Source: an uncultured Clostridium sp.
GTDB taxonomy: Bacteria; Bacillota; Clostridia; TANB77; CAG-508
DNA length: 64,000 bases
Assembly (NCBI GenBank): GCA_900551615.1
Contig: URWN01000001.1
Coordinates: 73,767 to 137,766, forward strand
Direction of reading: 5' to 3'
The translations under genes were made by a program, and so were the position numbers. The notes below the pieces were generated by a model, which worked only from the letters and a program-made list of their open reading frames with translations, was not told where the DNA came from and made no database searches. Shown here piece by piece: positions 1 through 64,000 of the stretch (the first letter of the stretch is position 1; every line of letters begins with the position of its first letter).

Positions 1-64
1 GAAATTTAAATTTTTCTATCTCATTTACTTAATAAAATAACAAACAAAAATTTGCATAAAACTA

Positions 65-93
65 TTGACTTTTTAAATTTTAATTTATATAAT
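65..93 (+). promoter_or_regulatory. SigA-type promoter TTGACT-17 nt-TATAAT in front of the small hydrophobic ORF
   Basis: TTGACT at 65-70, 17-nt spacer, TATAAT at 88-93. Confidence 0.6.
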
Positions 94-161
94 AAGCAAA
101 GAAAATGAGAGAAAAAAGCAGAATGTGGTTGCCACCAATTCCAAAAGAGGAGGTGGTGTGT

Positions 162-275
162 ATGATAGAAATGATTTTATTACATATTATAAAATTACTT
201 TTTTTTGCACTATGTGCAGAAACTATTATCACATTTGCCTTAATAATAGCATTAGCTAAAATTTTGAGCAAATAA
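162..275 (+). CDS. 37-aa hydrophobic peptide, candidate type I toxin (MIEMILLHIIKLLFFALCAETIITFALIIALAKILSK)
   Basis: GAGGAGG at 147-153 lies 8 nt before ATG 162. One predicted TM helix with a basic C-terminus. Not in the ORF track because it is under 60 aa. Track ORF 80..271(-) is its antisense shadow. Confidence 0.45.
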   Translation: MIEMILLHIIKLLFFALCAETIITFALIIALAKILSK

Positions 276-281
276 TAAAAG

Positions 282-312
282 CCATATCTCTGCCATGCCT
301 GTGGAGATATGG
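282..312. terminator. hairpin CCATATCTC / GAGATATGG shared by the two convergent transcripts
   Basis: 9-bp stem 282-290 / 304-312. T-rich sequence follows on both strands (TTTAT on +, CTTTTATTATTT on -). Confidence 0.5.
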
Positions 313-369
313 TTTATAAAAACTAAAACATTGGCAACCACATTTTGTGGTCTCTTATTTTCTAAATAC

Positions 370-398
370 ATTATAAAATATAAAAAACAAAAAGTCAA
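370..398 (-). promoter_or_regulatory. minus-strand SigA-type promoter TTGACT-17-TATAAT, candidate sRNA (antitoxin) promoter
   Basis: Reverse complement of 393-398 is TTGACT and of 370-375 is TATAAT, with a 17-nt spacer. It points toward the hairpin at 282-312. Confidence 0.55.
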
Positions 399-413
399 GA
401 AAGTAGGGATAAA

Positions 414-968
414 ATGAAAGAACAATTTTTAGAATTACTAAAACAAGTCAAAAGAGAAGGAATAAACGAACTAATAGAATTTATAGAAAAAACAGACTTC
501 TTCACAGCACCAGCAAGCACAAGATTTCACGGAAACTACGAAGGTGGGCTAGTAGAACACAGCATGAAAGTATACGAAATACTAAAACACAAAGTAGAAA
601 CAAACATAGAACCACTAAACGTAAACCCAGAAACACTAATACTAGTGCCACTACTACATGATCTATGCAAAGCAAACTTCTACAAAATAGACTATAGAAA
701 TGCCAAAAATGCACTAGGAGTATGGGAAAAAGTACCATATTACACAGTAGACGACACAATACCATATGGGCATGGAGAAAAATCAGTAATGATGATAACA
801 GAATACATGAAACTAACACCAGAAGAAAAATACTCAATACGTTGGCACATGGGATATACAGAACCAAAAGAACTATATAACACAATAGGAGCTGCATACA
901 AAAAATATCCATTAGCATTACTAATGCACGAAGCCGACTTAGAAGCAACATATTTTTATGATATATAA
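414..968 (+). CDS. HD-domain metal-dependent phosphohydrolase
   Basis: 184 aa. H...HD signature (RFHGN, LLHDLCK) plus later His/Asp residues (RWHMG, HEADLEA). Confidence 0.8.
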   Translation: MKEQFLELLKQVKREGINELIEFIEKTDFFTAPASTRFHGNYEGGLVEHSMKVYEILKHKVETNIEPLNVNPETLILVPLLHDLCKANFYKIDYRNAKNALGVWEKVPYYTVDDTIPYGHGEKSVMMITEYMKLTPEEKYSIRWHMGYTEPKELYNTIGAAYKKYPLALLMHEADLEATYFYDI

Positions 969-998
969 TGTCCAAAAGGGACGGTTCTTTTTGGACAT
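968..998 (+). terminator. hairpin ATGTCCAAAA-GGGACGGTTCT-TTTTGGACAT (GGGACG-loop terminator family)
   Basis: 10-bp stem 968-977 / 989-998 immediately after the stop codon. The A/T tracts form part of the stem. Confidence 0.5.
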
Positions 999-1028
999 TA
1001 CAAATAAAGTTAATAGAGGGAGAAAATT

Positions 1029-1658
1029 ATGTTAGCATATATAAAAGGAAAACTAGAGATGAAAATGACAGGATACATAGTAATAGACGTAGGTGGATTA
1101 GGCTATAAAGTATTCATGTCAGAATCAGCAATTGATAAATTAGGAAATATAGGAGAAAACGTAAAAGTACACACATATTACAAAGTAAGAGAAGACGACA
1201 TCAGTATATTTGGTTTCAACAGTCTAGAAGAACTAAGAATGTTTGAACTACTAATATCAGTAAGTGGAATAGGTGCAAAAACAGCAATAGCAATGCTAGA
1301 CGTATGTGAGCCAACAGAATTTGCACTAGCAATAATATCAGAAGATGTAAAAACATTAACACAAATACCAGGAATAGGTGCAAAATCAGCACAAAGAATA
1401 ATTCTAGAATTAAAAGACAAAATGAAAAAAGAACAACAAATACAAGAATTAACAAAAGCTACAAAAGGACAAAATTCAGTAAAAACAAAACTAGAAGAAA
1501 GAATAGAAAACGAAGAAAAAATTCAAGAAGCAATGGCAGCATTACAAGTTTTAGGATACAACAAAAAAGAAATTGAAAAAGCATTTGATAAACTAGCAAA
1601 AGAAGAAATGACAACAGAAGAATTAATAAGAAAGGGATTAACAATACTTGGAAAATAA
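1029..1658 (+). CDS. ruvA: Holliday junction DNA helicase subunit RuvA
   Basis: N-terminal OB-fold region (IKGKL...IDVGGLGYKV), two HhH motifs (SGIGAKTA, IPGIGAKSAQRI) and a C-terminal domain III. GGGAG SD upstream. Confidence 0.9.
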   Translation: MLAYIKGKLEMKMTGYIVIDVGGLGYKVFMSESAIDKLGNIGENVKVHTYYKVREDDISIFGFNSLEELRMFELLISVSGIGAKTAIAMLDVCEPTEFALAIISEDVKTLTQIPGIGAKSAQRIILELKDKMKKEQQIQELTKATKGQNSVKTKLEERIENEEKIQEAMAALQVLGYNKKEIEKAFDKLAKEEMTTEELIRKGLTILGK

Positions 1659-1660
1659 AA

Positions 1661-1690
1661 CGGGATTAAGTGTCCACCACACAAAATTCT
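1661..1690 (+). repeat. GC-rich intergenic hairpin motif, copy 1 (CGGGATTAAGTGTCCACCACACAAAATTCT)
   Basis: Near-identical to 58951-58981 and to the reverse complement of 54317-54347. Confidence 0.7.
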
Positions 1691-1714
1691 TGTAAAAATT
1701 TTAGGAGAAAAACT

Positions 1715-2959
1715 ATGAACAATAATGAACCATTAGCATACAGAATGAGACCAAAAACATTGGAAGAGTATGTAGGTCAAGAACATGTATTAGGAAAAGA
1801 CAAAATTTTATACAGAACAATAAAAGCAGACAGACTATCTAGTATTATATTATTCGGACCTCCAGGATGTGGAAAAACATCACTAGCAAAAGTAATAAGC
1901 GAAACAACAAAATACAAATTCTATAAAATAAATGCAGTAACAGCAGGAGTATCAGACATAAAAAAAGTAATTGAAGAAACAAAAAATTTTATGATAAATC
2001 CAACGGGAAAAAGCATACTATTTATAGATGAAATTCATAGATTTAACAAATTACAACAAGATGCACTACTTCCATATGTAGAAAATGGTCTTATAATTTT
2101 AATTGGAGCAACAACAGAAAATCCATATTTTGAAGTAAATAAAGCTTTAATATCAAGGTCAATGGTTATAAAACTAGAACCATTAACAGAAGAAAATATA
2201 TATACAATTTTGAAAAATTCATTAACAAGAGAAGATGGACTAAAACAATATAGCATAAAAATTGAAGACGAAACATTAAAAAAATTAGCAGCAATATCAA
2301 ATGGAGATGTAAGAACAGCATTAAATGGATTAGAGATAGCAGTACTTACAACTAATATGGATTCAGATGGATACATACACATAACAGATGAAGTAATAAA
2401 AAACTGTGTTCAAAGTAGAAAAGCAATATTCGATAAAAAAGGAGATACACATTACGACAATATAAGTGCATTTATAAAATCGATGAGAGGTTCAGACCCA
2501 GATGCAACAGTATTTTATTTAGCAAGAGCATTAAACGGTGGAGAAGATCCAATGTTTTTAGCAAGAAGAATTGTAATTGCTGCATCAGAAGATGTAGGTA
2601 TGGCAAATCCAAATGCATTAGTTGTAGCAAATGCAGCAATGCAAGCAGTACATATGGTGGGAATGCCAGAAGCAAGAATATTACTTTCAGAGGCGGCAGT
2701 ATATGTAGCAACGTCAAAAAAATCAAATGCATCATATTTAGCAATAAATAAAGCATTAGAAGATGTATCAACTAAAGACACGGGAACAATTCCTATGCAT
2801 ATAAGAAATGCACCAATAGAAGACATGAGAAAATTAGGATATAACGAGGGTTATTTATATCCACATGACTTCCCAGGACATTGGGTAGAACAACAATATT
2901 TACCAGAAAAAATGCTAGGAACAAAATACTATATAAAAGATGAAAACATTCCAGAATAA
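1715..2959 (+). CDS. rarA: replication-associated recombination protein A (RarA/MgsA AAA+ ATPase)
   Basis: Walker A GPPGCGKTS, Walker B ILFIDEIHRF, and MgsA C-terminal region (HYDNISAFIKSMRGSDPDA). Start chosen at ATG 1715 after AGGAG. The track ORF starts at GTG 1670, inside the repeat. Confidence 0.9.
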   Translation: MNNNEPLAYRMRPKTLEEYVGQEHVLGKDKILYRTIKADRLSSIILFGPPGCGKTSLAKVISETTKYKFYKINAVTAGVSDIKKVIEETKNFMINPTGKSILFIDEIHRFNKLQQDALLPYVENGLIILIGATTENPYFEVNKALISRSMVIKLEPLTEENIYTILKNSLTREDGLKQYSIKIEDETLKKLAAISNGDVRTALNGLEIAVLTTNMDSDGYIHITDEVIKNCVQSRKAIFDKKGDTHYDNISAFIKSMRGSDPDATVFYLARALNGGEDPMFLARRIVIAASEDVGMANPNALVVANAAMQAVHMVGMPEARILLSEAAVYVATSKKSNASYLAINKALEDVSTKDTGTIPMHIRNAPIEDMRKLGYNEGYLYPHDFPGHWVEQQYLPEKMLGTKYYIKDENIPE

Positions 2960-3058
2960 ATATGAAAAAAATATCTTCAGATATAAAAAACATTTTTTCT
3001 GAATCATGATAAAAAATTGGAATTTAAATAAAAAACAAATAAAAATATAAAAATTGGG

Positions 3059-3090
3059 AAACCTACTTAAAAAGAAAAGTAGGTTTTTTT
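3059..3090 (+). terminator. intrinsic terminator AAACCTACTT-loop-AAGTAGGTTT plus T-run, abutting ATG 3091
   Basis: 10-bp stem 3059-3068 / 3077-3086, with the T-run running into the start codon of the next ORF. Confidence 0.7.
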
Positions 3091-3471
3091 ATGTTAAAAA
3101 CAAAAAAAATACAATTAAAAAAATACACAAAATTATCATTAATAGGATTTATAGCAGGATTAGTAAGCGGATTCTTTTCAACAGGAGGAGGACTAATACT
3201 AGTGCCAGCATTTTTATATTTATTAGAAATGGACTCACAAAAAGCAAGAGGAACATCAGTATTTTGCATACTGCCAATGGTTTTAACAAGTAGTATATTT
3301 TATTATAAAGGGAATTTTATAAACTGGAAAGTAGCGATACTGTGTGGAATTGGGGGAGCCATTGGAGGATATATTGGAGCAAAATTATTAAAAAAATTAC
3401 CAGAAAAATATTTGAAAATAGCATTTACAATATTTTTAATTTACGTATCAATAAAAATGATAATAAAATAA
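3091..3471 (+). CDS. half-size (about 4-TMS) TSUP/TauE-SafE family permease subunit
   Basis: 126 aa. GFIAGLVSGFFSTGGGLILVP motif and a glycine-rich last helix (GGAIGGYIGAKL), typical of one repeat unit of TauE/SafE proteins. Confidence 0.75.
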   Translation: MLKTKKIQLKKYTKLSLIGFIAGLVSGFFSTGGGLILVPAFLYLLEMDSQKARGTSVFCILPMVLTSSIFYYKGNFINWKVAILCGIGGAIGGYIGAKLLKKLPEKYLKIAFTIFLIYVSIKMIIK

Positions 3472-3565
3472 GATAATGTATAAGAAAGAAGACATTTTAT
3501 AAAAAAAACGAGAAAAATAGTAGAAAATGTCATAAAATAAAAGAAACTGTAGAAAGAAGGAAGTA

Positions 3566-3757
3566 ATGGATAAAAGAGAATTAGAAAAAAACAAATGGAA
3601 AAATGAACAATATTTATTTGAGTTACAAAAATTTTTAGACTTAGCAGATAATATTAAAGATGAAAAATTAAGAAAAACAATAATATCACAAATGATAAAA
3701 TGTGATAAATGTTTAACAAATATTGCAGAAGAGATATTTAATAAACGACATAACTAA
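3566..3757 (+). CDS. hypothetical 63-aa soluble protein between the two TSUP halves
   Basis: GAAGGA SD 5 nt before the ATG. Charged helical sequence with a CDKC pair. No family recognised. Confidence 0.4.
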   Translation: MDKRELEKNKWKNEQYLFELQKFLDLADNIKDEKLRKTIISQMIKCDKCLTNIAEEIFNKRHN

Positions 3758-3790
3758 ACAACAATTTGAAAATAAAGTGGTGATAAAAAA

Positions 3791-4165
3791 TTGAAAGAAA
3801 TATTAATAGGAATAGTTTCTGGCATTGTAAGTGGGACAGGAATGGGTGGAGGAACTATTTTAATTTTTTTATTGACATATATGTGTGGAATAGAACAACA
3901 CATAGCCCAAGCCACAAATTTAATATTTTTTATTCCAACATCAATAGTTGCAATAATTGTAAATATAAAAAACAAAAATATAAAATTAAAAGTAGCAACA
4001 ATTATATCAATTTTTGGAGTTTTAGGAGCAATAGTAGGCGCAAATTTATCAATTCATACAGATGTATATAAATTAAGAAAAATGTTTGGAATATTTTTAG
4101 CAATAATTGCTATTCATGAAATATATACCATCTATAAAGAGCATAAAAAAACAAAAAAGGGATAA
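3791..4165 (+). CDS. half-size (about 4-TMS) TSUP/TauE-SafE family permease subunit
   Basis: 124 aa, TTG start after GTGGTGA SD. GIVSGIVSGTGMGGGTILI motif and GVLGAIVGANL helix. Confidence 0.75.
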   Translation: MKEILIGIVSGIVSGTGMGGGTILIFLLTYMCGIEQHIAQATNLIFFIPTSIVAIIVNIKNKNIKLKVATIISIFGVLGAIVGANLSIHTDVYKLRKMFGIFLAIIAIHEIYTIYKEHKKTKKG

Positions 4166-4258
4166 AATAAAAATATAAAATATTATTAAATATGCTCAAA
4201 ACATTTCTAATTTTGGATTACGATGAGCAAACGAAGTGAGCGAAAGGAAATGATTAAT

Positions 4259-4399
4259 ATGAAGTTTACAAAAGGATTAGTAGTAGGTGGACTATTAGCA
4301 ACAGGATTATTAATGATGTATAATGATACAGATATGCTAAACAAAAATAAAATGATGAAAAAAGGAAAGAAATTTGCAAAAAAAGTAGGAATATTATAA
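4259..4399 (+). CDS. 46-aa small membrane protein (MKFTKGLVVGGLLATGLLMMYNDTDMLNKNKMMKKGKKFAKKVGIL)
   Basis: AGGAAA 8 nt upstream. One TM helix plus a Lys-rich tail, followed by a strong terminator. Under the 60-aa track cutoff. Confidence 0.4.
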   Translation: MKFTKGLVVGGLLATGLLMMYNDTDMLNKNKMMKKGKKFAKKVGIL

Positions 4400-4400
4400 A

Positions 4401-4432
4401 AAGGATGCTAACAAATAAAAGCATCCTTTTTT
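4401..4432. terminator. bidirectional intrinsic terminator AAGGATGC-loop-GCATCCTT
   Basis: 8-bp stem 4401-4408 / 4421-4428 with A-run and T-run flanks. Lies between convergent genes. Confidence 0.75.
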
Positions 4433-4465
4433 ATATTCTAGGAAAATTATCATAGTATGATAACT
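4428..4465 (+). repeat. 38-nt repeat TTTTTATATTCTAGGAAAATTATCATAGTATGATAACT with 17-bp perfect palindrome (4447-4463), copy 1
   Basis: 37/38 identical to 29938-29975. Confidence 0.8.
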
Positions 4466-4925
4466 ATTTATCGCAGCATTCTTCACATTCTTCGCAACTT
4501 CTATCATCACAATGAGGTTTTTTATCTCCTATAAAACAATCGCATTTATCGTGTTTATCACCTTTTAGGCATTTACCCTCATGATGACATTTTGCACAAA
4601 TTTTAATTTTCTTTGTAGCATTTGCCCAAATTTGAATAGCATAGTGTCTGTCAGGACAAAGAGGACCAAAAACGAATTCACCTTCACAGTCAGTAAAAGT
4701 ATGACCTATTGGTTTTCTAACTTCTTTACCACAATCATAAGCAATTTCAGTTAATTTAACAACAGCATCACGTACTGGTTCTTTAAAACAATCTTTTATA
4801 ACTCCATAAATAACATCTCTATTATCTTCTGGTAAAGTAATATCTAAATCAAATTGTTTACCTCCAGATATAACCCCATCAACATCTAGTATTGGACATC
4901 CAGGTTTTTTTTCTTCCATTTCCAT
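4464..4925 (-). CDS. Cys-rich protein with carboxypeptidase-regulatory-like (prealbumin-fold) domain; possible spore coat or metal-binding protein
   Basis: 153 aa. GVIKD...PVRDAVVKL...TDCEGEFVFGPL...YAIQIW pattern, then a tail with about 15 Cys and several His (CAKCHHEGKC...CEECEECCDK). Confidence 0.6.
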   Translation of the reverse strand: MEMEEKKPGCPILDVDGVISGGKQFDLDITLPEDNRDVIYGVIKDCFKEPVRDAVVKLTEIAYDCGKEVRKPIGHTFTDCEGEFVFGPLCPDRHYAIQIWANATKKIKICAKCHHEGKCLKGDKHDKCDCFIGDKKPHCDDRSCEECEECCDK

Positions 4926-5096
4926 AAAAATTACATCCTTTCATTTTTATTTTAATTATTCAAACATAATGTCTGATTAATATATAATATGAAAAAACGA
5001 ATAAATTGACAAACAATATATAAAAATAATGTTGAAATATAAAAAAATATGTTATATAATATACAAGAAGGTTAATTTATAATTAGGAGAGAAAAA

Positions 5097-6065
5097 ATGA
5101 AAGATAAAAAGAATTTTTTTGCAAATGGCGTAAAAGATGCCAGAAAAGCAAAAGAGGAAATAAAAAGAATAAATGAAAAAAGACAAAAAGAAGGAAAAGA
5201 ACCACTAAATGAAATTCAAAAAAGAAAAGTAATAAGAAGAGTAACAGAAAGAGAAGTAACAAAAAGAAAAATAAAAGTATTCTTAGGAGCATTAGGACTA
5301 ACAACATTTATAACAGGAATGGGAGTAGGAAGATTAACAGCAGGAAATGAAGGAATAAATAATTCTAAAAGTGAAATAACAATTGATGCAGAAATAGCAG
5401 GAAAAGATGTAAAAATAAATCATATTTCAGACAGAAATGTATTTTTAGAAAATATAAAAGTGGATAAAGAAACATTAGAAAAAGTAGAAGAAATGAAAGA
5501 TTCAACATTAGAAGCAAATGTCGAAAAAGAAATAGATCAACTACAAACACCAGATGAAGTACTAGAATATTTAAAAACAATATATGCTAAAGAATACAAT
5601 GAGGAAAATCAAACAAATATAACACCAGAAGATATAAAAATTAATAGAACAAGTGAAATGACAAAATTAGTAGAAGATACAGATAAAAATGGAAATACAA
5701 TAATAAGAACAAAGACACCAGAAGATGAAAATAAAAAAGAAGTAGATATTAGCGCTGGAGTAATTACAGTAAAAGTTCAAGATCCAAAAACAGGTGAAAT
5801 AGAAAAACAAATGATATTACATGAAACTAACGGAAAATATACAAGAGTATATGAAGACAATGAAGAAGTTAAAAGTGATGAAGAGAACGCATTAACAAAA
5901 ACAGGAGCATTGATAGATAAAGGAATTTCATGGGAATCATCAATGACACAAGAAAAAACAAGTGATAAAGTAAAAGAACAATATAAACAAGATTTGATAA
6001 AAGAAGTAAGTTCATACAAAGAAAACAAAATAGAAGAAATCAAAAATGAAGAATTCATAAAATAA
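5097..6065 (+). CDS. hypothetical Lys/Glu-rich membrane-anchored protein
   Basis: 322 aa. AGGAGAG SD, one TM helix (VFLGALGLTTFITGMGVG), remainder highly charged. Confidence 0.6.
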   Translation: MKDKKNFFANGVKDARKAKEEIKRINEKRQKEGKEPLNEIQKRKVIRRVTEREVTKRKIKVFLGALGLTTFITGMGVGRLTAGNEGINNSKSEITIDAEIAGKDVKINHISDRNVFLENIKVDKETLEKVEEMKDSTLEANVEKEIDQLQTPDEVLEYLKTIYAKEYNEENQTNITPEDIKINRTSEMTKLVEDTDKNGNTIIRTKTPEDENKKEVDISAGVITVKVQDPKTGEIEKQMILHETNGKYTRVYEDNEEVKSDEENALTKTGALIDKGISWESSMTQEKTSDKVKEQYKQDLIKEVSSYKENKIEEIKNEEFIK

Positions 6066-6118
6066 ATATAATATACAATGAATAAATTACCACTCTTTGG
6101 CAAACAATAAAAACAAAA

Positions 6119-9100
6119 ATGTTTGCAAGGAGTGGAATTTTTTTGAAAGAAAACAAAAAACTAAAAATAACAGGAACAATGCTAGAAAAAAGCCAATTAG
6201 AAAAACATTTAGAAAAAATAGCATCAAACCACAATACAATGGCCAAAACACCAAAAGACACATACCCAATACCACAACTAATAGAAAATTTTAAAACAAT
6301 AGAAGAAGTATACAACTTATTAAATGAACATCTAAAACTTGGAATCAACATACACCCAGCAGGAGAATGGCTATTAGACAATTTCTATATAATAGAAGAA
6401 ACAGTAAAACAAATTCAAAAAGAATTACCATTAAATAAATACACAAACTTTGTAGGAATAGCAAATGGAGAATATAAAGGGTTTGCCAGAATATATGTAT
6501 TAGCAGCAGAAATAGTAGCATACACAGACAACAAAATAGAAAGAGAAAACTTAGAAGACTATTTAATAAGCTATCAAAGCAAAAAAACACTAAGCATGGA
6601 TGAAATATGGAATATAGGAATATTTTTACAAATAGCAATAATAGAAAACATAACAGAAATATGTGCACAAATATATAGTAGTCAAATGCAAAAATATAGA
6701 GCAGAAAACATAGCAGAAAGGCTAGTAGAAAACAAAGAAAAATCACAAATCAAATTTAAAAACAGCAATAAAATAGAAAAAGAAATATATCAAGACATGA
6801 GATATCCATTTATAGAATATATGTCATATATTTTAAAAAGATATGGGAAAAAGGCAAATGCATACTTAAATATACTTGAAGAAGTAGTAGAAAAACTAGG
6901 AACAACAGTATCAGACGTTATAAAAAAAGAACACTTTGAAATAGCCACACAAAAAGTATTAATGGGAAACAGTATAACAAGCATAAAAGAAATACAAAGA
7001 ATAAACTTTTTAGAAATATTTGAAAAAATAAATGGAGTAGAAGAAATATTAAAACAAGACCCAGTAAATGTATACGAAAAAATGGACTATAAAACAAAAG
7101 AATACTATAGAGGAAAAATAAAAGAAATAAGCAAAAAAACAAAAATATCAGAAATATATATAGCAAAGAAAATGCTAGAACTAGCACAAGAAGAAATAAA
7201 AATAACAAGCACAGAAGAACAACAAGAAACACATCAAACAGAGATACCAAAAAGAGCCCACATAGGATATTACTTAATAGATAACGGAATAAATGAATTA
7301 TATAAAAAACTAGAATACACAAACAAAAAAGAAAAAACATCACAAACTAAAACAAAAATATATATTACAACAATAACAATATTATCAGTAATATTATCAA
7401 TAATTTTAAGCTACATTCTAAATATAAAAACAAAAAATATAGCAATTACAATAATAAGTTTTATACTATTTTTAATACCATCAAGTGAAGTAATCATTCA
7501 AATAGCACAAACTATACTAAACAAAACAGTAAAACCAAAGCTAATACCCAAAATAGATTTTTCAAATGGAATAGACAAAGAAAATACAACAATGGTCGTA
7601 ATACCAACAATAGTAAAAAGCAAAGAAAAAGTAGCAGAAATGTTTCAAAATTTAGAAGTATATTATTTAGCAAATAAATCAGAAAACATATATTTCACAT
7701 TATTAGGAGACTGCTCAGAAAGCCTAACACAAGAAGAAAAATTTGACGAAGAAGTAATTCAAGAAGGAAAAAAACAAGTCGAAAGGCTAAACCAAAAATA
7801 TCAAAATGAAGAATTTCCAATATTTAATTTTATATATAGAAAAAGAGAATGGAACGAAAAAGAAGGAACTTATTTAGGCTGGGAACGAAAAAGAGGACTA
7901 TTAAATCAATTCAATGAATTCATTTTGCAAGAAAAAAATCCATTTAAAACAAATACAATGCAGTCAATACCAACAGAAAAGCTAAGAAATATAAAATATA
8001 TAATAACACTAGATGCAGACACAGACCTAGTACTAAATTCGGCATTAGAACTAGTAGGAACAATGGCCCACATACTAAATAGACCAGTAATAGATAAAGA
8101 AAAAAACATAGTAATAGATGGATATGGAATAATGCAACCGAGAGTAGGAATTAATCTAGACATAAGTTATAAAACATTATTTACAAAAATATTTGCAGGA
8201 GCAGGGGGAATAGACAGTTACACGAATGCAATATCAGATATATATCAGGATAATTTTAAAGAAGGAATCTTTACAGGAAAAGGTATATATAACCTAAAAG
8301 TATTTTCACAGGTAATGAAAAATGCAATTCCAGAAAACACAGTATTAAGTCACGATTTATTAGAAGGATGTTACTTAAGATGTGGTCTAGTTTCAGATAT
8401 TATGCTAATGGATGGGTACCCAACAAAATATATGAGCTTTATGAACAGGCTTTCAAGATGGATTAGAGGAGACTGGCAAATAACCAAATGGTTATCTAAA
8501 AAAAGCCCATTAAATACACTTTCAAAATACAAAATTTTTGATAATTTAAGAAGAAGTTTATTTGAAATTTCAATATTAGTAGCACTAATTTATATAAATA
8601 TAATTGGAAAAATATTTAATATAAATATATTAAATATAAATGTAATTTTGATTTTAATTGAAATAGTACCATTTATATTAGAATTAGTAAATTATTTAAT
8701 TGCCAAAAGAGAAGGGGAAGAAAAACAAAAAACATTTACACCCAAAATATCAGGCTTAAAAGGAATAATTTTAAGGACAATAATTACACTAGGATGTCTT
8801 CCATATAAAGCATATACTTGTTTAAAAGCAATAGCAAAAACAATATATAGAGTAGCAATAACACACAAAAACTTATTAGAATGGACAACATCAGAAGAAG
8901 CAGAAAAAACAACTAAAACAGATATAATATCATATTACAAAAACATGTTAATTAATGTGATTTCAGGAGCAATAGCCATTATATTTTATGCCAACAGTAA
9001 TAACATTCTAGCATTAGTACTTGGAATACTATGGATTATAACACCAACAATTATGTATTGCATAAGTAAAGAAAAACAAGAAAAAACAGCTATAGAATTA

Positions 9101-12100
9101 CTAACAGATAAAGAACAAAAATATATTCTAGAAATGGCAAAAAAAACATGGAACTTTTTTGAACAATATCTCAGAAAAGAAGACAACTATCTAATACCAG
9201 ACAATTATCAAGAAGACAGAAAAAATAAAATTGTTAGAAGAACATCATCAACAAATATAGGATTATCAATGATGGCAGTAATATCTGCAAATGATTTAGG
9301 ATTTATAAACTATGAGAAAACAATAGAGCTATTAAAAAATATTTTAACAACAGTAGATGAACTGCAAAAATGGAATGGGCATTTATACAATTGGTATAAT
9401 ACAGAAACAAAAGAACCATTGTATCCAAGATACGTATCAACAGTTGATAGCGGAAATTTTATTGGATATATGTATGTAATAAAAAATTGGTTAGAAAGTC
9501 AAAACAAAAAAGAACAAGTGCCTGAAATAAAAGAAAATGAAATAAACCAACTATTAGAAATAGTAGATAGAACAATAAAAAATACAGACTTCTCACACTT
9601 ATACAAAAAAGAACAAAGAATATTCTCAATCGGATTCAATATAGAAGAAAACAAACTAACAAACTCGTATTATGACTTATTAGCATCAGAAGCAAGACAA
9701 GCAAGTTTAATAGCAATAGCAAAAAAAGATGTGCCAGCAAAACACTGGAACTCACTAAGCAGAACACTTACAACACTTGGAAAATATAAAGGACTTGTAT
9801 CATGGTCTGGAACATCATTTGAATATTTAATGCCAAACATCAATATACCTAAATATAAAGGAAGCTTGTTAGATGAATCATGTAAATTTATGATAAAAAG
9901 TCAAATGGAATATGCCAAAAAATTGCAGATTCCATGGGGAATATCAGAAGCGGCATTTAATTTAAAAGACTTATACTCAAACTATCAATATAAAGCATTT
10001 GGAATTCCGTGGCTTGGACTAAAAAGAGGTTTAGCAGATGAGATGGTTGTAGCAACATATGGAAGTGTTTTGGCAATAACAGATTATCCAAAAGAGGTAT
10101 ATCAAAACTTAAAAATATTAGAAAAATACGGAATGTATAATAAATATGGATTTTACGAATCAATAGATTTTACACCAGAAAGATTAAAAAAAGGAAGCAA
10201 AGCAGAAGCAGTAAAAACATATATGGCACATCATCAAAGTTTAATTTTATTATCTATAAACAATTTATTTAACAACAATATTCTGCAAAAAAGATTTATA
10301 GAAAATCCAGAAATAAATGCAGTAAGCATTCTATTGCAAGAAACCATGCCAGAAACGGCAATAATAACAAAAGAAAACAAAGAAAAAGTAGAAAAATTTA
10401 AATATGTTGATTATGAAGACTACATCCAAGACACATACAAAAAAATAGATGAAAGATTAATAAGAGGAAATGTTATAGCAAATGAAGATTACTTTATTGC
10501 AATGAACCAAAAAGGAGAAGGAGCAAGCAAATACAAGAATATATTAATAAACAGATTCAAAAGTACAGATGACTATCCACAAGGAATATTTTTCGATATA
10601 AAAAATATAAAATCAAAAAAAATATGGAGTTCAAATTATAGTCCAAACAACGGAAAATATCAGATAAGTTTTATGCCAGATAAAATGGAACAAGAAATGA
10701 TAAATGATAATATAAAAACCAAAATTGAAACAATAATAGCACCAGATGAACCAGTAGAAATAAGAAAACTATCATTAGAAAATTTAGGAAATGAAGACGA
10801 AATACTAGAAGTAACATCTCACTTTGAGCCAGTATTATCACCAAAAGAACAAGACTATGCACATCCAGCATTTAATAATTTATTTTTAATGTTTGATTTT
10901 GACCATGAAACAAACAGCATAATTGTAAAAAGAAGAAAAAAAGCAGAGCATGAACAAAAAATATATATGGCAGTAAATTTATCCACAAATAGTGAAACAA
11001 TTGGGGATTTAGAGTATGAAATAGACGCAGAAAAGTTCACAGGAAGAGGAAATATAGGAATACCACAAATGGTAAAAAACTCAAGTCCATTTTCTAAAAA
11101 AATAGGGCTAGTAACAGAACCAGTTGTTGCATTAAAAAGAACAATGAAAACAAAAAAACAAGAAAAAACAGAAATAAATTTAATTATAGCAGTCGGAGAA
11201 ACAAAAGAAAAAGTAATAGAAAATATAAAAAAATATTCAGTTGAAGAAAACATTAAAAAGGCATTTGAACTATCAAAAGCAAAAAATGAAGCACAAACAA
11301 GATATTTAAGAATAAAAGGTTCACAAATACGAGATTATCAAAAAATATTATCATATATAATTTTCAATAATCCATCTAAAAAAATCAATTTAGAAAAATT
11401 ACCAAAAGAAAAATATAGTCAAAGTGAACTTTGGAAATATGGAATTTCAGGAGACATACCAATAATATTAGTAAAAATAAAAGATAGTAACGACACATAT
11501 GTTGTAAAAGAAGCGTTAAAAGCATATGAATTTATAAGAACAAAAGGATTTGAAACAGAACTTGTAATTATAGATGAAGAAAAATACAGCTATGAAAATT
11601 ATGTAATGGAAGATATAGAAGAAGTAATTTTAAACAGTCAATTATCATATTTAAAAAATATCAGAGGCGGAATCTTCCAATTAAACAAAAACGAAATAAG
11701 CAAAGAAGATATGAATTTATTGCAATTTATTGCAGGAATAATAATAGATGCAAAAAAAGGAGGACTAAATAATTCATTAAAAGATATAGAAGAAGAATAT
11801 TTAGAAAAATATAAAAAAATTCCAAATGAACCAGAAAATATAATTATTGAACCAGAAAATCAAGAAAATATAGACATTTTACAAAACACACAAGACTTAA
11901 AATATTACAACGAATATGGAGCATTTTCAGCAGATGGAAAAGAATATTTAATAAGAACAAACAAAGAAAACAGACTTCCAACAGTATGGTCACACATAAT
12001 GGCAAACAAAAAATTTGGAACATTAGTCACAGAAAATATGGGTGGATATACTTGGTACAAAAACAGCAGACTAAATAGAGTAACATCATGGGAAAATCAA

Positions 12101-14317
12101 CCAAACTATGACATACCATCAGAAATAATATATTTAAAAGATCAAGAAACAAAAAAGGTTTGGTCACTCGGACTAAACCCTATGCCAGATAATAAAAATT
12201 ATAATGTGATTTATGGATTTGGTTATGCTAAATTTCTTCATAAAAGCGATGGAATAGAACAAGAATTAGAAGTTTTTGTACCAAAAGAAGACAGTGTAAA
12301 AATACAAATTTTAAAATTAAAAAATATGAATTTAAGTAGAAAAACAATAAAAATTATATATTATATGAAACCAGTATTAGGAGAAGATGAGCTTAAATCA
12401 AATGGATATATAAATTTAAAATATGATAAAAATAACAATATAATATGTTCACAAAATTTATATAACTCAGAATTCAAAAATGACATTATTTATGTATCAA
12501 GTAGTGAAAAAATAAAAAGTTATACAGGAGACAAAAACTTCTTTTTAGGAAACGGAAATATATCAAACCCAGATGGGGTAAAAAAATCAAGTTTAAACAA
12601 CGAAAACAGTCTAGGAAAAAAGCCATGCATAGCATATGAAATAGAAGTAGAATTAGACAGCCTATCAGAAAAAGAAATTGTATTTTTATTAGGAGCAGAA
12701 GAATCAATTATAGACAGCAAAAACATTGCATATAAATACAGTAAAATACAAAATTGTAAGCAAGAACTTGAAAATGTAAAAACTTATTGGCGTGAACTAC
12801 TAGGAAGACTGCAAGTATATACACCACTTGAATCTATGAACATCATATTGAATGGCTGGGATATATATCAAACAATACAAAGTAGATTATTAGGTAAAAC
12901 AGGATATTATCAATCAGGAGGAGCATATGGATTTAGAGACCAACTACAAGACACACTAGCACTAAAATATTTAGAGCCACAAATGTTAAAAAATCAAATA
13001 ATAAAACATAGTAAACAACAATTTTTAGAAGGTGATGTAGAACACTGGTGGCATGAAGAAACAGGAAGAGGAATAAGAACCAGAATGTCAGACGACTTAT
13101 TGTGGCTTGTATATTTAACATGTGAATATATAGAATTTACAGGAGATATGAGCATTTTAAATGAAAAAACACCATATTTAGTAGGAAAAGAACTTGAAGA
13201 AAATGAAGATGAAAGATACGATAAATTTGAATATACAAAAGAAACGGGAAGCATATATGAACACTGTATAAAAGCAATAGAAAGAAGCCTAAACTTTGGA
13301 GAAAACGGTTTGCCTAAAATAGGAAGTGGAGACTGGAACGATGGATTTAGCAATGTTGGCCCAAAAGGCAAAGGCGAAAGCGTATGGCTTGGATTTTTCT
13401 TGTATAACGTGCTAGATAGATTTACAAAAATTATGGAACAAATAAAAGACGATTTATTAGAAAATGAAGCAACCATTGAAAACAAAATAGAAAAATATAA
13501 ATTAATAATGCAACAATTAAAAAGAGCATTAAACTCAAATGGATGGGACGGAAGATGGTACAAAAGAGCATTTATGGATGATGGAAACACATTAGGAAGC
13601 ATGGAAAATGATGAATGCAGAATAGACAGCATAGCACAAAGTTGGAGCACAATCTCAAAAGCAGGAGACAATGACAAAAAATATATATCAATGGAAAGTT
13701 TAGAAAATCACTTAATAGACAGAGAAAATGGAATAGTAAAATTACTAGATCCACCATTTGAAAAAGGAAAATTAAATCCAGGATATATAAAATCATACAT
13801 GCCAGGAGTCAGAGAAAATGGAGGACAATATACACATGCAAGTTGTTGGGTAATAATAGCAGAATCAATGTTAGGATTTGGAGACAAAGCAACTGAAATA
13901 TACAGAATGATAAATCCAATAGAACATGCGCGTACTAAAGAAAGTAGCAAAAAATACAAAGTGGAACCATATGTAATACCAGCAGACATTTATGGAGCAA
14001 GTAATTTAGCAGGAAGAGGGGGGTGGACATGGTACACTGGTTCAGCAAGTTGGTATTATAAAGCCGGAATTGAAAATATATTGGGGTTAAAAATAGAAAA
14101 TGGAGTATTAAAAATAGAACCATGTATTCCAACATCTTGGAAAGAATATAGCATAAAATATAAGTGGAAAAAGGCTATATATAATATAAATGTCAAAAAT
14201 CCAAATGGAAAAAATACAGGTGTTGAAAGGGTTATTGTAAATGGAATAGAATTGGGAGAACAAAAAGAAATAAGACTTGAAGAAAACGGAATTTTTAATG
14301 TAGAGGTTTTAATGTGA
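6119..14317 (+). CDS. cyclic beta-1,2-glucan synthase-like giant protein (GT84 glycosyltransferase + TM regions + GH94 glycan phosphorylase)
   Basis: 2732-aa uninterrupted ORF. GT region with ITLDADTDL (DxD), several TM blocks, and a C-terminal GH94-type region (GGAYGFRDQLQD, EHWWHE, GSGDWNDG). True start uncertain: ATG 6119, TTG 6143 (10 nt after AAGGAG) or ATG 6179. Confidence 0.85.
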   Translation: MFARSGIFLKENKKLKITGTMLEKSQLEKHLEKIASNHNTMAKTPKDTYPIPQLIENFKTIEEVYNLLNEHLKLGINIHPAGEWLLDNFYIIEETVKQIQKELPLNKYTNFVGIANGEYKGFARIYVLAAEIVAYTDNKIERENLEDYLISYQSKKTLSMDEIWNIGIFLQIAIIENITEICAQIYSSQMQKYRAENIAERLVENKEKSQIKFKNSNKIEKEIYQDMRYPFIEYMSYILKRYGKKANAYLNILEEVVEKLGTTVSDVIKKEHFEIATQKVLMGNSITSIKEIQRINFLEIFEKINGVEEILKQDPVNVYEKMDYKTKEYYRGKIKEISKKTKISEIYIAKKMLELAQEEIKITSTEEQQETHQTEIPKRAHIGYYLIDNGINELYKKLEYTNKKEKTSQTKTKIYITTITILSVILSIILSYILNIKTKNIAITIISFILFLIPSSEVIIQIAQTILNKTVKPKLIPKIDFSNGIDKENTTMVVIPTIVKSKEKVAEMFQNLEVYYLANKSENIYFTLLGDCSESLTQEEKFDEEVIQEGKKQVERLNQKYQNEEFPIFNFIYRKREWNEKEGTYLGWERKRGLLNQFNEFILQEKNPFKTNTMQSIPTEKLRNIKYIITLDADTDLVLNSALELVGTMAHILNRPVIDKEKNIVIDGYGIMQPRVGINLDISYKTLFTKIFAGAGGIDSYTNAISDIYQDNFKEGIFTGKGIYNLKVFSQVMKNAIPENTVLSHDLLEGCYLRCGLVSDIMLMDGYPTKYMSFMNRLSRWIRGDWQITKWLSKKSPLNTLSKYKIFDNLRRSLFEISILVALIYINIIGKIFNINILNINVILILIEIVPFILELVNYLIAKREGEEKQKTFTPKISGLKGIILRTIITLGCLPYKAYTCLKAIAKTIYRVAITHKNLLEWTTSEEAEKTTKTDIISYYKNMLINVISGAIAIIFYANSNNILALVLGILWIITPTIMYCISKEKQEKTAIELLTDKEQKYILEMAKKTWNFFEQYLRKEDNYLIPDNYQEDRKNKIVRRTSSTNIGLSMMAVISANDLGFINYEKTIELLKNILTTVDELQKWNGHLYNWYNTETKEPLYPRYVSTVDSGNFIGYMYVIKNWLESQNKKEQVPEIKENEINQLLEIVDRTIKNTDFSHLYKKEQRIFSIGFNIEENKLTNSYYDLLASEARQASLIAIAKKDVPAKHWNSLSRTLTTLGKYKGLVSWSGTSFEYLMPNINIPKYKGSLLDESCKFMIKSQMEYAKKLQIPWGISEAAFNLKDLYSNYQYKAFGIPWLGLKRGLADEMVVATYGSVLAITDYPKEVYQNLKILEKYGMYNKYGFYESIDFTPERLKKGSKAEAVKTYMAHHQSLILLSINNLFNNNILQKRFIENPEINAVSILLQETMPETAIITKENKEKVEKFKYVDYEDYIQDTYKKIDERLIRGNVIANEDYFIAMNQKGEGASKYKNILINRFKSTDDYPQGIFFDIKNIKSKKIWSSNYSPNNGKYQISFMPDKMEQEMINDNIKTKIETIIAPDEPVEIRKLSLENLGNEDEILEVTSHFEPVLSPKEQDYAHPAFNNLFLMFDFDHETNSIIVKRRKKAEHEQKIYMAVNLSTNSETIGDLEYEIDAEKFTGRGNIGIPQMVKNSSPFSKKIGLVTEPVVALKRTMKTKKQEKTEINLIIAVGETKEKVIENIKKYSVEENIKKAFELSKAKNEAQTRYLRIKGSQIRDYQKILSYIIFNNPSKKINLEKLPKEKYSQSELWKYGISGDIPIILVKIKDSNDTYVVKEALKAYEFIRTKGFETELVIIDEEKYSYENYVMEDIEEVILNSQLSYLKNIRGGIFQLNKNEISKEDMNLLQFIAGIIIDAKKGGLNNSLKDIEEEYLEKYKKIPNEPENIIIEPENQENIDILQNTQDLKYYNEYGAFSADGKEYLIRTNKENRLPTVWSHIMANKKFGTLVTENMGGYTWYKNSRLNRVTSWENQPNYDIPSEIIYLKDQETKKVWSLGLNPMPDNKNYNVIYGFGYAKFLHKSDGIEQELEVFVPKEDSVKIQILKLKNMNLSRKTIKIIYYMKPVLGEDELKSNGYINLKYDKNNNIICSQNLYNSEFKNDIIYVSSSEKIKSYTGDKNFFLGNGNISNPDGVKKSSLNNENSLGKKPCIAYEIEVELDSLSEKEIVFLLGAEESIIDSKNIAYKYSKIQNCKQELENVKTYWRELLGRLQVYTPLESMNIILNGWDIYQTIQSRLLGKTGYYQSGGAYGFRDQLQDTLALKYLEPQMLKNQIIKHSKQQFLEGDVEHWWHEETGRGIRTRMSDDLLWLVYLTCEYIEFTGDMSILNEKTPYLVGKELEENEDERYDKFEYTKETGSIYEHCIKAIERSLNFGENGLPKIGSGDWNDGFSNVGPKGKGESVWLGFFLYNVLDRFTKIMEQIKDDLLENEATIENKIEKYKLIMQQLKRALNSNGWDGRWYKRAFMDDGNTLGSMENDECRIDSIAQSWSTISKAGDNDKKYISMESLENHLIDRENGIVKLLDPPFEKGKLNPGYIKSYMPGVRENGGQYTHASCWVIIAESMLGFGDKATEIYRMINPIEHARTKESSKKYKVEPYVIPADIYGASNLAGRGGWTWYTGSASWYYKAGIENILGLKIENGVLKIEPCIPTSWKEYSIKYKWKKAIYNINVKNPNGKNTGVERVIVNGIELGEQKEIRLEENGIFNVEVLM

Positions 14318-14354
14318 GACAAGAGAGATAGTCCAATTTGTCTCACATTTTTTT
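14313..14354 (+). terminator. intrinsic terminator TGTGAGACAA-loop-TTGTCTCACA plus T7 (GAGACAA family)
   Basis: 10-bp stem 14313-14322 / 14338-14347, T-run 14348-14354. The stop codon sits inside the stem. Confidence 0.8.
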
Positions 14355-14420
14355 ACATCAAATAAAATATGCTAAAATTGTAAAAGCATATAAAAGTTTA
14401 ATAAAGTATAACCGAAACTG

Positions 14421-14449
14421 TTGAAAAACATTTATAGTTATGTTAAAAT
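14421..14449 (+). promoter_or_regulatory. SigA-type promoter TTGAAA-17-TAAAAT for the pilin-like gene
   Basis: TTGAAA at 14421-14426 and TAAAAT at 14444-14449. Leaves a leader of about 140 nt with an 11-bp stem AAATTCACAAA / TTTGTGAATTT. Confidence 0.5.
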
Positions 14450-14595
14450 CAAACTAGAAATTCACAAAATACGAATTTAAATGCGGTATACATTTAATTT
14501 GTGAATTTTAAAAATGGTACAAATGAATAATAAATTTGATAAATGGTTATATTTTTAACAGTATCATTTGAAAGATACAAAGGAGGATTTTAATA

Positions 14596-15693
14596 ATGTT
14601 AAGAAAGGAAAATAAAGGAATAACGCTAGTAGCACTAGTAATAACAATTATTATTTTATTGATATTGGCAGGTATAACGATATCATCACTAACAAATACA
14701 GGTTTATTTGCAAAAGCAAAAGAGGCAAGAGATAAAACACAAAATGCAGCAGAAAATCAAGCTAAAACATTAAATGAATATGAAGACGAATTAAATAAGT
14801 ATATCTCAGGAACAACAGGAGAAAAGGCAGAAAAATTAGCAGACAAAGTAAAAGTTGGAGATTATGTATCATATATACCAGATACAGTATCAAATACAGA
14901 TACAAAATATACAACATTAATATCAAATTTAGCAATATATTCAGGTTCAACAGCAAATACAACATCAACATTAACGCAAGAAAAAGATTTAAAATGGAGA
15001 GTACTTGATGTACAAAATGGACAAGTAAGATTAATAAGCGAAGTTCCAACTACATCAACAATAACATTATCAGGATACAATGGATATAATAATGCAGTAA
15101 AATTGATAGATGATGCATGTAGTACATTATATACTAATTCAAAATTAGCAAATAAAGTACAAAACCTAAAAATAGAAGATATAACAAAATATATGAAAAC
15201 ACAACCAACAGAAGATACAACACCATATTCACCATCAACTAAATATTATCCAGAAATATTGCTAAAAGAAAAAGAACAAACAGTAAATGGAACAGTAGGA
15301 ACAGAATTAGATGTAAGTGAACAAACAGAATTTATAAATCAAACAACAAAACCACAAGTAAATTCATGGATATTAAGAAAGACATATTGGTTTCATTCTA
15401 TGAATAATACGGACAGTTTTAAAGACACTAAATATTATGAACTGTTTATAAATAATGGAAATAATTATTCACCATATTGGGTATCATCTCGTTGTATAGA
15501 TGCTGACTCTTACCACTCAAGCTTTAATGTTCATATTGTTAATATGGGATTTATTGATGCTAATGGATTGTGCAATTCAGATACCAACAATAGTACTAAT
15601 GAATGTACTTTCCGACCATGCATAACTCTAAATTCTAATGTCCAAGTAACATCAGGAAATGGAACAGCAGAACAAGCATATGTAATAAAATAA
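14596..15693 (+). CDS. pilin-like protein with prepilin-type hydrophobic N-terminus lacking Glu5
   Basis: MLRKENKG-ITLVALVITIIILLILAGITI N-terminus, then a Thr/Asn-rich secreted-looking domain. AAGGAGG SD. Confidence 0.7.
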   Translation: MLRKENKGITLVALVITIIILLILAGITISSLTNTGLFAKAKEARDKTQNAAENQAKTLNEYEDELNKYISGTTGEKAEKLADKVKVGDYVSYIPDTVSNTDTKYTTLISNLAIYSGSTANTTSTLTQEKDLKWRVLDVQNGQVRLISEVPTTSTITLSGYNGYNNAVKLIDDACSTLYTNSKLANKVQNLKIEDITKYMKTQPTEDTTPYSPSTKYYPEILLKEKEQTVNGTVGTELDVSEQTEFINQTTKPQVNSWILRKTYWFHSMNNTDSFKDTKYYELFINNGNNYSPYWVSSRCIDADSYHSSFNVHIVNMGFIDANGLCNSDTNNSTNECTFRPCITLNSNVQVTSGNGTAEQAYVIK

Positions 15694-15894
15694 AAAAATG
15701 CGTATATTATATATTTTCAACTATAAATCAAAAAACATAGAAGAAAATATAAAAATATACGCATATATTGTTTTTAGACCAAATAAATTATGACAAAATT
15801 AAAAGAAAAAAATCAATCAAATACTTGTATAATCCCCAAAATTGTGATATAAAATACATATATAAAAATAAAGCTACAGAAAGGCGGAATTTTT

Positions 15895-16638
15895 GTGGAA
15901 GAAAATTTAGAAAAAGAAACAAAAAAAGTACTAGTAGTAGATGACGAACAAGCAATAATAGATGTACTAGTATATAATCTAAAAAAAGAAGGATATGAAA
16001 CACTAGAAGCAACAGACGGAGTAACAGCAGTAAATATGGCATTAGAACAAAAACCAGATTTAATGTTACTAGATATAATGTTACCAAAAATGGATGGGCT
16101 AACAGTGTGTAAAAGAGTAAAAAATTACTTAAATATACCAATATTAATGTTAACAGCAAAAGATGCAGAAATAGATAAAATAGTAGGGCTAGAATTAGGA
16201 GCAGATGACTATATAACAAAACCATTCAGTGTAAGAGAACTAATGGCAAGAGTAAAAGCAAATTTAAGAAAAAATGAAATATCAAATGTAAAAAAAGAAC
16301 CAATACAAGAAATATCAGAAACAGAAGCAGACAATATAATAAAAGTAAATGATTTAGAACTAGACTTAGACAGATTTGAAGTAAAAGTAAGAGGAGAAAT
16401 AATAGACCTAACTCTAAGAGAATTTGAAGTGCTAAAATTCTTAGCATCACAACCAGGCCAAGTAATTACAAGAGAAACACTACTAGAAAAAGTATGGGGA
16501 TATGAATATTATGGAGACATAAGAACAGTTGACGTTACAGTAAGAAGAATAAGAGAAAAAATAGAAAAAGACACATCTAGTCCTAAAATACTAATAACAA
16601 AAAGAGGAGTAGGATATTATATAGCAACAAAGAAATAG
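15895..16638 (+). CDS. OmpR/PhoB-family response regulator, WalR/YycF-like, no adjacent kinase
   Basis: Receiver (VVDDE, LLDIMLPKMDG, LTAKD, KPF) plus winged-helix (LTLREFEVLKFL...VWGYEYYGD.RTVDVTVRRIREK). GTG start. Confidence 0.9.
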   Translation: MEENLEKETKKVLVVDDEQAIIDVLVYNLKKEGYETLEATDGVTAVNMALEQKPDLMLLDIMLPKMDGLTVCKRVKNYLNIPILMLTAKDAEIDKIVGLELGADDYITKPFSVRELMARVKANLRKNEISNVKKEPIQEISETEADNIIKVNDLELDLDRFEVKVRGEIIDLTLREFEVLKFLASQPGQVITRETLLEKVWGYEYYGDIRTVDVTVRRIREKIEKDTSSPKILITKRGVGYYIATKK

Positions 16639-16662
16639 AAAGATAAGTTCTTTCTATTTTTT
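16636..16662 (+). terminator. intrinsic terminator TAGAAAG-loop-CTTTCTA plus T6
   Basis: 7-bp stem 16636-16642 / 16650-16656, T-run 16657-16662. Confidence 0.65.
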
Positions 16663-16668
16663 GTTATA

Positions 16669-16700
16669 GGCCAGTTGGGGCCAGTTGGGGCCAGTTGGGA
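16669..16700 (+). repeat. GC-rich decamer tandem repeat (GGCCAGTTGG)x3.2
   Basis: CCAGTTGGGG at 16671, 16681 and 16691 (the last is CCAGTTGGGA). G-tracts at 16677-80, 16687-90, 16697-99 and 16711-13. Confidence 0.85.
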
Positions 16701-16786
16701 CGTTTCTGATGGGACAAAAATGTCCCAAAAGAACCGAGGTTAAAAATATTTAAAATAAAAAGTATCGAAATAAAAAGAGGTAAAAA

Positions 16787-17845
16787 ATGAAAAGAGAAAA
16801 TACAAGAAAAATAATGGTAGGAAATGTCCAAATAGGAGGACAAAACAAAGTAGTAATACAATCAATGTGTAACACAAAAACAAAGGACATAAATGCAACA
16901 GTAAAACAAATATTAAATTTAGAAAAAGCAGGATGTGAAATAATAAGAGTAGCATGTCTAGATATAGAAGACGCAAAAGCAATAAAAAAAATAAAAAAAC
17001 AAATACACATCCCAATAGTTGCCGACATTCATTTTGATTACAGAATCGCATTAGAAGCAATAGATGCAGGAGTTGATAAAGTAAGAATAAACCCAGGAAA
17101 CATAGGCTCAGAAGAAAGAGTAAAAATGGTTGTTGATAAATGTAAAGAAAAAAATATACCAATCAGAATAGGTGTAAATGGTGGTTCGTTAGAAAAAGAT
17201 TTACTAGAAAAATATAATGGAAAACCAACTGCAAAAGCAATGGTAGAAAGTGCAAAAAGACATGTAGATATACTAGAAAAATTAAATTTTTATGATTATG
17301 CAATATCATTAAAAGCATCAAATTTAGACTTGTGTATATCAGCATATGAAGAAGCTGCAAAAGAATTTGATTGTCCATTACATTTAGGAATAACAGAATC
17401 AGGAACAGAATTTAGTGGAACAATAAAATCAAGCATTGGGCTTGGAATACTATTAAGAGAAGGGATAGGAGACACATTAAGGGTATCACTTTCAGATGAT
17501 CCAATAAAAGAAATAAAAGTAGCAAAAGAAATTCTAAAAGACTGCAATTTATACAAAAATTCACCAACAATAGTAGCGTGTCCAACATGTGGAAGAACAC
17601 AAATAGATTTAATTCCAATTGCAAAAGAAGTAGAAGAATTCTTGCAAACAATAGATTCAAATATAACTGTTGCAGTTATGGGATGTGCTGTAAACGGACC
17701 AGGAGAAGCCAAAAATGCAGATATAGGAATAGCAGGGGGAATAAAAGAAGGATTGTTATTCAAAAAAGGAAAAATAATTAGAAAAATACCACAAGATAAA
17801 ATTGTTGAAGAATTAAAAAAAGAAATATTAGAAATGGTAAAATAA
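16787..17845 (+). CDS. ispG: 4-hydroxy-3-methylbut-2-en-1-yl diphosphate synthase (IspG/GcpE)
   Basis: Full-length GcpE pattern: [32 protein letters not shown]. Confidence 0.95.
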
Positions 17846-17861
17846 CAGAAAGGAACGAAAT

Positions 17862-18722
17862 ATGGAGATACTAGTAGGAAAAACAGCTGGATTTTGCTAT
17901 GGGGTAAAAAAAGCAGTAGATGGGGCAAAAAATGAAAATAAAAACTCAAAAAATGTCTATTGTCTAGGCGAAATAGTGCATAATAAGCAAGTTATAAATG
18001 ATTTGGAAGAACAAGGAATAAAATTCATAGAGAATATAGAAGATGCAAAGGGAACAACTATAATAAGAGCACACGGAGTCCCAAAAGAAATTTACGAAGA
18101 GGCAAAGAAAAGAAATATAGAATTAAAAGATTATACATGTCCAAATGTATTAAGAATACACAAAATAGTAGAAGATTACTCACAAAAAGGTTATTTTGTA
18201 TTTTTATGTGGAAGTTCAAAACATCCAGAAAATTTAGGAACAATAAGTCATTGCAATAAAAACTCATATATAATAGAAAAAGAAGATGACACATTTAAAG
18301 CATTAGAAAAACTAGAAAAATCAGGAATAAAAAAACTTTTAGTAATCTCACAAACAACATATAGTTTAGAAAAATTTTATATTATAAAAGAAATAATAGA
18401 AAATGAATTACCAAAAAATATAGAATTAGTAATAAAAAATACAATATGTGCAACAACAGAACAAAGACAAATAGAAACAAAAGAATTATCAAAAAAAGTT
18501 GATATTATGATAATAATAGGTGGAAAAAACAGCTCTAATACAAAAAAATTATATGAAGTAGCAATAGAAAATTGCAAAAAAGCTCTTTGTATAGAAACAT
18601 ACAAAGAATTAGAAAATTCACAAAATGATATAAAAAATGCAAATACAATAGGAATAATGGCAGGAGCCTCAACACCACAAAAAAGTATAGAAGAAGTAGT
18701 AGAATATTTAAATAAAGAGTAA
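17862..18722 (+). CDS. ispH: 4-hydroxy-3-methylbut-2-enyl diphosphate reductase (IspH/LytB)
   Basis: LytB pattern with the three cluster cysteines (GFCYGV, TCPNV, ICATT) and GGKNSSNT. Confidence 0.95.
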   Translation: MEILVGKTAGFCYGVKKAVDGAKNENKNSKNVYCLGEIVHNKQVINDLEEQGIKFIENIEDAKGTTIIRAHGVPKEIYEEAKKRNIELKDYTCPNVLRIHKIVEDYSQKGYFVFLCGSSKHPENLGTISHCNKNSYIIEKEDDTFKALEKLEKSGIKKLLVISQTTYSLEKFYIIKEIIENELPKNIELVIKNTICATTEQRQIETKELSKKVDIMIIIGGKNSSNTKKLYEVAIENCKKALCIETYKELENSQNDIKNANTIGIMAGASTPQKSIEEVVEYLNKE

Positions 18723-18729
18723 ATAACAA

Positions 18730-18773
18730 ACCGCAAAGTTCTCAAAATGTCGAATTTTGCGGTCGATTTTTTT
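18730..18773 (+). terminator. intrinsic terminator ACCGCAAA-loop-TTTGCGGT plus T-run
   Basis: 8-bp stem 18730-18737 / 18756-18763, T7 at 18767-18773. Confidence 0.65.
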
Positions 18774-18792
18774 ATAAAAATAAAGAAAAATA

Positions 18793-18821
18793 TTGACACA
18801 ACAAAAATAAGCAGTTATAAT
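18793..18821 (+). promoter_or_regulatory. perfect consensus SigA promoter TTGACA-17-TATAAT
   Basis: TTGACA at 18793-18798 and TATAAT at 18816-18821. Confidence 0.7.
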
Positions 18822-18903
18822 CTATTTAAATTTTAAATCAAAAGCTTTTAATCAAAATTAAATTAGATCTAATTTTAAAAAATCCAAATTTAAAACATTA
18901 AAA

Positions 18904-19560
18904 ATGGAGGTGAAAACGCATAAAGTGAATCAAAAGTTTGTATCAAACAGTAACTATGTTTTCAGAAGAATATTAAATTCTGAAGATTGTTTAGACATTC
19001 TAAAAAACTTAATAGAAGCAATATTAGATATTAATATAAAAGAAATATCATTAAATCCATATTTAAAAAAGATAGAAAAATACCTACCAAAGGAAGAAAA
19101 TTTTGGAATAGCAGATGTAAGAGTAACAACAGCAGAAAATGAAGAAATAAATATAGGAATTCAATTTATAGATGGAATATATGTACAAACCAAAATGTTA
19201 ATGTATTATTCTCAAATTCATCTAAATCAACTAGAATATGGAGATAATAGAGAATTTGCAAAAACAATAACAATAAACTTACTAGACTTTAAATATTTTT
19301 CTTCAAAAGAATATCAAAAAATAATAAGAATAAAAACGAATGAAGGAAATATAAAACTTGAAGAATTAGAAATGTATACAATAGAATTACCAAAATTTAA
19401 ATGTTACGATGAAAATAATATGACAGGAAAAGAACAATGGATTCAATATTTAAAAGGAGCAAATGAATATACATTAGAAAAAATAAAAAATAAAAACAAA
19501 TATATAGAAAAGCTAGATGAACTTGTAGAAAAATATTGGCTTGAAGAAAAAATGGAATAA
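18904..19560 (+). CDS. Rpn / PD-(D/E)XK (PDDEXK_2) family nuclease-like protein, possibly catalytically degenerate
   Basis: 218 aa. Pattern (F)RRIL...E.L..ILKNLIEAIL...I..I, ADVRV...INIGIQ resembles the family core D...(E)xQ, but with Gly where Glu is expected. Start uncertain: ATG 18904 overlaps a GGAGGTGA SD, and in-frame GTG 18925 is an alternative. Confidence 0.5.
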   Translation: MEVKTHKVNQKFVSNSNYVFRRILNSEDCLDILKNLIEAILDINIKEISLNPYLKKIEKYLPKEENFGIADVRVTTAENEEINIGIQFIDGIYVQTKMLMYYSQIHLNQLEYGDNREFAKTITINLLDFKYFSSKEYQKIIRIKTNEGNIKLEELEMYTIELPKFKCYDENNMTGKEQWIQYLKGANEYTLEKIKNKNKYIEKLDELVEKYWLEEKME

Positions 19561-19582
19561 GAGGGATTTTTACATCCCTCTT
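19559..19582. terminator. bidirectional hairpin AAGAGGGAT-loop-ATCCCTCTT between convergent genes
   Basis: 9-bp stem 19559-19567 / 19574-19582. Confidence 0.65.
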
Positions 19583-19596
19583 AAAACAAAATTATA

Positions 19597-21870
19597 TTAA
19601 TGTGACTTTAATGTAACTTTTACTACAGTACCAGCATCAACATTAGAACCTTTAGGCGGATCTTGTGAAACAACAGTACCAGAGCCCTCAATACTAATAT
19701 TTAAATTTGCATTTTTTAATTCAGAAGTTGCTTGATATTTACTTTTTCCTGTTAAATCTGGAACAGTTGTAGATACACGAGTATCTTGATCATAAAGCAT
19801 AATAGTAGATCCTTTTGATAAAGAAACACCTGGCTTTGGAACTTGATCTGTAACAACTGTACTATTTTTATCATTAGAAGTTGTAATTTTTGAAGTGAAA
19901 CCAGCATTTGTAAGAACCTTTTCTGCTTCTGCAATAGTTTTATTTCTAACCTCAGGAACTGTAATTAAATCAGAATCATCAGTAGATTCAGCATCTGATG
20001 GAATTCCTAAATATGGTAAAATTTCAGTTAACATTTGTGAAACAACAGGTCCAGCCAATGTTCCACCTTGGTGATTACTCTTTGGAGGTTTATATAAATT
20101 AAGTAATAAAACAACTTGAGTATCTTCAACAGGAGAAATTGCAACATAAGTAGCAACATAACCATCAATATCTTCTCTACCAGCTCTTGGTTCAGAAGTA
20201 CCAGTTTTACCACCAACAGTATAACCAGTAACTCCGCCTCTCCAACCAGTACCATCTTCAACAACAGATTGCATCATAGATTTAACCTTTGAAGCTGTTT
20301 CAGTAGAAATAACTTGTCTAACTTCTTCTGTATCAATATTTGTAACAGCACCAGTATCCGTATTAGTAATAGATTTTACAATTCTTGGTTTCATCAAAAT
20401 ACCATCATTAGCAATTGCAGAAATTGCAGTAATCATTTGCAAAGGAGTAATACTAAAACGTTGCCCAAATGAATAAGTTGCTCTTTCAACAGGTATAACA
20501 GTAGATTGTTCTTTAAAAATAGAACTAGCCTCAGCAGGCAAATCTACACTAGTTGTATCAAAGAATCCAAAAGATTTATAGTATTTATATAAAGTTGCAG
20601 TACCGATTCTAGAACCTAATTGAATAAGTGCAGGGTTACATGAATTTTCTAATGCTTTTCTTAAAGATTGAGAACCATGAGAACCATCTGTTTTCCAACA
20701 ATTTATTCTAACTCCATCTACCATTTCATAACCAGGACAATAAAAATCGCCACTAACATCTGTACCAGTAATATTTTCTTCTAATGCGGCAGATGCAGTA
20801 ATAAGTTTAAATACAGAACCAGGTTCATATAACTCAGAAACAGACTTATTAGACCACATCTTATAAATTGCATTTACCTTCTCTTCACTATTTAAAGAAT
20901 CATAAGTTTTTGCTACATATTCATTAGGTGTAAAAGGTTGATTTAAATCATAATTTGGATAAGTGGCCATTGCCAATATATCACCAGTCTTAGGATTCAT
21001 AACAATACAATTACCACCATTTTCAACATTATTATCCACAACTGCTTGCTTTAAATATTTTTCAACAATAGTTTGAATATTTAAATCAACAGTAAGAGTT
21101 AAATCACTACCATTTTCAGCAGCAATATAGGTTTCCTCAGTATTAGGAATTTCTTCTTGACTAGCACTTTTTGAACTAACAATTTTACCAGGAGTACCAG
21201 CTAAGACCTTATCCCATTTATTTTCAATACCAGCTAAGCCTTGATTGTCACTACCACAAGAACCAATAACCTGAGATAAAACAGTACTATATGGATAATA
21301 TCTTTTTGTGTCCTCATCAATATTTATTCCAACAGAAACATTATTTTCATCCATCCATTTTTTTAATTGATCAACTTTAGATTGTTCTACTTTTTTGGCA
21401 ATAGTTTCAACTTTTGAAGTACCTGTAACCTTTTTTAAAGTTTCATCATAATCAAGTTCAAAAATATCAGAAAAAGCTTTAGCAACCTTTTCTTTTAAAG
21501 CTTGAGTATTATCAGAATTTTTAGAATCTTTTATTTTTTCAGGGTTTATAGTTATAGTATCAACAGAAGCACTAGTAGCAAGCACTTTACCAGTAGAATC
21601 ATAAATAGAACCCCTTTTAGGACTGATAATTTGATTAATAGATTGCTGATTATATGCAAGTTCTTTTAAATAATTTCCTTGTACAAATTGTAGAAAGCCG
21701 ATTCTACCTATCAATAGTGCAAAAATTAAAATTATTACTATAAATATTGTTTTAATTTTTTTTGTATATATAAAATTTTGAGATTTAAATTCAGTATTTA
21801 TTTTTGTTACTTTTTTATTTGTATTTTTATTATTTTTTTGGTTGTTTTTTTTATTCAATATTTTCACCAC
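19597..21870 (-). CDS. class B penicillin-binding protein with two C-terminal PASTA domains (SpoVD/PBP2B-like transpeptidase)
   Basis: N-terminal TM, dimerisation domain, SxxK (GSVFK), SxN (NSCN), KTGT, then two PASTA-like repeats. Exact start (GTG 21870 or a nearby TTG) uncertain. Confidence 0.9.
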   Translation of the reverse strand: MVKILNKKNNQKNNKNTNKKVTKINTEFKSQNFIYTKKIKTIFIVIILIFALLIGRIGFLQFVQGNYLKELAYNQQSINQIISPKRGSIYDSTGKVLATSASVDTITINPEKIKDSKNSDNTQALKEKVAKAFSDIFELDYDETLKKVTGTSKVETIAKKVEQSKVDQLKKWMDENNVSVGINIDEDTKRYYPYSTVLSQVIGSCGSDNQGLAGIENKWDKVLAGTPGKIVSSKSASQEEIPNTEETYIAAENGSDLTLTVDLNIQTIVEKYLKQAVVDNNVENGGNCIVMNPKTGDILAMATYPNYDLNQPFTPNEYVAKTYDSLNSEEKVNAIYKMWSNKSVSELYEPGSVFKLITASAALEENITGTDVSGDFYCPGYEMVDGVRINCWKTDGSHGSQSLRKALENSCNPALIQLGSRIGTATLYKYYKSFGFFDTTSVDLPAEASSIFKEQSTVIPVERATYSFGQRFSITPLQMITAISAIANDGILMKPRIVKSITNTDTGAVTNIDTEEVRQVISTETASKVKSMMQSVVEDGTGWRGGVTGYTVGGKTGTSEPRAGREDIDGYVATYVAISPVEDTQVVLLLNLYKPPKSNHQGGTLAGPVVSQMLTEILPYLGIPSDAESTDDSDLITVPEVRNKTIAEAEKVLTNAGFTSKITTSNDKNSTVVTDQVPKPGVSLSKGSTIMLYDQDTRVSTTVPDLTGKSKYQATSELKNANLNISIEGSGTVVSQDPPKGSNVDAGTVVKVTLKSH

Positions 21871-21973
21871 TCTTTTGTTAAAAATTATAACATTATTTTA
21901 TATTAAAGATATTTAAAAATCAATAAATTTAGTAAATTTTAGAAAAATAAAGTTACTAAATAATAATTTCATA

Positions 21974-22162
21974 GTGATGTTTATTGATATATTCTTCTTT
22001 GTAAGTAACCAAATGTGATTGGAGCAATATTAGAATTTATTAAATATTTTTTGGACAAGAGTTCACTTTAGTGGAAGGGAGTACAAAAAATATTTTAGAA
22101 AATCTTATATTGTGTATTGAACCGAGGTCACTTACAAATATCAATATATCAATAAACAGCAC
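21974..22162 (+). repeat. imperfect-palindrome intergenic element, copy A (37-nt arms plus ~115-nt conserved core)
   Basis: Arms 21974-22010 and 22126-22162 are complementary at 32/37 positions. The core is about 90% identical to copy B. Confidence 0.8.
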
Positions 22163-22212
22163 ATGGAAAATCAGTATTTATTAACAAAAAATCTAAAAGG
22201 AAAGGAAAAAAT

Positions 22213-23751
22213 ATGATATCAAACATAAAAACAATTTCATTAACCGGAATAGAAGGAAGTTTAGTTGAAGTGCAAACAGACATAACAGGAGGGCTACCAA
22301 CATTTGAAATAGTAGGCCTGCCAGATACAAGTGTAAAAGAGTCAAAAGAAAGAATAAAATCAGCAATAAAAAACTCAAACATAGAATTTCCAAGCAGAAG
22401 AATAATAATAAACTTAGCACCAGCAAGTACCAAAAAAGAAGGAACAAGTTACGACCTACCAATAGCAATAGGAATACTAATAGCTCAAAAAGAAATAATA
22501 AACAACAAACTAGAAAACACAATATTTATAGGAGAATTATCATTAGATGGAAAAATAAACAGAATAAATGGAGTATTACCAATGTGTATAGAAGCAATGA
22601 ATTTAGGAATTAGAAAAGTAATACTCCCAAAGGCAAATGAAAGAGAAGCAGCAGTTATACAAAATTTAGAAATAATAGGAGTACAAAATTTACAAGAAGT
22701 AATAGACTATCTAAACGGAAATAAAAAAATAGAAAAAGCACAAATAGACATATTAAAAATATTTAACAAAAAAAGTAAAGGAAAACTAGACTTTTCAGAA
22801 GTAAAAGGACAAGAAAATGTAAAAAGAGCATTAGAAATAGCAGCAGCAGGAGGACACAACTGCATATTAATTGGTCCACCAGGTTCAGGAAAAACAATGA
22901 TAGCAAAAAGAATACCAACAATATTGCCAGACTTAACATTTGAAGAATCATTAGATGTAACAAAAATACATAGTATATCTGGTATACTGGACAACAACAT
23001 AGGAATTGTAACAACTAGACCATTTAGAAGCCCACATCACACAATATCACCAACATCAATGATAGGTGGTGGAAGAAATCCAAAACCAGGAGAAATAAGT
23101 TTAGCACATAATGGTGTTTTGTTTTTAGACGAATTACCAGAATTTAATAGAACCACACTTGAAATACTAAGAGGTCCGCTAGAAGACAAAGAAGTAACAA
23201 TATCGAGACTATATTCAAAAGTAGAATATCCATCAAACTTTATGCTTATAGCAAGTATGAATCCATGTCCATGCGGATATTATGGAAGTGAAGAAAAAAC
23301 ATGCAATTGTTCTAAGATAGCAATAGAAAAATATCTAAATAAAATAAGTGGACCATTACTAGACAGAATAGACTTACATGTTGAAGTAAAACCAGTAAAA
23401 TATCAAAAATTAAATTCTGATATAAAACCAGAAACATCAAATCAAATAAAATCAAGAGTAAATAAAGCAAGAAGAATACAATACTTAAGATATAAAAATA
23501 CTGGAATGTATTCAAATGCTGAACTTACACCAAAAATGATAGAAAAATACTGCAAGATAGACCAACAATCCAAAACAATACTAGAGCAGGCATTTAACAA
23601 ACTAGGACTAAGTGCAAGAGCATATTCAAGAATATTAAAAGTAGCCAGAACAATAGCAGACTTAGAAGAAAAAGAGAACATAGAAAAACAACACATTTTA
23701 GAAGCAATTCAATATAGAAATTTAGACAGAAAATATGGAGATAAATTTTAA
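22213..23751 (+). CDS. comM: YifB/ComM family Mg-chelatase-like ATPase
   Basis: Lon-like N-domain, Walker A GPPGSGKT, Walker B VLFLDELPEF, C-terminal ChlI-like region. TAATG overlap with the next gene. Confidence 0.9.
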   Translation: MISNIKTISLTGIEGSLVEVQTDITGGLPTFEIVGLPDTSVKESKERIKSAIKNSNIEFPSRRIIINLAPASTKKEGTSYDLPIAIGILIAQKEIINNKLENTIFIGELSLDGKINRINGVLPMCIEAMNLGIRKVILPKANEREAAVIQNLEIIGVQNLQEVIDYLNGNKKIEKAQIDILKIFNKKSKGKLDFSEVKGQENVKRALEIAAAGGHNCILIGPPGSGKTMIAKRIPTILPDLTFEESLDVTKIHSISGILDNNIGIVTTRPFRSPHHTISPTSMIGGGRNPKPGEISLAHNGVLFLDELPEFNRTTLEILRGPLEDKEVTISRLYSKVEYPSNFMLIASMNPCPCGYYGSEEKTCNCSKIAIEKYLNKISGPLLDRIDLHVEVKPVKYQKLNSDIKPETSNQIKSRVNKARRIQYLRYKNTGMYSNAELTPKMIEKYCKIDQQSKTILEQAFNKLGLSARAYSRILKVARTIADLEEKENIEKQHILEAIQYRNLDRKYGDKF

Positions 23752-24612
23752 TGGAAATAAGTATATCAGATCCAATATATCCAGAACAATTAAAAAAACT
23801 AAAACAACCACCACAAGTGTTATATGTAGAAGGAAACATGGAACTATTAAAAATGAATCGGAATATCAATAATAGGAACGAGAAAACCAACACAATACGG
23901 AGAAAAAATGGCAAAAGAATTTACAAAAGAATTAAGCCTATATGGATTAACAATTGTAAGCGGAATGGCTGAGGGAATAGATGAAATAGCACACACTACA
24001 AGCCTAAAAACACAGGGGCAAACAATAGCAGTACTACCATGTGGATTTAACAATATATTCCCAGAAAAAAATAAAAAACTATATAAGCAAATATTAGAAA
24101 ATGAAGGCCTTGTAATAAGCGAATATAAAGAAAATGAAGAGGCAACATATGAGCATTTTTTAGAAAGAAATAGGATAGTAGCAGGTTTATCAATTGGAAC
24201 ATTAGTAGTAGAAGGGGGACATAGAAGTGGTACAAGTGTTACAGCAAGAATAACCAGAAAGCTAGAAAAAAATGTATTTTGCATACCATCAAGTTTAGAC
24301 AATCCAAAAGGCATAACACCAAACAGATTAATACAACAAGGAGCATTTTTAGTAACAAAACCAGAAGAGATTATAAAAAAATATCCTGAATTAAATTTAA
24401 AGAAAAAAGAAATTATAAAACAAAAAGAAAAAGAAGTTTCGCAGGAATTAAAAGAAATCTATGATATCTTAAGCTATGAAGAACCGAAACATATTAATGC
24501 AATAGTAAAAATAACACACATGTCAATTAATGAAATAAACTACAAGTTAATGATGCTTGAGCTTGAAGAAAAAATAGTAGCACTTCCAGGAAATAATTAT
24601 AAAAAATGCTGA
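23751..24612 (+). pseudogene. dprA: DNA processing protein DprA (short form) interrupted by a +1 frameshift near 23856
   Basis: Frame A 23751-23855 gives YPEQLKKLKQPPQVLYVEGN.ELLK. Frame B from 23857 gives IGISIIGTRKPTQYGEKMAKEF...IVSGMAEGIDEIAH... plus a winged-helix C-terminus. Removing one A at 23856/57 joins them. Confidence 0.8.
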
Positions 24613-24649
24613 AAATTATTAAACATTATAAGGGAGAAAAGAAGAAAAT

Positions 24650-25009
24650 ATGAAAATACATATAAAAAAACAATTTGGAAATGCAGGCGAAAATCTTGCA
24701 ACTGAGTACTTGCAAAAACAAGGATATACTATTTTAGAAAAAAATTTTTATTGCAAACAGGGTGAAATTGATATTATTGCAAAAGATAAAAATGAAATTG
24801 TGTTTATAGAAGTAAAAAGCCGTAGCAATATAGTATTTGGCCTTCCATCAGAAGCTGTAACAAAACAAAAAATGAAACATATATTAAAAACCGCTAGATA
24901 TTTTTTATATAAAAACAAAATGATAAATGAATATATCAGGTTTGATGTTGTGGAAATATTAATAAAAAGTGGAAAATTCAATATAAATCATATAAAACAG
25001 ATAATATGA
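24650..25009 (+). CDS. yraN: YraN family (UPF0102) endonuclease-like protein
   Basis: GE..A..YL...GY.ILE.N......GEIDIIA.....IVFIEVK pattern. Confidence 0.85.
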   Translation: MKIHIKKQFGNAGENLATEYLQKQGYTILEKNFYCKQGEIDIIAKDKNEIVFIEVKSRSNIVFGLPSEAVTKQKMKHILKTARYFLYKNKMINEYIRFDVVEILIKSGKFNINHIKQII

Positions 25010-25015
25010 GGTACA

Positions 25016-25038
25016 TTCCCTCCCTTAAAGGGAGGGAA
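25016..25038. terminator. perfect 11-1-11 palindrome TTCCCTCCCTT-A-AAGGGAGGGAA between convergent genes
   Basis: 25016-25026 is the exact reverse complement of 25028-25038. It contains the stop codon of the minus-strand gene. Confidence 0.6.
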
Positions 25039-25408
25039 AATGTAGATCTAAAAAAGGAACAAAAGTATAGTAAATCGCGGTAGACACTACCGAATTAAAC
25101 ATGCCATTTGACGGGGTACTAATATCAAGCAATAGCATCATAAAAGTGGTATCAAGTATCTCAGGATTCTTCTTAGAAAAATTAGCCAATACTTTTCCAA
25201 AGAGATGCTTAACATAAAAACAAACCGCTATAAAAAAATCATCGGACATCTTCTCTGCCGTATCTTTAACTAAACCAGAACATACAGCCGTGGAGACAAA
25301 AGATTTTTTGATTTGTTCCCGTCTTTTCTCTAAAATATCATCCAATAAATTAGAGGAATCTGTAGTGCAACAAATTACTAAGTACTTAAAATTTTCTGAA
25401 TCAAACAT
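25025..25408 (-). CDS. hypothetical protein (127 aa), visibly higher GC than its neighbours
   Basis: Start taken at the internal Met after AAGGAAGG SD (MFDSENFKYLVICC...). No family recognised. Confidence 0.5.
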   Translation of the reverse strand: MFDSENFKYLVICCTTDSSNLLDDILEKRREQIKKSFVSTAVCSGLVKDTAEKMSDDFFIAVCFYVKHLFGKVLANFSKKNPEILDTTFMMLLLDISTPSNGMFNSVVSTAIYYTFVPFLDLHFPSL

Positions 25409-25660
25409 AATGTTACCTTCCTTTTCTAATGTGCCTTTATTCAAAGGACTTATTATTTTATAAGGTTACGTTAATTAAAGCATAACAAAATATTCCATAA
25501 AAGTCAAATATCTGTATTTAATAATAGTGATAAAAATACAGAAAACAAAATATTGAATAAAAAAGCAAAAAATGATATAATACAAAAGTAAATAAAAAGA
25601 AAAAGGTTTATAGGCAAAACCAAATTCAAAAAACCTAAATTCAATATACAAGGAACAAAA

Positions 25661-26515
25661 ATGGAAAATATTTTAGAAGAGACAAAATTCATAATGAAAA
25701 AATACAACATAAAAGCAAACAAAAACCTAGGACAAAACTTCTTAATAAACGAACAAGTAGTAAAAAACATAGTAGAATGTAGCAATATAGAAAAACAAGA
25801 CTTAGTAATAGAAATAGGACCAGGACTTGGAACACTAACAAAATACTTACTAGAAAAAGCAGGAAAAGTAATATGCATAGAACTAGACACCAAAATGTTA
25901 CAAATACTAGAAGACAGATTTTCACTATACAATAATTTTGAACTAATAAACAATGACGTACTAAAAGTAGACCTAAAAAATATAATAGAAAAAGAAAAAA
26001 CAGAAGGAAAAATAAAAAAAGTAAAAATAGTAGCAAACTTACCATATTACATTACAACACCAATAATAATGAAATTACTAGAAGAAGAGCTAGAATTAGA
26101 AAGCATAACAGTAATGATACAAAAAGAAGTAGCAGACAGACTAATAGCTACACCAGGAGAAAAAAACACAGGAGCAATAACATATGCAGTATATTATTAT
26201 GCAACATCAGAAGCAATAATGGAAGTACCTAATAGTTCATTTATCCCAGAACCTGCAGTAACATCAAAAGTAATAAAATTAAATATAAGAAAAGAACCAA
26301 TTGTTACACCTAAAAACAAAGAAAAAATGTTCAAAGTAATAAAATGCGCATTTATGCAAAAAAGAAAAACACTATTAAATTCATTGACAAATAATAAAAT
26401 ATTTGAAAATAAAAATCAAGGAATAGAATTATTAAAATCACTACAAATAAATGAAAACATAAGACCAGAAGAATTAACATTAGAACAATTTGAAAAAATT
26501 TCAGATAATTTATAA
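25661..26515 (+). CDS. rsmA: 16S rRNA (adenine1518/1519-N6)-dimethyltransferase RsmA/KsgA
   Basis: LGQNFL, EIGPGLGTLT SAM motif, NLPYYITTPI. Confidence 0.95.
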   Translation: MENILEETKFIMKKYNIKANKNLGQNFLINEQVVKNIVECSNIEKQDLVIEIGPGLGTLTKYLLEKAGKVICIELDTKMLQILEDRFSLYNNFELINNDVLKVDLKNIIEKEKTEGKIKKVKIVANLPYYITTPIIMKLLEEELELESITVMIQKEVADRLIATPGEKNTGAITYAVYYYATSEAIMEVPNSSFIPEPAVTSKVIKLNIRKEPIVTPKNKEKMFKVIKCAFMQKRKTLLNSLTNNKIFENKNQGIELLKSLQINENIRPEELTLEQFEKISDNL

Positions 26516-26583
26516 AAAAAGTTTAAAAATATTAGTAAATATGTTATAATTTATAAAGGATTGTATTTTATAAGGAGGTTAGA

Positions 26584-27369
26584 ATGAATCAAATTTTAGT
26601 TACAGAAAAATTATATATAACACCAGAACTAAAGAGAAAAAAGAAGATATATAAATTTTATTTTATAATATCACTTTTTGTTGTATGCATTCTAACTTCT
26701 CTTTATATATATGCAGAATATGACAGAAATAAAAGTGCAGCAGCATCAGAACAATTATTAGCTGATATGAATCAAACTTTATCAGAAACCAAAGAAGAAG
26801 ACACAACAATTGCAAAAGACGATATACTTTTAGTAGTTTTAGACAATTTAACAGAAGATAAAGATCAGGAAGAAAATATACAATCAAACAATGAAGAAAA
26901 AACAAATGTAGCAAATGCAAATAATCAAGCAGAATGGAAAACAAATGCAGGAGGTTATAAATATAAAATTATTTCAACAGTAGAAATACCAAAAATAAAT
27001 GTAAAATATACAGTATTACAAGGTGAAACAGGAAGCCTAGAAGAAACAGAATCACTACTAAAAAGCTCACCAGTTAAATATCACGGATGTGACCCAAATG
27101 AAGTAGGTAATTTCTGTATAGTAGGACATAACTATAGAAATAGTAAATTCTTTAGTAAAGTTCCCAATTTAGTAGTTGGAGATACAGTAAAATTAACTGA
27201 CCTAACAAGAAGAACTATAAATTATGAAGTATACGATAAACACACAGTAGATCCTAACGATACAAGCGATACAACACAATTAACAGGAGGAAGAAAAGAA
27301 CTTACTTTAATAACATGTACAAATGATAGCAAATTAAGAGTAATAGTTAGATGCAAGGAAGTAAAATAG
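26584..27369 (+). CDS. sortase family transpeptidase
   Basis: N-terminal TM anchor, catalytic His (IVGHNY), TLITC Cys motif, Arg in VIVRC. AAGGAGG SD. Confidence 0.8.
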   Translation: MNQILVTEKLYITPELKRKKKIYKFYFIISLFVVCILTSLYIYAEYDRNKSAAASEQLLADMNQTLSETKEEDTTIAKDDILLVVLDNLTEDKDQEENIQSNNEEKTNVANANNQAEWKTNAGGYKYKIISTVEIPKINVKYTVLQGETGSLEETESLLKSSPVKYHGCDPNEVGNFCIVGHNYRNSKFFSKVPNLVVGDTVKLTDLTRRTINYEVYDKHTVDPNDTSDTTQLTGGRKELTLITCTNDSKLRVIVRCKEVK

Positions 27370-27385
27370 TAACAAATACATATAT

Positions 27386-27430
27386 CCCCTCATATAATAA
27401 AATAAAAAATATATGAGGGGGTTTTCTTTT
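27386..27430 (+). terminator. intrinsic terminator CCCCTCATAT-loop-ATATGAGGGG plus T-run, overlapping the SD and TTG start of the next ORF
   Basis: 10-bp stem 27386-27395 / 27411-27420. GAGGGGG is the only SD-like sequence, and the T-run ends in TTG 27429. Confidence 0.7.
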
Positions 27431-28110
27431 GGCAAAAATATTAGTATTTAATAATGATACAGATAGAATGGAAACATACTATAGAGGCGAGGCAGAACCA
27501 ATGCCATATAATACAAATGGAACATTAAGGGTAAGAGAATTTAGAGGCTCAAGCAAAAGTAATATATTATGGACAACAAAAAGAACAATGCAAAGTTGGA
27601 ATAGCCAAAGATATATTTTTGGAGCTCCTATACCAGTAGGTTTTGCATTCAAAAGGCCATATGAAGGAGGACATCGGAAACCAAAGTCAACATTATGCAG
27701 GAGTAGCATTTGACGTAGGGCAAACACTAAGCTCTACACAAAGAACAAGACTATGGAATTCAGCAAAAAATTCAGGAGTATGGTATTATGTTGAACCGAT
27801 TTCATTAACGCCAACATGGGTACATTTTGATAAACGATTTGGAAAACCAGCATGTTCAACTGGTGGATTTCCACAACTAAAAAGAGGAAGTTTAAGCAAC
27901 TATGTATGTATAGCTCAAGATGATTTAAATACATTAGGATTTAGAACAAATGGACTAGACGGAATATTTGGAGCAGCAACTCAAAATGCTGTAATCAATT
28001 ATCAGAAATCAAGAGGATTAACAGCTGATGGAATAATTGGATGTAATACGTGGCGCTCTTTACAAGAAGCTGTTGTAGGAACAGGACCAACAAATACCAC
28101 AATAAATTAA
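27429..28110 (+). pseudogene. Peptidase_M15 (PF08291-like) cell-wall hydrolase with C-terminal PG_binding_1 domain, frameshifted near 27675
   Basis: Frame A ends ...FKRPYEGGH. Frame B continues GNQSQHYAGVAFDV...PTWVHFDKR plus GLDGIFGAATQNAVINYQKSRGLTADGIIG. Skipping C 27675 joins them. Confidence 0.7.
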
Positions 28111-28149
28111 AAAATTGCCAAAAGATTTTAACCTTATTGGCAATTTTTT
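28111..28149. terminator. bidirectional terminator AAAATTGCCA-loop-TGGCAATTTT
   Basis: 10-bp stem 28111-28120 / 28138-28147 between convergent genes. Confidence 0.75.
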
Positions 28150-28153
28150 ATTA

Positions 28154-28492
28154 TTATTCTTCATTCATATTTGTTTCAGCAATTGTTTTTGCAACATTAT
28201 AAATTAATTTTTGTTTCTCTGGAGAAACACTTTTAATCAAATCAGTAAATTCTTTATCTAAATAATTTTCAGAACTGCTAGAAGCACCATTTAGTAAATA
28301 ACCTTCTGAAACATCTAATAAACCACATAATTGATTTAATCTTTTTAAATTAATATGAGAATTACCTCTTTCTACTCTACTTAAGAAAGCAACAGAAATA
28401 TCAATTTTATCTGCTAAATCCTCTTGAGTCATATTTTTAGCAAGTCTAGCTTGTTTTATTCTAGAACCAATAACACTATAATCGATTGCCAT
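28154..28492 (-). CDS. XRE-family helix-turn-helix transcriptional regulator
   Basis: IGSRIKQARLAKNMTQEDLADKIDISVAFLSRVERG HTH_3 pattern. Start at the Met after AAAGGATGGTGA. Confidence 0.85.
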   Translation of the reverse strand: MAIDYSVIGSRIKQARLAKNMTQEDLADKIDISVAFLSRVERGNSHINLKRLNQLCGLLDVSEGYLLNGASSSSENYLDKEFTDLIKSVSPEKQKLIYNVAKTIAETNMNEE

Positions 28493-28529
28493 CTTTATCA
28501 CCATCCTTTCACTTTATTCGCTCCGCTTA

Positions 28530-28562
28530 TTGGAACCAAAATTTTTAAATTTTAAGTTCCAA
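28530..28562. promoter_or_regulatory. 33-bp near-perfect palindrome TTGGAACCAAAATTT-N-AAATTTTAAGTTCCAA, candidate XRE operator
   Basis: TTGGAAC at 28530-28536 and GTTCCAA at 28556-28562, plus an inner AAAATTT / AAATTTT pair. Lies 38-70 nt upstream of the XRE start at 28492. Confidence 0.5.
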
Positions 28563-28931
28563 ATTTTATAACTTTGCAATTATCGTTCAAATTTATAACA
28601 ATAATATATCATTTAACTTATAAGTTTTGAAGTAACAAAACGAGAAAAATAAACTAATAAATCAATAAAAGCCTAAACAATTAAAAAAATACTTAAAAAG
28701 CGTGTCGAAAATTGTAATAATTTAAAATACTAAAAATAAATTTAAACAAAAATAAAAGAAAAATTATGAAAAAAAGAGTAAAAAAGAGTAAAAATAATAA
28801 AAATAAACAAAAATAATAATTAATAACTAGAAAAAAAAGGAAAAAATAGCAAATAAGGTATACATAATTTGAAAATGAGCAAAATATATAGTATAATAAA
28901 AGATGTTCGCGCTTAAGAATTAAAAAGGAGA

Positions 28932-29900
28932 GTGGATTATATTAGTATAAAAAAATTTAAGTTTTATACAAAAGAAACATTAAAATTTTTAAATATTGCT
29001 TTAATAGCAATTGGTTTTATAATCGCGATAATATTAATAAAATATAAACCAATGTATGAAGTAAAGATTTCTGGAGAAAAAGTAGGGTATATAAATAATA
29101 AAAAAGCGTTAAATGAATCAATAAAAAATAACATAGAAAACTACAGTAACAAAAATGTGGAAAATGTGAAATTAACTACAACTCCAGAATATGAATTAAA
29201 ATTAGTAGAAAGAACACAACAAGATAATGAAAGTGATGTAATAATAGCATTGCAAAATGAACTTGAAATAACATATAAATATTATGAAATAGCACATAAT
29301 GGCAAAGCGATTGAAAGTGTGGCAGACAAAGAAACAGCAGAAAAATTAGTAGAAGACATAAAGGAAGTATCAAATCAAAATGTAGAATTAGAAATTAGCG
29401 AAAAAACAACTAATAATGAAAAAGATTTAAATGCAAATACACTTGAAGTTGCAAAAGAAAATATAATAGAAAAGTTAGACATTAAAACAAATACAGAAAA
29501 TGAAATAACTCAAATAAATGGAATAAAAATAGCAACACTACCAGTATCAGGAACAATTTCTTCAAGATATGGGGCTAGTAGTAAAATAAGAGTATCAACA
29601 CACACAGGATTAGATATAGCAGCAAGTAAAGGAACTCAAATAAAAGTAGTTGCAGATGGAAAAGTAACATGTGCTAAATATAGTGGATCATATGGATACT
29701 TGGTAAAAGTAGATCATGGAAACGGTGTAGAAACTTGGTATGCACATACTAGCAAAATGTATGTAACAGAAGGACAAGAAGTAAAAGCAGGAGATGTAAT
29801 AGCCCTAGTAGGTAGTACAGGTAATTCAACAGGACCACATTTACATTTTGAAATAAGAATTAATGGCGAACATGTAAACCCACAAAAATATTTGTATTAA
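28932..29900 (+). CDS. M23 family (LytM-type) peptidoglycan endopeptidase, membrane-anchored
   Basis: TM helix near the N-terminus. C-terminal HTGLDIA...G.V....SGSYGYLVKVDHGNG..T.YAH.........G..V..G..I..VGSTGNSTGPHLHFE. The start codon is uncertain because GTG 28932 sits inside the SD-like AAGGAGAGTG. Confidence 0.85.
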   Translation: MDYISIKKFKFYTKETLKFLNIALIAIGFIIAIILIKYKPMYEVKISGEKVGYINNKKALNESIKNNIENYSNKNVENVKLTTTPEYELKLVERTQQDNESDVIIALQNELEITYKYYEIAHNGKAIESVADKETAEKLVEDIKEVSNQNVELEISEKTTNNEKDLNANTLEVAKENIIEKLDIKTNTENEITQINGIKIATLPVSGTISSRYGASSKIRVSTHTGLDIAASKGTQIKVVADGKVTCAKYSGSYGYLVKVDHGNGVETWYAHTSKMYVTEGQEVKAGDVIALVGSTGNSTGPHLHFEIRINGEHVNPQKYLY

Positions 29901-29913
29901 TATATTGAAAAAA

Positions 29914-29942
29914 GAGGCATTTTATAAAAAATGCTTCTTTTT
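29914..29942 (+). terminator. intrinsic terminator GAGGCATTTT-ATAA-AAAATGCTTC plus T5
   Basis: 10-bp stem (one G-U pair) 29914-29923 / 29928-29937. Confidence 0.7.
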
Positions 29943-29975
29943 ATATTCTAGGAAAGTTATCATAGTATGATAACT
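29938..29975 (+). repeat. 38-nt repeat with 17-bp palindrome TTATCATAGTATGATAA (29957-29973), copy 2
   Basis: 37/38 identical to 4428-4465. As in copy 1, it starts in the T-run of a terminator. Confidence 0.8.
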
Positions 29976-29996
29976 TTATGTAGAAAATAAATATGG

Positions 29997-30055
29997 CAGA
30001 AATTAGATTTTGTAGCAGTTTGCACTGCGTACAAAATCTTAATTCTGGTTTTTTA
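29997..30055 (+). terminator. long-stem (~20 bp) hairpin plus T-run; orphan terminator or 3' end of a small RNA
   Basis: CAGAAATTAGATTTTGTAGCAG / CTGCGTACAAAATCTTAATTCTG with loop TTTGCA, followed by GGTTTTTT at 30048-30055. Confidence 0.6.
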
Positions 30056-30069
30056 ATATTATAAAAGAG

Positions 30070-30097
30070 TTGACAAATTTTTCTAATAATATATAAT
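30070..30097 (+). promoter_or_regulatory. consensus SigA promoter TTGACA-16-TATAAT for adhE
   Basis: TTGACA at 30070-30075 and TATAAT at 30092-30097. Confidence 0.7.
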
Positions 30098-30132
30098 AAA
30101 AAAGGATAAAATAATACCAAGGAGGAAATCTT

Positions 30133-32733
30133 ATGGCAGAAAATTTAGAAGAAGAAAAAATACAAAAGATGATAGATGAATTAGTTGCAAAGGCAAAAAA
30201 GGCATCAGAAGAATATTTAAAACTAGATCAAGAGCAAGTAAATAACATTGTAAAAGCAATGTCAATGGCAGGACTAGAACATCATATGGAACTAGCAAAA
30301 ATGGCAGTAGAAGAAACAGGAAGAGGAATATATGAAGACAAAATAACAAAGAACATGTTTGCAACAGAATATATATATCACAGCATTAAAAACGAAAAAA
30401 CAGTTGGTGTAATAAATGAAAATGATGAAGAAGGATATCTAGAAATAGCAGAACCAGTTGGAATAATAGCAGGAGTAACACCAGTAACAAATCCGACATC
30501 AACAACAATGTTTAAATCAATAATATCAGCAAAAACTAGAAATGTAATAATATTTGGATTCCATCCATCAGCACAAAAATGTAGTTCTGAAGCTGCAAGA
30601 ATATTAAGAGATGCAGCAGTTCAAGCAGGAGCACCAGAAAACTGCATATTATGGATAGAAGAACCATCAATAACAGCAACAAGGTTATTAATGAACCACC
30701 CAGATGTAAACCTAATATTAGCAACAGGTGGAACAGGAATGGTACGTTCAGCATACTCATGCGGAAAACCAGCACTAGGAGTAGGGCCAGGAAATGTACC
30801 TTGTTATATAGACAAAACAGCAAAATTAAAAACATCAGTAAATGATTTAGTACTATCAAAATCATTTGATAATGGAATGATATGTGCATCTGAACAAGCA
30901 GTATTAGTAGATAAAGATATATATCAAGAATTTGAAAAATTAATGAGAGAATCTGGATGCTACTTTGTAAATCCAGAAGAAAAACAAAAATTACAAAACT
31001 CAATGTTTGAATATACAGAAGAATATGGATATAAACTAAAATCACATGTACCAGGGCAATCACCATATACAATTGCAAAAGAAGCAGGCTTTGAAGTACC
31101 AGAAGATACAAAAGTAATAGTTGTATATGAAGAAGGAATAGGAAGCAACTATCCATTTTCAAAAGAAAAACTAAGTCCAGTTTTAACATATTACATTGTT
31201 GAAAATGAAGAAGAAGGAATAGCAAAAGCAGAAAAACTACTAGAATTCGGTGGTCTTGGACACTCAGCAGCAATTCACAGTGAAAATCAAGATACAATTT
31301 TAAAATTTTCAGAAACTTTAAAAGCAGGAAGAATAATAGTAAACTCACCATCAACACATGGAGCAATAGGAGACATTTATAACACAAATATGCCATCACT
31401 TACATTAGGATGTGGCTCATTTGGAAAAAATTCAACAACAGCAAATGTGTCATCAGTAAACTTAATAAATATAAAAAGAGTTGCGAAAAGGAGAGTTAAT
31501 ATGCAATGGTTTAAAGTTCCAGAAAAAATATATTTTGAAGCAGGTTCAATAGCATACTTAGAAAAAATGCCAGATATAGAAAGAGCCTTTATAGTAACAG
31601 ACCAAGGAATGGTCAAATTAGGATATGTAGATAGAATCTTATATCATTTAAGAAAAAGACAACAATATGTACATTCAGAGATATTTAGTGATGTAGAGCC
31701 AGACCCATCATTTGACACAATTAAAAAAGGTGTAGAACAAATGAACAGTTTTAAACCTGATGTAATAATAGCAATAGGTGGAGGAAGCCCAATGGATGCA
31801 GCAAAAGGAATGTGGCTATTTTATGAACATCCAGAAGCAGATATCGAAGGATTAAAATTAAAATTCATGGACATTAGAAAACGTACTTACAAATTCCCTA
31901 AATTAGGAGAAAAAGCAAAAATGGTAGCAATACCAACAACATCAGGAACGGGATCAGAAGTAACATCATTTGCAGTAATAACAGACAAAGAAAAAGACAG
32001 AAAATATCCACTTGCAGATTATGAATTAACACCAGATGTTGCAATAGTAGACCCAGACCTAGTTATGAGCCTTCCAAAATCTGTAACAGCAGACACAGGA
32101 ATGGATGTATTAACACACGCATTAGAAGCATATGTATCAAACATGGCATCAGACTATACAGATGGTTTAGCAGAAAAAGCAGTAGAATTAGTAATGAATT
32201 ATTTAGAAAAAGCATACAATAATGGAAGTAATAAACTAGCAAGAGAAAAAATGCACAATGCAAGTACAATTGCTGGAATGGCATTTACAAATGCATTTTT
32301 AGGAGTAAGCCATTCAATTGCACACAAAATAGGAGCAGAGTTCCATTTACCACATGGTAGAATAAACGCAATATTATTACCATATGTTGTAAAATATAAT
32401 GGAAGTAAGCCAAGCAAGTTTGTATCATTCCCTAAATATGAATATTATATAGCAGACGAAAAATACAGTCATTTAGCTAAAAAATTAGGACTAAAAGCAG
32501 ATACAATAGAAGAGGGTGTAAATAGTCTAGTAGAAAAAATAAAAGAATTAAATGAAAAATTAAATATTCCAAAATCATTTAAAGAGGCAGGAATTGATGA
32601 AAAAGAATTCTTGGCAAAAGTTGATATTCTTGCAGACAGAGCATTTGAAGATCAATGTACAACAGCAAACCCAAGAGTTCCATTAGTAGAAGAAATTAAA
32701 CAAATTATGCTAGATAGTTATTATGGAAAATAA
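30133..32733 (+). CDS. adhE: bifunctional acetaldehyde-CoA / alcohol dehydrogenase AdhE
   Basis: 866 aa. N-terminal ALDH domain (catalytic Cys in NGMICASEQ) fused to an Fe-ADH domain (GGGSPMDAAK, His-rich metal site). Confidence 0.95.
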   Translation: MAENLEEEKIQKMIDELVAKAKKASEEYLKLDQEQVNNIVKAMSMAGLEHHMELAKMAVEETGRGIYEDKITKNMFATEYIYHSIKNEKTVGVINENDEEGYLEIAEPVGIIAGVTPVTNPTSTTMFKSIISAKTRNVIIFGFHPSAQKCSSEAARILRDAAVQAGAPENCILWIEEPSITATRLLMNHPDVNLILATGGTGMVRSAYSCGKPALGVGPGNVPCYIDKTAKLKTSVNDLVLSKSFDNGMICASEQAVLVDKDIYQEFEKLMRESGCYFVNPEEKQKLQNSMFEYTEEYGYKLKSHVPGQSPYTIAKEAGFEVPEDTKVIVVYEEGIGSNYPFSKEKLSPVLTYYIVENEEEGIAKAEKLLEFGGLGHSAAIHSENQDTILKFSETLKAGRIIVNSPSTHGAIGDIYNTNMPSLTLGCGSFGKNSTTANVSSVNLINIKRVAKRRVNMQWFKVPEKIYFEAGSIAYLEKMPDIERAFIVTDQGMVKLGYVDRILYHLRKRQQYVHSEIFSDVEPDPSFDTIKKGVEQMNSFKPDVIIAIGGGSPMDAAKGMWLFYEHPEADIEGLKLKFMDIRKRTYKFPKLGEKAKMVAIPTTSGTGSEVTSFAVITDKEKDRKYPLADYELTPDVAIVDPDLVMSLPKSVTADTGMDVLTHALEAYVSNMASDYTDGLAEKAVELVMNYLEKAYNNGSNKLAREKMHNASTIAGMAFTNAFLGVSHSIAHKIGAEFHLPHGRINAILLPYVVKYNGSKPSKFVSFPKYEYYIADEKYSHLAKKLGLKADTIEEGVNSLVEKIKELNEKLNIPKSFKEAGIDEKEFLAKVDILADRAFEDQCTTANPRVPLVEEIKQIMLDSYYGK

Positions 32734-32742
32734 GGTGATAGA

Positions 32743-34197
32743 GTGAAAATAACAGATAGAATAAAAAATTTTATAAATAGAAATAATACAGCGCTAAGTG
32801 CAGAAAATGAACAAGTTGATAAGAGGATAAATGAAAAAGCAAATGAAATAGAAAAGTTATATATTGAAAAAAAAGAAAATGGAGAAGAAAACCCAATAAA
32901 CGATACAGTAGAAAAAATAATGCAAATTATACAAAATAATCGAGATCCAGTAGAAGAAAGAAAGCTTTTAACAGAATTGATAGAAAGGAAGAATATATCA
33001 GATCAACTTGTAGAAAGAACAGCAATAGAATTTTCTAAAAAAGAAGACATACCAAATGAGGTTATAGTAGAAGCAATAAACAATGCTGAAACAGACATTC
33101 CGGATAACACAATTAGAAATATAGTTGAAAAGGGAGCAATGAATATACAAGACAATTTGGATTTAATTCAGCAAATGCATGACCAAGAAAAACAGAAACA
33201 AGCAGAACAAAAACAATTAGAACTTCAAAGACAGGAAAAACAAAGACAAATAGAACAACAAAGAAAGAAAGCAAAAAACGAATTAGAAAAAATATATGCA
33301 AAAGTAAAAGAAATGAAAGATACAGAACTCTCAGAACAAATAGTAGGAATAAAAGATAAACTAACTCCGGAAAATATAAATGATGATATATATGAAGTAA
33401 TTAAGAATATTATAGCACAAAAAATAGCAGAAGATTATTATGATGATAGTAAAAAAATAGCACCAATATATACACTATCTAAAGTTATTCCAACAGGAGA
33501 AATGATAGAAATAGATATAGCAACATTAGTACAAAAAAAATATGATGACATAGTAGAAGAAAGAATTAATCAAGAAAACGAGGAAGAAAAAAAGAAGAAA
33601 AAACATAGATTTGTCAAAAGAGAGTTTAAAAAAATAGTGTTAAATGAACTAGGAAAACAAGTAGGAATAGAATATGACAAGACAGGAATTATTAATATTC
33701 CACAATCAAAACAATTAAGCCAAATGACAAAAGATGAAAAAAAATATTTGATAGAAACAGTAAAAAAACATACAGCAAACCAATTAAAAAAAGAAGACAT
33801 GATAGACATTTATAGACAAATAAATAATGGTGATAAAGAAATACAGAAAATAGATATTTCTAAACCAATAAATAGTGAAAATACAGAATTACAGAAAAAA
33901 GAAAATGAAATTATAAATTTAATAAAACAAATTCCAATAGAAAAAAAAGATAGAATAATAGATATATTAAATAAAATGATATTAGATCAAAATAAGCTAG
34001 AGACAATAGAAATGTTAAATAATACATGGGTATTAAAAAAACTTGAAAATATGCCAAAAGACAAAAGACAAAAAACAATTGGAGCTATAAGTAATGCAGT
34101 AAATAAAATGCCAAAATACAAAGTTGCTAAGAATACACCACAGATAAAAGGTGCTAGATTTAGTGATAAAACAACAATAGATGGAAAAAGTAGATAA
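32743..34197 (+). CDS. hypothetical Lys/Glu-rich coiled-coil protein, 9 nt downstream of adhE
   Basis: 484 aa, GTG start after AAGGTGA. QKQKQAEQKQLELQRQEKQRQIEQQRKK segment. No family recognised. Confidence 0.6.
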   Translation: MKITDRIKNFINRNNTALSAENEQVDKRINEKANEIEKLYIEKKENGEENPINDTVEKIMQIIQNNRDPVEERKLLTELIERKNISDQLVERTAIEFSKKEDIPNEVIVEAINNAETDIPDNTIRNIVEKGAMNIQDNLDLIQQMHDQEKQKQAEQKQLELQRQEKQRQIEQQRKKAKNELEKIYAKVKEMKDTELSEQIVGIKDKLTPENINDDIYEVIKNIIAQKIAEDYYDDSKKIAPIYTLSKVIPTGEMIEIDIATLVQKKYDDIVEERINQENEEEKKKKKHRFVKREFKKIVLNELGKQVGIEYDKTGIINIPQSKQLSQMTKDEKKYLIETVKKHTANQLKKEDMIDIYRQINNGDKEIQKIDISKPINSENTELQKKENEIINLIKQIPIEKKDRIIDILNKMILDQNKLETIEMLNNTWVLKKLENMPKDKRQKTIGAISNAVNKMPKYKVAKNTPQIKGARFSDKTTIDGKSR

Positions 34198-34210
34198 TTT
34201 TATAATAATA

Positions 34211-34421
34211 TTCAAATTGCATATATCTATACCTTTTTGAAGGTATTGTTTGATTGGAATGAAAAATAGAACTTATTTCTAAAAAATATGAGGAATGTTC
34301 ACGGGAAAAGGCAAGAGCCTTTAAGCCTGAGTGAAAGAGGCTCATATTTTTTAGTTATAAGTTCTTTTTGAATGAAATGAAGAAAATAACTTCCAAAAGG
34401 TATAGATATATGCAATTTGAA
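34211..34421 (+). repeat. imperfect-palindrome intergenic element, diverged copy D (27/27 perfect arms)
   Basis: 34211-34237 is the exact reverse complement of 34395-34421. The interior shares TGATTGGA, GTTCAC..GGAARGG and ATATTTT(TT)AG blocks with copies A and B. Confidence 0.75.
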
Positions 34422-34583
34422 AAATATAAAAAACAAGTTCACACAAAATTTACACAAAAAATAACATTTGGGAATAATATAAAAATAAAATACTCATATA
34501 ATATAAATATAAAAATATGGGAGCAGAAAAATTGAAAGTTAAATAATAATCAATTAAAAGCACCGAAGAAAGGTGGAAACCAA

Positions 34584-35234
34584 ATGAAAGAAAATAAAGA
34601 ATTACAAAAAATTGAAAATATAATGGAGATAGAAACACCAATAGATCCCAAAAGCAAAGAATTTGAAAAAGTAATGTTTATATATCAAGTAGCATTAAAA
34701 GAAATCAACACAAAATTAGAAATACTAAAAGACGAATTTAAATTATTTTATGAATACGACCTAATAGACCACATAAATACAAGAATAAAATCACCAGAAA
34801 GTATTACAAAAAAGATGAAAGACAAAAATTTAAAATATACATACAAAGAAATGATAAAAAATATTAATGATATTGCAGGTATTAGAGCAATATGCCCAAT
34901 TCAAAAAGATATATATTCAATAAGAAATTTAATTACAAAAATACCAGGAATAAAAGTTCTAAAAGAAAAAGATTATGTAAGAAACCCTAAAAAAAGTGGA
35001 TACTCAAGCTATCATATGATTCTTGAAGTTCCAATTACGTTATCACAAAATTTAATATATGTAAAAGTAGAAGTACAAATACGAACATTAGCAATGGATT
35101 TTTGGGCAAGTATTGAACACAAAATGAAATACAAACCAGATAAAGAGGTAACAAAATCTACATCAAAAGAACTTGTTCAATGTGCTAAAATAGTGAATAA
35201 ATTAGATAATAAAATGATGTTATTAAATACGTAA
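34584..35234 (+). CDS. relQ: small alarmone synthetase (RelP/RelQ-type GTP pyrophosphokinase)
   Basis: Full-length resemblance to B. subtilis YwaC/YjbM: DIAGIRAICP, GYSSYHMIL, VEVQIRTLAMDFWASIEHK. Confidence 0.9.
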   Translation: MKENKELQKIENIMEIETPIDPKSKEFEKVMFIYQVALKEINTKLEILKDEFKLFYEYDLIDHINTRIKSPESITKKMKDKNLKYTYKEMIKNINDIAGIRAICPIQKDIYSIRNLITKIPGIKVLKEKDYVRNPKKSGYSSYHMILEVPITLSQNLIYVKVEVQIRTLAMDFWASIEHKMKYKPDKEVTKSTSKELVQCAKIVNKLDNKMMLLNT

Positions 35235-35247
35235 ATTAACATAAAAC

Positions 35248-35276
35248 TTGAAAATATACATGAATTATAGTATAAT
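35248..35276 (+). promoter_or_regulatory. SigA promoter TTGAAA-17-TATAAT for the patatin-like gene
   Basis: TTGAAA at 35248-35253 and TATAAT at 35271-35276. Confidence 0.65.
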
Positions 35277-35326
35277 ATAGATAGTCTAAAGTATAAAGGA
35301 TAGCTTGAATCAAAGGAGGTTACACA

Positions 35327-36061
35327 ATGAAAAAAATAAATATAGCTATTCGGGGCGGTGGAGTAAAAGTCCCAGCAGTTGGAGTATTAAAGGCTTTGAA
35401 AGAAGAAAAAGTGCAGATAAGATGTTACTCTGGAACTAGTATAGGTGCAATAATTGCTACATTGGCTGCATTAGATACGTCATGTACAGAAATAGAACAA
35501 CTATTAAAAGAATTTGTAGTGATATATTCAAATGCGAGCAGACTTAAAGGAGGAAAGGGTAGCCAAGTTATAGAGGATACAGTAAATGGATATTGTAAGA
35601 ACTTAAGATTTAAGGACTTAAAAGTAAAACTGATTATTACTGCCAATCAAGGCGGAATATGGCATCCTAAAAAATTTGTATTCTCAAAAGAAACAACACC
35701 TAATGTAACATTAGGTGAAGCTTGTCGGGCATCTTGTAGTTTTCCAATTGCATATGAACATTACCATATGCGCATAAATGAAAAAAACTATAAATTTTGG
35801 GATGGTGGAATGGTAGCCAATCCAATTTTACCCAAAAAAGGTTTTAACTTAGTTTGTTCATTTAAAAAGGAAAAAACAAATTTAAACTCACGATATGTAG
35901 ATGCATGGAAAAAACCTGAAGAACATGCGGATTTTCTCATAAAGCCATATATAGGAAACATGGGAACATTTGGAACACCGGAAGACATAGCCTTAGCAAG
36001 TGAATTGGGCTATACAGAAGCTAAAAGGAGGATGGAGGAACTACTCCAGCTTATAAAGTAA
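35327..36061 (+). CDS. patatin-like phospholipase
   Basis: RGGGVKV oxyanion motif, GTSIG nucleophile elbow, DGG Asp motif. GC visibly above the local background. Confidence 0.85.
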   Translation: MKKINIAIRGGGVKVPAVGVLKALKEEKVQIRCYSGTSIGAIIATLAALDTSCTEIEQLLKEFVVIYSNASRLKGGKGSQVIEDTVNGYCKNLRFKDLKVKLIITANQGGIWHPKKFVFSKETTPNVTLGEACRASCSFPIAYEHYHMRINEKNYKFWDGGMVANPILPKKGFNLVCSFKKEKTNLNSRYVDAWKKPEEHADFLIKPYIGNMGTFGTPEDIALASELGYTEAKRRMEELLQLIK

Positions 36062-36062
36062 A

Positions 36063-36106
36063 ACATAGGGTGGACAAAGGTAAAACTTTATCTGCCCATG
36101 TTTTTT
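36063..36106 (+). terminator. intrinsic terminator ACATAGGGTGG...CTGCCCATGT plus T6
   Basis: About 10-bp stem with one bulge, T-run 36101-36106. Confidence 0.6.
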
Positions 36107-36237
36107 GTAAAAGTACATTATGAATTATCAACACACAACAAAATAGATTTATAATTTTTAAAAAACAAAGAAGGATTTATGTAAAATAGGTCGAATATTA
36201 TATATAAGTATGTTTATTTGAAAGAAAGAGAGGAAAA

Positions 36238-38019
36238 ATGGCAAGATATAGTGAAGAGATATTAAACGAAGTAAGACAATCAAACGACATAGTAGATGTC
36301 ATATCACAATATGTGCACTTAAAAAGAAGCGGAAGAAATTTCTTTGGACTATGTCCATTTCACAACGAAAAATCACCTTCTTTTTCAGTCTCACCAGATA
36401 AACAAATATTCCACTGCTTTGGGTGTGGAGTTGGAGGAAATGTAATAACATTTGTATCACAAATAGAAGGACTAAACTTTGTAGAAACAGTGCAAATGTT
36501 AGCAGAAAGAGCAAATATACAATTGCCAACACTACAAAACAATGGAGATACACAAAGAGAAATACTAAAAGACAAAGTATATAAAGTAAATGAATTCACA
36601 GCAGAATACTACCATCAAAATTTATACAAACCACAAGCTAAAATGGCACAAGAATATGTAAAAAAAAGACAACTAACAAATGAAACACTAAAATCATTTA
36701 GAATTGGATTCTCAGGCAAATTTGATGAGCTATATCAAGAGTTAAAAAAACAAGGATTCCAAGAACAAGAAATATTAGAATCAGGGTTAGTCAATAAAAA
36801 TGAAAGAGGTCAATACATAGACAGATACAGAAACAGATTAATGTTTCCAATATGTGATGCTAGAGGTAGAGTAATAGCATTTGGAGGAAGAGTTTTAGAT
36901 GACTCAAAACCAAAATACATAAACTCACCAGAAAATGTAGTATATAGCAAAGGAAGACATTTATTTGGACTAAATGTTGCAAAAAAAGGAGACACAAAAA
37001 AGTTATTAATAGTTGAAGGATATATGGATGTAATCTCACTACATCAAAGAGGAATAACAAATGTTGTAGCTCCACTTGGAACAGCATTAACAGAACAACA
37101 AGGATGGTTACTAAGAAAAAACTCAGAACAAATAATATTAAGTTTTGATTCAGACGACGCAGGAATAAAAGCAAAATTAAGAGCAATAGATATTCTACAA
37201 AACATGGGATGCGACCTAAGAGTGATACAATTAGAAGGAGCAAAAGATCCAGACGAGTACATATTAAAATATGGAAATATGCGTTTCCAAAATGTAATAG
37301 ACAAAGCATTTTCAGTAGTTGAATTTAAAGTAAAAATACTAAAAAAAGAATTAGATTTAGATAATACAAACGATAAAATAAAATTCTTAAATGAAATTGC
37401 AAAACTAATTTCAAAAGTAGATAACACAATGGAAAGAGAAGTATATATTGAAAAAATAGCAAAAGAATATGATATTTCAAAAGAAGCAATTTATGCAGAA
37501 GTAAACAAATTAACATATAAAAATGATAAAAGTGAAAAAATATTGGAAAAAGCAAAACCAATAATAACACACAAAAAAGTAGAAACGAAAGAAGTATCAC
37601 AAGCAATAAAAAGAAGAGAGAACACAATAATTTCAATATTACTATCAGGAGATTTATCAATATTTGAAATAATAAAACAAAACATAAAACCAGAAGATTT
37701 TCAAGATGAAATAAATCATGAAATAGCAAAAAAATTGTATGAAGAATTTGAAAAAGGAAATAGTAATATTAATGGAATAATAGATACATTAGAACAAGAA
37801 CAACAAAATCAAATCACAATGATAATGGCAGAAGACTACGAAATAGAAAACTTAGAGAAAGCTATAGATGATATAATTCAAGCATATAAAAGGGACAAGT
37901 TAAATAATAGAAAGCTTGAAATTTTAGAATTATTAGAACAAACTTCAAACAATGAAGAAAAAAAGGAATTAGAAAAAGAGTTAAGTAATATTATTATTAC
38001 ATTAGCAAGAATTAAGTAG
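36238..38019 (+). CDS. dnaG: DNA primase DnaG
   Basis: Zn ribbon [13 protein letters not shown]...FHCFGCG, TOPRIM ([15 protein letters not shown]). Confidence 0.95.
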
Positions 38020-38030
38020 GGGGTAAATTC

Positions 38031-39209
38031 ATGTCTAATAAAAAAGAAGAAAATTTAGAAGAAGTAAAAAAAGTTAATGAAGTGAAAGAAGAAAAAGAAA
38101 CAAAAAAGGAAAGCACAAATAAAAGCGAAAAAACAGACAAAGAAAAAATAAGCAATATAATAGCAGAAGCAAAACAAAATGGAAAAATGACATATAGTGA
38201 TTTAGCAACAAAACTAAATGACGTAAATCCAGAAAAAATGGATGAAGTATTTGATGAATTCGAAAAAGATGGTATAGACTTATTACCAGATGACTTTGAA
38301 GAAGAACCAGACATAGAAGATTTAAAAGAAGTAGAAGAATTAAAACTAGATGAAATAACAGACACAAGCTTTGAAGGAATAAGTGTAGATGACCCAGTAA
38401 GAATGTATTTAAGAGAAATAGGAAAAATACCACTTTTAACATTTGACGAAGAATTAAATCTAGCAAAAAGGATACTAGAAGGAGACGAAGAGGCAAAACA
38501 AAAATTAGCTGAATCAAACCTAAGACTTGTAGTAAGTATTGCCAAAAAATATGTAGGAAGAGGAATGTTATTCTTAGACTTAATTCAAGAAGGAAATATG
38601 GGATTAATAAAAGCAGTAGAAAAATTTGATTACACAAAAGGATTCAAATTTAGTACTTATGCAACATGGTGGATAAGACAAGCAATTACAAGAGCAATAG
38701 CAGACCAAGCAAGAACAATAAGAATACCAGTCCATATGGTAGAAACAATAAACAAATTAATAAGAACATCAAGAAACTTATTACAACAAATGGGTAGAGA
38801 ACCAACCCCAGAAGAAATAGCAAAAGAAATGGAAATTCCAGTAGAAAAAGTAGTAGAAATACAAAAAATAGCACAAGACCCGGTATCATTAGAAACACCA
38901 ATTGGAGAAGAAGAAGACAGCCATTTAGGTGACTTTATACAAGACGAAGACAGTCCAGCTCCACATGATGCAGCATCATATACACTTCTAAAAGAACAAT
39001 TAGAAGAAGTTATGAATACACTAACACCAAGAGAAGCAAAAGTATTAAAATTAAGATTTGGACTAGAAGACGGCAAATCTAGAACACTAGAAGAAGTAGG
39101 AAAAGAATTTAATGTAACACGTGAAAGAATAAGACAAATAGAAGCAAAAGCATTAAGAAAACTAAGACATCCTTCAAGATCTAAAAAATTAAGAGATTAC
39201 ATGGGATAA
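38031..39209 (+). CDS. sigA: primary RNA polymerase sigma factor SigA/RpoD
   Basis: Acidic N-terminal region, region 2 ([30 protein letters not shown]), region 4.2 ([19 protein letters not shown]). Confidence 0.95.
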
Positions 39210-39213
39210 AAGT

Positions 39214-39240
39214 TGTCAAAAGGGACGCCCCTTTTTGACA
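39214..39240 (+). terminator. hairpin TGTCAAAAGGG-ACGC-CCCTTTTTGACA (GGGACG family), with a partial second copy at 39261-39278
   Basis: Stem 39214-39224 / 39229-39240 directly after the sigA stop codon. Confidence 0.6.
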
Positions 39241-39325
39241 GAAACACAAATTATTAACAGAGACGCCCATTTTTGACAAGTATATAAACAATGTCAAGAG
39301 TGAGTGTCTTTCTTGATAGAAAGGG

Positions 39326-40411
39326 ATGAGATTAAACATGGAAAACATAAGAGATTTTGTGGAAACAATAAAAGGAATACAAACGACACAAATAATTGAT
39401 ATAGGAATTGCAATATTAATATACATATTATTTAGATGTTTAAGTAGAAGCTTAGCATACATGACAGTAAAAATATTTAAACCAAAAACTAGACATAAAA
39501 AATTAATAAGAAAGAATGCATTTTATACACCATTAAGAGTATTTTATGTAGTATTAGGAATATATGTAGCTTTTGTATTTTTAAGACAACCATTAAATAC
39601 AGGAAAATGGTTAAATGATTGGATAGACCAACTATTTAAAATATCAATTATAGTACTATCAGCAAATGGAATAGCAAACAGCCTAACAACAAACAACAGC
39701 CTAGTAAATAGATTAAAAGATAAAATGAATCCAGAAGTAGAAGATTCAATGCTAAAATTTATATTAAAATCAATTAGAGCATTAGTATACATAGTAGCAG
39801 GATTTATGATAATAACAGATTTAGGATTTAACCTAAATGGATTAGTAGCAGGTTTAGGAGTAGGAAGTGTTGTAATAACACTTGCAGCACAAGACACAGC
39901 AAAAAATTTATTTGGTGGTTTAGTGATATTCTTAGACAAACCATTTGTAGTTGGAGACTGGATAGAAGTAGAAAACTACGAAGGGACAGTAGAAGATATT
40001 ACATTTAGAAGTACAAGAGTTAGAACATTTGAAAATTCAGTAGTAAATATACCAAATGCTGTAATTGCAAATGATTCAATAATAAACTGGAGTAGAATGG
40101 AAAAAAGAAGAAACAAAGTAAATCTATGCCTAGATTTAGATACTCCACTAGAAAAAGTACAAATTGTTCAGAAAAGAATAAAAGAGCTATTAGTACAACA
40201 TGATGACGTAATAGATGAAACAATTATAGTAAGATTTGACAATATAACAGATAATGGAATAAATTTAATGGTTTGTAGTTATACAAACTCTATAGATTAT
40301 GCAAGTTTCTTAGAAGAAAAAGAAAAAATAAACTTTAAAATTATGCAAATTTTAAGAGAAGAAAATGTAGAATTAGCATATGATACAAAAACAGTATTTG
40401 TAAAAAATTAA
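39326..40411 (+). CDS. mechanosensitive ion channel, MscS family
   Basis: TM helices followed by PFVVGDWIEV..YEGTVEDITFRSTRVRTFENSVVNIPN. Start ATG 39326 or 39338. Confidence 0.85.
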   Translation: MRLNMENIRDFVETIKGIQTTQIIDIGIAILIYILFRCLSRSLAYMTVKIFKPKTRHKKLIRKNAFYTPLRVFYVVLGIYVAFVFLRQPLNTGKWLNDWIDQLFKISIIVLSANGIANSLTTNNSLVNRLKDKMNPEVEDSMLKFILKSIRALVYIVAGFMIITDLGFNLNGLVAGLGVGSVVITLAAQDTAKNLFGGLVIFLDKPFVVGDWIEVENYEGTVEDITFRSTRVRTFENSVVNIPNAVIANDSIINWSRMEKRRNKVNLCLDLDTPLEKVQIVQKRIKELLVQHDDVIDETIIVRFDNITDNGINLMVCSYTNSIDYASFLEEKEKINFKIMQILREENVELAYDTKTVFVKN

Positions 40412-40444
40412 AAAAGGTCCCTACAGGGATCTTTTTTAGGCTCT

Positions 40445-40663
40445 TTAATTTATAAACCAGACCTTTATAATAGGAACTGCCATAAATATTGCAATGATAG
40501 CAAATAGTACACACAGCCCTACATGAAAAATCATAAATATATCAGGGTTGAGTTTTTTAGATTCTAGTAACCGCTTAACCCATTTTACAGGATTATTCCA
40601 AAAATGAATAGTTACAGGAATCATTAGAATTGCTATTATTGTAAAGATAAATTGCAATATCAT
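40445..40663 (-). CDS. 72-aa two-TM membrane protein, hypothetical
   Basis: AAAGGAGG SD 6 nt before the internal Met (MILQFIFTIIAILMIPV...). Confidence 0.5.
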   Translation of the reverse strand: MILQFIFTIIAILMIPVTIHFWNNPVKWVKRLLESKKLNPDIFMIFHVGLCVLFAIIAIFMAVPIIKVWFIN

Positions 40664-40900
40664 ATAGAACCTCCTTTCAGCAAAACACATAGTTGCACTA
40701 AAATATTATATTACAAAAAAGGTTCAAAATCAACCTATTGCAAAATAAAAATCAATGTAGTAAAATAAAAAGCAAGTAATAGACACAAACAGGACACAAA
40801 AAACAAGTATAATAAATAAGAAAAAATACATTAATATAAAAAATTTATGCATAAAAATCAAAACACTTTCAACAAAAATAAAAAAGAAAGGATGAAAAAC

Positions 40901-41575
40901 ATGGACAAATGTATATTAATTGTAGATGACGAATCAAGAATGAGAAAATTAATAAAAGACTTCTTAACAGCCAAAGGATACTGTATATTAGAAGCAGAAG
41001 ATGGAGAAAAAGCATTACAAGTATTTGAACAAAACTCAGAGAAAATAGATCTAATATTATTAGATGTAATGATGCCAAAACTAGACGGATGGTCTGTATT
41101 AAGGCAAATAAGGCAAACATCACAAATACCAATAATAATGCTAACAGCCAGAGGAGAAGAACAAGATGAATTATTTGGATTTGAACTAGGAGTAGACGAA
41201 TATATATCAAAACCATTTAGTCCAAAGATACTTGTAGCAAGAGTAGAAGCAATACTAAAAAGAACACAAGGAGAACAAAAAGAAGTAAAAGACTATGGAG
41301 GAATAGAAATAGACAAAGAAGGAAGAACAGTAACTGTTGACGGAAAAGTATTAGAACTAAGTCTAAGAGAATATGAACTATTAGTATATCTAGTAGAAAA
41401 CGAAAACATAGCATTATCAAGGGACAAAATACTAAACAATGTATGGAATTATGATTATTATGGAGACTCAAGAACAATAGACAGCCATATAAAAAAAATT
41501 AGACATAAATTGGGAAAAAGAGGAAAATATATAAAAACAATGAGAGGTGTGGGATATAAATTTGAAATTAAATAA
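40901..41575 (+). CDS. OmpR-family response regulator
   Basis: ILIVDDE, LLDVMMPKLDG, LTARG, KPF, plus winged helix (LSLREYELLVYL...VWNYDYYGDSRTIDSHIKKIRHK). Confidence 0.9.
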   Translation: MDKCILIVDDESRMRKLIKDFLTAKGYCILEAEDGEKALQVFEQNSEKIDLILLDVMMPKLDGWSVLRQIRQTSQIPIIMLTARGEEQDELFGFELGVDEYISKPFSPKILVARVEAILKRTQGEQKEVKDYGGIEIDKEGRTVTVDGKVLELSLREYELLVYLVENENIALSRDKILNNVWNYDYYGDSRTIDSHIKKIRHKLGKRGKYIKTMRGVGYKFEIK

Positions 41576-43070
41576 AATAAAAAACGTACTTTCATCAGTA
41601 AAAGTAAAATTATTTTTAACACTAAGCACAACAGTCTTATTAATAATACTATTCTTAATAATAGTAAATAACTTTGCCCTAGAAAAATTTTATTTATATA
41701 AAAAACAAAACACATTAAAATCAGTATATGAATCGTTAAACGACTATTATAAAACACCAGGACAAGACAATGACTTACAAACAGAACTTGAAAAACTATC
41801 AATAAAAAACAATTTTGACATTTTAATAAAAGATAATAATGGAATCAATTTATATACAACAAACAAAAACTTTTCAACAGTAATAGGAAGTATAAATGAC
41901 ATATTAGACAAAGTGCAAGGCGGAAAAGAATTAGAATCAAACGATAATTTTACAATAAAGAAACAAAGAGACTCTAAAAATGGACTATCATATATGATGT
42001 TATCAGGAAAACTAGAAAATGGATATTTTTTATACATACGTATACCATTAAATTCAATACAAGACAGTGTTAGTATATCAAACAATTTCTTATTGATGAT
42101 GGCAGGATTTACAATATTAATTGCCTCAATAATGGTAACAATAGTCTCTAAAAAATTTACAGAACCAATACTAGAACTAAACAACATAGCGAAAAAAATG
42201 TCAAACTTAGATTTCAGCCAAAAATATAAAGTAACAAATGCAAGAGACGAAATAAACGACTTAGGAAGAAGCATAAATACTATGTCAGACAAACTAGAAA
42301 GAACAATAAAGCAATTAAGAAACAGTAACATAGAACTAGAAAGAGACATAGAAGAAAAATCAAAAATAGACGAAATGAGAAAAACATTTATATCAGATGT
42401 ATCTCATGAGCTAAAAACACCAATAGCTCTTATTCAAGGATATAGTGAAGGCTTACTAGAAAATGTAAACAATGATGAAGAAAGTAGAAAATTCTATGCA
42501 GAAGTTATACTAGATGAAACAAATAAAATGGATAAGCTAGTAAAGCAACTACTAGAACTAATGAAACTAGAATATGGAAAAAGAGAATTTAACAATAAAG
42601 AATTTAACATTGTAGAACTTGAAAAAGAAGTGATAAGAAAAACAAATGTGATGATAGAAGAAAAACAAGCAGAAATAAAATTTGATGAAAATGAAGATAT
42701 AAGAGTATTTGCAGATGATTTCTATATCGAACAAGTTTTAACAAATTATTTAACAAATGCAATAAAAAATGTAAAAGAAATGTATGGAGAAAAATACATT
42801 AAAATATCAAATGAAATAAACAAAGAAGAACAAAAAGTTTGCATTAAGGTATTCAACACGGGAAAACAAATTTCAGAAGAAAACTTAAACAGGATTTGGA
42901 ATAGATTTTATAAGGCAGATGAATCAAGACATAGAGAAGATGGAGGAACAGGAATAGGACTTGCATTTGTAAAAGCAATAATGAGTAACTATGATAATAA
43001 ATACGGAGTAAAAAATTTAGAAAATGGAGTAGAATTTTATTTTGAATTAGATATGAGACAAAAGGGATAA
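41547..43070 (+). CDS. sensor histidine kinase (two TM, HAMP, HisKA, HATPase_c)
   Basis: H-box FISDVSHELKTPIA, N-box LTNYLTNAIKN, G-box GGTGIGLAFVKAI. The start overlaps the end of the regulator gene and the exact codon is uncertain. Confidence 0.9.
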   Translation: MWDINLKLNKIKNVLSSVKVKLFLTLSTTVLLIILFLIIVNNFALEKFYLYKKQNTLKSVYESLNDYYKTPGQDNDLQTELEKLSIKNNFDILIKDNNGINLYTTNKNFSTVIGSINDILDKVQGGKELESNDNFTIKKQRDSKNGLSYMMLSGKLENGYFLYIRIPLNSIQDSVSISNNFLLMMAGFTILIASIMVTIVSKKFTEPILELNNIAKKMSNLDFSQKYKVTNARDEINDLGRSINTMSDKLERTIKQLRNSNIELERDIEEKSKIDEMRKTFISDVSHELKTPIALIQGYSEGLLENVNNDEESRKFYAEVILDETNKMDKLVKQLLELMKLEYGKREFNNKEFNIVELEKEVIRKTNVMIEEKQAEIKFDENEDIRVFADDFYIEQVLTNYLTNAIKNVKEMYGEKYIKISNEINKEEQKVCIKVFNTGKQISEENLNRIWNRFYKADESRHREDGGTGIGLAFVKAIMSNYDNKYGVKNLENGVEFYFELDMRQKG

Positions 43071-43094
43071 TCCTAATTTGTCTCATATTTTCTT
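43053..43094 (+). terminator. intrinsic terminator ATGAGACAAA-loop-TTTGTCTCAT (GAGACAA family)
   Basis: 10-bp stem 43053-43062 / 43077-43086, T-rich tail. The last 5 codons of the kinase lie in the stem. Confidence 0.75.
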
Positions 43095-43262
43095 GTCAAA
43101 AAGTGTCGAAAATTGCGATGAAAAGTTCTTTACAAAATAAGAAAAATGTAGTATTATAAATACAGTTTTAATCAAACTACACGAGAGTGTTTTTATCTAA
43201 AAAATTTTTTCGAAAAAATTAATCCAAAAACAAAAATCAAAAAGGTGGGTGAAAAATATGAA

Positions 43263-43451
43263 ATGTTAAAATACACCACAAGATACGTTAATATTGTAAG
43301 TTTATTAATCACTATAATAATATTTATTTCTATTAATTTAATTACCCCTTTATTTAATAAAATAAATAAATACCCTATCTCAAATTTATTTAAAAAAAAT
43401 TATATATTAGTAGAACTAAAATCAAATAGCAATATTAATCAAGATACATAA
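43263..43451 (+). CDS. possible 62-aa small membrane protein
   Basis: GGTGGGTG about 11 nt upstream, one TM helix (IVSLLITIIIFISINLI). Weak support. Confidence 0.3.
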   Translation: MLKYTTRYVNIVSLLITIIIFISINLITPLFNKINKYPISNLFKKNYILVELKSNSNINQDT

Positions 43452-43560
43452 AGATAAAACAGTATATTTGGAGGCACAAGAAAAAATAATGATAGAATAT
43501 AAGCTTGCGGCAATAATGAAAAATATATTGTAAAATATAATAAATAAGTGCGAACACAAA

Positions 43561-43592
43561 CTACCCATTCCAAAATTTTATGGGTAGTTTTT
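43561..43592 (+). terminator. intrinsic terminator CTACCCA-loop-TGGGTAG plus T5
   Basis: 7-bp GC-containing stem 43561-43567 / 43581-43587, followed by TTTTT. Confidence 0.7.
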
Positions 43593-43603
43593 AATTGATA
43601 ATA

Positions 43604-43808
43604 GTTTCAATGTTTATAATTGCTACATGATGATATTTGTATTTGACTGAATGTGATTGAAACAATATTAAAATTTATTAAATATTTTTTGGACAAGAGT
43701 TCACTTTAGTGGAAGGGAGTCCAAAAAGTATTCTAGAAATTATTATATTGTGTATTGAACCAAAGTCAAGTACAAATATCATCATGTAGCAATTACAAAC
43801 ATGAAAAC
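43604..43808 (+). repeat. imperfect-palindrome intergenic element, copy B (38-nt arms plus conserved core)
   Basis: 43610-43647 pairs with 43765-43802, with only one G-T wobble and one A-C mismatch. The core is about 90% identical to copy A. Confidence 0.8.
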
Positions 43809-43908
43809 ATTGTATATTAACATTTTTATTACAATTATGAAAATATTATTGAAAAAAACAAACAAAACAATTATAATAAAATAGACGAAAGAGAAAGGAA
43901 GAAAAAAT

Positions 43909-45630
43909 ATGAAAAAAAGAAATATAATTATAATATTAGCAGTAATTGCAGTAATAGCAATATCAGCATGTATCATAGTAAACAAAATTCAAAAAGAAAA
44001 CAAAAAATATGAAATAGCACAAATAAACGAATACAAATATTTTGTAGTAAAAGAAAACGAAAAATATGGTGTAATAAATACAAATGGAGACATAATAATA
44101 GAGGCAAAATATGATGACATAAAAATTCCCAACCCAGAAAAGGCAGTATTCATATGTTATGAAAATAAAAAAACAAAAGTCTTAAATGAAAAAGGAGAAG
44201 AAATATTTACACAATATGAAGACATACAACCATTAAGACTAAAAAATGTAATAAGTGACTTAATGTATGAAAAAACAACACTAAAATATAGCAAAAATGG
44301 AAAATACGGAATTATAGATATAGAAGGAAAAAAGATAACAAATCCAATATATGAAGATATAGATACACTTCAATTTAAAGAAGGGGAACTACTAGTAAAA
44401 AAAGACGGAAAATATGGAGTAATCAACATAAAAGGAACAACAATAGTAAAAACGCAATATGATGGAATAGAAAGTGACAGATATTACGAAGAAGAAACAG
44501 GATACAAAAAATCAGGATACATAGTAAGCAAAACAACAGATGAAGGATATAGATATGGATATGTAAACATTGAAGGAAAGCAAATAATTGAAAACAAATA
44601 CAATGATTTATATAGAGTAACAGACATAAATAGCAAAAATGTTTATATAATATGTGCAGAAAATGGACAATATGGCTTAATGAAAGACGGAAAGCAAATT
44701 ATAAACAACGAATATCAATCATTAGTTTATAACGAAAGTAATGATACAATAACAGCATTAAAAGGAAAAAAATATGGAGTATTTTCAATTGATGGAAAAC
44801 AAATAGTTCCATTTGAATATAAACAAATAGACACAACAGGAGAATATATATATGCAACATCAAACGATGAAAACGTAAAAATATTTGACACAGATGGAAA
44901 AGAAGCAAACATAGACTCTAATCTAGCAATACTAGATGTAGAAAATACAGATTATAAAATTTATATTAACACAGCAGATGGAAAAACAATTTACACAATA
45001 TATAAAAATGGAAAAGCAATTACAAAAAATGAATACGTATATATAGAATACTTAAACAACAACTATTTCATAGCATGTAATTCAGAAGGAAAACTAGGGG
45101 TTATAGATGAAAATGAAAATACAAAAATAGCATTTAATTATAACTCAATACAAAAAATAGAAGGAACAGACCTAGTGCAAACAACACAAAATGATACAAA
45201 TACAATAGAAATATATTCAAAAGACTTATCTAAAATTACAGAATTAAAAAATGGAAATATTGAAAAACATACAGATTATATAAAATTATATAATAATGAT
45301 GAAATCAAATATGTATCAAAAGATGGAAAAGAAATTAAAAATATAGAATTATTTAAAGACAACAAAATATTTGCAAATAAATGGGGAGACAAATGGGGAT
45401 TTGTTGACAAGAATGGTAACAAAATAGTTGACTACAATTATGACAAAGTAACAGAAGTAAATAAATATGGTTTTGCAGGAATTGAGAAAGATGGACTTTG
45501 GGGAGTTGTAGACAGCAATGGAAAAATAATTGTAGAACCACAATATAAATTAAATGATATTGAACCAACATTTATTGGAGAATATTATCAAGTTACATAT
45601 GGAAATGGAGAAATCTATTATACAAAATAA
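43909..45630 (+). CDS. WG-repeat (KWG-type) protein with N-terminal membrane anchor
   Basis: 573 aa with more than 10 repeats of the form KYG(V/I)I(N/D)..G..I(I/V)....Y(D/E).I. Confidence 0.75.
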   Translation: MKKRNIIIILAVIAVIAISACIIVNKIQKENKKYEIAQINEYKYFVVKENEKYGVINTNGDIIIEAKYDDIKIPNPEKAVFICYENKKTKVLNEKGEEIFTQYEDIQPLRLKNVISDLMYEKTTLKYSKNGKYGIIDIEGKKITNPIYEDIDTLQFKEGELLVKKDGKYGVINIKGTTIVKTQYDGIESDRYYEEETGYKKSGYIVSKTTDEGYRYGYVNIEGKQIIENKYNDLYRVTDINSKNVYIICAENGQYGLMKDGKQIINNEYQSLVYNESNDTITALKGKKYGVFSIDGKQIVPFEYKQIDTTGEYIYATSNDENVKIFDTDGKEANIDSNLAILDVENTDYKIYINTADGKTIYTIYKNGKAITKNEYVYIEYLNNNYFIACNSEGKLGVIDENENTKIAFNYNSIQKIEGTDLVQTTQNDTNTIEIYSKDLSKITELKNGNIEKHTDYIKLYNNDEIKYVSKDGKEIKNIELFKDNKIFANKWGDKWGFVDKNGNKIVDYNYDKVTEVNKYGFAGIEKDGLWGVVDSNGKIIVEPQYKLNDIEPTFIGEYYQVTYGNGEIYYTK

Positions 45631-45677
45631 AGTAGATATAATAATACTAAAAAAGTAGATTATTATATCTACTTTTA
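45631..45677 (+). terminator. intrinsic terminator with 15-bp perfect stem AGTAGATATAATAAT / ATTATTATATCTACT
   Basis: Stem 45631-45645 / 45659-45673, followed by TTT. Confidence 0.7.
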
Positions 45678-45680
45678 TTA

Positions 45681-45747
45681 TATTTTAGAAATTGTTATAT
45701 TGTGTATTGAACTGAAAGTAATTTTAAATATCATTATATAGCAATAC
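45681..45747 (+). repeat. right-half copy (C) of the palindromic element, carrying the promoter-like module
   Basis: TATTTTAGAAATTGTTATATTGTGTATTGAAC...TATCAT aligns with the right halves of copies A and B. The left arm and left core are absent. Confidence 0.7.
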
Positions 45748-45854
45748 TAAAACAAAATATAATATATTGTAACCAAAAGAAGTTTAAAAGCATAGAAAAT
45801 AGTAAATAATAAAAACAGAATATAAAAGATAAAAACACAAAAAAGGAGGCCAAT

Positions 45855-46712
45855 ATGAAACTAGGATTAGCATTATCAGGAGGAGGAATAAGAGGAATAG
45901 CACATGCAGGAGTTCTAAAAGCATTAGAAGAAAATAACATAAAAATAGATGCAATAGGTGGTACAAGTTCAGGAAGCATAATAGCAACACTATATGCTAT
46001 GGGATATTCACCATATTATATTTATATATTATTCAAAAAATATGCAAAAGACCTAGTAAACCAAAATTCTATATCAAAAGTAACAAGCATAGGAAATTTT
46101 ATGGCAAACAAAAAAGGAAACTTTCAAGGATTTTATACAGGTGAAGAAATAGAAAGTGGATTCAATAATATAGCATTAAGAAAAGGAGTAAAAAAAATAT
46201 CAGACATCAAAATGCCAATAGTTATTCCAACAGTAGACGTACAAGATTCTAAAAAATACATTATAACAAATAAAATACCAGAAAAATCAAGCCCAAATAC
46301 AGAATATATAAACAATATAGACATAGGAAAAGCGATAAGAGCAAGTAGTAGTTTTCCAGTAGTATTCAGTCCATGTGAATATAATAAACATAGGTTTTTA
46401 GATGGTGGAATACTTGATAATTTTCCAACAACAGAAGTGAAAAAACAAGGAGTAGATAAAACAATAACAGTTAATTTTAAAGCTGATGATATAGACGAAA
46501 ATAGCAATATAATGGACATTGTAATGAGAACAATAGATATTATGGGAAATAAAATATCAGAAGAAAATATTAGTAATAGTGATATGGTTTTGACTATTAA
46601 AACTGATAAAACCGGATTACTAGAAACCGAAAAGCTAGATGAATGCTATAAATATGGTTACAGACAAACAATAGAACAAATAGATAAAATAAAAGAGATA
46701 ATCAAAGGTTAA
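45855..46712 (+). CDS. patatin-like phospholipase
   Basis: SGGGIRG, GTSSGS nucleophile elbow, DGG. Confidence 0.85.
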   Translation: MKLGLALSGGGIRGIAHAGVLKALEENNIKIDAIGGTSSGSIIATLYAMGYSPYYIYILFKKYAKDLVNQNSISKVTSIGNFMANKKGNFQGFYTGEEIESGFNNIALRKGVKKISDIKMPIVIPTVDVQDSKKYIITNKIPEKSSPNTEYINNIDIGKAIRASSSFPVVFSPCEYNKHRFLDGGILDNFPTTEVKKQGVDKTITVNFKADDIDENSNIMDIVMRTIDIMGNKISEENISNSDMVLTIKTDKTGLLETEKLDECYKYGYRQTIEQIDKIKEIIKG

Positions 46713-46787
46713 TAAACACAAAAGTTTTATTCAAGAATATAATATAAAAAGATTATTGTTTTAATATAAAACAGAAAAGAGGATTTT

Positions 46788-47945
46788 ATGGAAGTTAGAT
46801 ATTTTGATAACAGTGCAACAACAAGAATAAAAGAAGAGGTCCTAACAGAAATGTTTCCATTTTTAAGCAGAGAATATGGGAATCCATCATCACTATATAG
46901 CATAGGAAGAAAATCCAAAAGAGCAATAGAAGAAGCAAGAAAAAGAGTAGCATCATTAATAAACTGTAATTCAGAAGAAATATATTTCACAAGCTGTGGA
47001 TCTGAGAGTGACAATACTGCATTAAAAGGAATAGCATATGCAAACTCAAATAAGGGAAAGCACATCATAACATCAAAAATAGAACATCCAGCAATATTAC
47101 ATAGTTGCCAAAACTTAGAGAAAAAAGGCTTTGAAGTAACATATTTAGATGTAGATAAAGACGGATTTGTAAATTTACAAACATTAGAAAATTCTATAAG
47201 ACAAGACACAATTTTGATAAGCGTAATGTTTGCAAATAACGAAATAGGAACAATAGAACCAATACAAGAAATAGCAAAAATAGCGCACAAAAATGGAATA
47301 ATATTTCACACAGATGCAGTTCAGGCATGTGGAAATATTCCAATAGATGTTCAAAAAATGGATATAGATATGTTATCACTATCAGGCCATAAAATATATG
47401 CACCAAAGGGAATAGGGGCACTATATGTAAAAAAAGGAATAGAATTTGAAAGATTTATGGATGGAGGACATCAAGAAAAAAACAAAAGATCTGGAACAGA
47501 AAATGTTGCAGAAATAGTTGCATTAGGTAAAGCCTGCCAAATTGCAGAAAAAAATATGGAACAATATCAAAATAAATTAAAGCTATTAAGAGATTATTGC
47601 CTAGAAAAAATGAAAAAAAGTTTTTCCAACATCCATATAAATGGAACAATGGAAAAACGATTACCAGGAAATATTAATATAAGTTTTGAGGGTCAAGATG
47701 CAACAGAACTATTATATAAGCTAGATGAGATGGGCATTTGTGCATCAGGCGGTTCAGCTTGTTCATCAGGAGATAATAGCCCATCACATGTTCTAACAGC
47801 AATTGGTTTACCAAGTGAATTAGCAAAAGGTGCAATCCGTTTTACATTTGGAGATTTTAACACAAAAGATGATGTAGATTATTTAATTGAAGCAATTGCA
47901 CACTTAATACCATCAACAGCCGCAGACATAATACCACCAGCGTAA
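46788..47945 (+). CDS. nifS: cysteine desulfurase (NifS/IscS class V aminotransferase)
   Basis: PLP lysine in SLSGHKIYAPKG, catalytic Cys in SGGSACSSG. The last 67 nt overlap the convergent gene. Confidence 0.9.
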   Translation: MEVRYFDNSATTRIKEEVLTEMFPFLSREYGNPSSLYSIGRKSKRAIEEARKRVASLINCNSEEIYFTSCGSESDNTALKGIAYANSNKGKHIITSKIEHPAILHSCQNLEKKGFEVTYLDVDKDGFVNLQTLENSIRQDTILISVMFANNEIGTIEPIQEIAKIAHKNGIIFHTDAVQACGNIPIDVQKMDIDMLSLSGHKIYAPKGIGALYVKKGIEFERFMDGGHQEKNKRSGTENVAEIVALGKACQIAEKNMEQYQNKLKLLRDYCLEKMKKSFSNIHINGTMEKRLPGNINISFEGQDATELLYKLDEMGICASGGSACSSGDNSPSHVLTAIGLPSELAKGAIRFTFGDFNTKDDVDYLIEAIAHLIPSTAADIIPPA

Positions 47946-49459
47946 CCTGCACCTTCACCACAAGGATAAATTCCACGGATATTAGAAACCAAATTTCCAT
48001 CCCTTAAAATTCGTACAGGAGAGGAACTACGAGTTTCCATACCAGTTAAAATACTATCAGGATTTGCAAAACCATGTAATCTATTATCAAAAAACTTAAT
48101 ACCATCCTTCAAAGTTTCTGAAACAAATGAAGGCATAATATCATTCAAATTTGTTAAAGTAACACCAGGTTTATAAGATGGCTCAACAGTACCTATAAAG
48201 GTACTTTTTATATTTTTATCAAAATCTTCAAACCTTTGTGCAGGGGCAAAATAATTTGAACCACCAAGGATAAAAGCCTTTTCTTCTAAAGCTTTTTGAA
48301 AATCAACACCAGACAAAGGATTTTTAGCGTCACTAAAATCTTCTGGTGTAACATTAACTAAAACAGCAGAATTTGCATTTTTTCCATTACGTGCAAAATA
48401 GCTCATTCCATTTGTTACAATAGTATTTTCTTCACTTGAAGAAGGCATAACAGTTCCACCAGGACACATACAAAATGTGTAACAAGAACGCCCAGAAGGA
48501 GCATGATATGCAAGTTTGTAATCTGCAGCAGGTAATTTTAATTTTGTCAAAGTACCATATTGAGCTTTATTTATTTCACTTTGTAAATGTTCAATTCTAA
48601 CACCAACTGAGAAGTTTTTTGGCTCTAATAAAAGCCCCTTTTCATAAACTCTTTTAAAAGTATCTCTTGAACTATGCCCAATAGCAAGAATAAGAACATT
48701 TGCATCAATTTTTTCTGTAGAATTAGTATCTAAATGATGAACAATAACTTTTGAAACTGAATTATTAGTAGTTTCTAAATCTATAAATTTTGTATTAAAC
48801 AAAAAAGTTCCACCATTTTTAATAATATAATTTCTCATATTTCTAATAATATTTATCAAATTATCAGTCCCAATATGTGGTTTAGTTAAATATAAAATTT
48901 GTTTAGGTGCACCAAATTTTACAAATTCATCTAAAACAGTTTTACAATATGGAGAATTTATTCCAGATGTAAGCTTTCCGTCAGAAAAAGTACCAGCACC
49001 ACCTTCACCAAACTGCACATTAGAATTTGTATTTAAAATTCCAGTACTAATAAAATTATCAACAGACTTTTTACGCTCTTCAACTTTCTCTCCCTGTTCT
49101 ATAACAATTGGTTTGTAACCATATTTAATAAAAGTTAAAGCAGAAAACAAACCACTTGGACCAGCCCCAACAATTACAGGTCTAATAGATTTACTTAAGT
49201 TTATTTGAATTTGTGGTTGTTCTAATTTTTCTATTAAAGAGATATCCTTGTTTTTTAATAGTTTTTCTTCAGATTTAACACAAATATCAATACAATATGA
49301 ATAGTGTACATCCTCTTTTTTTCTTGCATCTATTGATTTTTTTGATATATGCCATTCTGTAATATCATTTTTTGAAATTTTATATTTTTTAATAATAGTT
49401 TGTAAAACTTCTTCATCAGTTATATCTTTATAAATTTTTATATTACTTATTCTTAGCAT
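47879..49459 (-). CDS. FAD-dependent oxidoreductase (COG2509-like, FAD_binding plus C-terminal domain)
   Basis: VIVGAGPSGLFSAL dinucleotide-binding motif, CGEGAGYAGGI near the C-terminus. Start at the Met after AAAGGA (MLRISNIKIY...). Confidence 0.85.
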   Translation of the reverse strand: MLRISNIKIYKDITDEEVLQTIIKKYKISKNDITEWHISKKSIDARKKEDVHYSYCIDICVKSEEKLLKNKDISLIEKLEQPQIQINLSKSIRPVIVGAGPSGLFSALTFIKYGYKPIVIEQGEKVEERKKSVDNFISTGILNTNSNVQFGEGGAGTFSDGKLTSGINSPYCKTVLDEFVKFGAPKQILYLTKPHIGTDNLINIIRNMRNYIIKNGGTFLFNTKFIDLETTNNSVSKVIVHHLDTNSTEKIDANVLILAIGHSSRDTFKRVYEKGLLLEPKNFSVGVRIEHLQSEINKAQYGTLTKLKLPAADYKLAYHAPSGRSCYTFCMCPGGTVMPSSSEENTIVTNGMSYFARNGKNANSAVLVNVTPEDFSDAKNPLSGVDFQKALEEKAFILGGSNYFAPAQRFEDFDKNIKSTFIGTVEPSYKPGVTLTNLNDIMPSFVSETLKDGIKFFDNRLHGFANPDSILTGMETRSSSPVRILRDGNLVSNIRGIYPCGEGAGYAGGIMSAAVDGIKCAIASIK

Positions 49460-49614
49460 TTTTCTATCCTTTCTTAAATTAGTGAAAAGAAATGCATAAA
49501 CATACAAATTAATAGTGTAAAATATATATGCATTTTTAATGTGTATTTATTATATAATTTTATTTTAATAAAGTAAAGCTGGTGTATCAATATGATGCAC
49601 CAGCTAAACAAAAA

Positions 49615-49929
49615 CTAGAATTCTGCAACAGCCTTTCCTTTTGAATCATAGACATAGCATTTACCTAAATAGAAACGCATCTCAAATCCTTTAGGAATGG
49701 AAGCAGACATGCCAGTTTTTAATGCAACCTTGTCTAAAAGGTTAGAATTGTCAGATAATGATGAAATACGCAGTACACCATTTATTGCAACTGTATCCCG
49801 AGTTTTGTTGGCGAGTTGTTTTTCAAAATCATCTAATCCCTGAACAAAATTATTATGTGCATTTTGTTCAATTTCGTTAGACCACCAATTGGCAGCCTTT
49901 TGACTGAGTATTTCTGTTTTAGTCTCCAT
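49615..49929 (-). CDS. hypothetical 104-aa protein, higher GC than surroundings
   Basis: GGGAGGA SD. No motif recognised. Followed by hairpin AGCTGGTG / CACCAGCT at 49577-49605. Confidence 0.5.
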   Translation of the reverse strand: METKTEILSQKAANWWSNEIEQNAHNNFVQGLDDFEKQLANKTRDTVAINGVLRISSLSDNSNLLDKVALKTGMSASIPKGFEMRFYLGKCYVYDSKGKAVAEF

Positions 49930-50072
49930 AAGATGTCCTCCCTTAAATATACAACAGTTTTTATAAAAATATTATAGCATAAATTTATCAAAAAATCAAC
50001 ATTATGTAAAACTCAACTGTAATATAACAGGAAATCTAAACGACTTTGACAAGAAATACATTATGCGGAAAA

Positions 50073-50101
50073 TTCTTCATAACTTGGCAAGTTATGAAGA
50101 A
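50073..50101. promoter_or_regulatory. perfect 13-3-13 palindrome TTCTTCATAACTT-GGC-AAGTTATGAAGAA
   Basis: 50073-50085 is the exact reverse complement of 50089-50101. It lies in a divergent intergenic region with no adjacent gene end. Confidence 0.45.
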
Positions 50102-50232
50102 GAAAATATATAGAATATAATAAAGTATATCAATTTTAAATATAATAAAATAGGAATAAATCGTACATTAATATTGTAAAATGTTGTATAAAAGAATAAG
50201 GTAAATTTCAAATTTTTAAAGCAAAAATCACA

Positions 50233-50290
50233 AATTACCGAAAAATAAAACTATAAATTACCGAAAAAATGCAACATAAATTACCGAAAA
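50233..50290 (+). repeat. three direct repeats AAATTACCGAAAA spaced 22 and 23 nt apart
   Basis: Copies start at 50233, 50255 and 50278. The last ends 4 nt before the -35 element. Confidence 0.8.
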
Positions 50291-50293
50291 TTC

Positions 50294-50322
50294 TTGAAAA
50301 ATAATAGTATAAATGCTATAAT
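50294..50322 (+). promoter_or_regulatory. SigA promoter TTGAAA-17-TATAAT for the ATPase gene
   Basis: TTGAAA at 50294-50299 and TATAAT at 50317-50322. Confidence 0.65.
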
Positions 50323-50354
50323 ATAGTAAATAACTAAGTATGGGGGTTATTATA

Positions 50355-51629
50355 ATGGAAAATTATAAACAAAGAATAGCAGACAAAATATTAGATAAAA
50401 AACTAAAAGGAAAAGGAGCAGTACTAATACAAGGTCCAAAGTGGTGTGGAAAAACAACAACGGCAGAACAAATATCCAATAGTATATTATACATGTCACA
50501 GCCAGAAGACAAAAATCAAAATTTAACATTAGTAGATATAAATCCAAGCTTACTATTAAAAGGAGAAACACCAAGACTAATAGACGAGTGGCAAATTGCA
50601 CCTAAATTATGGGATGCTATAAGGTTTGAAGTAGACCATAGAAGAAAAGAAGGACAATTTATATTAACTGGTTCAGCAGTACCAGCAAATATGAAAGAGG
50701 TGACACACACAGGAACAGGGAGGTTTGCATGGGTAGTAATGAGACCAATGAGCTTATATGAATCAGGGGAATCAAACGGAAATATAAGTTTGGAAAAAAT
50801 ATTTGATTCACCTAATAAAATAGAGGGAAGTAACGAACTGGAATTAGAAGATATTGCATATTTATGCTGTAGAGGTGGATGGCCAAGAAGTACATTTATG
50901 GAAAAAGAAATAGCATTAGAACAAGCATTTGATTATTATGATGCAATTGTTCAATCAGATATTTCAAAAGTTGATAACATAAACAGAAATCCAGAAAGAG
51001 TAAAAAAGCTAATGAGGACATATGCAAGAAACATGGGAACACAAGCATCAACAGAAACTCTAAAAAGTGATATGATTGCAAATGATGCATTTTCATTAGA
51101 TACAGATACAGTATATTCATATATACATGCATTAAAAGAAATTTTTGTAATAGAAGAAGCACCAGCATGGAATCCAAATTTAAGAAGTAAAACAGCAATA
51201 AGAACATCAGACACAAGATATTTTATAGACCCATCAATAGCGATAGCAGCATTAGGATTAGGACCAAATGATTTGATAAATGATTTAAAGACATTTGGAT
51301 TAGTATTTGAAACATTATGTATTAGAGATTTGAGAGTATATGCGGAAAGCATAAATGGAAATGTATATCATTACAGGGATTCAAGTGGATTAGAATGTGA
51401 TGCTGTTATACATTTAAGAAATGGCAATTATGGCTTAATAGAAATAAAATTAGGTGGAGACAATTTAATAAATGAGGGAGCAGAAAATTTAAAAAAGATG
51501 GCCTCAAAAATAGACACAACAAAAATGAAAAATCCATCATTTTTAATGGTACTAACTGCAACAGGAAAATACTCATATAAAAGAGAAGATGGAGTCTATA
51601 TAGTGCCAATAGGATGTTTAAAAGATTAA
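50355..51629 (+). CDS. AAA-family ATPase of the AAA_14/DUF4143 type
   Basis: Walker A GPKWCGKTT. Overall layout resembles the widespread ATPase+DUF4143 proteins. Start at ATG 50355 after GGGGG. Confidence 0.75.
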   Translation: MENYKQRIADKILDKKLKGKGAVLIQGPKWCGKTTTAEQISNSILYMSQPEDKNQNLTLVDINPSLLLKGETPRLIDEWQIAPKLWDAIRFEVDHRRKEGQFILTGSAVPANMKEVTHTGTGRFAWVVMRPMSLYESGESNGNISLEKIFDSPNKIEGSNELELEDIAYLCCRGGWPRSTFMEKEIALEQAFDYYDAIVQSDISKVDNINRNPERVKKLMRTYARNMGTQASTETLKSDMIANDAFSLDTDTVYSYIHALKEIFVIEEAPAWNPNLRSKTAIRTSDTRYFIDPSIAIAALGLGPNDLINDLKTFGLVFETLCIRDLRVYAESINGNVYHYRDSSGLECDAVIHLRNGNYGLIEIKLGGDNLINEGAENLKKMASKIDTTKMKNPSFLMVLTATGKYSYKREDGVYIVPIGCLKD

Positions 51630-51716
51630 TATAAAGGATAAAATAAAAACAATGTTCTAATACAACCCTCACACGAATACAATTAAACAAAAGTATTCGT
51701 ATGGGGGTTTGACTAT

Positions 51717-51977
51717 ATGAAAAGTATATCAATAGACGAACGTGCAATAGAACTTGCACAATATATAATAGATTCAAAAGATACAGTAAGAGGAGCAGCC
51801 AAAAAATTTGGAATAAGCAAAAGTACAGTACACAAAGATGTATCTGAACGACTTAAAAAAATAAATCCAAGTTTAGCAGTGCAAGTAAGAATAATTTTAG
51901 ATGAAAATAAAGCAGAAAGACACATAAGAGGAGGAATGGCAACAAAATTAAAATATAGCCATTTAAAAGAATCATAA
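51717..51977 (+). CDS. spoIIID: sporulation transcriptional regulator SpoIIID
   Basis: 86 aa. AKKFGISKSTVHKDVSERL HTH and RHIRGGMATKLKY match B. subtilis SpoIIID closely. Confidence 0.9.
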   Translation: MKSISIDERAIELAQYIIDSKDTVRGAAKKFGISKSTVHKDVSERLKKINPSLAVQVRIILDENKAERHIRGGMATKLKYSHLKES

Positions 51978-51982
51978 AACTA

Positions 51983-52021
51983 AAAAATGTTGGAATAATC
52001 AAATTAACTCCAACATTTTTT
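51983..52021. terminator. bidirectional terminator AAAAATGTTGGA-loop-TCCAACATTTTT
   Basis: 12-bp stem 51983-51994 / 52009-52020 between convergent spoIIID and veg. Confidence 0.8.
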
Positions 52022-52038
52022 ACAAAATACTTATAATA

Positions 52039-52341
52039 TTATAACAAAACCTCAGCTTTTTTTCTTTTTGTTTCAACTTGTGGAGGAATTAAAGGACTAT
52101 AAGCCTCACCATCATACACATCAACTTCAACAGTTCTAGTTAAAACATCAGTATAACTATAAGTTACATTTCTATTATTTTCCTCATACCTAACAACAAA
52201 AATATTAGGATATGCTTTTTCTATTGTTGCTTCTTTTTCAAAAGTCCTACTTCTACCAAGAGAACCTTTTACAATTATCTTTTGACCCACTTTCTCTAAG
52301 ATGTCAGTTTTTAGATTTGATATATCTGTTTTACAAATCAT
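52039..52341 (-). CDS. veg: Veg family protein
   Basis: GQKIIVKGSLGRSRTFEKEATIEKAYPNIFVV......VTYSYTDVLTRTVEV matches the Veg pattern. yabG neighbourhood as in Bacillus. Confidence 0.85.
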   Translation of the reverse strand: MICKTDISNLKTDILEKVGQKIIVKGSLGRSRTFEKEATIEKAYPNIFVVRYEENNRNVTYSYTDVLTRTVEVDVYDGEAYSPLIPPQVETKRKKAEVLL

Positions 52342-52369
52342 GCTATCACCTACTCCCTTAAGATGACTC

Positions 52370-52398
52370 GATTATAGCATTTTCTGCAAAAATTGTCA
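52370..52398 (-). promoter_or_regulatory. perfect consensus promoter TTGACA-17-TATAAT for veg
   Basis: Reverse complement of 52393-52398 is TTGACA and of 52370-52375 is TATAAT. Confidence 0.75.
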
Positions 52399-52493
52399 AA
52401 AAATATATGTTCGTACCAAATACTGATTTTTGCCTATATATAAACAAATATTAGACATATAAAACACAATATTACATTTAGATTACATTTATG

Positions 52494-53337
52494 TTACATA
52501 ACTACCATTTTTCCATTAGAACCTATACCACCAATGCCTTTTCTACCATCTCTAATTTCTTTTATAACATCTTCAACTGTAACAAATTTGTAGGTTTCAG
52601 TAGTTGCAACCTTCTCAGCAATTATTAAAGGATCTAGAAAATCAATTAAAATTCTAGCAGGAGAAGAAGCAAAATTAGCACCAGCCATCATTATAGCCTC
52701 AAAATAACTTTGGCAGGCACCAGCAAAAATAACAGTGTTAGTATTATTTTCATTATCATATCTTCGGGCTTCTTTAACAGTATTTATAAAGTGCTTAGAA
52801 TTACGATAATTATAAATATCGTTAAAATTCGACCCCCTTTTAATCATACCATCATGCCCGGTAATTATAAGAATATCTGGTCTATATATTTTAAGTAATT
52901 TATATACAACACGTGGTTGTCTATATTCTGGAATATTTTTTACAATAGCATTTAATCCGAACTTTTTTATAGTAATTATAAGATTTTTGAGAATATCTTT
53001 TATCACCATCTAAGTGTAATATCTTTCCCGTGATAATTCGTTCCCTTAATTTTGATTCTTCATTTATGAAATTAAATCTATATTCATTACTTTTTTCTAT
53101 TATTCTAGAATAAAATCTTTTTTCTTCATTGTCAAACAAATTTTTAATTGTTTTATTGTCAAGTAATTCTAAGTCTTCTATATTACTGTCAGCCTCAATT
53201 CTTTCAAACAAACCACAAAGTATCGCAATATCTGTATTAGAAGTTTTTACTAATCTTTTTACATAAAATATAATATCTTTTCCATATGATTTTCTTGCTA
53301 CTATGTCTCCTTTTTTTATTTTTTTCACATTAATCAC
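52494..53337 (-). pseudogene. yabG: sporulation-specific protease YabG (peptidase U57), split by a 1-nt insertion in an A4 run (T-run 52998-53001 on +)
   Basis: N-part MINVKKIKKGDIVARKSYGKDIIF...ILHLDGDK. C-part (other frame) DILKNL...IYRPDILIITGHDGM. Deleting one A restores HLDGDKDILKNL. Confidence 0.8.
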
Positions 53338-53602
53338 CTCATATTTTCAGGCTATTATATTTTATGTCGAAAAAAGAAATTTTGTGTTATGATTTAAAGG
53401 ATCCTGCAACCAGGGTTTGTTAAATCATTTACATTAGAATTTGTTAACGTATATAGGAAAAACGAGAAAAATATGAAAACTATAATACTTAGGTATAAAA
53501 ACAATATAATTACTAAACTGTAACAAAAAGCATGATACAAAAATAACATAATACAAAAATAACTTGCAAAATCTGTAAAATAGTATATAATATATACGAA
53601 AG

Positions 53603-54295
53603 GTGATAAAAGTGGAAACAAAAAATTTAGAAAAATTAGAAGAAAATATAGGATACAAATTCACAAACAAAAAATTATTACAAAATGCATTAACACACAC
53701 ATCATATGCATATGAACATGGGGTGCAAAGCAACGAAAAGCTAGAATTTTTAGGAGACAGTATATTAGAATTTGTATCAAGTGAATATATGTATAACAAA
53801 TACTTAAACTTAAAAGAAGGACAACTAACAAAAGTAAGAGCAACCGTAGTATGTGAAAAGAGCTTATACAAAGTAGCAACAGCACATAATTTTGGAGAAT
53901 TCTTATATTTAGGAAAATCTGAAATAAAATCAGGTGGAAGTAAAAGACCAGCAATACTTGCAGACAGTGTAGAAGCAGTAATAGCCGCAATATTTATAGA
54001 TGGTGGATTAGAACCAGCCAAAAAATTTATTATAAATAATCTAAAACAAAAAATAGAAATTGCAACAAAACATGTTGGAGAAAAAGATTATAAAACCGTA
54101 TTACAAGAAGAATTACAAAAAAACGGAGATGTAAAGATAGAATATACAATAATAAAAGAATCAGGACCAGATCATAATAAATCATTTGAAGCAGAGGTTG
54201 CTTTAAATGGAAAAATTTTAGCTACAGGAAAAGGAAAAAGCAAAAAGGAAGCAGAAATGCAAGCTGCCAAAAAAGCGTTAGAAAACAAAAACTAA
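53603..54295 (+). CDS. rnc: ribonuclease III
   Basis: NALTHTSYA, ERLEFLGDS-type signature (EKLEFLGDSILE), C-terminal dsRBD (GPDHNK.F...V...G......GKGKSKKEAEMQAAKKAL). Start GTG 53603 or 53612. Confidence 0.95.
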   Translation: MIKVETKNLEKLEENIGYKFTNKKLLQNALTHTSYAYEHGVQSNEKLEFLGDSILEFVSSEYMYNKYLNLKEGQLTKVRATVVCEKSLYKVATAHNFGEFLYLGKSEIKSGGSKRPAILADSVEAVIAAIFIDGGLEPAKKFIINNLKQKIEIATKHVGEKDYKTVLQEELQKNGDVKIEYTIIKESGPDHNKSFEAEVALNGKILATGKGKSKKEAEMQAAKKALENKN

Positions 54296-54316
54296 AAACT
54301 CAAAATTGTAAAAATT

Positions 54317-54347
54317 AGGGATTTGGTGTGGTGGCCCCATAATCCCG
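54317..54347 (-). repeat. GC-rich intergenic hairpin motif, copy 3 (inverted orientation)
   Basis: Reverse complement is CGGGATTATGGGGCCACCACACCAAATCCCT. GGGATT / AATCCC can form the stem. Confidence 0.7.
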
Positions 54348-54375
54348 AAAAATTTATAGAAAGAATGGAGAAAGT

Positions 54376-55482
54376 ATGAGTAAAGAGTATGTAATTCCAG
54401 TATTTGTACCACATTTAGGATGCCCAAACGATTGTATATTTTGCAACCAAAAATCAATAAGTGGTCAAAAAAAGAACCTAACAAAAGAAGAAGCTAAAAA
54501 AACAATAGACTATTTTTTAGAGAACATAAAAGACAAAGATGCAAAAAAAGAAATAGCTTTTTTTGGAGGTAGCTTTACAGGCATAGATGAAAAGCAACAA
54601 GAAGAATTACTACAAATAGCATATGAATACATAAAAAATGGACAAGTAGATAGTATACGAATATCAACAAGACCAGATTATATAAATAAAGAGATACTAA
54701 AAAGATTAAAAAAATACAAAGTAAAAACAATAGAATTAGGGGTACAATCAGCAAATGACTACATACTAAGTAGAGCAAACAGAGGACATACTTTTAAAGA
54801 TGTAGTAAAAGCATCAAAATTAATAAGATGGTATGGATTTAATTTAGGAGATCAAATGATGGTAGGTTTGCCAGAAAGTAACAGAATAGATGAAATAAAT
54901 ACAGCAAAAGCATTAATCAAGCTAAAACCTAAAATGATAAGAATATATCCAGTACTAGTAATAAAGGGGACAAAGTTAGAAAAAGAATATAATGATGGAA
55001 TATATGAACCACTTTCAGTTATTCAAGCAGTAGAAACTTGCAAACAATTAATAAGAATGTTCAATGATAAAAAAATAGATGTAATAAGAGTAGGACTTCA
55101 AAATACAGAAGAAATTTGTGAGCCAGGAAGTAATCAAAGTGAAGTTGTAGCAGGCCCATTTCACCCAGCATTTAGACAATTAGTTGAATCTGGATTATGG
55201 TATGATGCAATTGTTGAAAAAATTAAAAAATTAAATGTAAAAGTAAAAGAAGTCGAAGTTACAGTAAATCCAATTGATGCAAATAATGTAATTGGACATA
55301 AAAGAGAAAATGTGAAAAAATTACAAGAATTATATGAAGTAGATTTAAAAGTTAAACAAGATGAAAGCATTAAACAAGGAAAATTAAAAGTAGAAATAAC
55401 AAAGACTTATAACGATTTCCTAGATGAGAACGAAACAATGCAAAATGCAAAGAAAGTAAATAAAACGGTAACAAAAAAATAA
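54376..55482 (+). CDS. radical SAM protein (ELP3/MiaB-like family, function unknown)
   Basis: CPNDCIFC CxxxCxxC cluster motif near the N-terminus, followed by a TIM-barrel-like region. Confidence 0.8.
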   Translation: MSKEYVIPVFVPHLGCPNDCIFCNQKSISGQKKNLTKEEAKKTIDYFLENIKDKDAKKEIAFFGGSFTGIDEKQQEELLQIAYEYIKNGQVDSIRISTRPDYINKEILKRLKKYKVKTIELGVQSANDYILSRANRGHTFKDVVKASKLIRWYGFNLGDQMMVGLPESNRIDEINTAKALIKLKPKMIRIYPVLVIKGTKLEKEYNDGIYEPLSVIQAVETCKQLIRMFNDKKIDVIRVGLQNTEEICEPGSNQSEVVAGPFHPAFRQLVESGLWYDAIVEKIKKLNVKVKEVEVTVNPIDANNVIGHKRENVKKLQELYEVDLKVKQDESIKQGKLKVEITKTYNDFLDENETMQNAKKVNKTVTKK

Positions 55483-55560
55483 ATATAAAGCAAAATCAAA
55501 AAATGATTATTGCATAAAATCACCTAAAATTACCATAATAGTAATAAAGGTGATTCTTTT

Positions 55561-56412
55561 ATGGAAATAAGTAAAAAAAATATAAAACAATTTACAATAG
55601 AAATATTAGAAACAATAGTTGGTGCAATAATTATGGCAATAGCAACTTCATTATTTTTATTACCAAATCAACTATCATCAGGAGGATTTGCCGGAATTGC
55701 AACAATTTTATATTATTTTCTAAACATACCAATGGGAACAACAATACTTGCAATAAATGTCCCATTATTCATATTTTCAGCATATAAATTAGGAAAAGGG
55801 TTTGTAATAAGATCATTTATAGGAACAGTAACATTTTCATTTGCTATAGATATTTTAGACAAATTAACACCACTAACGCAAGATAGATTTTTAGCATGTA
55901 TTTATGGGGGAATTATAATAGGTTTAGGAACAGCAATAATCTTAAAAGCAAATTCATCAACAGGTGGCTCAGACTTAATAAGTATGCTTGTGAAACAATA
56001 TAATGCAGAAATAAGAACAGGAAATGTGATAATAATTGTAGATATAATAATTGTAGGACTAAACATTTTATTCTTTAAAGAGATAGAAATAGGACTATAT
56101 TCAGCAATTGCAATATATCTAATGGGAAAAATGATAGATATTATTTTTGAAGGAATTTACTTTACAAAACTAGTTATTATTATTTCAGACAGAAATGAAG
56201 AAATTGCAGAAGTAATAGGAGAAAAAATAGGAAAAGGAACAACAGGACTTTATGGAAAAGGAATGTATAAAGACGAACAAAAACTAGTACTTTTATGTGC
56301 TGCTTCAAGAGGAGACGTTTCAAAAGTAAAACAAACAGCAAAAAAAATAGACCCACAAAGTTTTATTATAATTGCAAACGCAAGAGAAGTAGTAGGTCTA
56401 GGTTTTAAATAA
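55561..56412 (+). CDS. YitT family membrane protein (DUF2179 C-terminal domain)
   Basis: 5 TM helices with GGFAGIA and SSTGGSDL motifs, plus a soluble C-terminal domain. Confidence 0.8.
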   Translation: MEISKKNIKQFTIEILETIVGAIIMAIATSLFLLPNQLSSGGFAGIATILYYFLNIPMGTTILAINVPLFIFSAYKLGKGFVIRSFIGTVTFSFAIDILDKLTPLTQDRFLACIYGGIIIGLGTAIILKANSSTGGSDLISMLVKQYNAEIRTGNVIIIVDIIIVGLNILFFKEIEIGLYSAIAIYLMGKMIDIIFEGIYFTKLVIIISDRNEEIAEVIGEKIGKGTTGLYGKGMYKDEQKLVLLCAASRGDVSKVKQTAKKIDPQSFIIIANAREVVGLGFK

Positions 56413-56418
56413 TATATC

Positions 56419-57966
56419 TTATAATTCCTCTCCATCAAATTCTTCTAAAGGCTCATTATTCTTATCAGCATTTTGAAGATTTAGTTGATAAAAATTATCA
56501 ATTAAAGAATTTATAATCTTCTTTGAAAATTGTATTTTTGAATCATCATTATATATTCCTAAATGTTTTGCTTGTACTTTAAAATAATTTACAGCAGAAG
56601 ATAAAGAAACATCTAATAATTTTAATGCATCAGGAGAAATGAAATAATCTGTTGTATCTTTTATTTCTGATTTTTTTTCTTCACATATTCTATTTAAATC
56701 AGAATAAATGTGGTCATAGTCTAAAGTACTAGGACAATTTTCAATTGCTCCAAACAATGCAATATTATTTGGATTAGAATTTACTTTATTTAAAATTTCA
56801 TTTACCTTTTCAGGGGTTAAAATATTATTATAATCATTTTTTACAATTATTTCAAAAGTTCCTCCACCTGAATGGATAGGAAAAGTCCTAATATTACTTT
56901 CTTTTGGAATAACTTCATTTAAATTGTTAATTAAGCTGTCAAAAGTAGACTTGATTTTTAAGTCTGTACTAGAATGAGATGATATTGAATTCAATATTTT
57001 TATTCCTAAAGATTCAGCTAAAATAACTTTAAAAGGAGCCTCTTCCTCTGCAAAACGAGGAAGTATATAGTGGTCTCTATATACATTATTATGCGCACCT
57101 GTAATAGAATCTGTAGATAATATATCTCTGATATTGTTTAAATCAGGAATAGAAATAGAATCTAATTCATCATAATCAATTTCTTTATTAGTTATTAAAT
57201 TATAGACTTTAGATGCAACATCAGGAGCTATTTTGCCGTTATCATCATGAATAGATTTTTCATCTGTATTGTTTAGTGGAATATTATCAGTATTTAACAA
57301 ATTAGACACCGTATTTATAACAGGATAAGATAAATTTTTTAAGTCATCCTGATCAAAAACACGTTTTGATGAAAAACGAAAATTATTAATATATGTGCTA
57401 ATTGTAGAATTAATAAAAGTATCCAATTTTCTATTATATTCATCTATATCTTTAACATTTTCATTAATATTTAAAAGAGAATGTTTTTTTAAATTAACCT
57501 TATTTTCAACATAAGCATACATATCATGTATATTATCAAATTCTGATGAATCACAAGCACCAAAAGTAATATCAAGCCCCTCTACTTTTTTATTAGAAGA
57601 AAGAGATTTATGTATTTGTTTAGTAAGGACTCTTGTATCTTTTGTAGATAATCCTGGAAGAACAAAACAAAATTCATCTCCACCTAATCTTGCAGAAGTT
57701 ACGTTTTTTGGTAAATAATTCAATATAGTTTTTAATAATTCTTCAATAGCCAAGTCAGCTTTTTTAAATCCTATTTTATCATTTAATTTCCTTAAACCAT
57801 CAATATCACCATATAATAATGCGTAATTATCAACATTTTTACAAGAACTTAAGAATAAATCGTAGAAAAATGTGTTAGATAAAATACCTAGGTCTGGATA
57901 ATCAGGCATAGAAAAGTTTCTTATATAATTAAGTAAATTTAGTTTTGTTGCCAATTTAGCATTCAT
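56419..57966 (-). CDS. cytoplasmic protein with N-terminal GGDEF domain and a second, degenerate GGDEF-like domain
   Basis: GDIDGLRKLNDKIGFKKAD...ARLGGDEFCFVL (GGDEF at residues 95-99). Second module SITGAHNN...FKVILAESLGIKILNS...IHSGGGTFEIIV (GGGTF at 367-371). Confidence 0.75.
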   Translation of the reverse strand: MNAKLATKLNLLNYIRNFSMPDYPDLGILSNTFFYDLFLSSCKNVDNYALLYGDIDGLRKLNDKIGFKKADLAIEELLKTILNYLPKNVTSARLGGDEFCFVLPGLSTKDTRVLTKQIHKSLSSNKKVEGLDITFGACDSSEFDNIHDMYAYVENKVNLKKHSLLNINENVKDIDEYNRKLDTFINSTISTYINNFRFSSKRVFDQDDLKNLSYPVINTVSNLLNTDNIPLNNTDEKSIHDDNGKIAPDVASKVYNLITNKEIDYDELDSISIPDLNNIRDILSTDSITGAHNNVYRDHYILPRFAEEEAPFKVILAESLGIKILNSISSHSSTDLKIKSTFDSLINNLNEVIPKESNIRTFPIHSGGGTFEIIVKNDYNNILTPEKVNEILNKVNSNPNNIALFGAIENCPSTLDYDHIYSDLNRICEEKKSEIKDTTDYFISPDALKLLDVSLSSAVNYFKVQAKHLGIYNDDSKIQFSKKIINSLIDNFYQLNLQNADKNNEPLEEFDGEEL

Positions 57967-58037
57967 TTCTTAAACTCCTAACATATTATAATATATTCTA
58001 ATATAGCACTAAATAGAACTAATATCAAGAGAAAATA

Positions 58038-58949
58038 TTGAATAATTACAATAAAAATGATAAAATAATTTTGGTGAGAATAGTGAAAAAACAGAAATGT
58101 ATAATAGAAAATCAAAATTCATTTGAGTTAAAAGACATATTTGAATGTGGACAATGCTTCAGATGGAATGAACAAGAAGATGGCAGTTACACAGGTATCA
58201 TAAAAGATGGAATAATAAACGTAAAAAAGGAAAATGAAGATATAATATTTACAGGAATTTGCGATAGAGATATACAAGAAATTGTTTATGAATATTTCGA
58301 TTTAAATAGAGATTATGAACAAATAAAAAAACAACTATCAAATGTAGATGAATACTTAAAAACAAGTGTTGAATACGGAAAAGGAATAAGAATACTAAAT
58401 CAAGATTTGTGGGAAACAATAATTTCTTTTATAATATCAGCAAACAACAATATCCCAAGAATAAAAGGAATAATAGAAAGATTATCAAAAAAATACGGAA
58501 ATGAAATAGAATGGAAAGGACAAAAATATTACACATTTCCAAGTTGTGAACAATTAAAAGACGTAACAGTTCAAGATTACAGAAATCTAGGACTAGGATT
58601 TAGAGATATCCGATTATATGAAACAACACAAATGATATTAAATAAAGAAGTAGATTTAGAAAAGTTAAGAAATAACCAAAATACTCAAGAAGTTAGAAAT
58701 GAATTATTAAAACTTTCAGGAGTAGGACCCAAAGTTGCAGATTGTATATTATTGTTTTCAAATTTAAAGAGATTTGATGTATTTCCAATAGATGTATGGG
58801 TAAGAAGAGTTATGAATGATTTATACATAAAAGAAGTAGATGAAACAAAAGTAAGTAAAACAAAAATAGAAAAATTGGCAGAAGAAAAATTTGGAAACTT
58901 AAAAGGACTTGCACAACAATATTTATTTTATTGGAGAAGAGAAAATTAA
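58038..58949 (+). CDS. ogg: 8-oxoguanine DNA glycosylase / AP lyase (OGG1-type, HhH-GPD)
   Basis: OGG N-domain (FECGQCFRW), HhH-GPD (LSGVGPKVADCILLF...FPIDVW). The true start is possibly GTG 58083. Confidence 0.8.
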   Translation: MNNYNKNDKIILVRIVKKQKCIIENQNSFELKDIFECGQCFRWNEQEDGSYTGIIKDGIINVKKENEDIIFTGICDRDIQEIVYEYFDLNRDYEQIKKQLSNVDEYLKTSVEYGKGIRILNQDLWETIISFIISANNNIPRIKGIIERLSKKYGNEIEWKGQKYYTFPSCEQLKDVTVQDYRNLGLGFRDIRLYETTQMILNKEVDLEKLRNNQNTQEVRNELLKLSGVGPKVADCILLFSNLKRFDVFPIDVWVRRVMNDLYIKEVDETKVSKTKIEKLAEEKFGNLKGLAQQYLFYWRREN

Positions 58950-58950
58950 G

Positions 58951-58981
58951 CGGGATTACGGGGCCACCACACAAAATCACG
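58951..58981 (+). repeat. GC-rich intergenic hairpin motif, copy 2 (CGGGATTACGGGGCCACCACACAAAATCACG)
   Basis: Fills almost the entire 45-nt gap between ogg and addB, ending just before the AAGGAG SD. Confidence 0.7.
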
Positions 58982-58994
58982 AAAAGGAGAAAAT

Positions 58995-61900
58995 ATGAGT
59001 TTACGTATAATATATGGAAAATCAGGTAGTGGAAAAAGTAAATTTTGCTTTGACGAAATAGCAAAATTAGTAAAAACAGAAAAGAAAATTTATATAATAA
59101 CACCAGAACAGTTTTCATTTACAGCAGAAAAAAAGTTAATGGATGCAATTGATACAAGGGCTATAATAAATGCAGAAGTAATAACAATTTCAAGAATGGC
59201 ACATAGAGTTTTGCAAGAACTAGGCGGAAATACAAAAACACAGCTAACAAAATGTGGAAAGTCTATGCTTATTTATTCAATACTAAATGAAAATAAAAAC
59301 AACCTAAAATTTTTAAGTAAATCAGACGAAAATATTGATTTATCAATGACTGCAATTACAGAATTTAAAAAACACGGTGTATTACCACAAGATTTAAAAC
59401 AAGAAATTGAGAATACAAATGACAAATATCTAAAAACAAAATTAAACGATATGTTCTTAATTTACAGTAACTTTGAACAAAAATTGCAAGGCGAATATAT
59501 TGAAGACACAGACTTATTAACCATATTAAGTAATATTATTGAAGATTCTGATATTGTTAGAGATAGCTTAATTTATATAGACGAATTTTCTGGTTTTACA
59601 TATCAAGAATATGAAGTTTTAAAAAAATTTATAAAATTAGCAAAACAAGTAACAATAACTGTATGCACAGATAGCTTAGAACCAAGCCTAAAACCAGATA
59701 CAGATATTTTTTATCCAAATAAAGTTACAGTTTCTAAGATAATGAATTTAGTAAAAGAAGAAAATTTAAAATTAGAAAAGCCTGTTTATTTAGATGAAAC
59801 ACCTCGTTTTAAAACAGAAGAATTAAAATATTTAGAAAAAAATATTTTTAATAACAGAGCAAAAAAATATGATAAAAAAGTAGAAAATATCAAATTATTT
59901 TTAGCTAAAAATCAATATTCAGAAATTGAAAATGTTGCAAAACAAATAACAAAATTAGTAAAAAATCAAGGACTAAAATATAGAGATATTTCAGTAATTA
60001 CAAGAAATATTGATACATATTCAAGTTTAATAAGGAGTATTTTTGCACAATATGATATTCCTGTTTTTATAGATGAAAAAAGAGATTTAAACCAAAATAT
60101 AATTGTTCAATATTTACTTTCAATATTCGAAATATTCAGTAATAATTTTTCAAAAGAAGCGGTTTTTAATTATTTAAAAATAGGATTTTCAGATTTAGAA
60201 AATGACGATATTTTTAAATTAGAAAATTACTGTACAAAATGGGGAATAAAGCACAATAAGTGGAAAAACGATTTTACATATGGCATAAATGATGAAAACA
60301 AAGAAGAAATAGAATATCTAAACAAATTAAGAAAACAAATAATAGAGCCATTATTAAACTTAAAAAATAAATTTGGAACAGTAAAAGAAACAAGCAAAGC
60401 AGTATATGAATTTATGCAAGAACAGCAAATAGAAGAGAAAATCAACACAAAAATAAATGAATTACAAGAAATAGGACAAATTGATTTAGCAAATGAATAT
60501 ATAGCAAGCTACAAAATAATTTTAGATATATTTGATGAAATGGTTTTAATATTTGGAGACGAAAAATTAAGTATTGCCAAATATATGCAAATACTAAAAA
60601 CAGGCCTAAAAAATAGTGAACTAGGAAAAATACCAGGAACACAAGACCAAGTAATTGTAGGTGATGTAGAAAGGTCAAGAAGTCACAAAGTAGATACAAT
60701 TTTTATAATAGGATTAAATGATGGAAGCTTTCCAAGTATTAATAGGGCAGAAGGTTTTTTCGGAGACAAAGACAGAGAAATTTTAAAACAAGATGGAATA
60801 GAACTTGCAAACGGAACAATAGAAAATTTATATGAAGAAAACTTCAATATATATAAAGCATTTACAACAGCAGAAAAGCAACTATATTTATCATATGCAT
60901 CATCAGAAACAGAAGGAAAATCATTAAGGCCATCAATGATGATAAACAAAATAAAAAAATTATTTCCAGAATTAAAAGAAGAAAGTGATATAATCAACAA
61001 AAACTACGAAATAACAAACAAAAACATGACATATCAAGAACTTTTAGAAAACATAGCAGAACTAAAAAATGGAAACAAGATAGATGATATATGGTACATA
61101 ATTTATGAATACTATAAAAACCAAAATGAGTGGTATTCAAAGGTACAACAGGATTTACAAGGAATAGACTACACAAACATTCCAGAAAATATAAATAAAG
61201 AAACAATACAAAAACTATATGGAAACACATTAAATGCAAGTGTATCAAAATTAGAAAAATTTGCACAATGTCCATTTTCATATTATTTACAATATGGATT
61301 AAGACTAAAAGAAAAGGAAGAATTAAAAATTCAAAATTTTGACACAGGTTCATTTATGCATGAAACAATAGATGAATTTTTCAAAAAAGTAAAAAATGAA
61401 AATATCAGCTTGCCAGAACTGGTAACAGATGAAGAAAAAATACAAAGTCTAGTAGATACAGTAGTTGAAGAAAAACTAGATATGGGCAAAAAATATACAT
61501 TTGTAGCAACACCAAAATACAAAGTTTTAGTAAAAAGATTAAAAAGAATAGTTGCAAAAGCACTAAAATACATAATTGAAGGACTTGTATATAGTGAATT
61601 TAATATAGAAGGAACAGAAATTGAATTTGGTAAAAAAGGAAAATACAAACCAATTTTAATAAAATTAGATGATGGCAAAAAAGTTGAAATTACAGGAAAA
61701 ATTGACAGAATAGACACAGCAAATTCAGAAGACGGAAAATACCTAAGGATTATAGATTACAAATCATCAGCAAAAAATATAGACTTAAATGAAGTATATG
61801 CAGGATTACAAATTCAGTTATTAACATATATGGATGCAGTGTGCAAAGAAGAAGACTTAATGCCAGCAGGAGTTTTATATTTCAGTTTGTTAGAACAAAT

Positions 61901-62345
61901 GATAAAAGCAGACAAAAAAATAACAGAAGAACAAATTGAAGAAGAACTTAGAAAAAACTTCAAAATGAAAGGCTTAATATTAACAGATGTGAAAGTAATA
62001 AAAATGCACGACAAAAATTTAGAATCAGGCACATCAAAATTAATACCAGCAACATTAACAAAATCAGGAGATATATCAGAGGCAAAAACAAATGGTGTTA
62101 ATAAAGAAGAATTTGAAATTTTACAAAATTATATTTATAGAACTATTAAGCAAATTGCAAAAGAAATTTTAACAGGAAATATAAATATAAAACCATATAA
62201 TAAAAAAGGAAAAAAGCCTTGCGATTACTGCTCATATAAAGCTATATGTGGTTTTGATACAAGAATTTGTGGGAATAATTATAATTATATAGACAAAAAG
62301 TCAAAAGATGATATAATTAGGAAAATGAAGGCAAGTGAAAAATAA
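58995..62345 (+). CDS. addB: ATP-dependent helicase/deoxyribonuclease subunit B (AddB)
   Basis: 1116 aa. N-terminal GKSGSGKS P-loop, C-terminal RecB-type nuclease with Fe-S cysteines (C...CDYCSYKAIC). Confidence 0.9.
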   Translation: MSLRIIYGKSGSGKSKFCFDEIAKLVKTEKKIYIITPEQFSFTAEKKLMDAIDTRAIINAEVITISRMAHRVLQELGGNTKTQLTKCGKSMLIYSILNENKNNLKFLSKSDENIDLSMTAITEFKKHGVLPQDLKQEIENTNDKYLKTKLNDMFLIYSNFEQKLQGEYIEDTDLLTILSNIIEDSDIVRDSLIYIDEFSGFTYQEYEVLKKFIKLAKQVTITVCTDSLEPSLKPDTDIFYPNKVTVSKIMNLVKEENLKLEKPVYLDETPRFKTEELKYLEKNIFNNRAKKYDKKVENIKLFLAKNQYSEIENVAKQITKLVKNQGLKYRDISVITRNIDTYSSLIRSIFAQYDIPVFIDEKRDLNQNIIVQYLLSIFEIFSNNFSKEAVFNYLKIGFSDLENDDIFKLENYCTKWGIKHNKWKNDFTYGINDENKEEIEYLNKLRKQIIEPLLNLKNKFGTVKETSKAVYEFMQEQQIEEKINTKINELQEIGQIDLANEYIASYKIILDIFDEMVLIFGDEKLSIAKYMQILKTGLKNSELGKIPGTQDQVIVGDVERSRSHKVDTIFIIGLNDGSFPSINRAEGFFGDKDREILKQDGIELANGTIENLYEENFNIYKAFTTAEKQLYLSYASSETEGKSLRPSMMINKIKKLFPELKEESDIINKNYEITNKNMTYQELLENIAELKNGNKIDDIWYIIYEYYKNQNEWYSKVQQDLQGIDYTNIPENINKETIQKLYGNTLNASVSKLEKFAQCPFSYYLQYGLRLKEKEELKIQNFDTGSFMHETIDEFFKKVKNENISLPELVTDEEKIQSLVDTVVEEKLDMGKKYTFVATPKYKVLVKRLKRIVAKALKYIIEGLVYSEFNIEGTEIEFGKKGKYKPILIKLDDGKKVEITGKIDRIDTANSEDGKYLRIIDYKSSAKNIDLNEVYAGLQIQLLTYMDAVCKEEDLMPAGVLYFSLLEQMIKADKKITEEQIEEELRKNFKMKGLILTDVKVIKMHDKNLESGTSKLIPATLTKSGDISEAKTNGVNKEEFEILQNYIYRTIKQIAKEILTGNINIKPYNKKGKKPCDYCSYKAICGFDTRICGNNYNYIDKKSKDDIIRKMKASEK

Positions 62346-62405
62346 TTACAATTATAAAATACGTAAAAATTTATAAAGAATTTTCAATATTAAAAGGAGA
62401 GAATT

Positions 62406-63254
62406 TTGAAAGATTTAAGTAATAAAAATGTTGTACACATAAACAAAAATGGAGTACAGTACTTACAATTTAAAAAATTACTAGAATATAAAGACATAAT
62501 AACACATGCATATTCAATAGGAACAGATGTTAATTTTAGAACAGCAAGAGTAAATAAACAGGAATTGCCAGAACAAGAATTTAACAAAGCAATGCAAGAC
62601 TACAAAAATTTATGCAATGCAATAAATGCAGACTATAAAAATATAGTTAAAACAAATCAAGAACATACAGACAATATTGCAATTGCAAATAACAAAATAA
62701 ATAAAGACTTTCCAGATGTAAACTTAGAAGAATACAATAAAACAGATGGAATTATAACTCAAAAATCAAATTTAGTATTGTCAACTACAAATGCAGATTG
62801 TATATTACTATTATTCTTTGATCCAATAACAAAAACAATAGCAAATGTACATTCTGGATGGAAGGGCACATTGCAAAGAATTTCAGTAAAAACAGTAGAG
62901 AAAATGATAAATCAATTACATTGTAAGCCAGAAAATATTATATGTTGCATTTGTCCAAGCATTAGAAAATGTCACTTTGAAGTAGATAAAGATGTTAAAG
63001 AATTATTTGAAAGTGAATTTAGAGAGTTGAATATAAACGAAAATACTGATATAATGGAAAAGCAAAAAGATAAGGAAAAATGGAACATAGATACAGTTTT
63101 AATTAACAAAATTATATTGGAACGAGCAGGACTAAAAAAAGAAAATATTATTGATAGTGGAATTTGCAGTGTTTGTAATAAAGAACAGATTCATTCTTTT
63201 AGAGTAGAAAAAAAAGGATATGGATTAAATACTGCATTAATTTCGCTAAAATGA
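62406..63254 (+). CDS. pgeF: peptidoglycan editing factor PgeF / YlmD (DUF152, laccase-domain) family protein
   Basis: TADC..L.......VHSGWKGT, C.C...C.FEV, ICS.C family pattern. TTG start after AAGGAG. Confidence 0.85.
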   Translation: MKDLSNKNVVHINKNGVQYLQFKKLLEYKDIITHAYSIGTDVNFRTARVNKQELPEQEFNKAMQDYKNLCNAINADYKNIVKTNQEHTDNIAIANNKINKDFPDVNLEEYNKTDGIITQKSNLVLSTTNADCILLLFFDPITKTIANVHSGWKGTLQRISVKTVEKMINQLHCKPENIICCICPSIRKCHFEVDKDVKELFESEFRELNINENTDIMEKQKDKEKWNIDTVLINKIILERAGLKKENIIDSGICSVCNKEQIHSFRVEKKGYGLNTALISLK

Positions 63255-63281
63255 GACAAAAGGGACGGACTAATTTTGTCT
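63254..63281 (+). terminator. hairpin AGACAAAA-GGGACGGACTAA-TTTTGTCT (GAGACAA/GGGACG family)
   Basis: 8-bp stem 63254-63261 / 63274-63281 starting in the stop codon. Confidence 0.6.
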
Positions 63282-63308
63282 TACAAGAAAGGTAGAATAA
63301 GGTAGAAT

Positions 63309-64000
63309 ATGGAAGCAAAAGAAGAAAAACAAAGAATGAGAAAAATAAATATGAAACTATTTCCAATACACAAAATGTTATCATGGGATTTACTATTTTA
63401 TTATACAATAAACTTTTTATTTTTAACCCAAGTAAAAAACATGAATGCATCAGATGTAGTATTAACAGATAGTTTTTATGCATTATTTGTTATGGTTTTA
63501 CAAATACCAATAAATGTAATGATAGCATTTTTAGGAAAAAAGAAGAGTATAGTATTAGGAAATATTTCGCTTGTAATATATATAACTATAATAATTTTTA
63601 GTAGAAATATATATGATTTAATTTTAGCAAGTTTTATATCAGCAATAGGATTTGCACTAAAAGACACAGTACAAACAGCACTATTAAAAGAATCAGTACC
63701 ACCATCAAAATACAAAAATAAAATCTTTTCAAAGTTAAATTCAAAAGGTGCAACAGGTTATTATATAATAAATATGATTTCAAAAATTATAGCAGGATAC
63801 TTATTTACTATAAATGGATATTTACCAATGATATGCTCATTAATAGTTTTAATAATTTCAACAATAATATCTATGGGATTTATAGAACCTAACAAAAAGA
63901 CGAATACAAGCTTCAAAAAGACAATGCAGATGGATGAAATTAAAGACATAAAAGCAGGATTTAAATTTATTTTAAAATCAGAAAGATTAAAAGCACTAAT
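63309..64000 (+). CDS. MFS-type transporter, 5' partial (runs off the window)
   Basis: Open frame from ATG 63309 to the window end, with several hydrophobic helices (MEAKEEKQRMRKINMKLFPIHKMLSWDLLFYYTINFLFL...). Not in the track because no stop codon is reached. Confidence 0.6.
   Translation, partial: MEAKEEKQRMRKINMKLFPIHKMLSWDLLFYYTINFLFLTQVKNMNASDVVLTDSFYALFVMVLQIPINVMIAFLGKKKSIVLGNISLVIYITIIIFSRNIYDLILASFISAIGFALKDTVQTALLKESVPPSKYKNKIFSKLNSKGATGYYIINMISKIIAGYLFTINGYLPMICSLIVLIISTIISMGFIEPNKKTNTSFKKTMQMDEIKDIKAGFKFILKSERLKAL

Follow-up and report, generated by a model that had tools for sequence, protein, structure and literature searches.

A previously undescribed non-coding mobile repeat (MITE) of uncultured human-gut Clostridium is present in the window (the whole 64-kb stretch of DNA analysed here) as three copies, accompanied by one probable distant relative. 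The family probably comprises non-autonomous foldback MITEs of about 233 bp, carried by low-GC gut Clostridium, in which the two arms of each element are homogenised at the DNA level. The complementarity of the arms is most likely the result of arm-to-arm DNA copying and not of a selected RNA structure.

Copies in the window and extent of the family

Copy A occupies positions 21952..22185 on the plus strand (234 nt; nhmmer with the family profile, model positions 1-232, E = 2.4e-52) in the intergenic region from which comM and a penicillin-binding-protein gene (minus strand) diverge, and is identical in four other strains. The 189-nt boundaries given by the sequence-only reading are about 22 nt too narrow on each side, since the ends of the relatives place A at 21952-22185, with GTTACTAAATAAT...GTATTTATTAAC as its termini. 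The left arm (21952..22010, plus strand) consists of the outer terminus and the 37-nt arm recognised earlier (21974-22010), and it pairs with the right arm (22126..22185, plus strand) both in the DNA fold of the copy (-40.9 kcal/mol, z = -8.3) and in the family consensus structure. Pairing at 32 of 37 positions between 21974-22010 and 22126-22162, as reported in that reading, was confirmed by count on the sequence, and an inverted-repeat tool gives 44-nt arms with 82% complementarity. The arms enclose a conserved asymmetric core (22011..22125, plus strand) that contains inner stems, purine-rich loops and a 15x15-nt internal loop in which GTGATTGRA and GTATTGAAC occur as direct-repeat motifs. 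At the tip of the core lies the hairpin TTCAC-TTTA-GTGGA (22062..22075, plus strand), with an invariant T-G pair and with AAGAG and AGGGAG loops on either side.

Copy B (43590..43821, plus strand; nhmmer E = 4.1e-54) is immediately preceded by a terminator-like hairpin and followed, 88 nt downstream, by a gene for a WG-repeat protein. Its core is about 90% identical to that of A, as had been stated (about 12 of the 115 positions differ), and the inner pairings and the TTCAC-TTTA-GTGGA tip hairpin recur in both copies as well as in their minimum-energy folds. The rod-like folding suggested earlier is also predicted for both (A: -56.3 kcal/mol, z = -7.5; B, folded as RNA: -76.6 kcal/mol, z = -12.9), and none of 200 shuffles was as stable as either copy. 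The divergence of the arms of A and B, which is far above that of the core, holds as well, but the arms are homologous: those of A can be aligned to those of B, and both to the arm of a third copy.

The two copies A and B on which the sequence-only reading was built are real, but the window also holds a half copy, C, and a probable relative, D. Copy C (45681..45773, plus strand; nhmmer model positions 140-203) retains the right half only, namely the right part of the core, the right arm and the GTAAC end; its left half and tip are deleted, and it is fixed in six strains. Element D (34199..34433, plus strand) has inverted repeats and a stable DNA fold (z = -11.7), and resembles the family in size and architecture, with a TTCAC...GTGAA tip that carries a 28-nt insert, purine-rich loops, and GAATGAAA motifs in a large internal loop. 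It lies below the reach of the nhmmer family profile and was misaligned by MAFFT, and its homology to the family, judged by eye, is probable. In 10 strains D is fixed and unflipped.

Copies were gathered with a 21/22-nt pattern taken from the hairpin tip. This search returned 29 further distinct copies, all from assemblies of uncultured gut Clostridium, bringing the family to 31 distinct copies (24 of them full length), every one of which is intergenic; at least 19 full copies are independent, being located at unrelated loci in at least five genomes. The elements measure 225-237 bp (about 233), end in GTTACTRTATAATGG...CCATTATAYAGTAAC, and have inverted repeats that extend over the entire arms. 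Subfamilies differ by whole self-complementary blocks. Three chimeric copies (L013, L015 and L019), the source contigs of which have less than 2x coverage, were not relied on. The copies have no conserved ORF, only short ORFs with non-ATG starts that differ from copy to copy, and a small protein encoded in the core was rejected because the reading frame is not conserved.

Two other interpretations of individual copies or parts were discarded. L006 and L018 were considered as one ancient orthologous copy common to two species; however, they lie on opposite sides of a conserved segment and thus represent two separate insertions into the same neighbourhood. An insertion of the core into older hairpins was likewise rejected, given that different loci have homologous arms and that the 8-bp duplications are found beyond the arms.

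Insertion sites and search for a mobilising enzyme

Direct duplications of 8 bp flank the element at four of the eight independent loci (P ~1e-7). The flanking 8-mers match at 8 of 8 positions at L005 (TTTAATAA) and L010 (TAATCTTT) and at 7 of 8 positions at L002 and L016, a value never reached by mismatched flank pairings, which served as control. The duplication is fixed in length (8 bp) and variable in sequence. At the other four independent loci no clear duplication was found; these could derive from recombination between copies, as seen at L031/L058, where a rearranged junction affects the left flank (another such junction inside a copy is the absent left half of C). The sequence-only reading had regarded a conserved core with co-varying arms as not expected for the terminal repeats of a freshly transposed MITE and had named clear target-site duplications, together with similarity to the ends of a resident IS, as evidence to the contrary; such duplications are found in the relatives, at these four of eight loci, and indicate an element of MITE type.

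The copy at L010, which is also present in 18 more contigs of the same species, lies precisely at the stop codon of a pgsA-like gene, where its terminal G restores TAG. Two sister species have no element between pgsA and greA, with a spacer too diverged for base-exact comparison, and at locus A the alternative allele (strains L036 and L039) is a 62-nt mini-hairpin and not an empty site; a base-exact empty site was thus obtained neither from the sister species at pgsA-greA nor from the strains at locus A.

The element is MITE-like, though no matching transposase was found. An autonomous IS or transposase with matching ends was found neither in the window nor in about 450 kb of related loci or the plasmid, phage and viral collections. 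All-against-all clustering of the ORFs over all loci gave no recurrent family near the copies, and Pfam searches with 20 ORFs of the window detected no recombinase and, except for a PDDEXK_2 gene, no transposase. This gene, located 2.4 kb from A, was considered as an associated enzyme and set aside, as it is not seen near other copies. The element had no blastn match in the plasmid and phage collections, and three scans of viral contigs yielded a single match (L057), which is a chance 20-mer within a coding region. The sequence-only reading had assigned the element to no known RNA or repeat family, and an Rfam scan of the whole window gave 0 matches at gathering thresholds; in E-value mode, A and L002 gave only sub-threshold matches to plant miRNA hairpins.

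Arm covariation and changes between strains

The description of the element as a dispersed, structured, ERIC-like palindromic repeat is borne out by the family, in which a conserved core and co-varying arms are found over 22 full copies. Standard pairs occupy 95.5% of the pair cells, compared to 84.6% in shuffles, and double-sided changes occur at 47 of the 81 pairs, compared to 20.9 in shuffles (0 of 500 shuffles reach the observed values); with partners shifted by 1-3 columns as a control, pairing is 43-48%. Watson-Crick pairs make up 93% of the cells and 79-80 of 80 pairs in several copies (the near-perfect palindromes L016, L008 and L030), with less perfect pairing in A (71/80), B (68/80) and L006 (58/80). 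G-T combinations number 34 versus 19 A-C (p = 0.053), the two strands fold alike (-40.9 vs. -39.0 kcal/mol), and the double changes include many transversions (UA to AU, CG to GC) without a wobble intermediate.

Conservation is unevenly distributed along the element. Across 19 independent copies, the arms average a pairwise identity of 0.56-0.73, compared to 0.91-0.93 for the core with the search pattern excluded, and a mid-arm block is hypervariable yet self-complementary. The termini, with an identity of 0.63, are also less conserved than the core, a difference that partly reflects the way the copies were collected. The tip helix (helix 9) is invariant in the family alignment, including its T-G pair; this invariance is in part imposed, because the search pattern covers the tip hairpin.

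Comparison of orthologous loci between strains revealed changes that involve both arms. L008 and L028 represent one locus (flanks 95-97% identical), at which each of the three substitutions and the single insertion of the left arm has its counterpart in the right arm. At another locus (L062-L065 vs. L059; flanks 0.94% diverged) the element differs at three sites only: G36T and C198A, which are paired positions, and C190T, which repairs an A44-C190 mismatch. Within this one species, the changes amount to a single mutation and a single conversion tract that runs from left to right over at least 9 nt. At a third locus (L002/L025 vs. L026) collinearity extends over the flanks and the outer 42 nt of each arm, and the inner arms and the core are reverse-complemented; the crossover lies within CTTATGGTAGTTTGCTGTATAAT, which includes the variable block, and the flipped segment measures about 150 bp.

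Orientation was fixed at pgsA-greA (18 further contigs), at B (the same orientation in other strains; 6 further contigs), at D (10) and at A (full copies L035 and L037, together with L038 and L040, which are cut at the contig end), the orientation read from assemblies being the majority orientation only. Changes at strain level affect mostly one arm at loci B and D (the SNPs at D are exclusively single-arm), so in-place homogenisation is occasional, not constant. Resident copies also decay: at locus B two strains lack the hairpin tip through a 63-nt deletion, and further cases are copy C, without its left half, and the mini-hairpin found as an allele of locus A. The family may serve as a marker of genome rearrangement and as an added repeat for strain typing in this poorly known group of uncultured Clostridium.

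Many copies are located just upstream of genes, with mixed orientation relative to the adjacent genes (5 co-directional, 6 antisense, the others flanked by genes that converge or diverge). The core also has a biased orientation with respect to the main coding strand, in opposite directions in two subfamilies. The motif TTGAAC(22117-22122)-16-TATCAA(22139-22144), earlier noted as pointing at comM, is present in A, but as a promoter it is no better than shuffled hits, and its -10 box varies between copies. In general, promoter and terminator scans gave matches no more common than in shuffles, and a candidate on the minus strand, TTG(A/T)CT-16-TATAAT at the junction of right arm and core (B, L002), was rejected because many copies have C or G in place of a T of its -10 box. 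Nothing suggests a regulatory role with respect to comM or the other neighbours in the window.

Explanations of arm complementarity and known systems

In the explanation that we prefer, the element would be moved in trans by a DDE-type transposase encoded elsewhere, cutting with a stagger of 8 bp (perhaps 8-9 bp). Families that leave duplications of 8-9 bp, such as IS256, ISL3, IS1595 or IS6, are the likely source of such an enzyme. In such a long quasipalindrome one arm could template the other, either through intramolecular template switching during replication or through inverted-repeat gene conversion, and a new mutation would then be copied onto the partner arm or erased. Mirrored substitutions, mirrored indels and mismatch repair may all be products of this templating, which may occasionally also invert the asymmetric core and, with it, the inner arms. 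A switch of template between the arms of an inverted repeat is known to homogenise the arms and invert the spacer (PMC8604942), and can create and maintain hairpins (PMC8794818). The core, the only part without dyad symmetry, would be near-constant among propagating copies because it carries a cis-acting sequence needed for propagation; resident copies would be free to decay (tip deletions, half copies), and effects on neighbouring genes would be incidental. The stronger conservation of the core relative to the termini is unusual for a MITE, and the orientation bias is not predicted by MITE mobility and arm homogenisation.

It is unlikely that the family is a structured non-coding or cis-acting RNA element in the sense of ERIC or bcr1, i.e., that the transcribed rod is functional and selection for RNA pairing keeps the arms complementary. 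The covariation is very strong, and the conserved asymmetric internal loops of the plus strand are purine-rich on both sides (AAGAG/AGGGAG and GAATGTGATTGAAA/GTGTATTGAACCGAAG), which is typical of structured RNA; the invariant T-G wobble of the tip would be a C-A mismatch on the other strand, G-T is weakly in excess, and bcr1 of Bacillus is a transcribed repeat with compensatory changes (PMC3184786). The purine-rich loops, the T-G pair and the G-T excess would likewise suit a strand-specific role of the single-stranded DNA. However, near-pure Watson-Crick pairing with rare wobbles, the many transversions, equal folding of the strands, the mixed orientation to genes, conversions between strains and the flipped core make the covariation poor evidence for a functional RNA rod. 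The changes within species are explained by mirrored indels and a single conversion tract, some strains have lost the tip, or half of the element, with nothing in its place, the element contains no conserved promoter (candidate -10 boxes vary at critical positions) and has no Rfam match, and the constancy of the tip is partly due to the search pattern. The case calls for caution in the discovery of non-coding RNAs, as arm correction in DNA palindromes can yield covariation that R-scape or alifold would score as support for RNA; the ratio of wobbles to A-C, folding of each strand, mirrored indels, conversion tracts within species and core inversion are diagnostics that separate a DNA cause from an RNA cause.

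Two further readings start from the flipped core and the near-perfect palindromes. An inverton, in which a site-specific recombinase uses the arms as its inverted-repeat sites, with the mid-arm block as a crossover spacer that has to match between them, and in which the flip of the core switches a neighbouring gene on or off, would account for the opposite orientations at L002/L025 and L026 with a crossover in CTTATGGTAGTTTGCTGTATAAT, for the location of many copies directly upstream of genes and for the minus-strand TTG(A/T)CT-16-TATAAT in B and L002; switches of Clostridioides difficile are similar in size to the flipped segment of about 150 bp. Such a role is highly improbable, as all assemblies examined show the same orientation at four other loci (the majority orientation, beside which low-level flipping may occur), a recombinase gene is neither recurrent near the copies nor present in the window, though a distant invertase could act globally, promoter-like matches occur at shuffle frequency with the best -10 box altered in many copies, the flanks of the variable block lack clear dyad symmetry, and target-site duplications are not needed by dedicated switches. 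Complementarity might instead be regenerated at each transposition, through a single-stranded or half-element intermediate and fold-back priming that produce perfect palindromes with the core in flip or flop. We regard this as very unlikely, since the mirrored changes and the flip arose in place at orthologous loci with flanks and duplications unchanged, the 8-bp duplication points to ordinary double-strand DDE integration, and no enzyme was identified in the window, the related loci or the collections. L016, L008 and L030 are nearly perfect, and the fixed, apparently older A, B and L006 are mismatched, in keeping with such regeneration, although this relation between copy age and pairing is loosely supported; the changes in mostly one arm at resident B and D and the subfamilies that differ by entire self-complementary blocks point in the same direction. 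A bias of core orientation would also be expected from a single-stranded step tied to replication, but the bias is opposite in the two subfamilies.

A distinct kind of mobile DNA hairpin, with a folded single strand tied to replication, arm-to-arm templating as part of its life cycle and a flippable core, is quite unlikely. If true, this life cycle would explain the stronger conservation of the core than of the ends, the hypervariable but self-complementary mid-arms and the leading-strand bias opposed between subfamilies, none of which is predicted by an ordinary MITE.

The elements resemble the ERIC (IRU) sequences of Enterobacteriaceae in being imperfect palindromes that are scattered between genes, fold from end to end, show compensation between two arms, are flanked by short duplications and lack a transposase of their own (PMC3184786). 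ERIC sequences, which are classed as MITEs, differ in length (about 127 bp vs. 233 bp), in duplication (a TA motif vs. 8 bp of variable sequence) and in host (Enterobacteriaceae vs. low-GC Clostridium), and the covariation in the present family is traceable to DNA-level conversion and core inversion. Wilson & Sharp (2006) is reportedly a further source for the ERIC features. The family shares with bcr1 of the Bacillus cereus group (non-autonomous repeats of group A, about 155 bp) an occurrence in Firmicutes, mobility, strain-variable sites, direct repeats and compensatory changes (PMC3184786). The bcr1 elements have 5-bp direct repeats, adopt a fold resembling a cruciform, with two stem-loops, and are transcribed, whereas the Clostridium elements have 8-bp repeats and one long predicted rod.

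The Correia (NEMIS) elements of Neisseria are also MITEs with terminal inverted repeats that lie near genes, serve as substrates of rearrangement and form a long RNA hairpin (predicted here). For the Clostridium family, none of the further Correia features (TA duplication, IHF site, defined outward promoters, processing by RNase III) could be shown. REPINs of the REPIN/RAYT system are likewise hairpin-forming doublets of repeats, propagated as a unit with pairing kept; target-site duplications are absent from these shorter, GC-rich elements, which rely on a RAYT gene present in single copy. REPIN/RAYT and IS200/IS605-type systems use an HUH (Y1) transposase and make no duplication, in contrast to the 8-bp duplications of the present elements, near which no enzyme gene recurs. 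Invertons such as flgB and cwpV of Clostridioides difficile and the Mpi-controlled promoters of Bacteroides fragilis also consist of an asymmetric segment of 150-200 bp between inverted repeats that occurs in both orientations, but the family differs from these in that no recombinase or conserved promoter was found, orientation is fixed at four loci in the strains examined, duplications are present and dispersal is transposon-like.

The published signatures of template switching at quasipalindromes (PMC8604942, PMC8794818), namely arm homogenisation, clustered multinucleotide changes and spacer inversion, are all seen here, and the family offers, from a gut bacterium, a natural record of arm homogenisation and spacer inversion as well as of central deletion. 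Template switching has been described mostly in short repeats (yeast, primates, rRNA, E. coli reporters), whereas in the Clostridium elements an entire repeat family would be shaped by its action on a mobile element with arms of 55-60 nt.

Extent and fold of the copies in the window

The sequence-only reading had described the hairpin element beside comM (copy A) as two 37-nt arms at 21974-22162 that pair at 32 of 37 positions, and the sequence is as described. The 115-nt core is indeed about 90% identical to 43648-43764, within the other full copy (copy B), which lies upstream of the WG-repeat protein gene, and the inner pairings and the TTCAC-TTTA-GTGGA tip hairpin are present in both copies alike. 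The boundaries, however, had been drawn too narrowly: in relatives the unit starts with GTTACTRTATAATGG and ends with CCATTATAYAGTAAC, which places copy A at 21952-22185 and copy B at 43590-43821. Folded as RNA, the two copies reach -56.3 kcal/mol (copy A, z = -7.5) and -76.6 kcal/mol (copy B, z = -12.9), with 0 of 200 shuffles as good for either; as DNA, the plus and minus strands of full copy A fold at -40.9 and -39.0 kcal/mol, respectively.

The WG-repeat gene's terminator is followed immediately by a right-half copy (copy C, 45681-45773), which comprises the right core, the right arm and the GTAAC end and is fixed in 6 strains; on one low-coverage contig (L019), its right flank is joined to a fuller, chimeric copy with another left context. 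A long hairpin of about 235 nt (element D, 34199-34433; 49-nt arms with 88% complementarity, DNA fold z = -11.7), flanked by a 484-aa ORF and a small gene with a RelA_SpoT domain, is a probable distant relative, equal to the family in size and architecture. It has in common with the family the TTCAC...GTGAA tip (here holding a 28-nt GC-rich insert), purine-rich loops and GAATGAAA motifs, and it is fixed in 10 strains, with no flip in any of them. Elsewhere in the window, a single ORF of about 2743 aa occupies 6086-14317 (+), and the GC-rich decamer GCCAGTTGGG stands in three exact tandem copies (16670-16699) in the AT-rich spacer between a response-regulator gene and ispG.

A dispersed family of the MITE kind

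The exact 22-nt pattern of the hairpin tip was found at 10 loci in four uncultured Clostridium genome bins, and a 21-nt tip pattern in 24 stretches of human-gut metagenomes and in none of the viral contigs; plasmid and phage collections searched with the element gave no match. A profile search over the collected sequences recovered 31 distinct copies (24 full length), all of them intergenic and none with a conserved ORF. Rfam returned no match for the copies. The contrast between conserved core and variable arms, first noted for copies A and B, is general across the family, because among 19 independent copies the mean pairwise identity is 0.91-0.93 in the core outside the search pattern, 0.69-0.73 in the inner arms, 0.56-0.59 in the mid arms and about 0.63 at the outermost ends, a contrast partly imposed by fishing the copies with a core pattern. 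Cores are able to diverge, as element D shows.

At the 8 loci with both canonical ends intact, we compared the 8 bases on each side (L-numbers denote loci or contigs from other uncultured gut Clostridium assemblies or metagenomes). The flanking 8-mers are identical at L005 (TTTAATAA) and L010 (TAATCTTT) and agree at 7 of 8 bases at L002 and L016, while no mismatched pairing of flanks from different loci scored as high as 7/8; the probability of matches this good at four of eight loci is about 1e-7. The insertion at L010 (4825-5072; also L059-L072) falls precisely at the stop codon of a pgsA-like gene, and there the TAG is restored by the 8-bp duplication AAAGATTA together with the element's terminal G. 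This copy is also present in 18 further contigs of the same species, and in two sister species the pgsA-greA locus lacks the element, the spacer being too diverged for a base-exact empty site. The greA promoter (CTTGACA...TAATAT) just downstream of the insertion is conserved in the sister species without the element. L006 and L018 share a gene neighbourhood in two species but are separated there by a conserved segment, so the two insertions are independent. The flanks of the L018 copy (5780-6060) are themselves inverted repeats (aaaatgtagcaatct...agattgctacatttt), so that either the palindrome is longer here than usual or the insertion hit a terminator-like hairpin.

Size, absence of coding capacity, terminal inverted repeats, target-site duplication and dispersed copies were all found, and they are among the features that define a MITE (PMC3184786). 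The element is in kind a bacterial MITE, like ERIC, bcr1 and Correia, and its cognate transposase was not found: the profile search of the collected sequences gave no element with the same ends and a coding interior, no ORF family recurs near the copies, and the window contains housekeeping genes only, plus one PDDEXK_2 protein. The PDDEXK_2 gene (PF12784, 'PD-(D/E)XK nuclease family transposase', Rpn-like; 18862-19560), 2.4 kb from copy A, is the sole transposase-labelled gene of the window, and none was seen near other copies. The family is new and is not known from cultured organisms or from public repeat and RNA libraries.

Origin of the arm covariation

The covariation itself is beyond doubt. 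Across 22 full copies, standard pairs fill 95.5% of pair cells (84.6% in shuffles) and two-sided changes occur at 47 of 81 pairs (20.9 in shuffles), values reached by 0 of 500 shuffles; in controls with the partner shifted by 1-3 columns, only 43-48% paired. Five observations (pair types, two-strand folding together with mixed orientation, two cases of mirrored changes, and a core flip) point to a cause at the DNA level rather than selection on RNA. Watson-Crick pairs make up 93% of pairs (79-80 of 80 in several copies), G-T (34) hardly exceeds A-C (19; p = 0.053), and many double changes are transversions, without a wobble intermediate. Both strands of the element fold equally well, and copies stand in mixed orientations to their neighbouring genes. 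That the element acts as an RNA whose structure is under selection is unlikely; it would suit the purine-rich internal loops and a T-G pair in the core, which are sensible on one strand only, but draws support from nothing else.

Mirrored changes can be followed at single loci. L008 and L028 are one locus in two strains (flanks 95-97% identical), where every left-arm change (3 substitutions and 1 single-base insertion) has its mirror image in the right arm. L059 and L062-L065 are likewise one locus (flank divergence 0.94%), at which the element differs at three sites only: G36T and C198A, which are paired positions, and C190T, which repairs a pre-existing A44-C190 mismatch. One left-arm mutation and then one left-to-right conversion tract over positions 36-44 explains all three changes; for three independent hits we estimate a probability of order 1e-5. 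Templated arm-to-arm correction within the palindrome probably keeps the arms complementary, and template switching between inverted-repeat arms has the published signatures of arm homogenisation, clustered changes and spacer inversion (PMC8604942, PMC8794818). On this reading the family is a clear natural case of templated correction in a palindrome mimicking RNA covariation. Were complementarity instead renewed by fold-back at each transposition, perfect-palindrome copies would be explained beside fixed copies with 9-22 unpaired positions; the documented mirrored changes, however, arose in place, and we regard this as very unlikely.

The core flip was seen at one locus (L002/L025 and L026). 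Its alleles stay collinear through the flanks and the outer 42 nt of each arm, and the inner arms and core of L026 are turned into their reverse complement; the crossover falls within CTTATGGTAGTTTGCTGTATAAT. The identical stretch there measures just 23 nt, less than the k-mers usual in assembly, which would speak against an assembly artefact. A programmed inverton, with the core as a switch, could be read from this single flip but is highly improbable, as the orientation is the same in 18 other contigs at pgsA-greA, in the four contigs retaining the element at the site of copy A (two cut at the contig end), and in 6 and 10 others at the sites of copy B and element D; no recombinase was found among the ORFs near copies or in the window, and promoter-like matches are no commoner than in shuffles and not conserved. 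Judged per locus by coding strand and GC skew, not by whole replichores, the core runs against the main strand at about 13 of 16 loci in the UMGS1516-like subfamily and along it at 7 of 7 in the window's subfamily, the flipped allele L026 being one of the exceptions. Conservation is higher in the core than at the transposon ends; this and the orientation bias are two odd features that merit a whole-genome look.

Loss of centres and rearrangement of resident copies

Long DNA palindromes typically lose their centres by deletion. At the site of copy B, the hairpin tip is missing from some strains (L045, L046), which have lost 63 nt from GTGATTG to AAAAAATATTC. At the site of copy A, L036 (2913-2974) and L039, with flanks that match the window at 99.7%, carry not the 234-nt element but a 62-nt mini-hairpin that shares its GTTAC...GTAAC ends; this may have arisen by central deletion long ago, or else represent a short family member in its own right. 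Copy C, as a half copy only, is another case of a lost centre. Tip deletion, half copy and mini-hairpin count against any essential role for the host at these sites. The mini-hairpin lies within a locally divergent tract reaching into the first 100 nt of comM. Further upstream of copy B, the two-component histidine kinase gene of the window is replaced in L042-L046 by an opposite-strand ORF of 561-562 aa. L031/L058 share the right flank and right arm of L010 but differ from it in the left arm and left flank, with an FtsH-like gene where L010 has greA; this is a rearrangement with its junction inside the element.

Follow-up and report, generated by a model that had tools for sequence, protein, structure and literature searches.

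A palindromic element upstream of a WG-repeat gene belongs to an undescribed MITE-like family with an invertible core in gut Clostridia

In the genome of an uncultured gut Clostridium a long palindrome, copy B, lies upstream of a gene for a WG-repeat protein. Is it a promoter, a structured RNA or a mobile piece of DNA? The original prediction, made from the 64,000-nt stretch analysed here (the window), took it for one of three related palindromes (copies A, B and C) with arms evolving by compensatory substitution and a right half carrying a promoter aimed at the WG-repeat gene. The reading that we favour is a different one. Copy B is probably, though by no means certainly, a small non-coding and MITE-like 'foldback' element of mobile DNA; it has more in common with bacterial MITEs than with a dedicated promoter or an RNA gene.

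Copy B and the family to which it belongs

The palindrome at copy B is real, as judged from the complementarity of its arms and from its predicted fold. The plus strand folds with -84 kcal/mol (z = -13.1; none of 200 shuffled sequences folded as well) and the minus strand with -76.8 kcal/mol. Reading of the sequence confirmed the predicted pairing of the two 38-nt arms (43610-43647 with 43765-43802), interrupted by a single A·C and a single T·G mismatch, and the weaker pairing reported beyond them was also seen. Together with the family termini, the latter places the limits of the element at about 43585 and 43821, where degenerate versions of these termini are found (left, TTAATTGATAAT...; right, ...CATTGTATATTAAC, also given as ...GTATATTAAC). 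The outer arms delimited by repeat search are 115 nt apart (Table 1), and the 24-nt apical loop AAGAGTTCACTTTAGTGGAAGGGA contains the motif GAGTTCAC-N4-GTGGAAGGGAG, which is characteristic of the family. No open reading frame of at least 50 aa is contained within 43585-43821. The small reading frames in the core were dismissed as mere stubs of the ATG-TGA type on reading the sequence, and a minus-strand frame starting with TTG (43782-43985) lies mostly outside the element, only its 5' tail overlapping the right end. Contig L001 carries an identical copy of copy B.

Table 1. Features of the window discussed in the text (coordinates are window positions).
Feature	Position	Strand	Basis or remark
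Copy B, full element, subtype T1	~43585-43821	+	Hairpin extent, family termini, family alignment
Left outer arm of copy B (inverted repeat)	43604-43648	.	45 nt, 91% complementary to 43764-43808
Right outer arm of copy B (inverted repeat), with -10-like TATCAT at 43777-43782	43764-43808	.	Repeat search
Conserved ~115-nt core of copy B: bubble, inner stem, apical loop, inner stem, bubble	43649-43763	+	25-copy T1 alignment
Inner hairpin of copy B, arms 43662-43694 / 43719-43751	43662-43751	+	Nested inverted repeat search
Hairpin and T-run, terminator-like, directly upstream of copy B	43558-43592	+	Fold -13.8 kcal/mol
Promoter-like pair TTGAAC-16-TATCAT; -35 in right bubble of the core, -10 in right arm	43755-43782	+	Promoter scan
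Promoter-like pair TTGAAA-17-TATAAT, 11/12 matches, outside the element, downstream of copy B	43849-43877	+	Promoter scan
Copy A, subtype T1, upstream of comM; arms 21967-22010 / 22126-22169	21953-22186	+	Repeat search, fold
Copy C, decayed right half	45681-45773	+	HMM positions 85-125 only
Element D, assigned to T3	34199-34433	+	Fold -91 kcal/mol, z = -12.9

An independent terminator had been placed immediately upstream of copy B. Its hairpin is indeed there, pairing within 43558-43590, but a consensus terminator scan gave no call at this position. The hairpin is preceded by a 14-codon reading frame (MIEYKLAAIMKNIL, 43489-43533) with a GGAGG Shine-Dalgarno sequence; this frame is 100% conserved in L001-L005 and could encode a leader peptide or a micropeptide. 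In L002-L005 a gene for a 562-aa protein (258-1946, minus strand) is situated between the histidine kinase gene and copy B. This gene is absent from the window, where the corresponding gap extends from 43070 to 43440, and the only match of its product was to a weak N-terminal methylation (prepilin-like) motif (E = 0.003).

Copy A, bounded by GTTACTAAATAAT... and ...GTATTTATTAAC, has the same architecture as copy B according to both repeat search and folding. The claim that the two copies share their core while their arms diverge held up, a core-spanning stretch of 146 nt being 88% identical and the arms differing. Copy C, on the other hand, is not the further palindrome that it was thought to be: only a right-half remnant is left, comprising the right inner arm, the right bubble with TTGAAC, the right arm with TATCAT and the GTAAC terminus. 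The junction GTAAC/CAAAA of this remnant is kept across species. A further relative, element D, escapes the HMMs built for subtypes T1 and T2 because its sequence is too divergent, yet its architecture is the same. It has 49-nt outer arms, an inner inverted repeat (34264-34292 / 34341-34369), a bubble with GAATGAAA, a GAATG motif and the loop GTTCAC...GTGAAAGAGG (GTTCAC...GTGAAAG) with a 28-nt insert. The window also contains another inverted repeat of 48 nt (65-112 / 351-398; 73% complementary, 238 nt apart).

The family to which we assign copy B is dispersed and non-coding, and was found only in AT-rich, small-genome uncultured Clostridia of the gut. The family was searched for by means of the apical motif GAGTTCAC-N4-GTGGAAGGGAG, which occurs at 29 places in contigs of a one-genome-per-species collection (one being a GC-rich chance match) and at 40 places in metagenome contigs, mostly from the human gut (four GC-rich chance matches). 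All real matches were to metagenome-assembled genomes of uncultured Clostridia or to human-gut contigs, with up to 7 per genome, and at least 60 distinct copies were collected. The elements are ~180-290 nt long and sit as solitary copies, in any orientation, in intergenic DNA. The phage, plasmid and viral collections contained no family match, and an origin from such replicons was accordingly set aside. Rfam yielded no hit at gathering score over the 64 kb and only chance-level hits to the locus at E values up to 10.

Subtypes T1, to which the window copies A and B belong, and T2 have their loop, bubble motifs and architecture in common; genomes with at least two copies contain either T1 or T2, never both. 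Among 25 T1 copies the core is 95-100% conserved, the arms just 50-90% per column. A T2 subgroup (L007, L014, L019 and L031) possesses an extra, GC-richer outer inverted repeat (TTTTGGACCGGGTACATTTTTTTAC / ...AAAAAATGTACCCGGTCCAAAA), and these ~270-290-nt elements look as if they were lodged inside a bidirectional terminator. Another T1/T2-like core, whose apical loop has 3 nt (GAGTTCACAAAGTGGAAGGGTG), is found in L096 (positions 1-150) directly beside a T3 element upstream of comM, the two being nested or in tandem. A seeming hybrid in L042 (200-560), T2-like in its left half and exactly T1 in its right half with the join at the apical loop, was set aside as possibly chimeric, given its non-complementary arms and a contig coverage of 1.8x.

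Mobility of the elements

Full elements end in GTTAC...GTAAC. Longer forms of these termini, GTTAC(T/A)nTATAATG... and ...CATTATAnnGTAAC, are common to T1, T3 and some T2 elements (L025). Nine copies (8 loci) with recognisable termini were examined for target-site duplications. Perfect 8/8 duplications flank the elements in L018 (TTTAATAA), L025 (TACTATTT) and L034 (TAATCTTT), and the orthologous pair L009/L059 shows a 7/8 duplication; in cross-locus comparisons, 8/8 matches were found in 0% and 7/8 matches in 2.8%. The flanks of copies A and B match at just 5-6 of 8 positions, a weak signal in low-complexity sequence.

Both copies are absent from some relatives of their host. Copy A is missing from strains whose ComM is 100% identical, its place being taken by a 61-nt palindrome with the same termini, and copy B from species in which the WG protein is 74-79% identical; one strain variant of copy B has lost 63 nt of its core. 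The elements thus insert with 8-bp target-site duplications and are present or absent between strains. The properties by which MITEs are defined, as summarised in PMC10969869, are in substance those of this family. The identification of a known MITE with conserved terminal repeats had been named as an outcome that would overturn the original prediction; what was found is MITE-like in its termini, its duplications and its presence or absence, but belongs to a family that has not been described.

The 61-nt palindrome (GTTACATTTTAAAGTTTCATATAT...ATATATGAAATAGTAAAATGTAAC) is the common allele at the copy A site, occurring in L077, L078, L080 and L082-L095; it is an 'arms-only' form with the termini of the family and no core. 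Upstream of the WG orthologue, L106, L107 and L109 have a short AT-rich hairpin at the site of copy B. The arms of this hairpin (AAGTACAAATATGATGTAG / ACAACATATTTGTAT) are similar to the inner arms of copy B but in inside-out order, an arrangement that neither insertion nor inversion explains.

A candidate partner that mobilises these elements would be an insertion sequence bounded by GTTACnnTATAATGG repeats with 8-bp duplications. Searching ~0.6 Mb of loci with the terminus pattern, we found no autonomous partner and no further terminus-like sites bounding a gene.

Some sites have kept their element while its interior changed. A sister lineage (ComM 91% and WG 90% identical) carries T3 elements at the comM and WG loci, where the window has T1, and despite this change the right junctions are the same, GTAAC/AAAAATCT at comM and GTAAC/ATTTTT at WG. 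Since junctions are kept across lineages and species, the sites must be old and their interior exchanged. Simple transposition does not explain the replacement of T1 by T3 at two loci; conversion between copies through the conserved termini may do so.

Inversion, arm covariation and constraint on the core

Loci were paired by their flanks and then aligned, and inversions were read from the assembled contigs. In four orthologous pairs the flanks and arms match and the ~115-nt core is inverted. L049 and L065 have identical arms and flanks that are 97-98% identical; their cores differ at 38 of 117 positions as they stand and at 2 of 117 after re-inversion. The core is likewise inverted between L029 and L069 (flanks ~97% identical). 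In L009/L059 two inner arm-arm mismatches have switched sides together with the core and the outer mismatches have stayed, which locates the crossover in a 22-nt identical stretch in the middle of the arms. The fourth case concerns the T3 element upstream of an identical ComM, orthologous to the copy A site: L097 shares its right arm with L098/L096 and has the opposite half of the core adjoining it. Therefore, the core and the inner parts of the arms invert by recombination within the arms. An assembly artefact is an unlikely cause, as perfect arm stretches do not exceed 45 nt, shorter than the k-mer length of the SPAdes-named contigs (which we take to be k = 55), several arms are mismatched (L009/L059, L069), and mismatches between the arms changed place together with the core, which is what a genuine crossover would bring about. 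No flip is seen in about 18 other orthologous pairs. The three flipped pairs retrieved via the loop motif are all T1, and none of ~10 T2 pairs is flipped; at copy B the six related contigs (L001-L005, L050) do not differ in core orientation.

Inversion bears directly on the arms. The mirrored arm substitutions on which the original prediction was built were upheld in 21 T1 members: 32 of the 36 pairs of the outer helix have changed on both sides and 95.9% of the cells are paired. None of 500 shuffles reached any of these measures, and slid controls paired at 41-48%. Compensatory selection of the RNA type, by which the pattern had been explained, is nevertheless not needed. The swaps are strictly Watson-Crick (CG, GC, UA and AU at one pair), with few G·U and almost no one-sided intermediates, a pattern that arm conversion fits better than does selection on RNA pairing. 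Since the arms recombine as inverted repeats of DNA, arm-to-arm conversion can mirror substitutions in bulk. A probable conversion event is seen in L029/L069, where 10 of the 63 right-arm positions differ, as compared to 2.6-2.9% in the flanks, and where the arms of L029 are near-perfect complements and those of L069 are not. We suggest that recombination or conversion between the arms keeps them complementary, so that 'mirrored' substitutions would arise without stepwise compensatory selection. A signature that looks RNA-like, a stable hairpin with compensatory changes, can be produced by recombination or conversion of DNA arms, which calls for caution in covariation-based RNA discovery.

The core evolves differently. 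Orthologous cores are 97.5-100% identical, as opposed to 74-94% for the mostly coding flanks; the locus-specific arms, too, are better conserved than the flanks in those pairs that have diverged most. Conservation is far stronger in the core than at the termini, contrary to what is usual for MITEs, and this suggests a function beyond that of a 'selfish repeat'. Over the whole hairpin G·T and A·C mismatches (75 vs 98) reveal no plus-strand excess, a comparison that says nothing about the arms, since core and arms flip relative to each other. In the inner stem, which flips together with the loop, the asymmetry is evident. All its one-sided variants are G·U on the loop-defined plus strand (8 columns in T1, 6 in T2), and A·C or C·A cells are confined to a doubtful 2-bp helix that was predicted within the bubble. 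This bias hints at a role of the plus strand in single-stranded form; it does not tell RNA and single-stranded DNA apart. The two strands of the T1 bubble are direct repeats of each other (TGTGATTGAAAC and TGTGTATTGAACC), and a short palindrome, GTTCAC-N4-GTGGAA, forms the apex; its tetraloop varies (UUUA, GAGA, GAUA, UUCA, UUAU) over a fixed CAC/GUG stem. The bubble repeats or the apical palindrome could be a protein-binding site. Slower change than in neighbouring genes and the strand-specific G·U bias would be accounted for if the core is kept by selection, probably as a module for recognition or structure that acts in single-stranded form, be it RNA or DNA.

Is the conserved part, then, a promoter? 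Both hexamers, TTGAAC (43755-43760) and TATCAT (43777-43782), were found 16 nt apart as described, and recur in copy C, but copy A has TATCAA in place of the latter. The case for a promoter signature is similarly divided. In T1 the 16-nt spacing is fixed over a variable spacer sequence; among 29 copies, 26 have TTGAAC and 21 have a TAnnAT hexamer. Mainstream T2 elements, however, have ATAAGC where T1 has TTGAAC, and a promoter is therefore not a family-wide property. Promoter-like matches are no commoner in this AT-rich region than chance would give (25 found, 24 expected from shuffles). That the promoter of copy B is aimed at the WG-repeat gene was not borne out: element orientation is random with respect to the flanking genes (configurations -- 9, -+ 8, ++ 6 and +- 4), the core inverts, and the WG gene has a conserved promoter-like site of its own. 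This site (43849-43877), which is probably the promoter of the WG-repeat gene, is kept upstream of WG orthologues that have no element, and the patatin gene likewise has a promoter-like stretch that is conserved, downstream of remnant C. A dedicated promoter or 5'-UTR element as the role of the family was rejected on these grounds, the random orientation and the separate sites of the WG and patatin genes. What remains plausible from the hexamers is a weak outward promoter in T1: the TTGAAC of the core would pair with the TAnnAT of whichever arm adjoins it, and a flip would redirect transcription. This split promoter may be a by-product or serve an accessory purpose; it would not be what defines the family. 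On the minus strand, an inward TTGACT-16-TATAAT pair (43742-43769; 11/12 matches, -35 in the right arm, -10 in the core) is only partly conserved in T1. Minus-strand transcription of the core would expose a CUCCCUUCC loop, similar to an anti-Shine-Dalgarno sequence.

These observations invite an alternative in which the core is a programmed phase-variable switch, operated by a dedicated, possibly genome-wide site-specific recombinase, and in which the split promoter of T1 toggles between the neighbouring genes. Such a switch would be in keeping with inversions between strains whose flanks are 95-100% identical (two of the three loci common to two related strains are flipped), with the fixed 16-nt spacing of TTGAAC and TAnnAT, the -10-like segment being the best conserved part of the arm, with the position of 9 of 10 T1 copies next to at least one gene start, and with conservation of the core beyond neutral expectation. 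We consider it possible but unlikely. A motif scan for tyrosine and serine recombinases found no gene in the window or adjoining any copy; over all loci it returned only two Xer-like ORFs, neither of them adjacent to a copy. The crossover arms differ between copies and share no recombination site, if one disregards an inner segment that is semi-conserved. No -35 is present in T2, conserved promoter-like sites belong to the WG and patatin genes themselves, and some copies lie between convergent genes. A related proposal, to which we give about the same low weight, makes the core an orientation-dependent functional module carried by a mobile palindrome, perhaps a binding site for a protein or a hairpin of RNA, with a split promoter in T1, the elements being 'mobile invertons' flipped by a trans-acting recombinase that co-evolves with the core type. 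If this were true, the comM-dprA genes (competence) and surface or WG-repeat proteins would be subject to switching in gut Clostridia.

We find it still less probable that the hairpin works as RNA, either as the product of a gene or in cis on an mRNA (for example as an sRNA, a stabiliser or a target of RNase III), with arms selected for RNA pairing. The very stable folds, the strong covariation, the G·U but no A·C pairs of the inner stem on the loop-defined plus strand and the variable apical tetraloop over its fixed stem would all suit an RNA. Set against them are the random orientation relative to genes, promoters and terminators, the lack of an Rfam match, the strict Watson-Crick arm swaps with very few G·U cells and the dispensability or decay of copies in strains. 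Moreover, flipping of the core relative to the arms would alter the sequence of a full-length hairpin RNA, and the target duplications speak for mobility of DNA.

Least probable of all, and in our opinion very doubtful, is a single-stranded DNA site, i.e. a plus-strand hairpin recognised by an HUH/Y1-type transposase or serving as a priming or recombination site (REPIN/RAYT, IS200/IS605 ends, attC, sso), for which one may cite the conserved unpaired bubble and loop next to variable stems, the strand-specific G·T bias of the inner stem, the long vertical persistence and the joint replacement of the core type at two loci; Y1/HUH transposition is not known to yield 8-bp target duplications such as are found here, no HUH/Y1-type gene was seen near the copies, and the termini are by inspection unlike the attC core site GTTRRRY.

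The mobile foldback element remains our preferred reading of copy B. Its architecture is that of the family: GTTAC...GTAAC termini, two long locus-specific arms and a ~115-bp core that is near-identical between copies.

Comparison with known systems

Several classes of hairpin-forming sequences resemble the family in part. 6S RNA and other long-hairpin non-coding RNAs share with it a hairpin of ~200 nt, a large central bubble and a terminal loop; they were rejected, as were other described hairpin RNAs, in view of the absence of an Rfam match, the multi-copy state (up to 7 per genome), the target duplications, the inversion and the loss at strain level. The 8-bp duplications and the non-matching termini speak against attC sites of integrons, REPINs and IS200/605-type ends. 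As to attC, the termini GTTACTA / TAGTAAC are unlike GTTRRRY, the copies are solitary, and no integrase motif was found in the loci. The REP/REPIN, ERIC, bcr1, RUP and BOX repeats are, like the present elements, dispersed intergenic hairpins that persist vertically and undergo concerted evolution within a genome. REPINs moved by RAYT are not known to leave target duplications, whereas the present family has them; no RAYT was seen, and the elements are larger, with a three-part build (arm, bubble, inner hairpin).

Invertons, for instance fimS, the invertible promoters of Bacteroides and the RecV switches of C. difficile, likewise consist of a segment bounded by inverted repeats that is met in both orientations in close relatives, with a promoter-like element inside whose direction would change. 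The present family differs in that its inverted repeats are not the same between copies and in that it is multi-copy and mobile, with target duplications. If flips prove frequent within populations, the elements would be a new and easily scanned source of phase variation beside competence and surface-protein genes.

The closest analogue appears to be the Correia element (CREE/NEMIS) of Neisseria, a likeness drawn from descriptions and not from sequence comparison. Correia elements have a TA target duplication and a conserved 26-bp terminal repeat, whereas the family duplicates 8 bp of varied sequence, has locus-specific, covarying arms of 45-60 nt, is conserved in its centre and resides in a different phylum. 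Both are small, non-coding, intergenic MITEs or MITE-like elements that can be folded as a hairpin over their whole length and occur in many dispersed copies. Promoters, cleavage by RNase III and inversion are all described for Correia elements (PMC10969869); the inversion, reported to take place between the terminal repeats (PMC10969869, citing Elbeyioglu 2017), has its counterpart in the family described here. The sigma-70-like promoter hexamers near the ends of Correia elements, which can drive neighbouring genes, are matched in T1 by promoter-like hexamers.

In summary, the family is an undescribed, MITE-like one from poorly known, small-genome Clostridia of the gut. Its unusual features are a core that far exceeds the termini in conservation, long covarying arms, recent inversions and the replacement of the core type at fixed junctions. 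Compared with the systems above, it combines mobility of the MITE type with an extremely conserved, invertible centre, persistence at orthologous sites and exchange of the core type at an unchanged junction.
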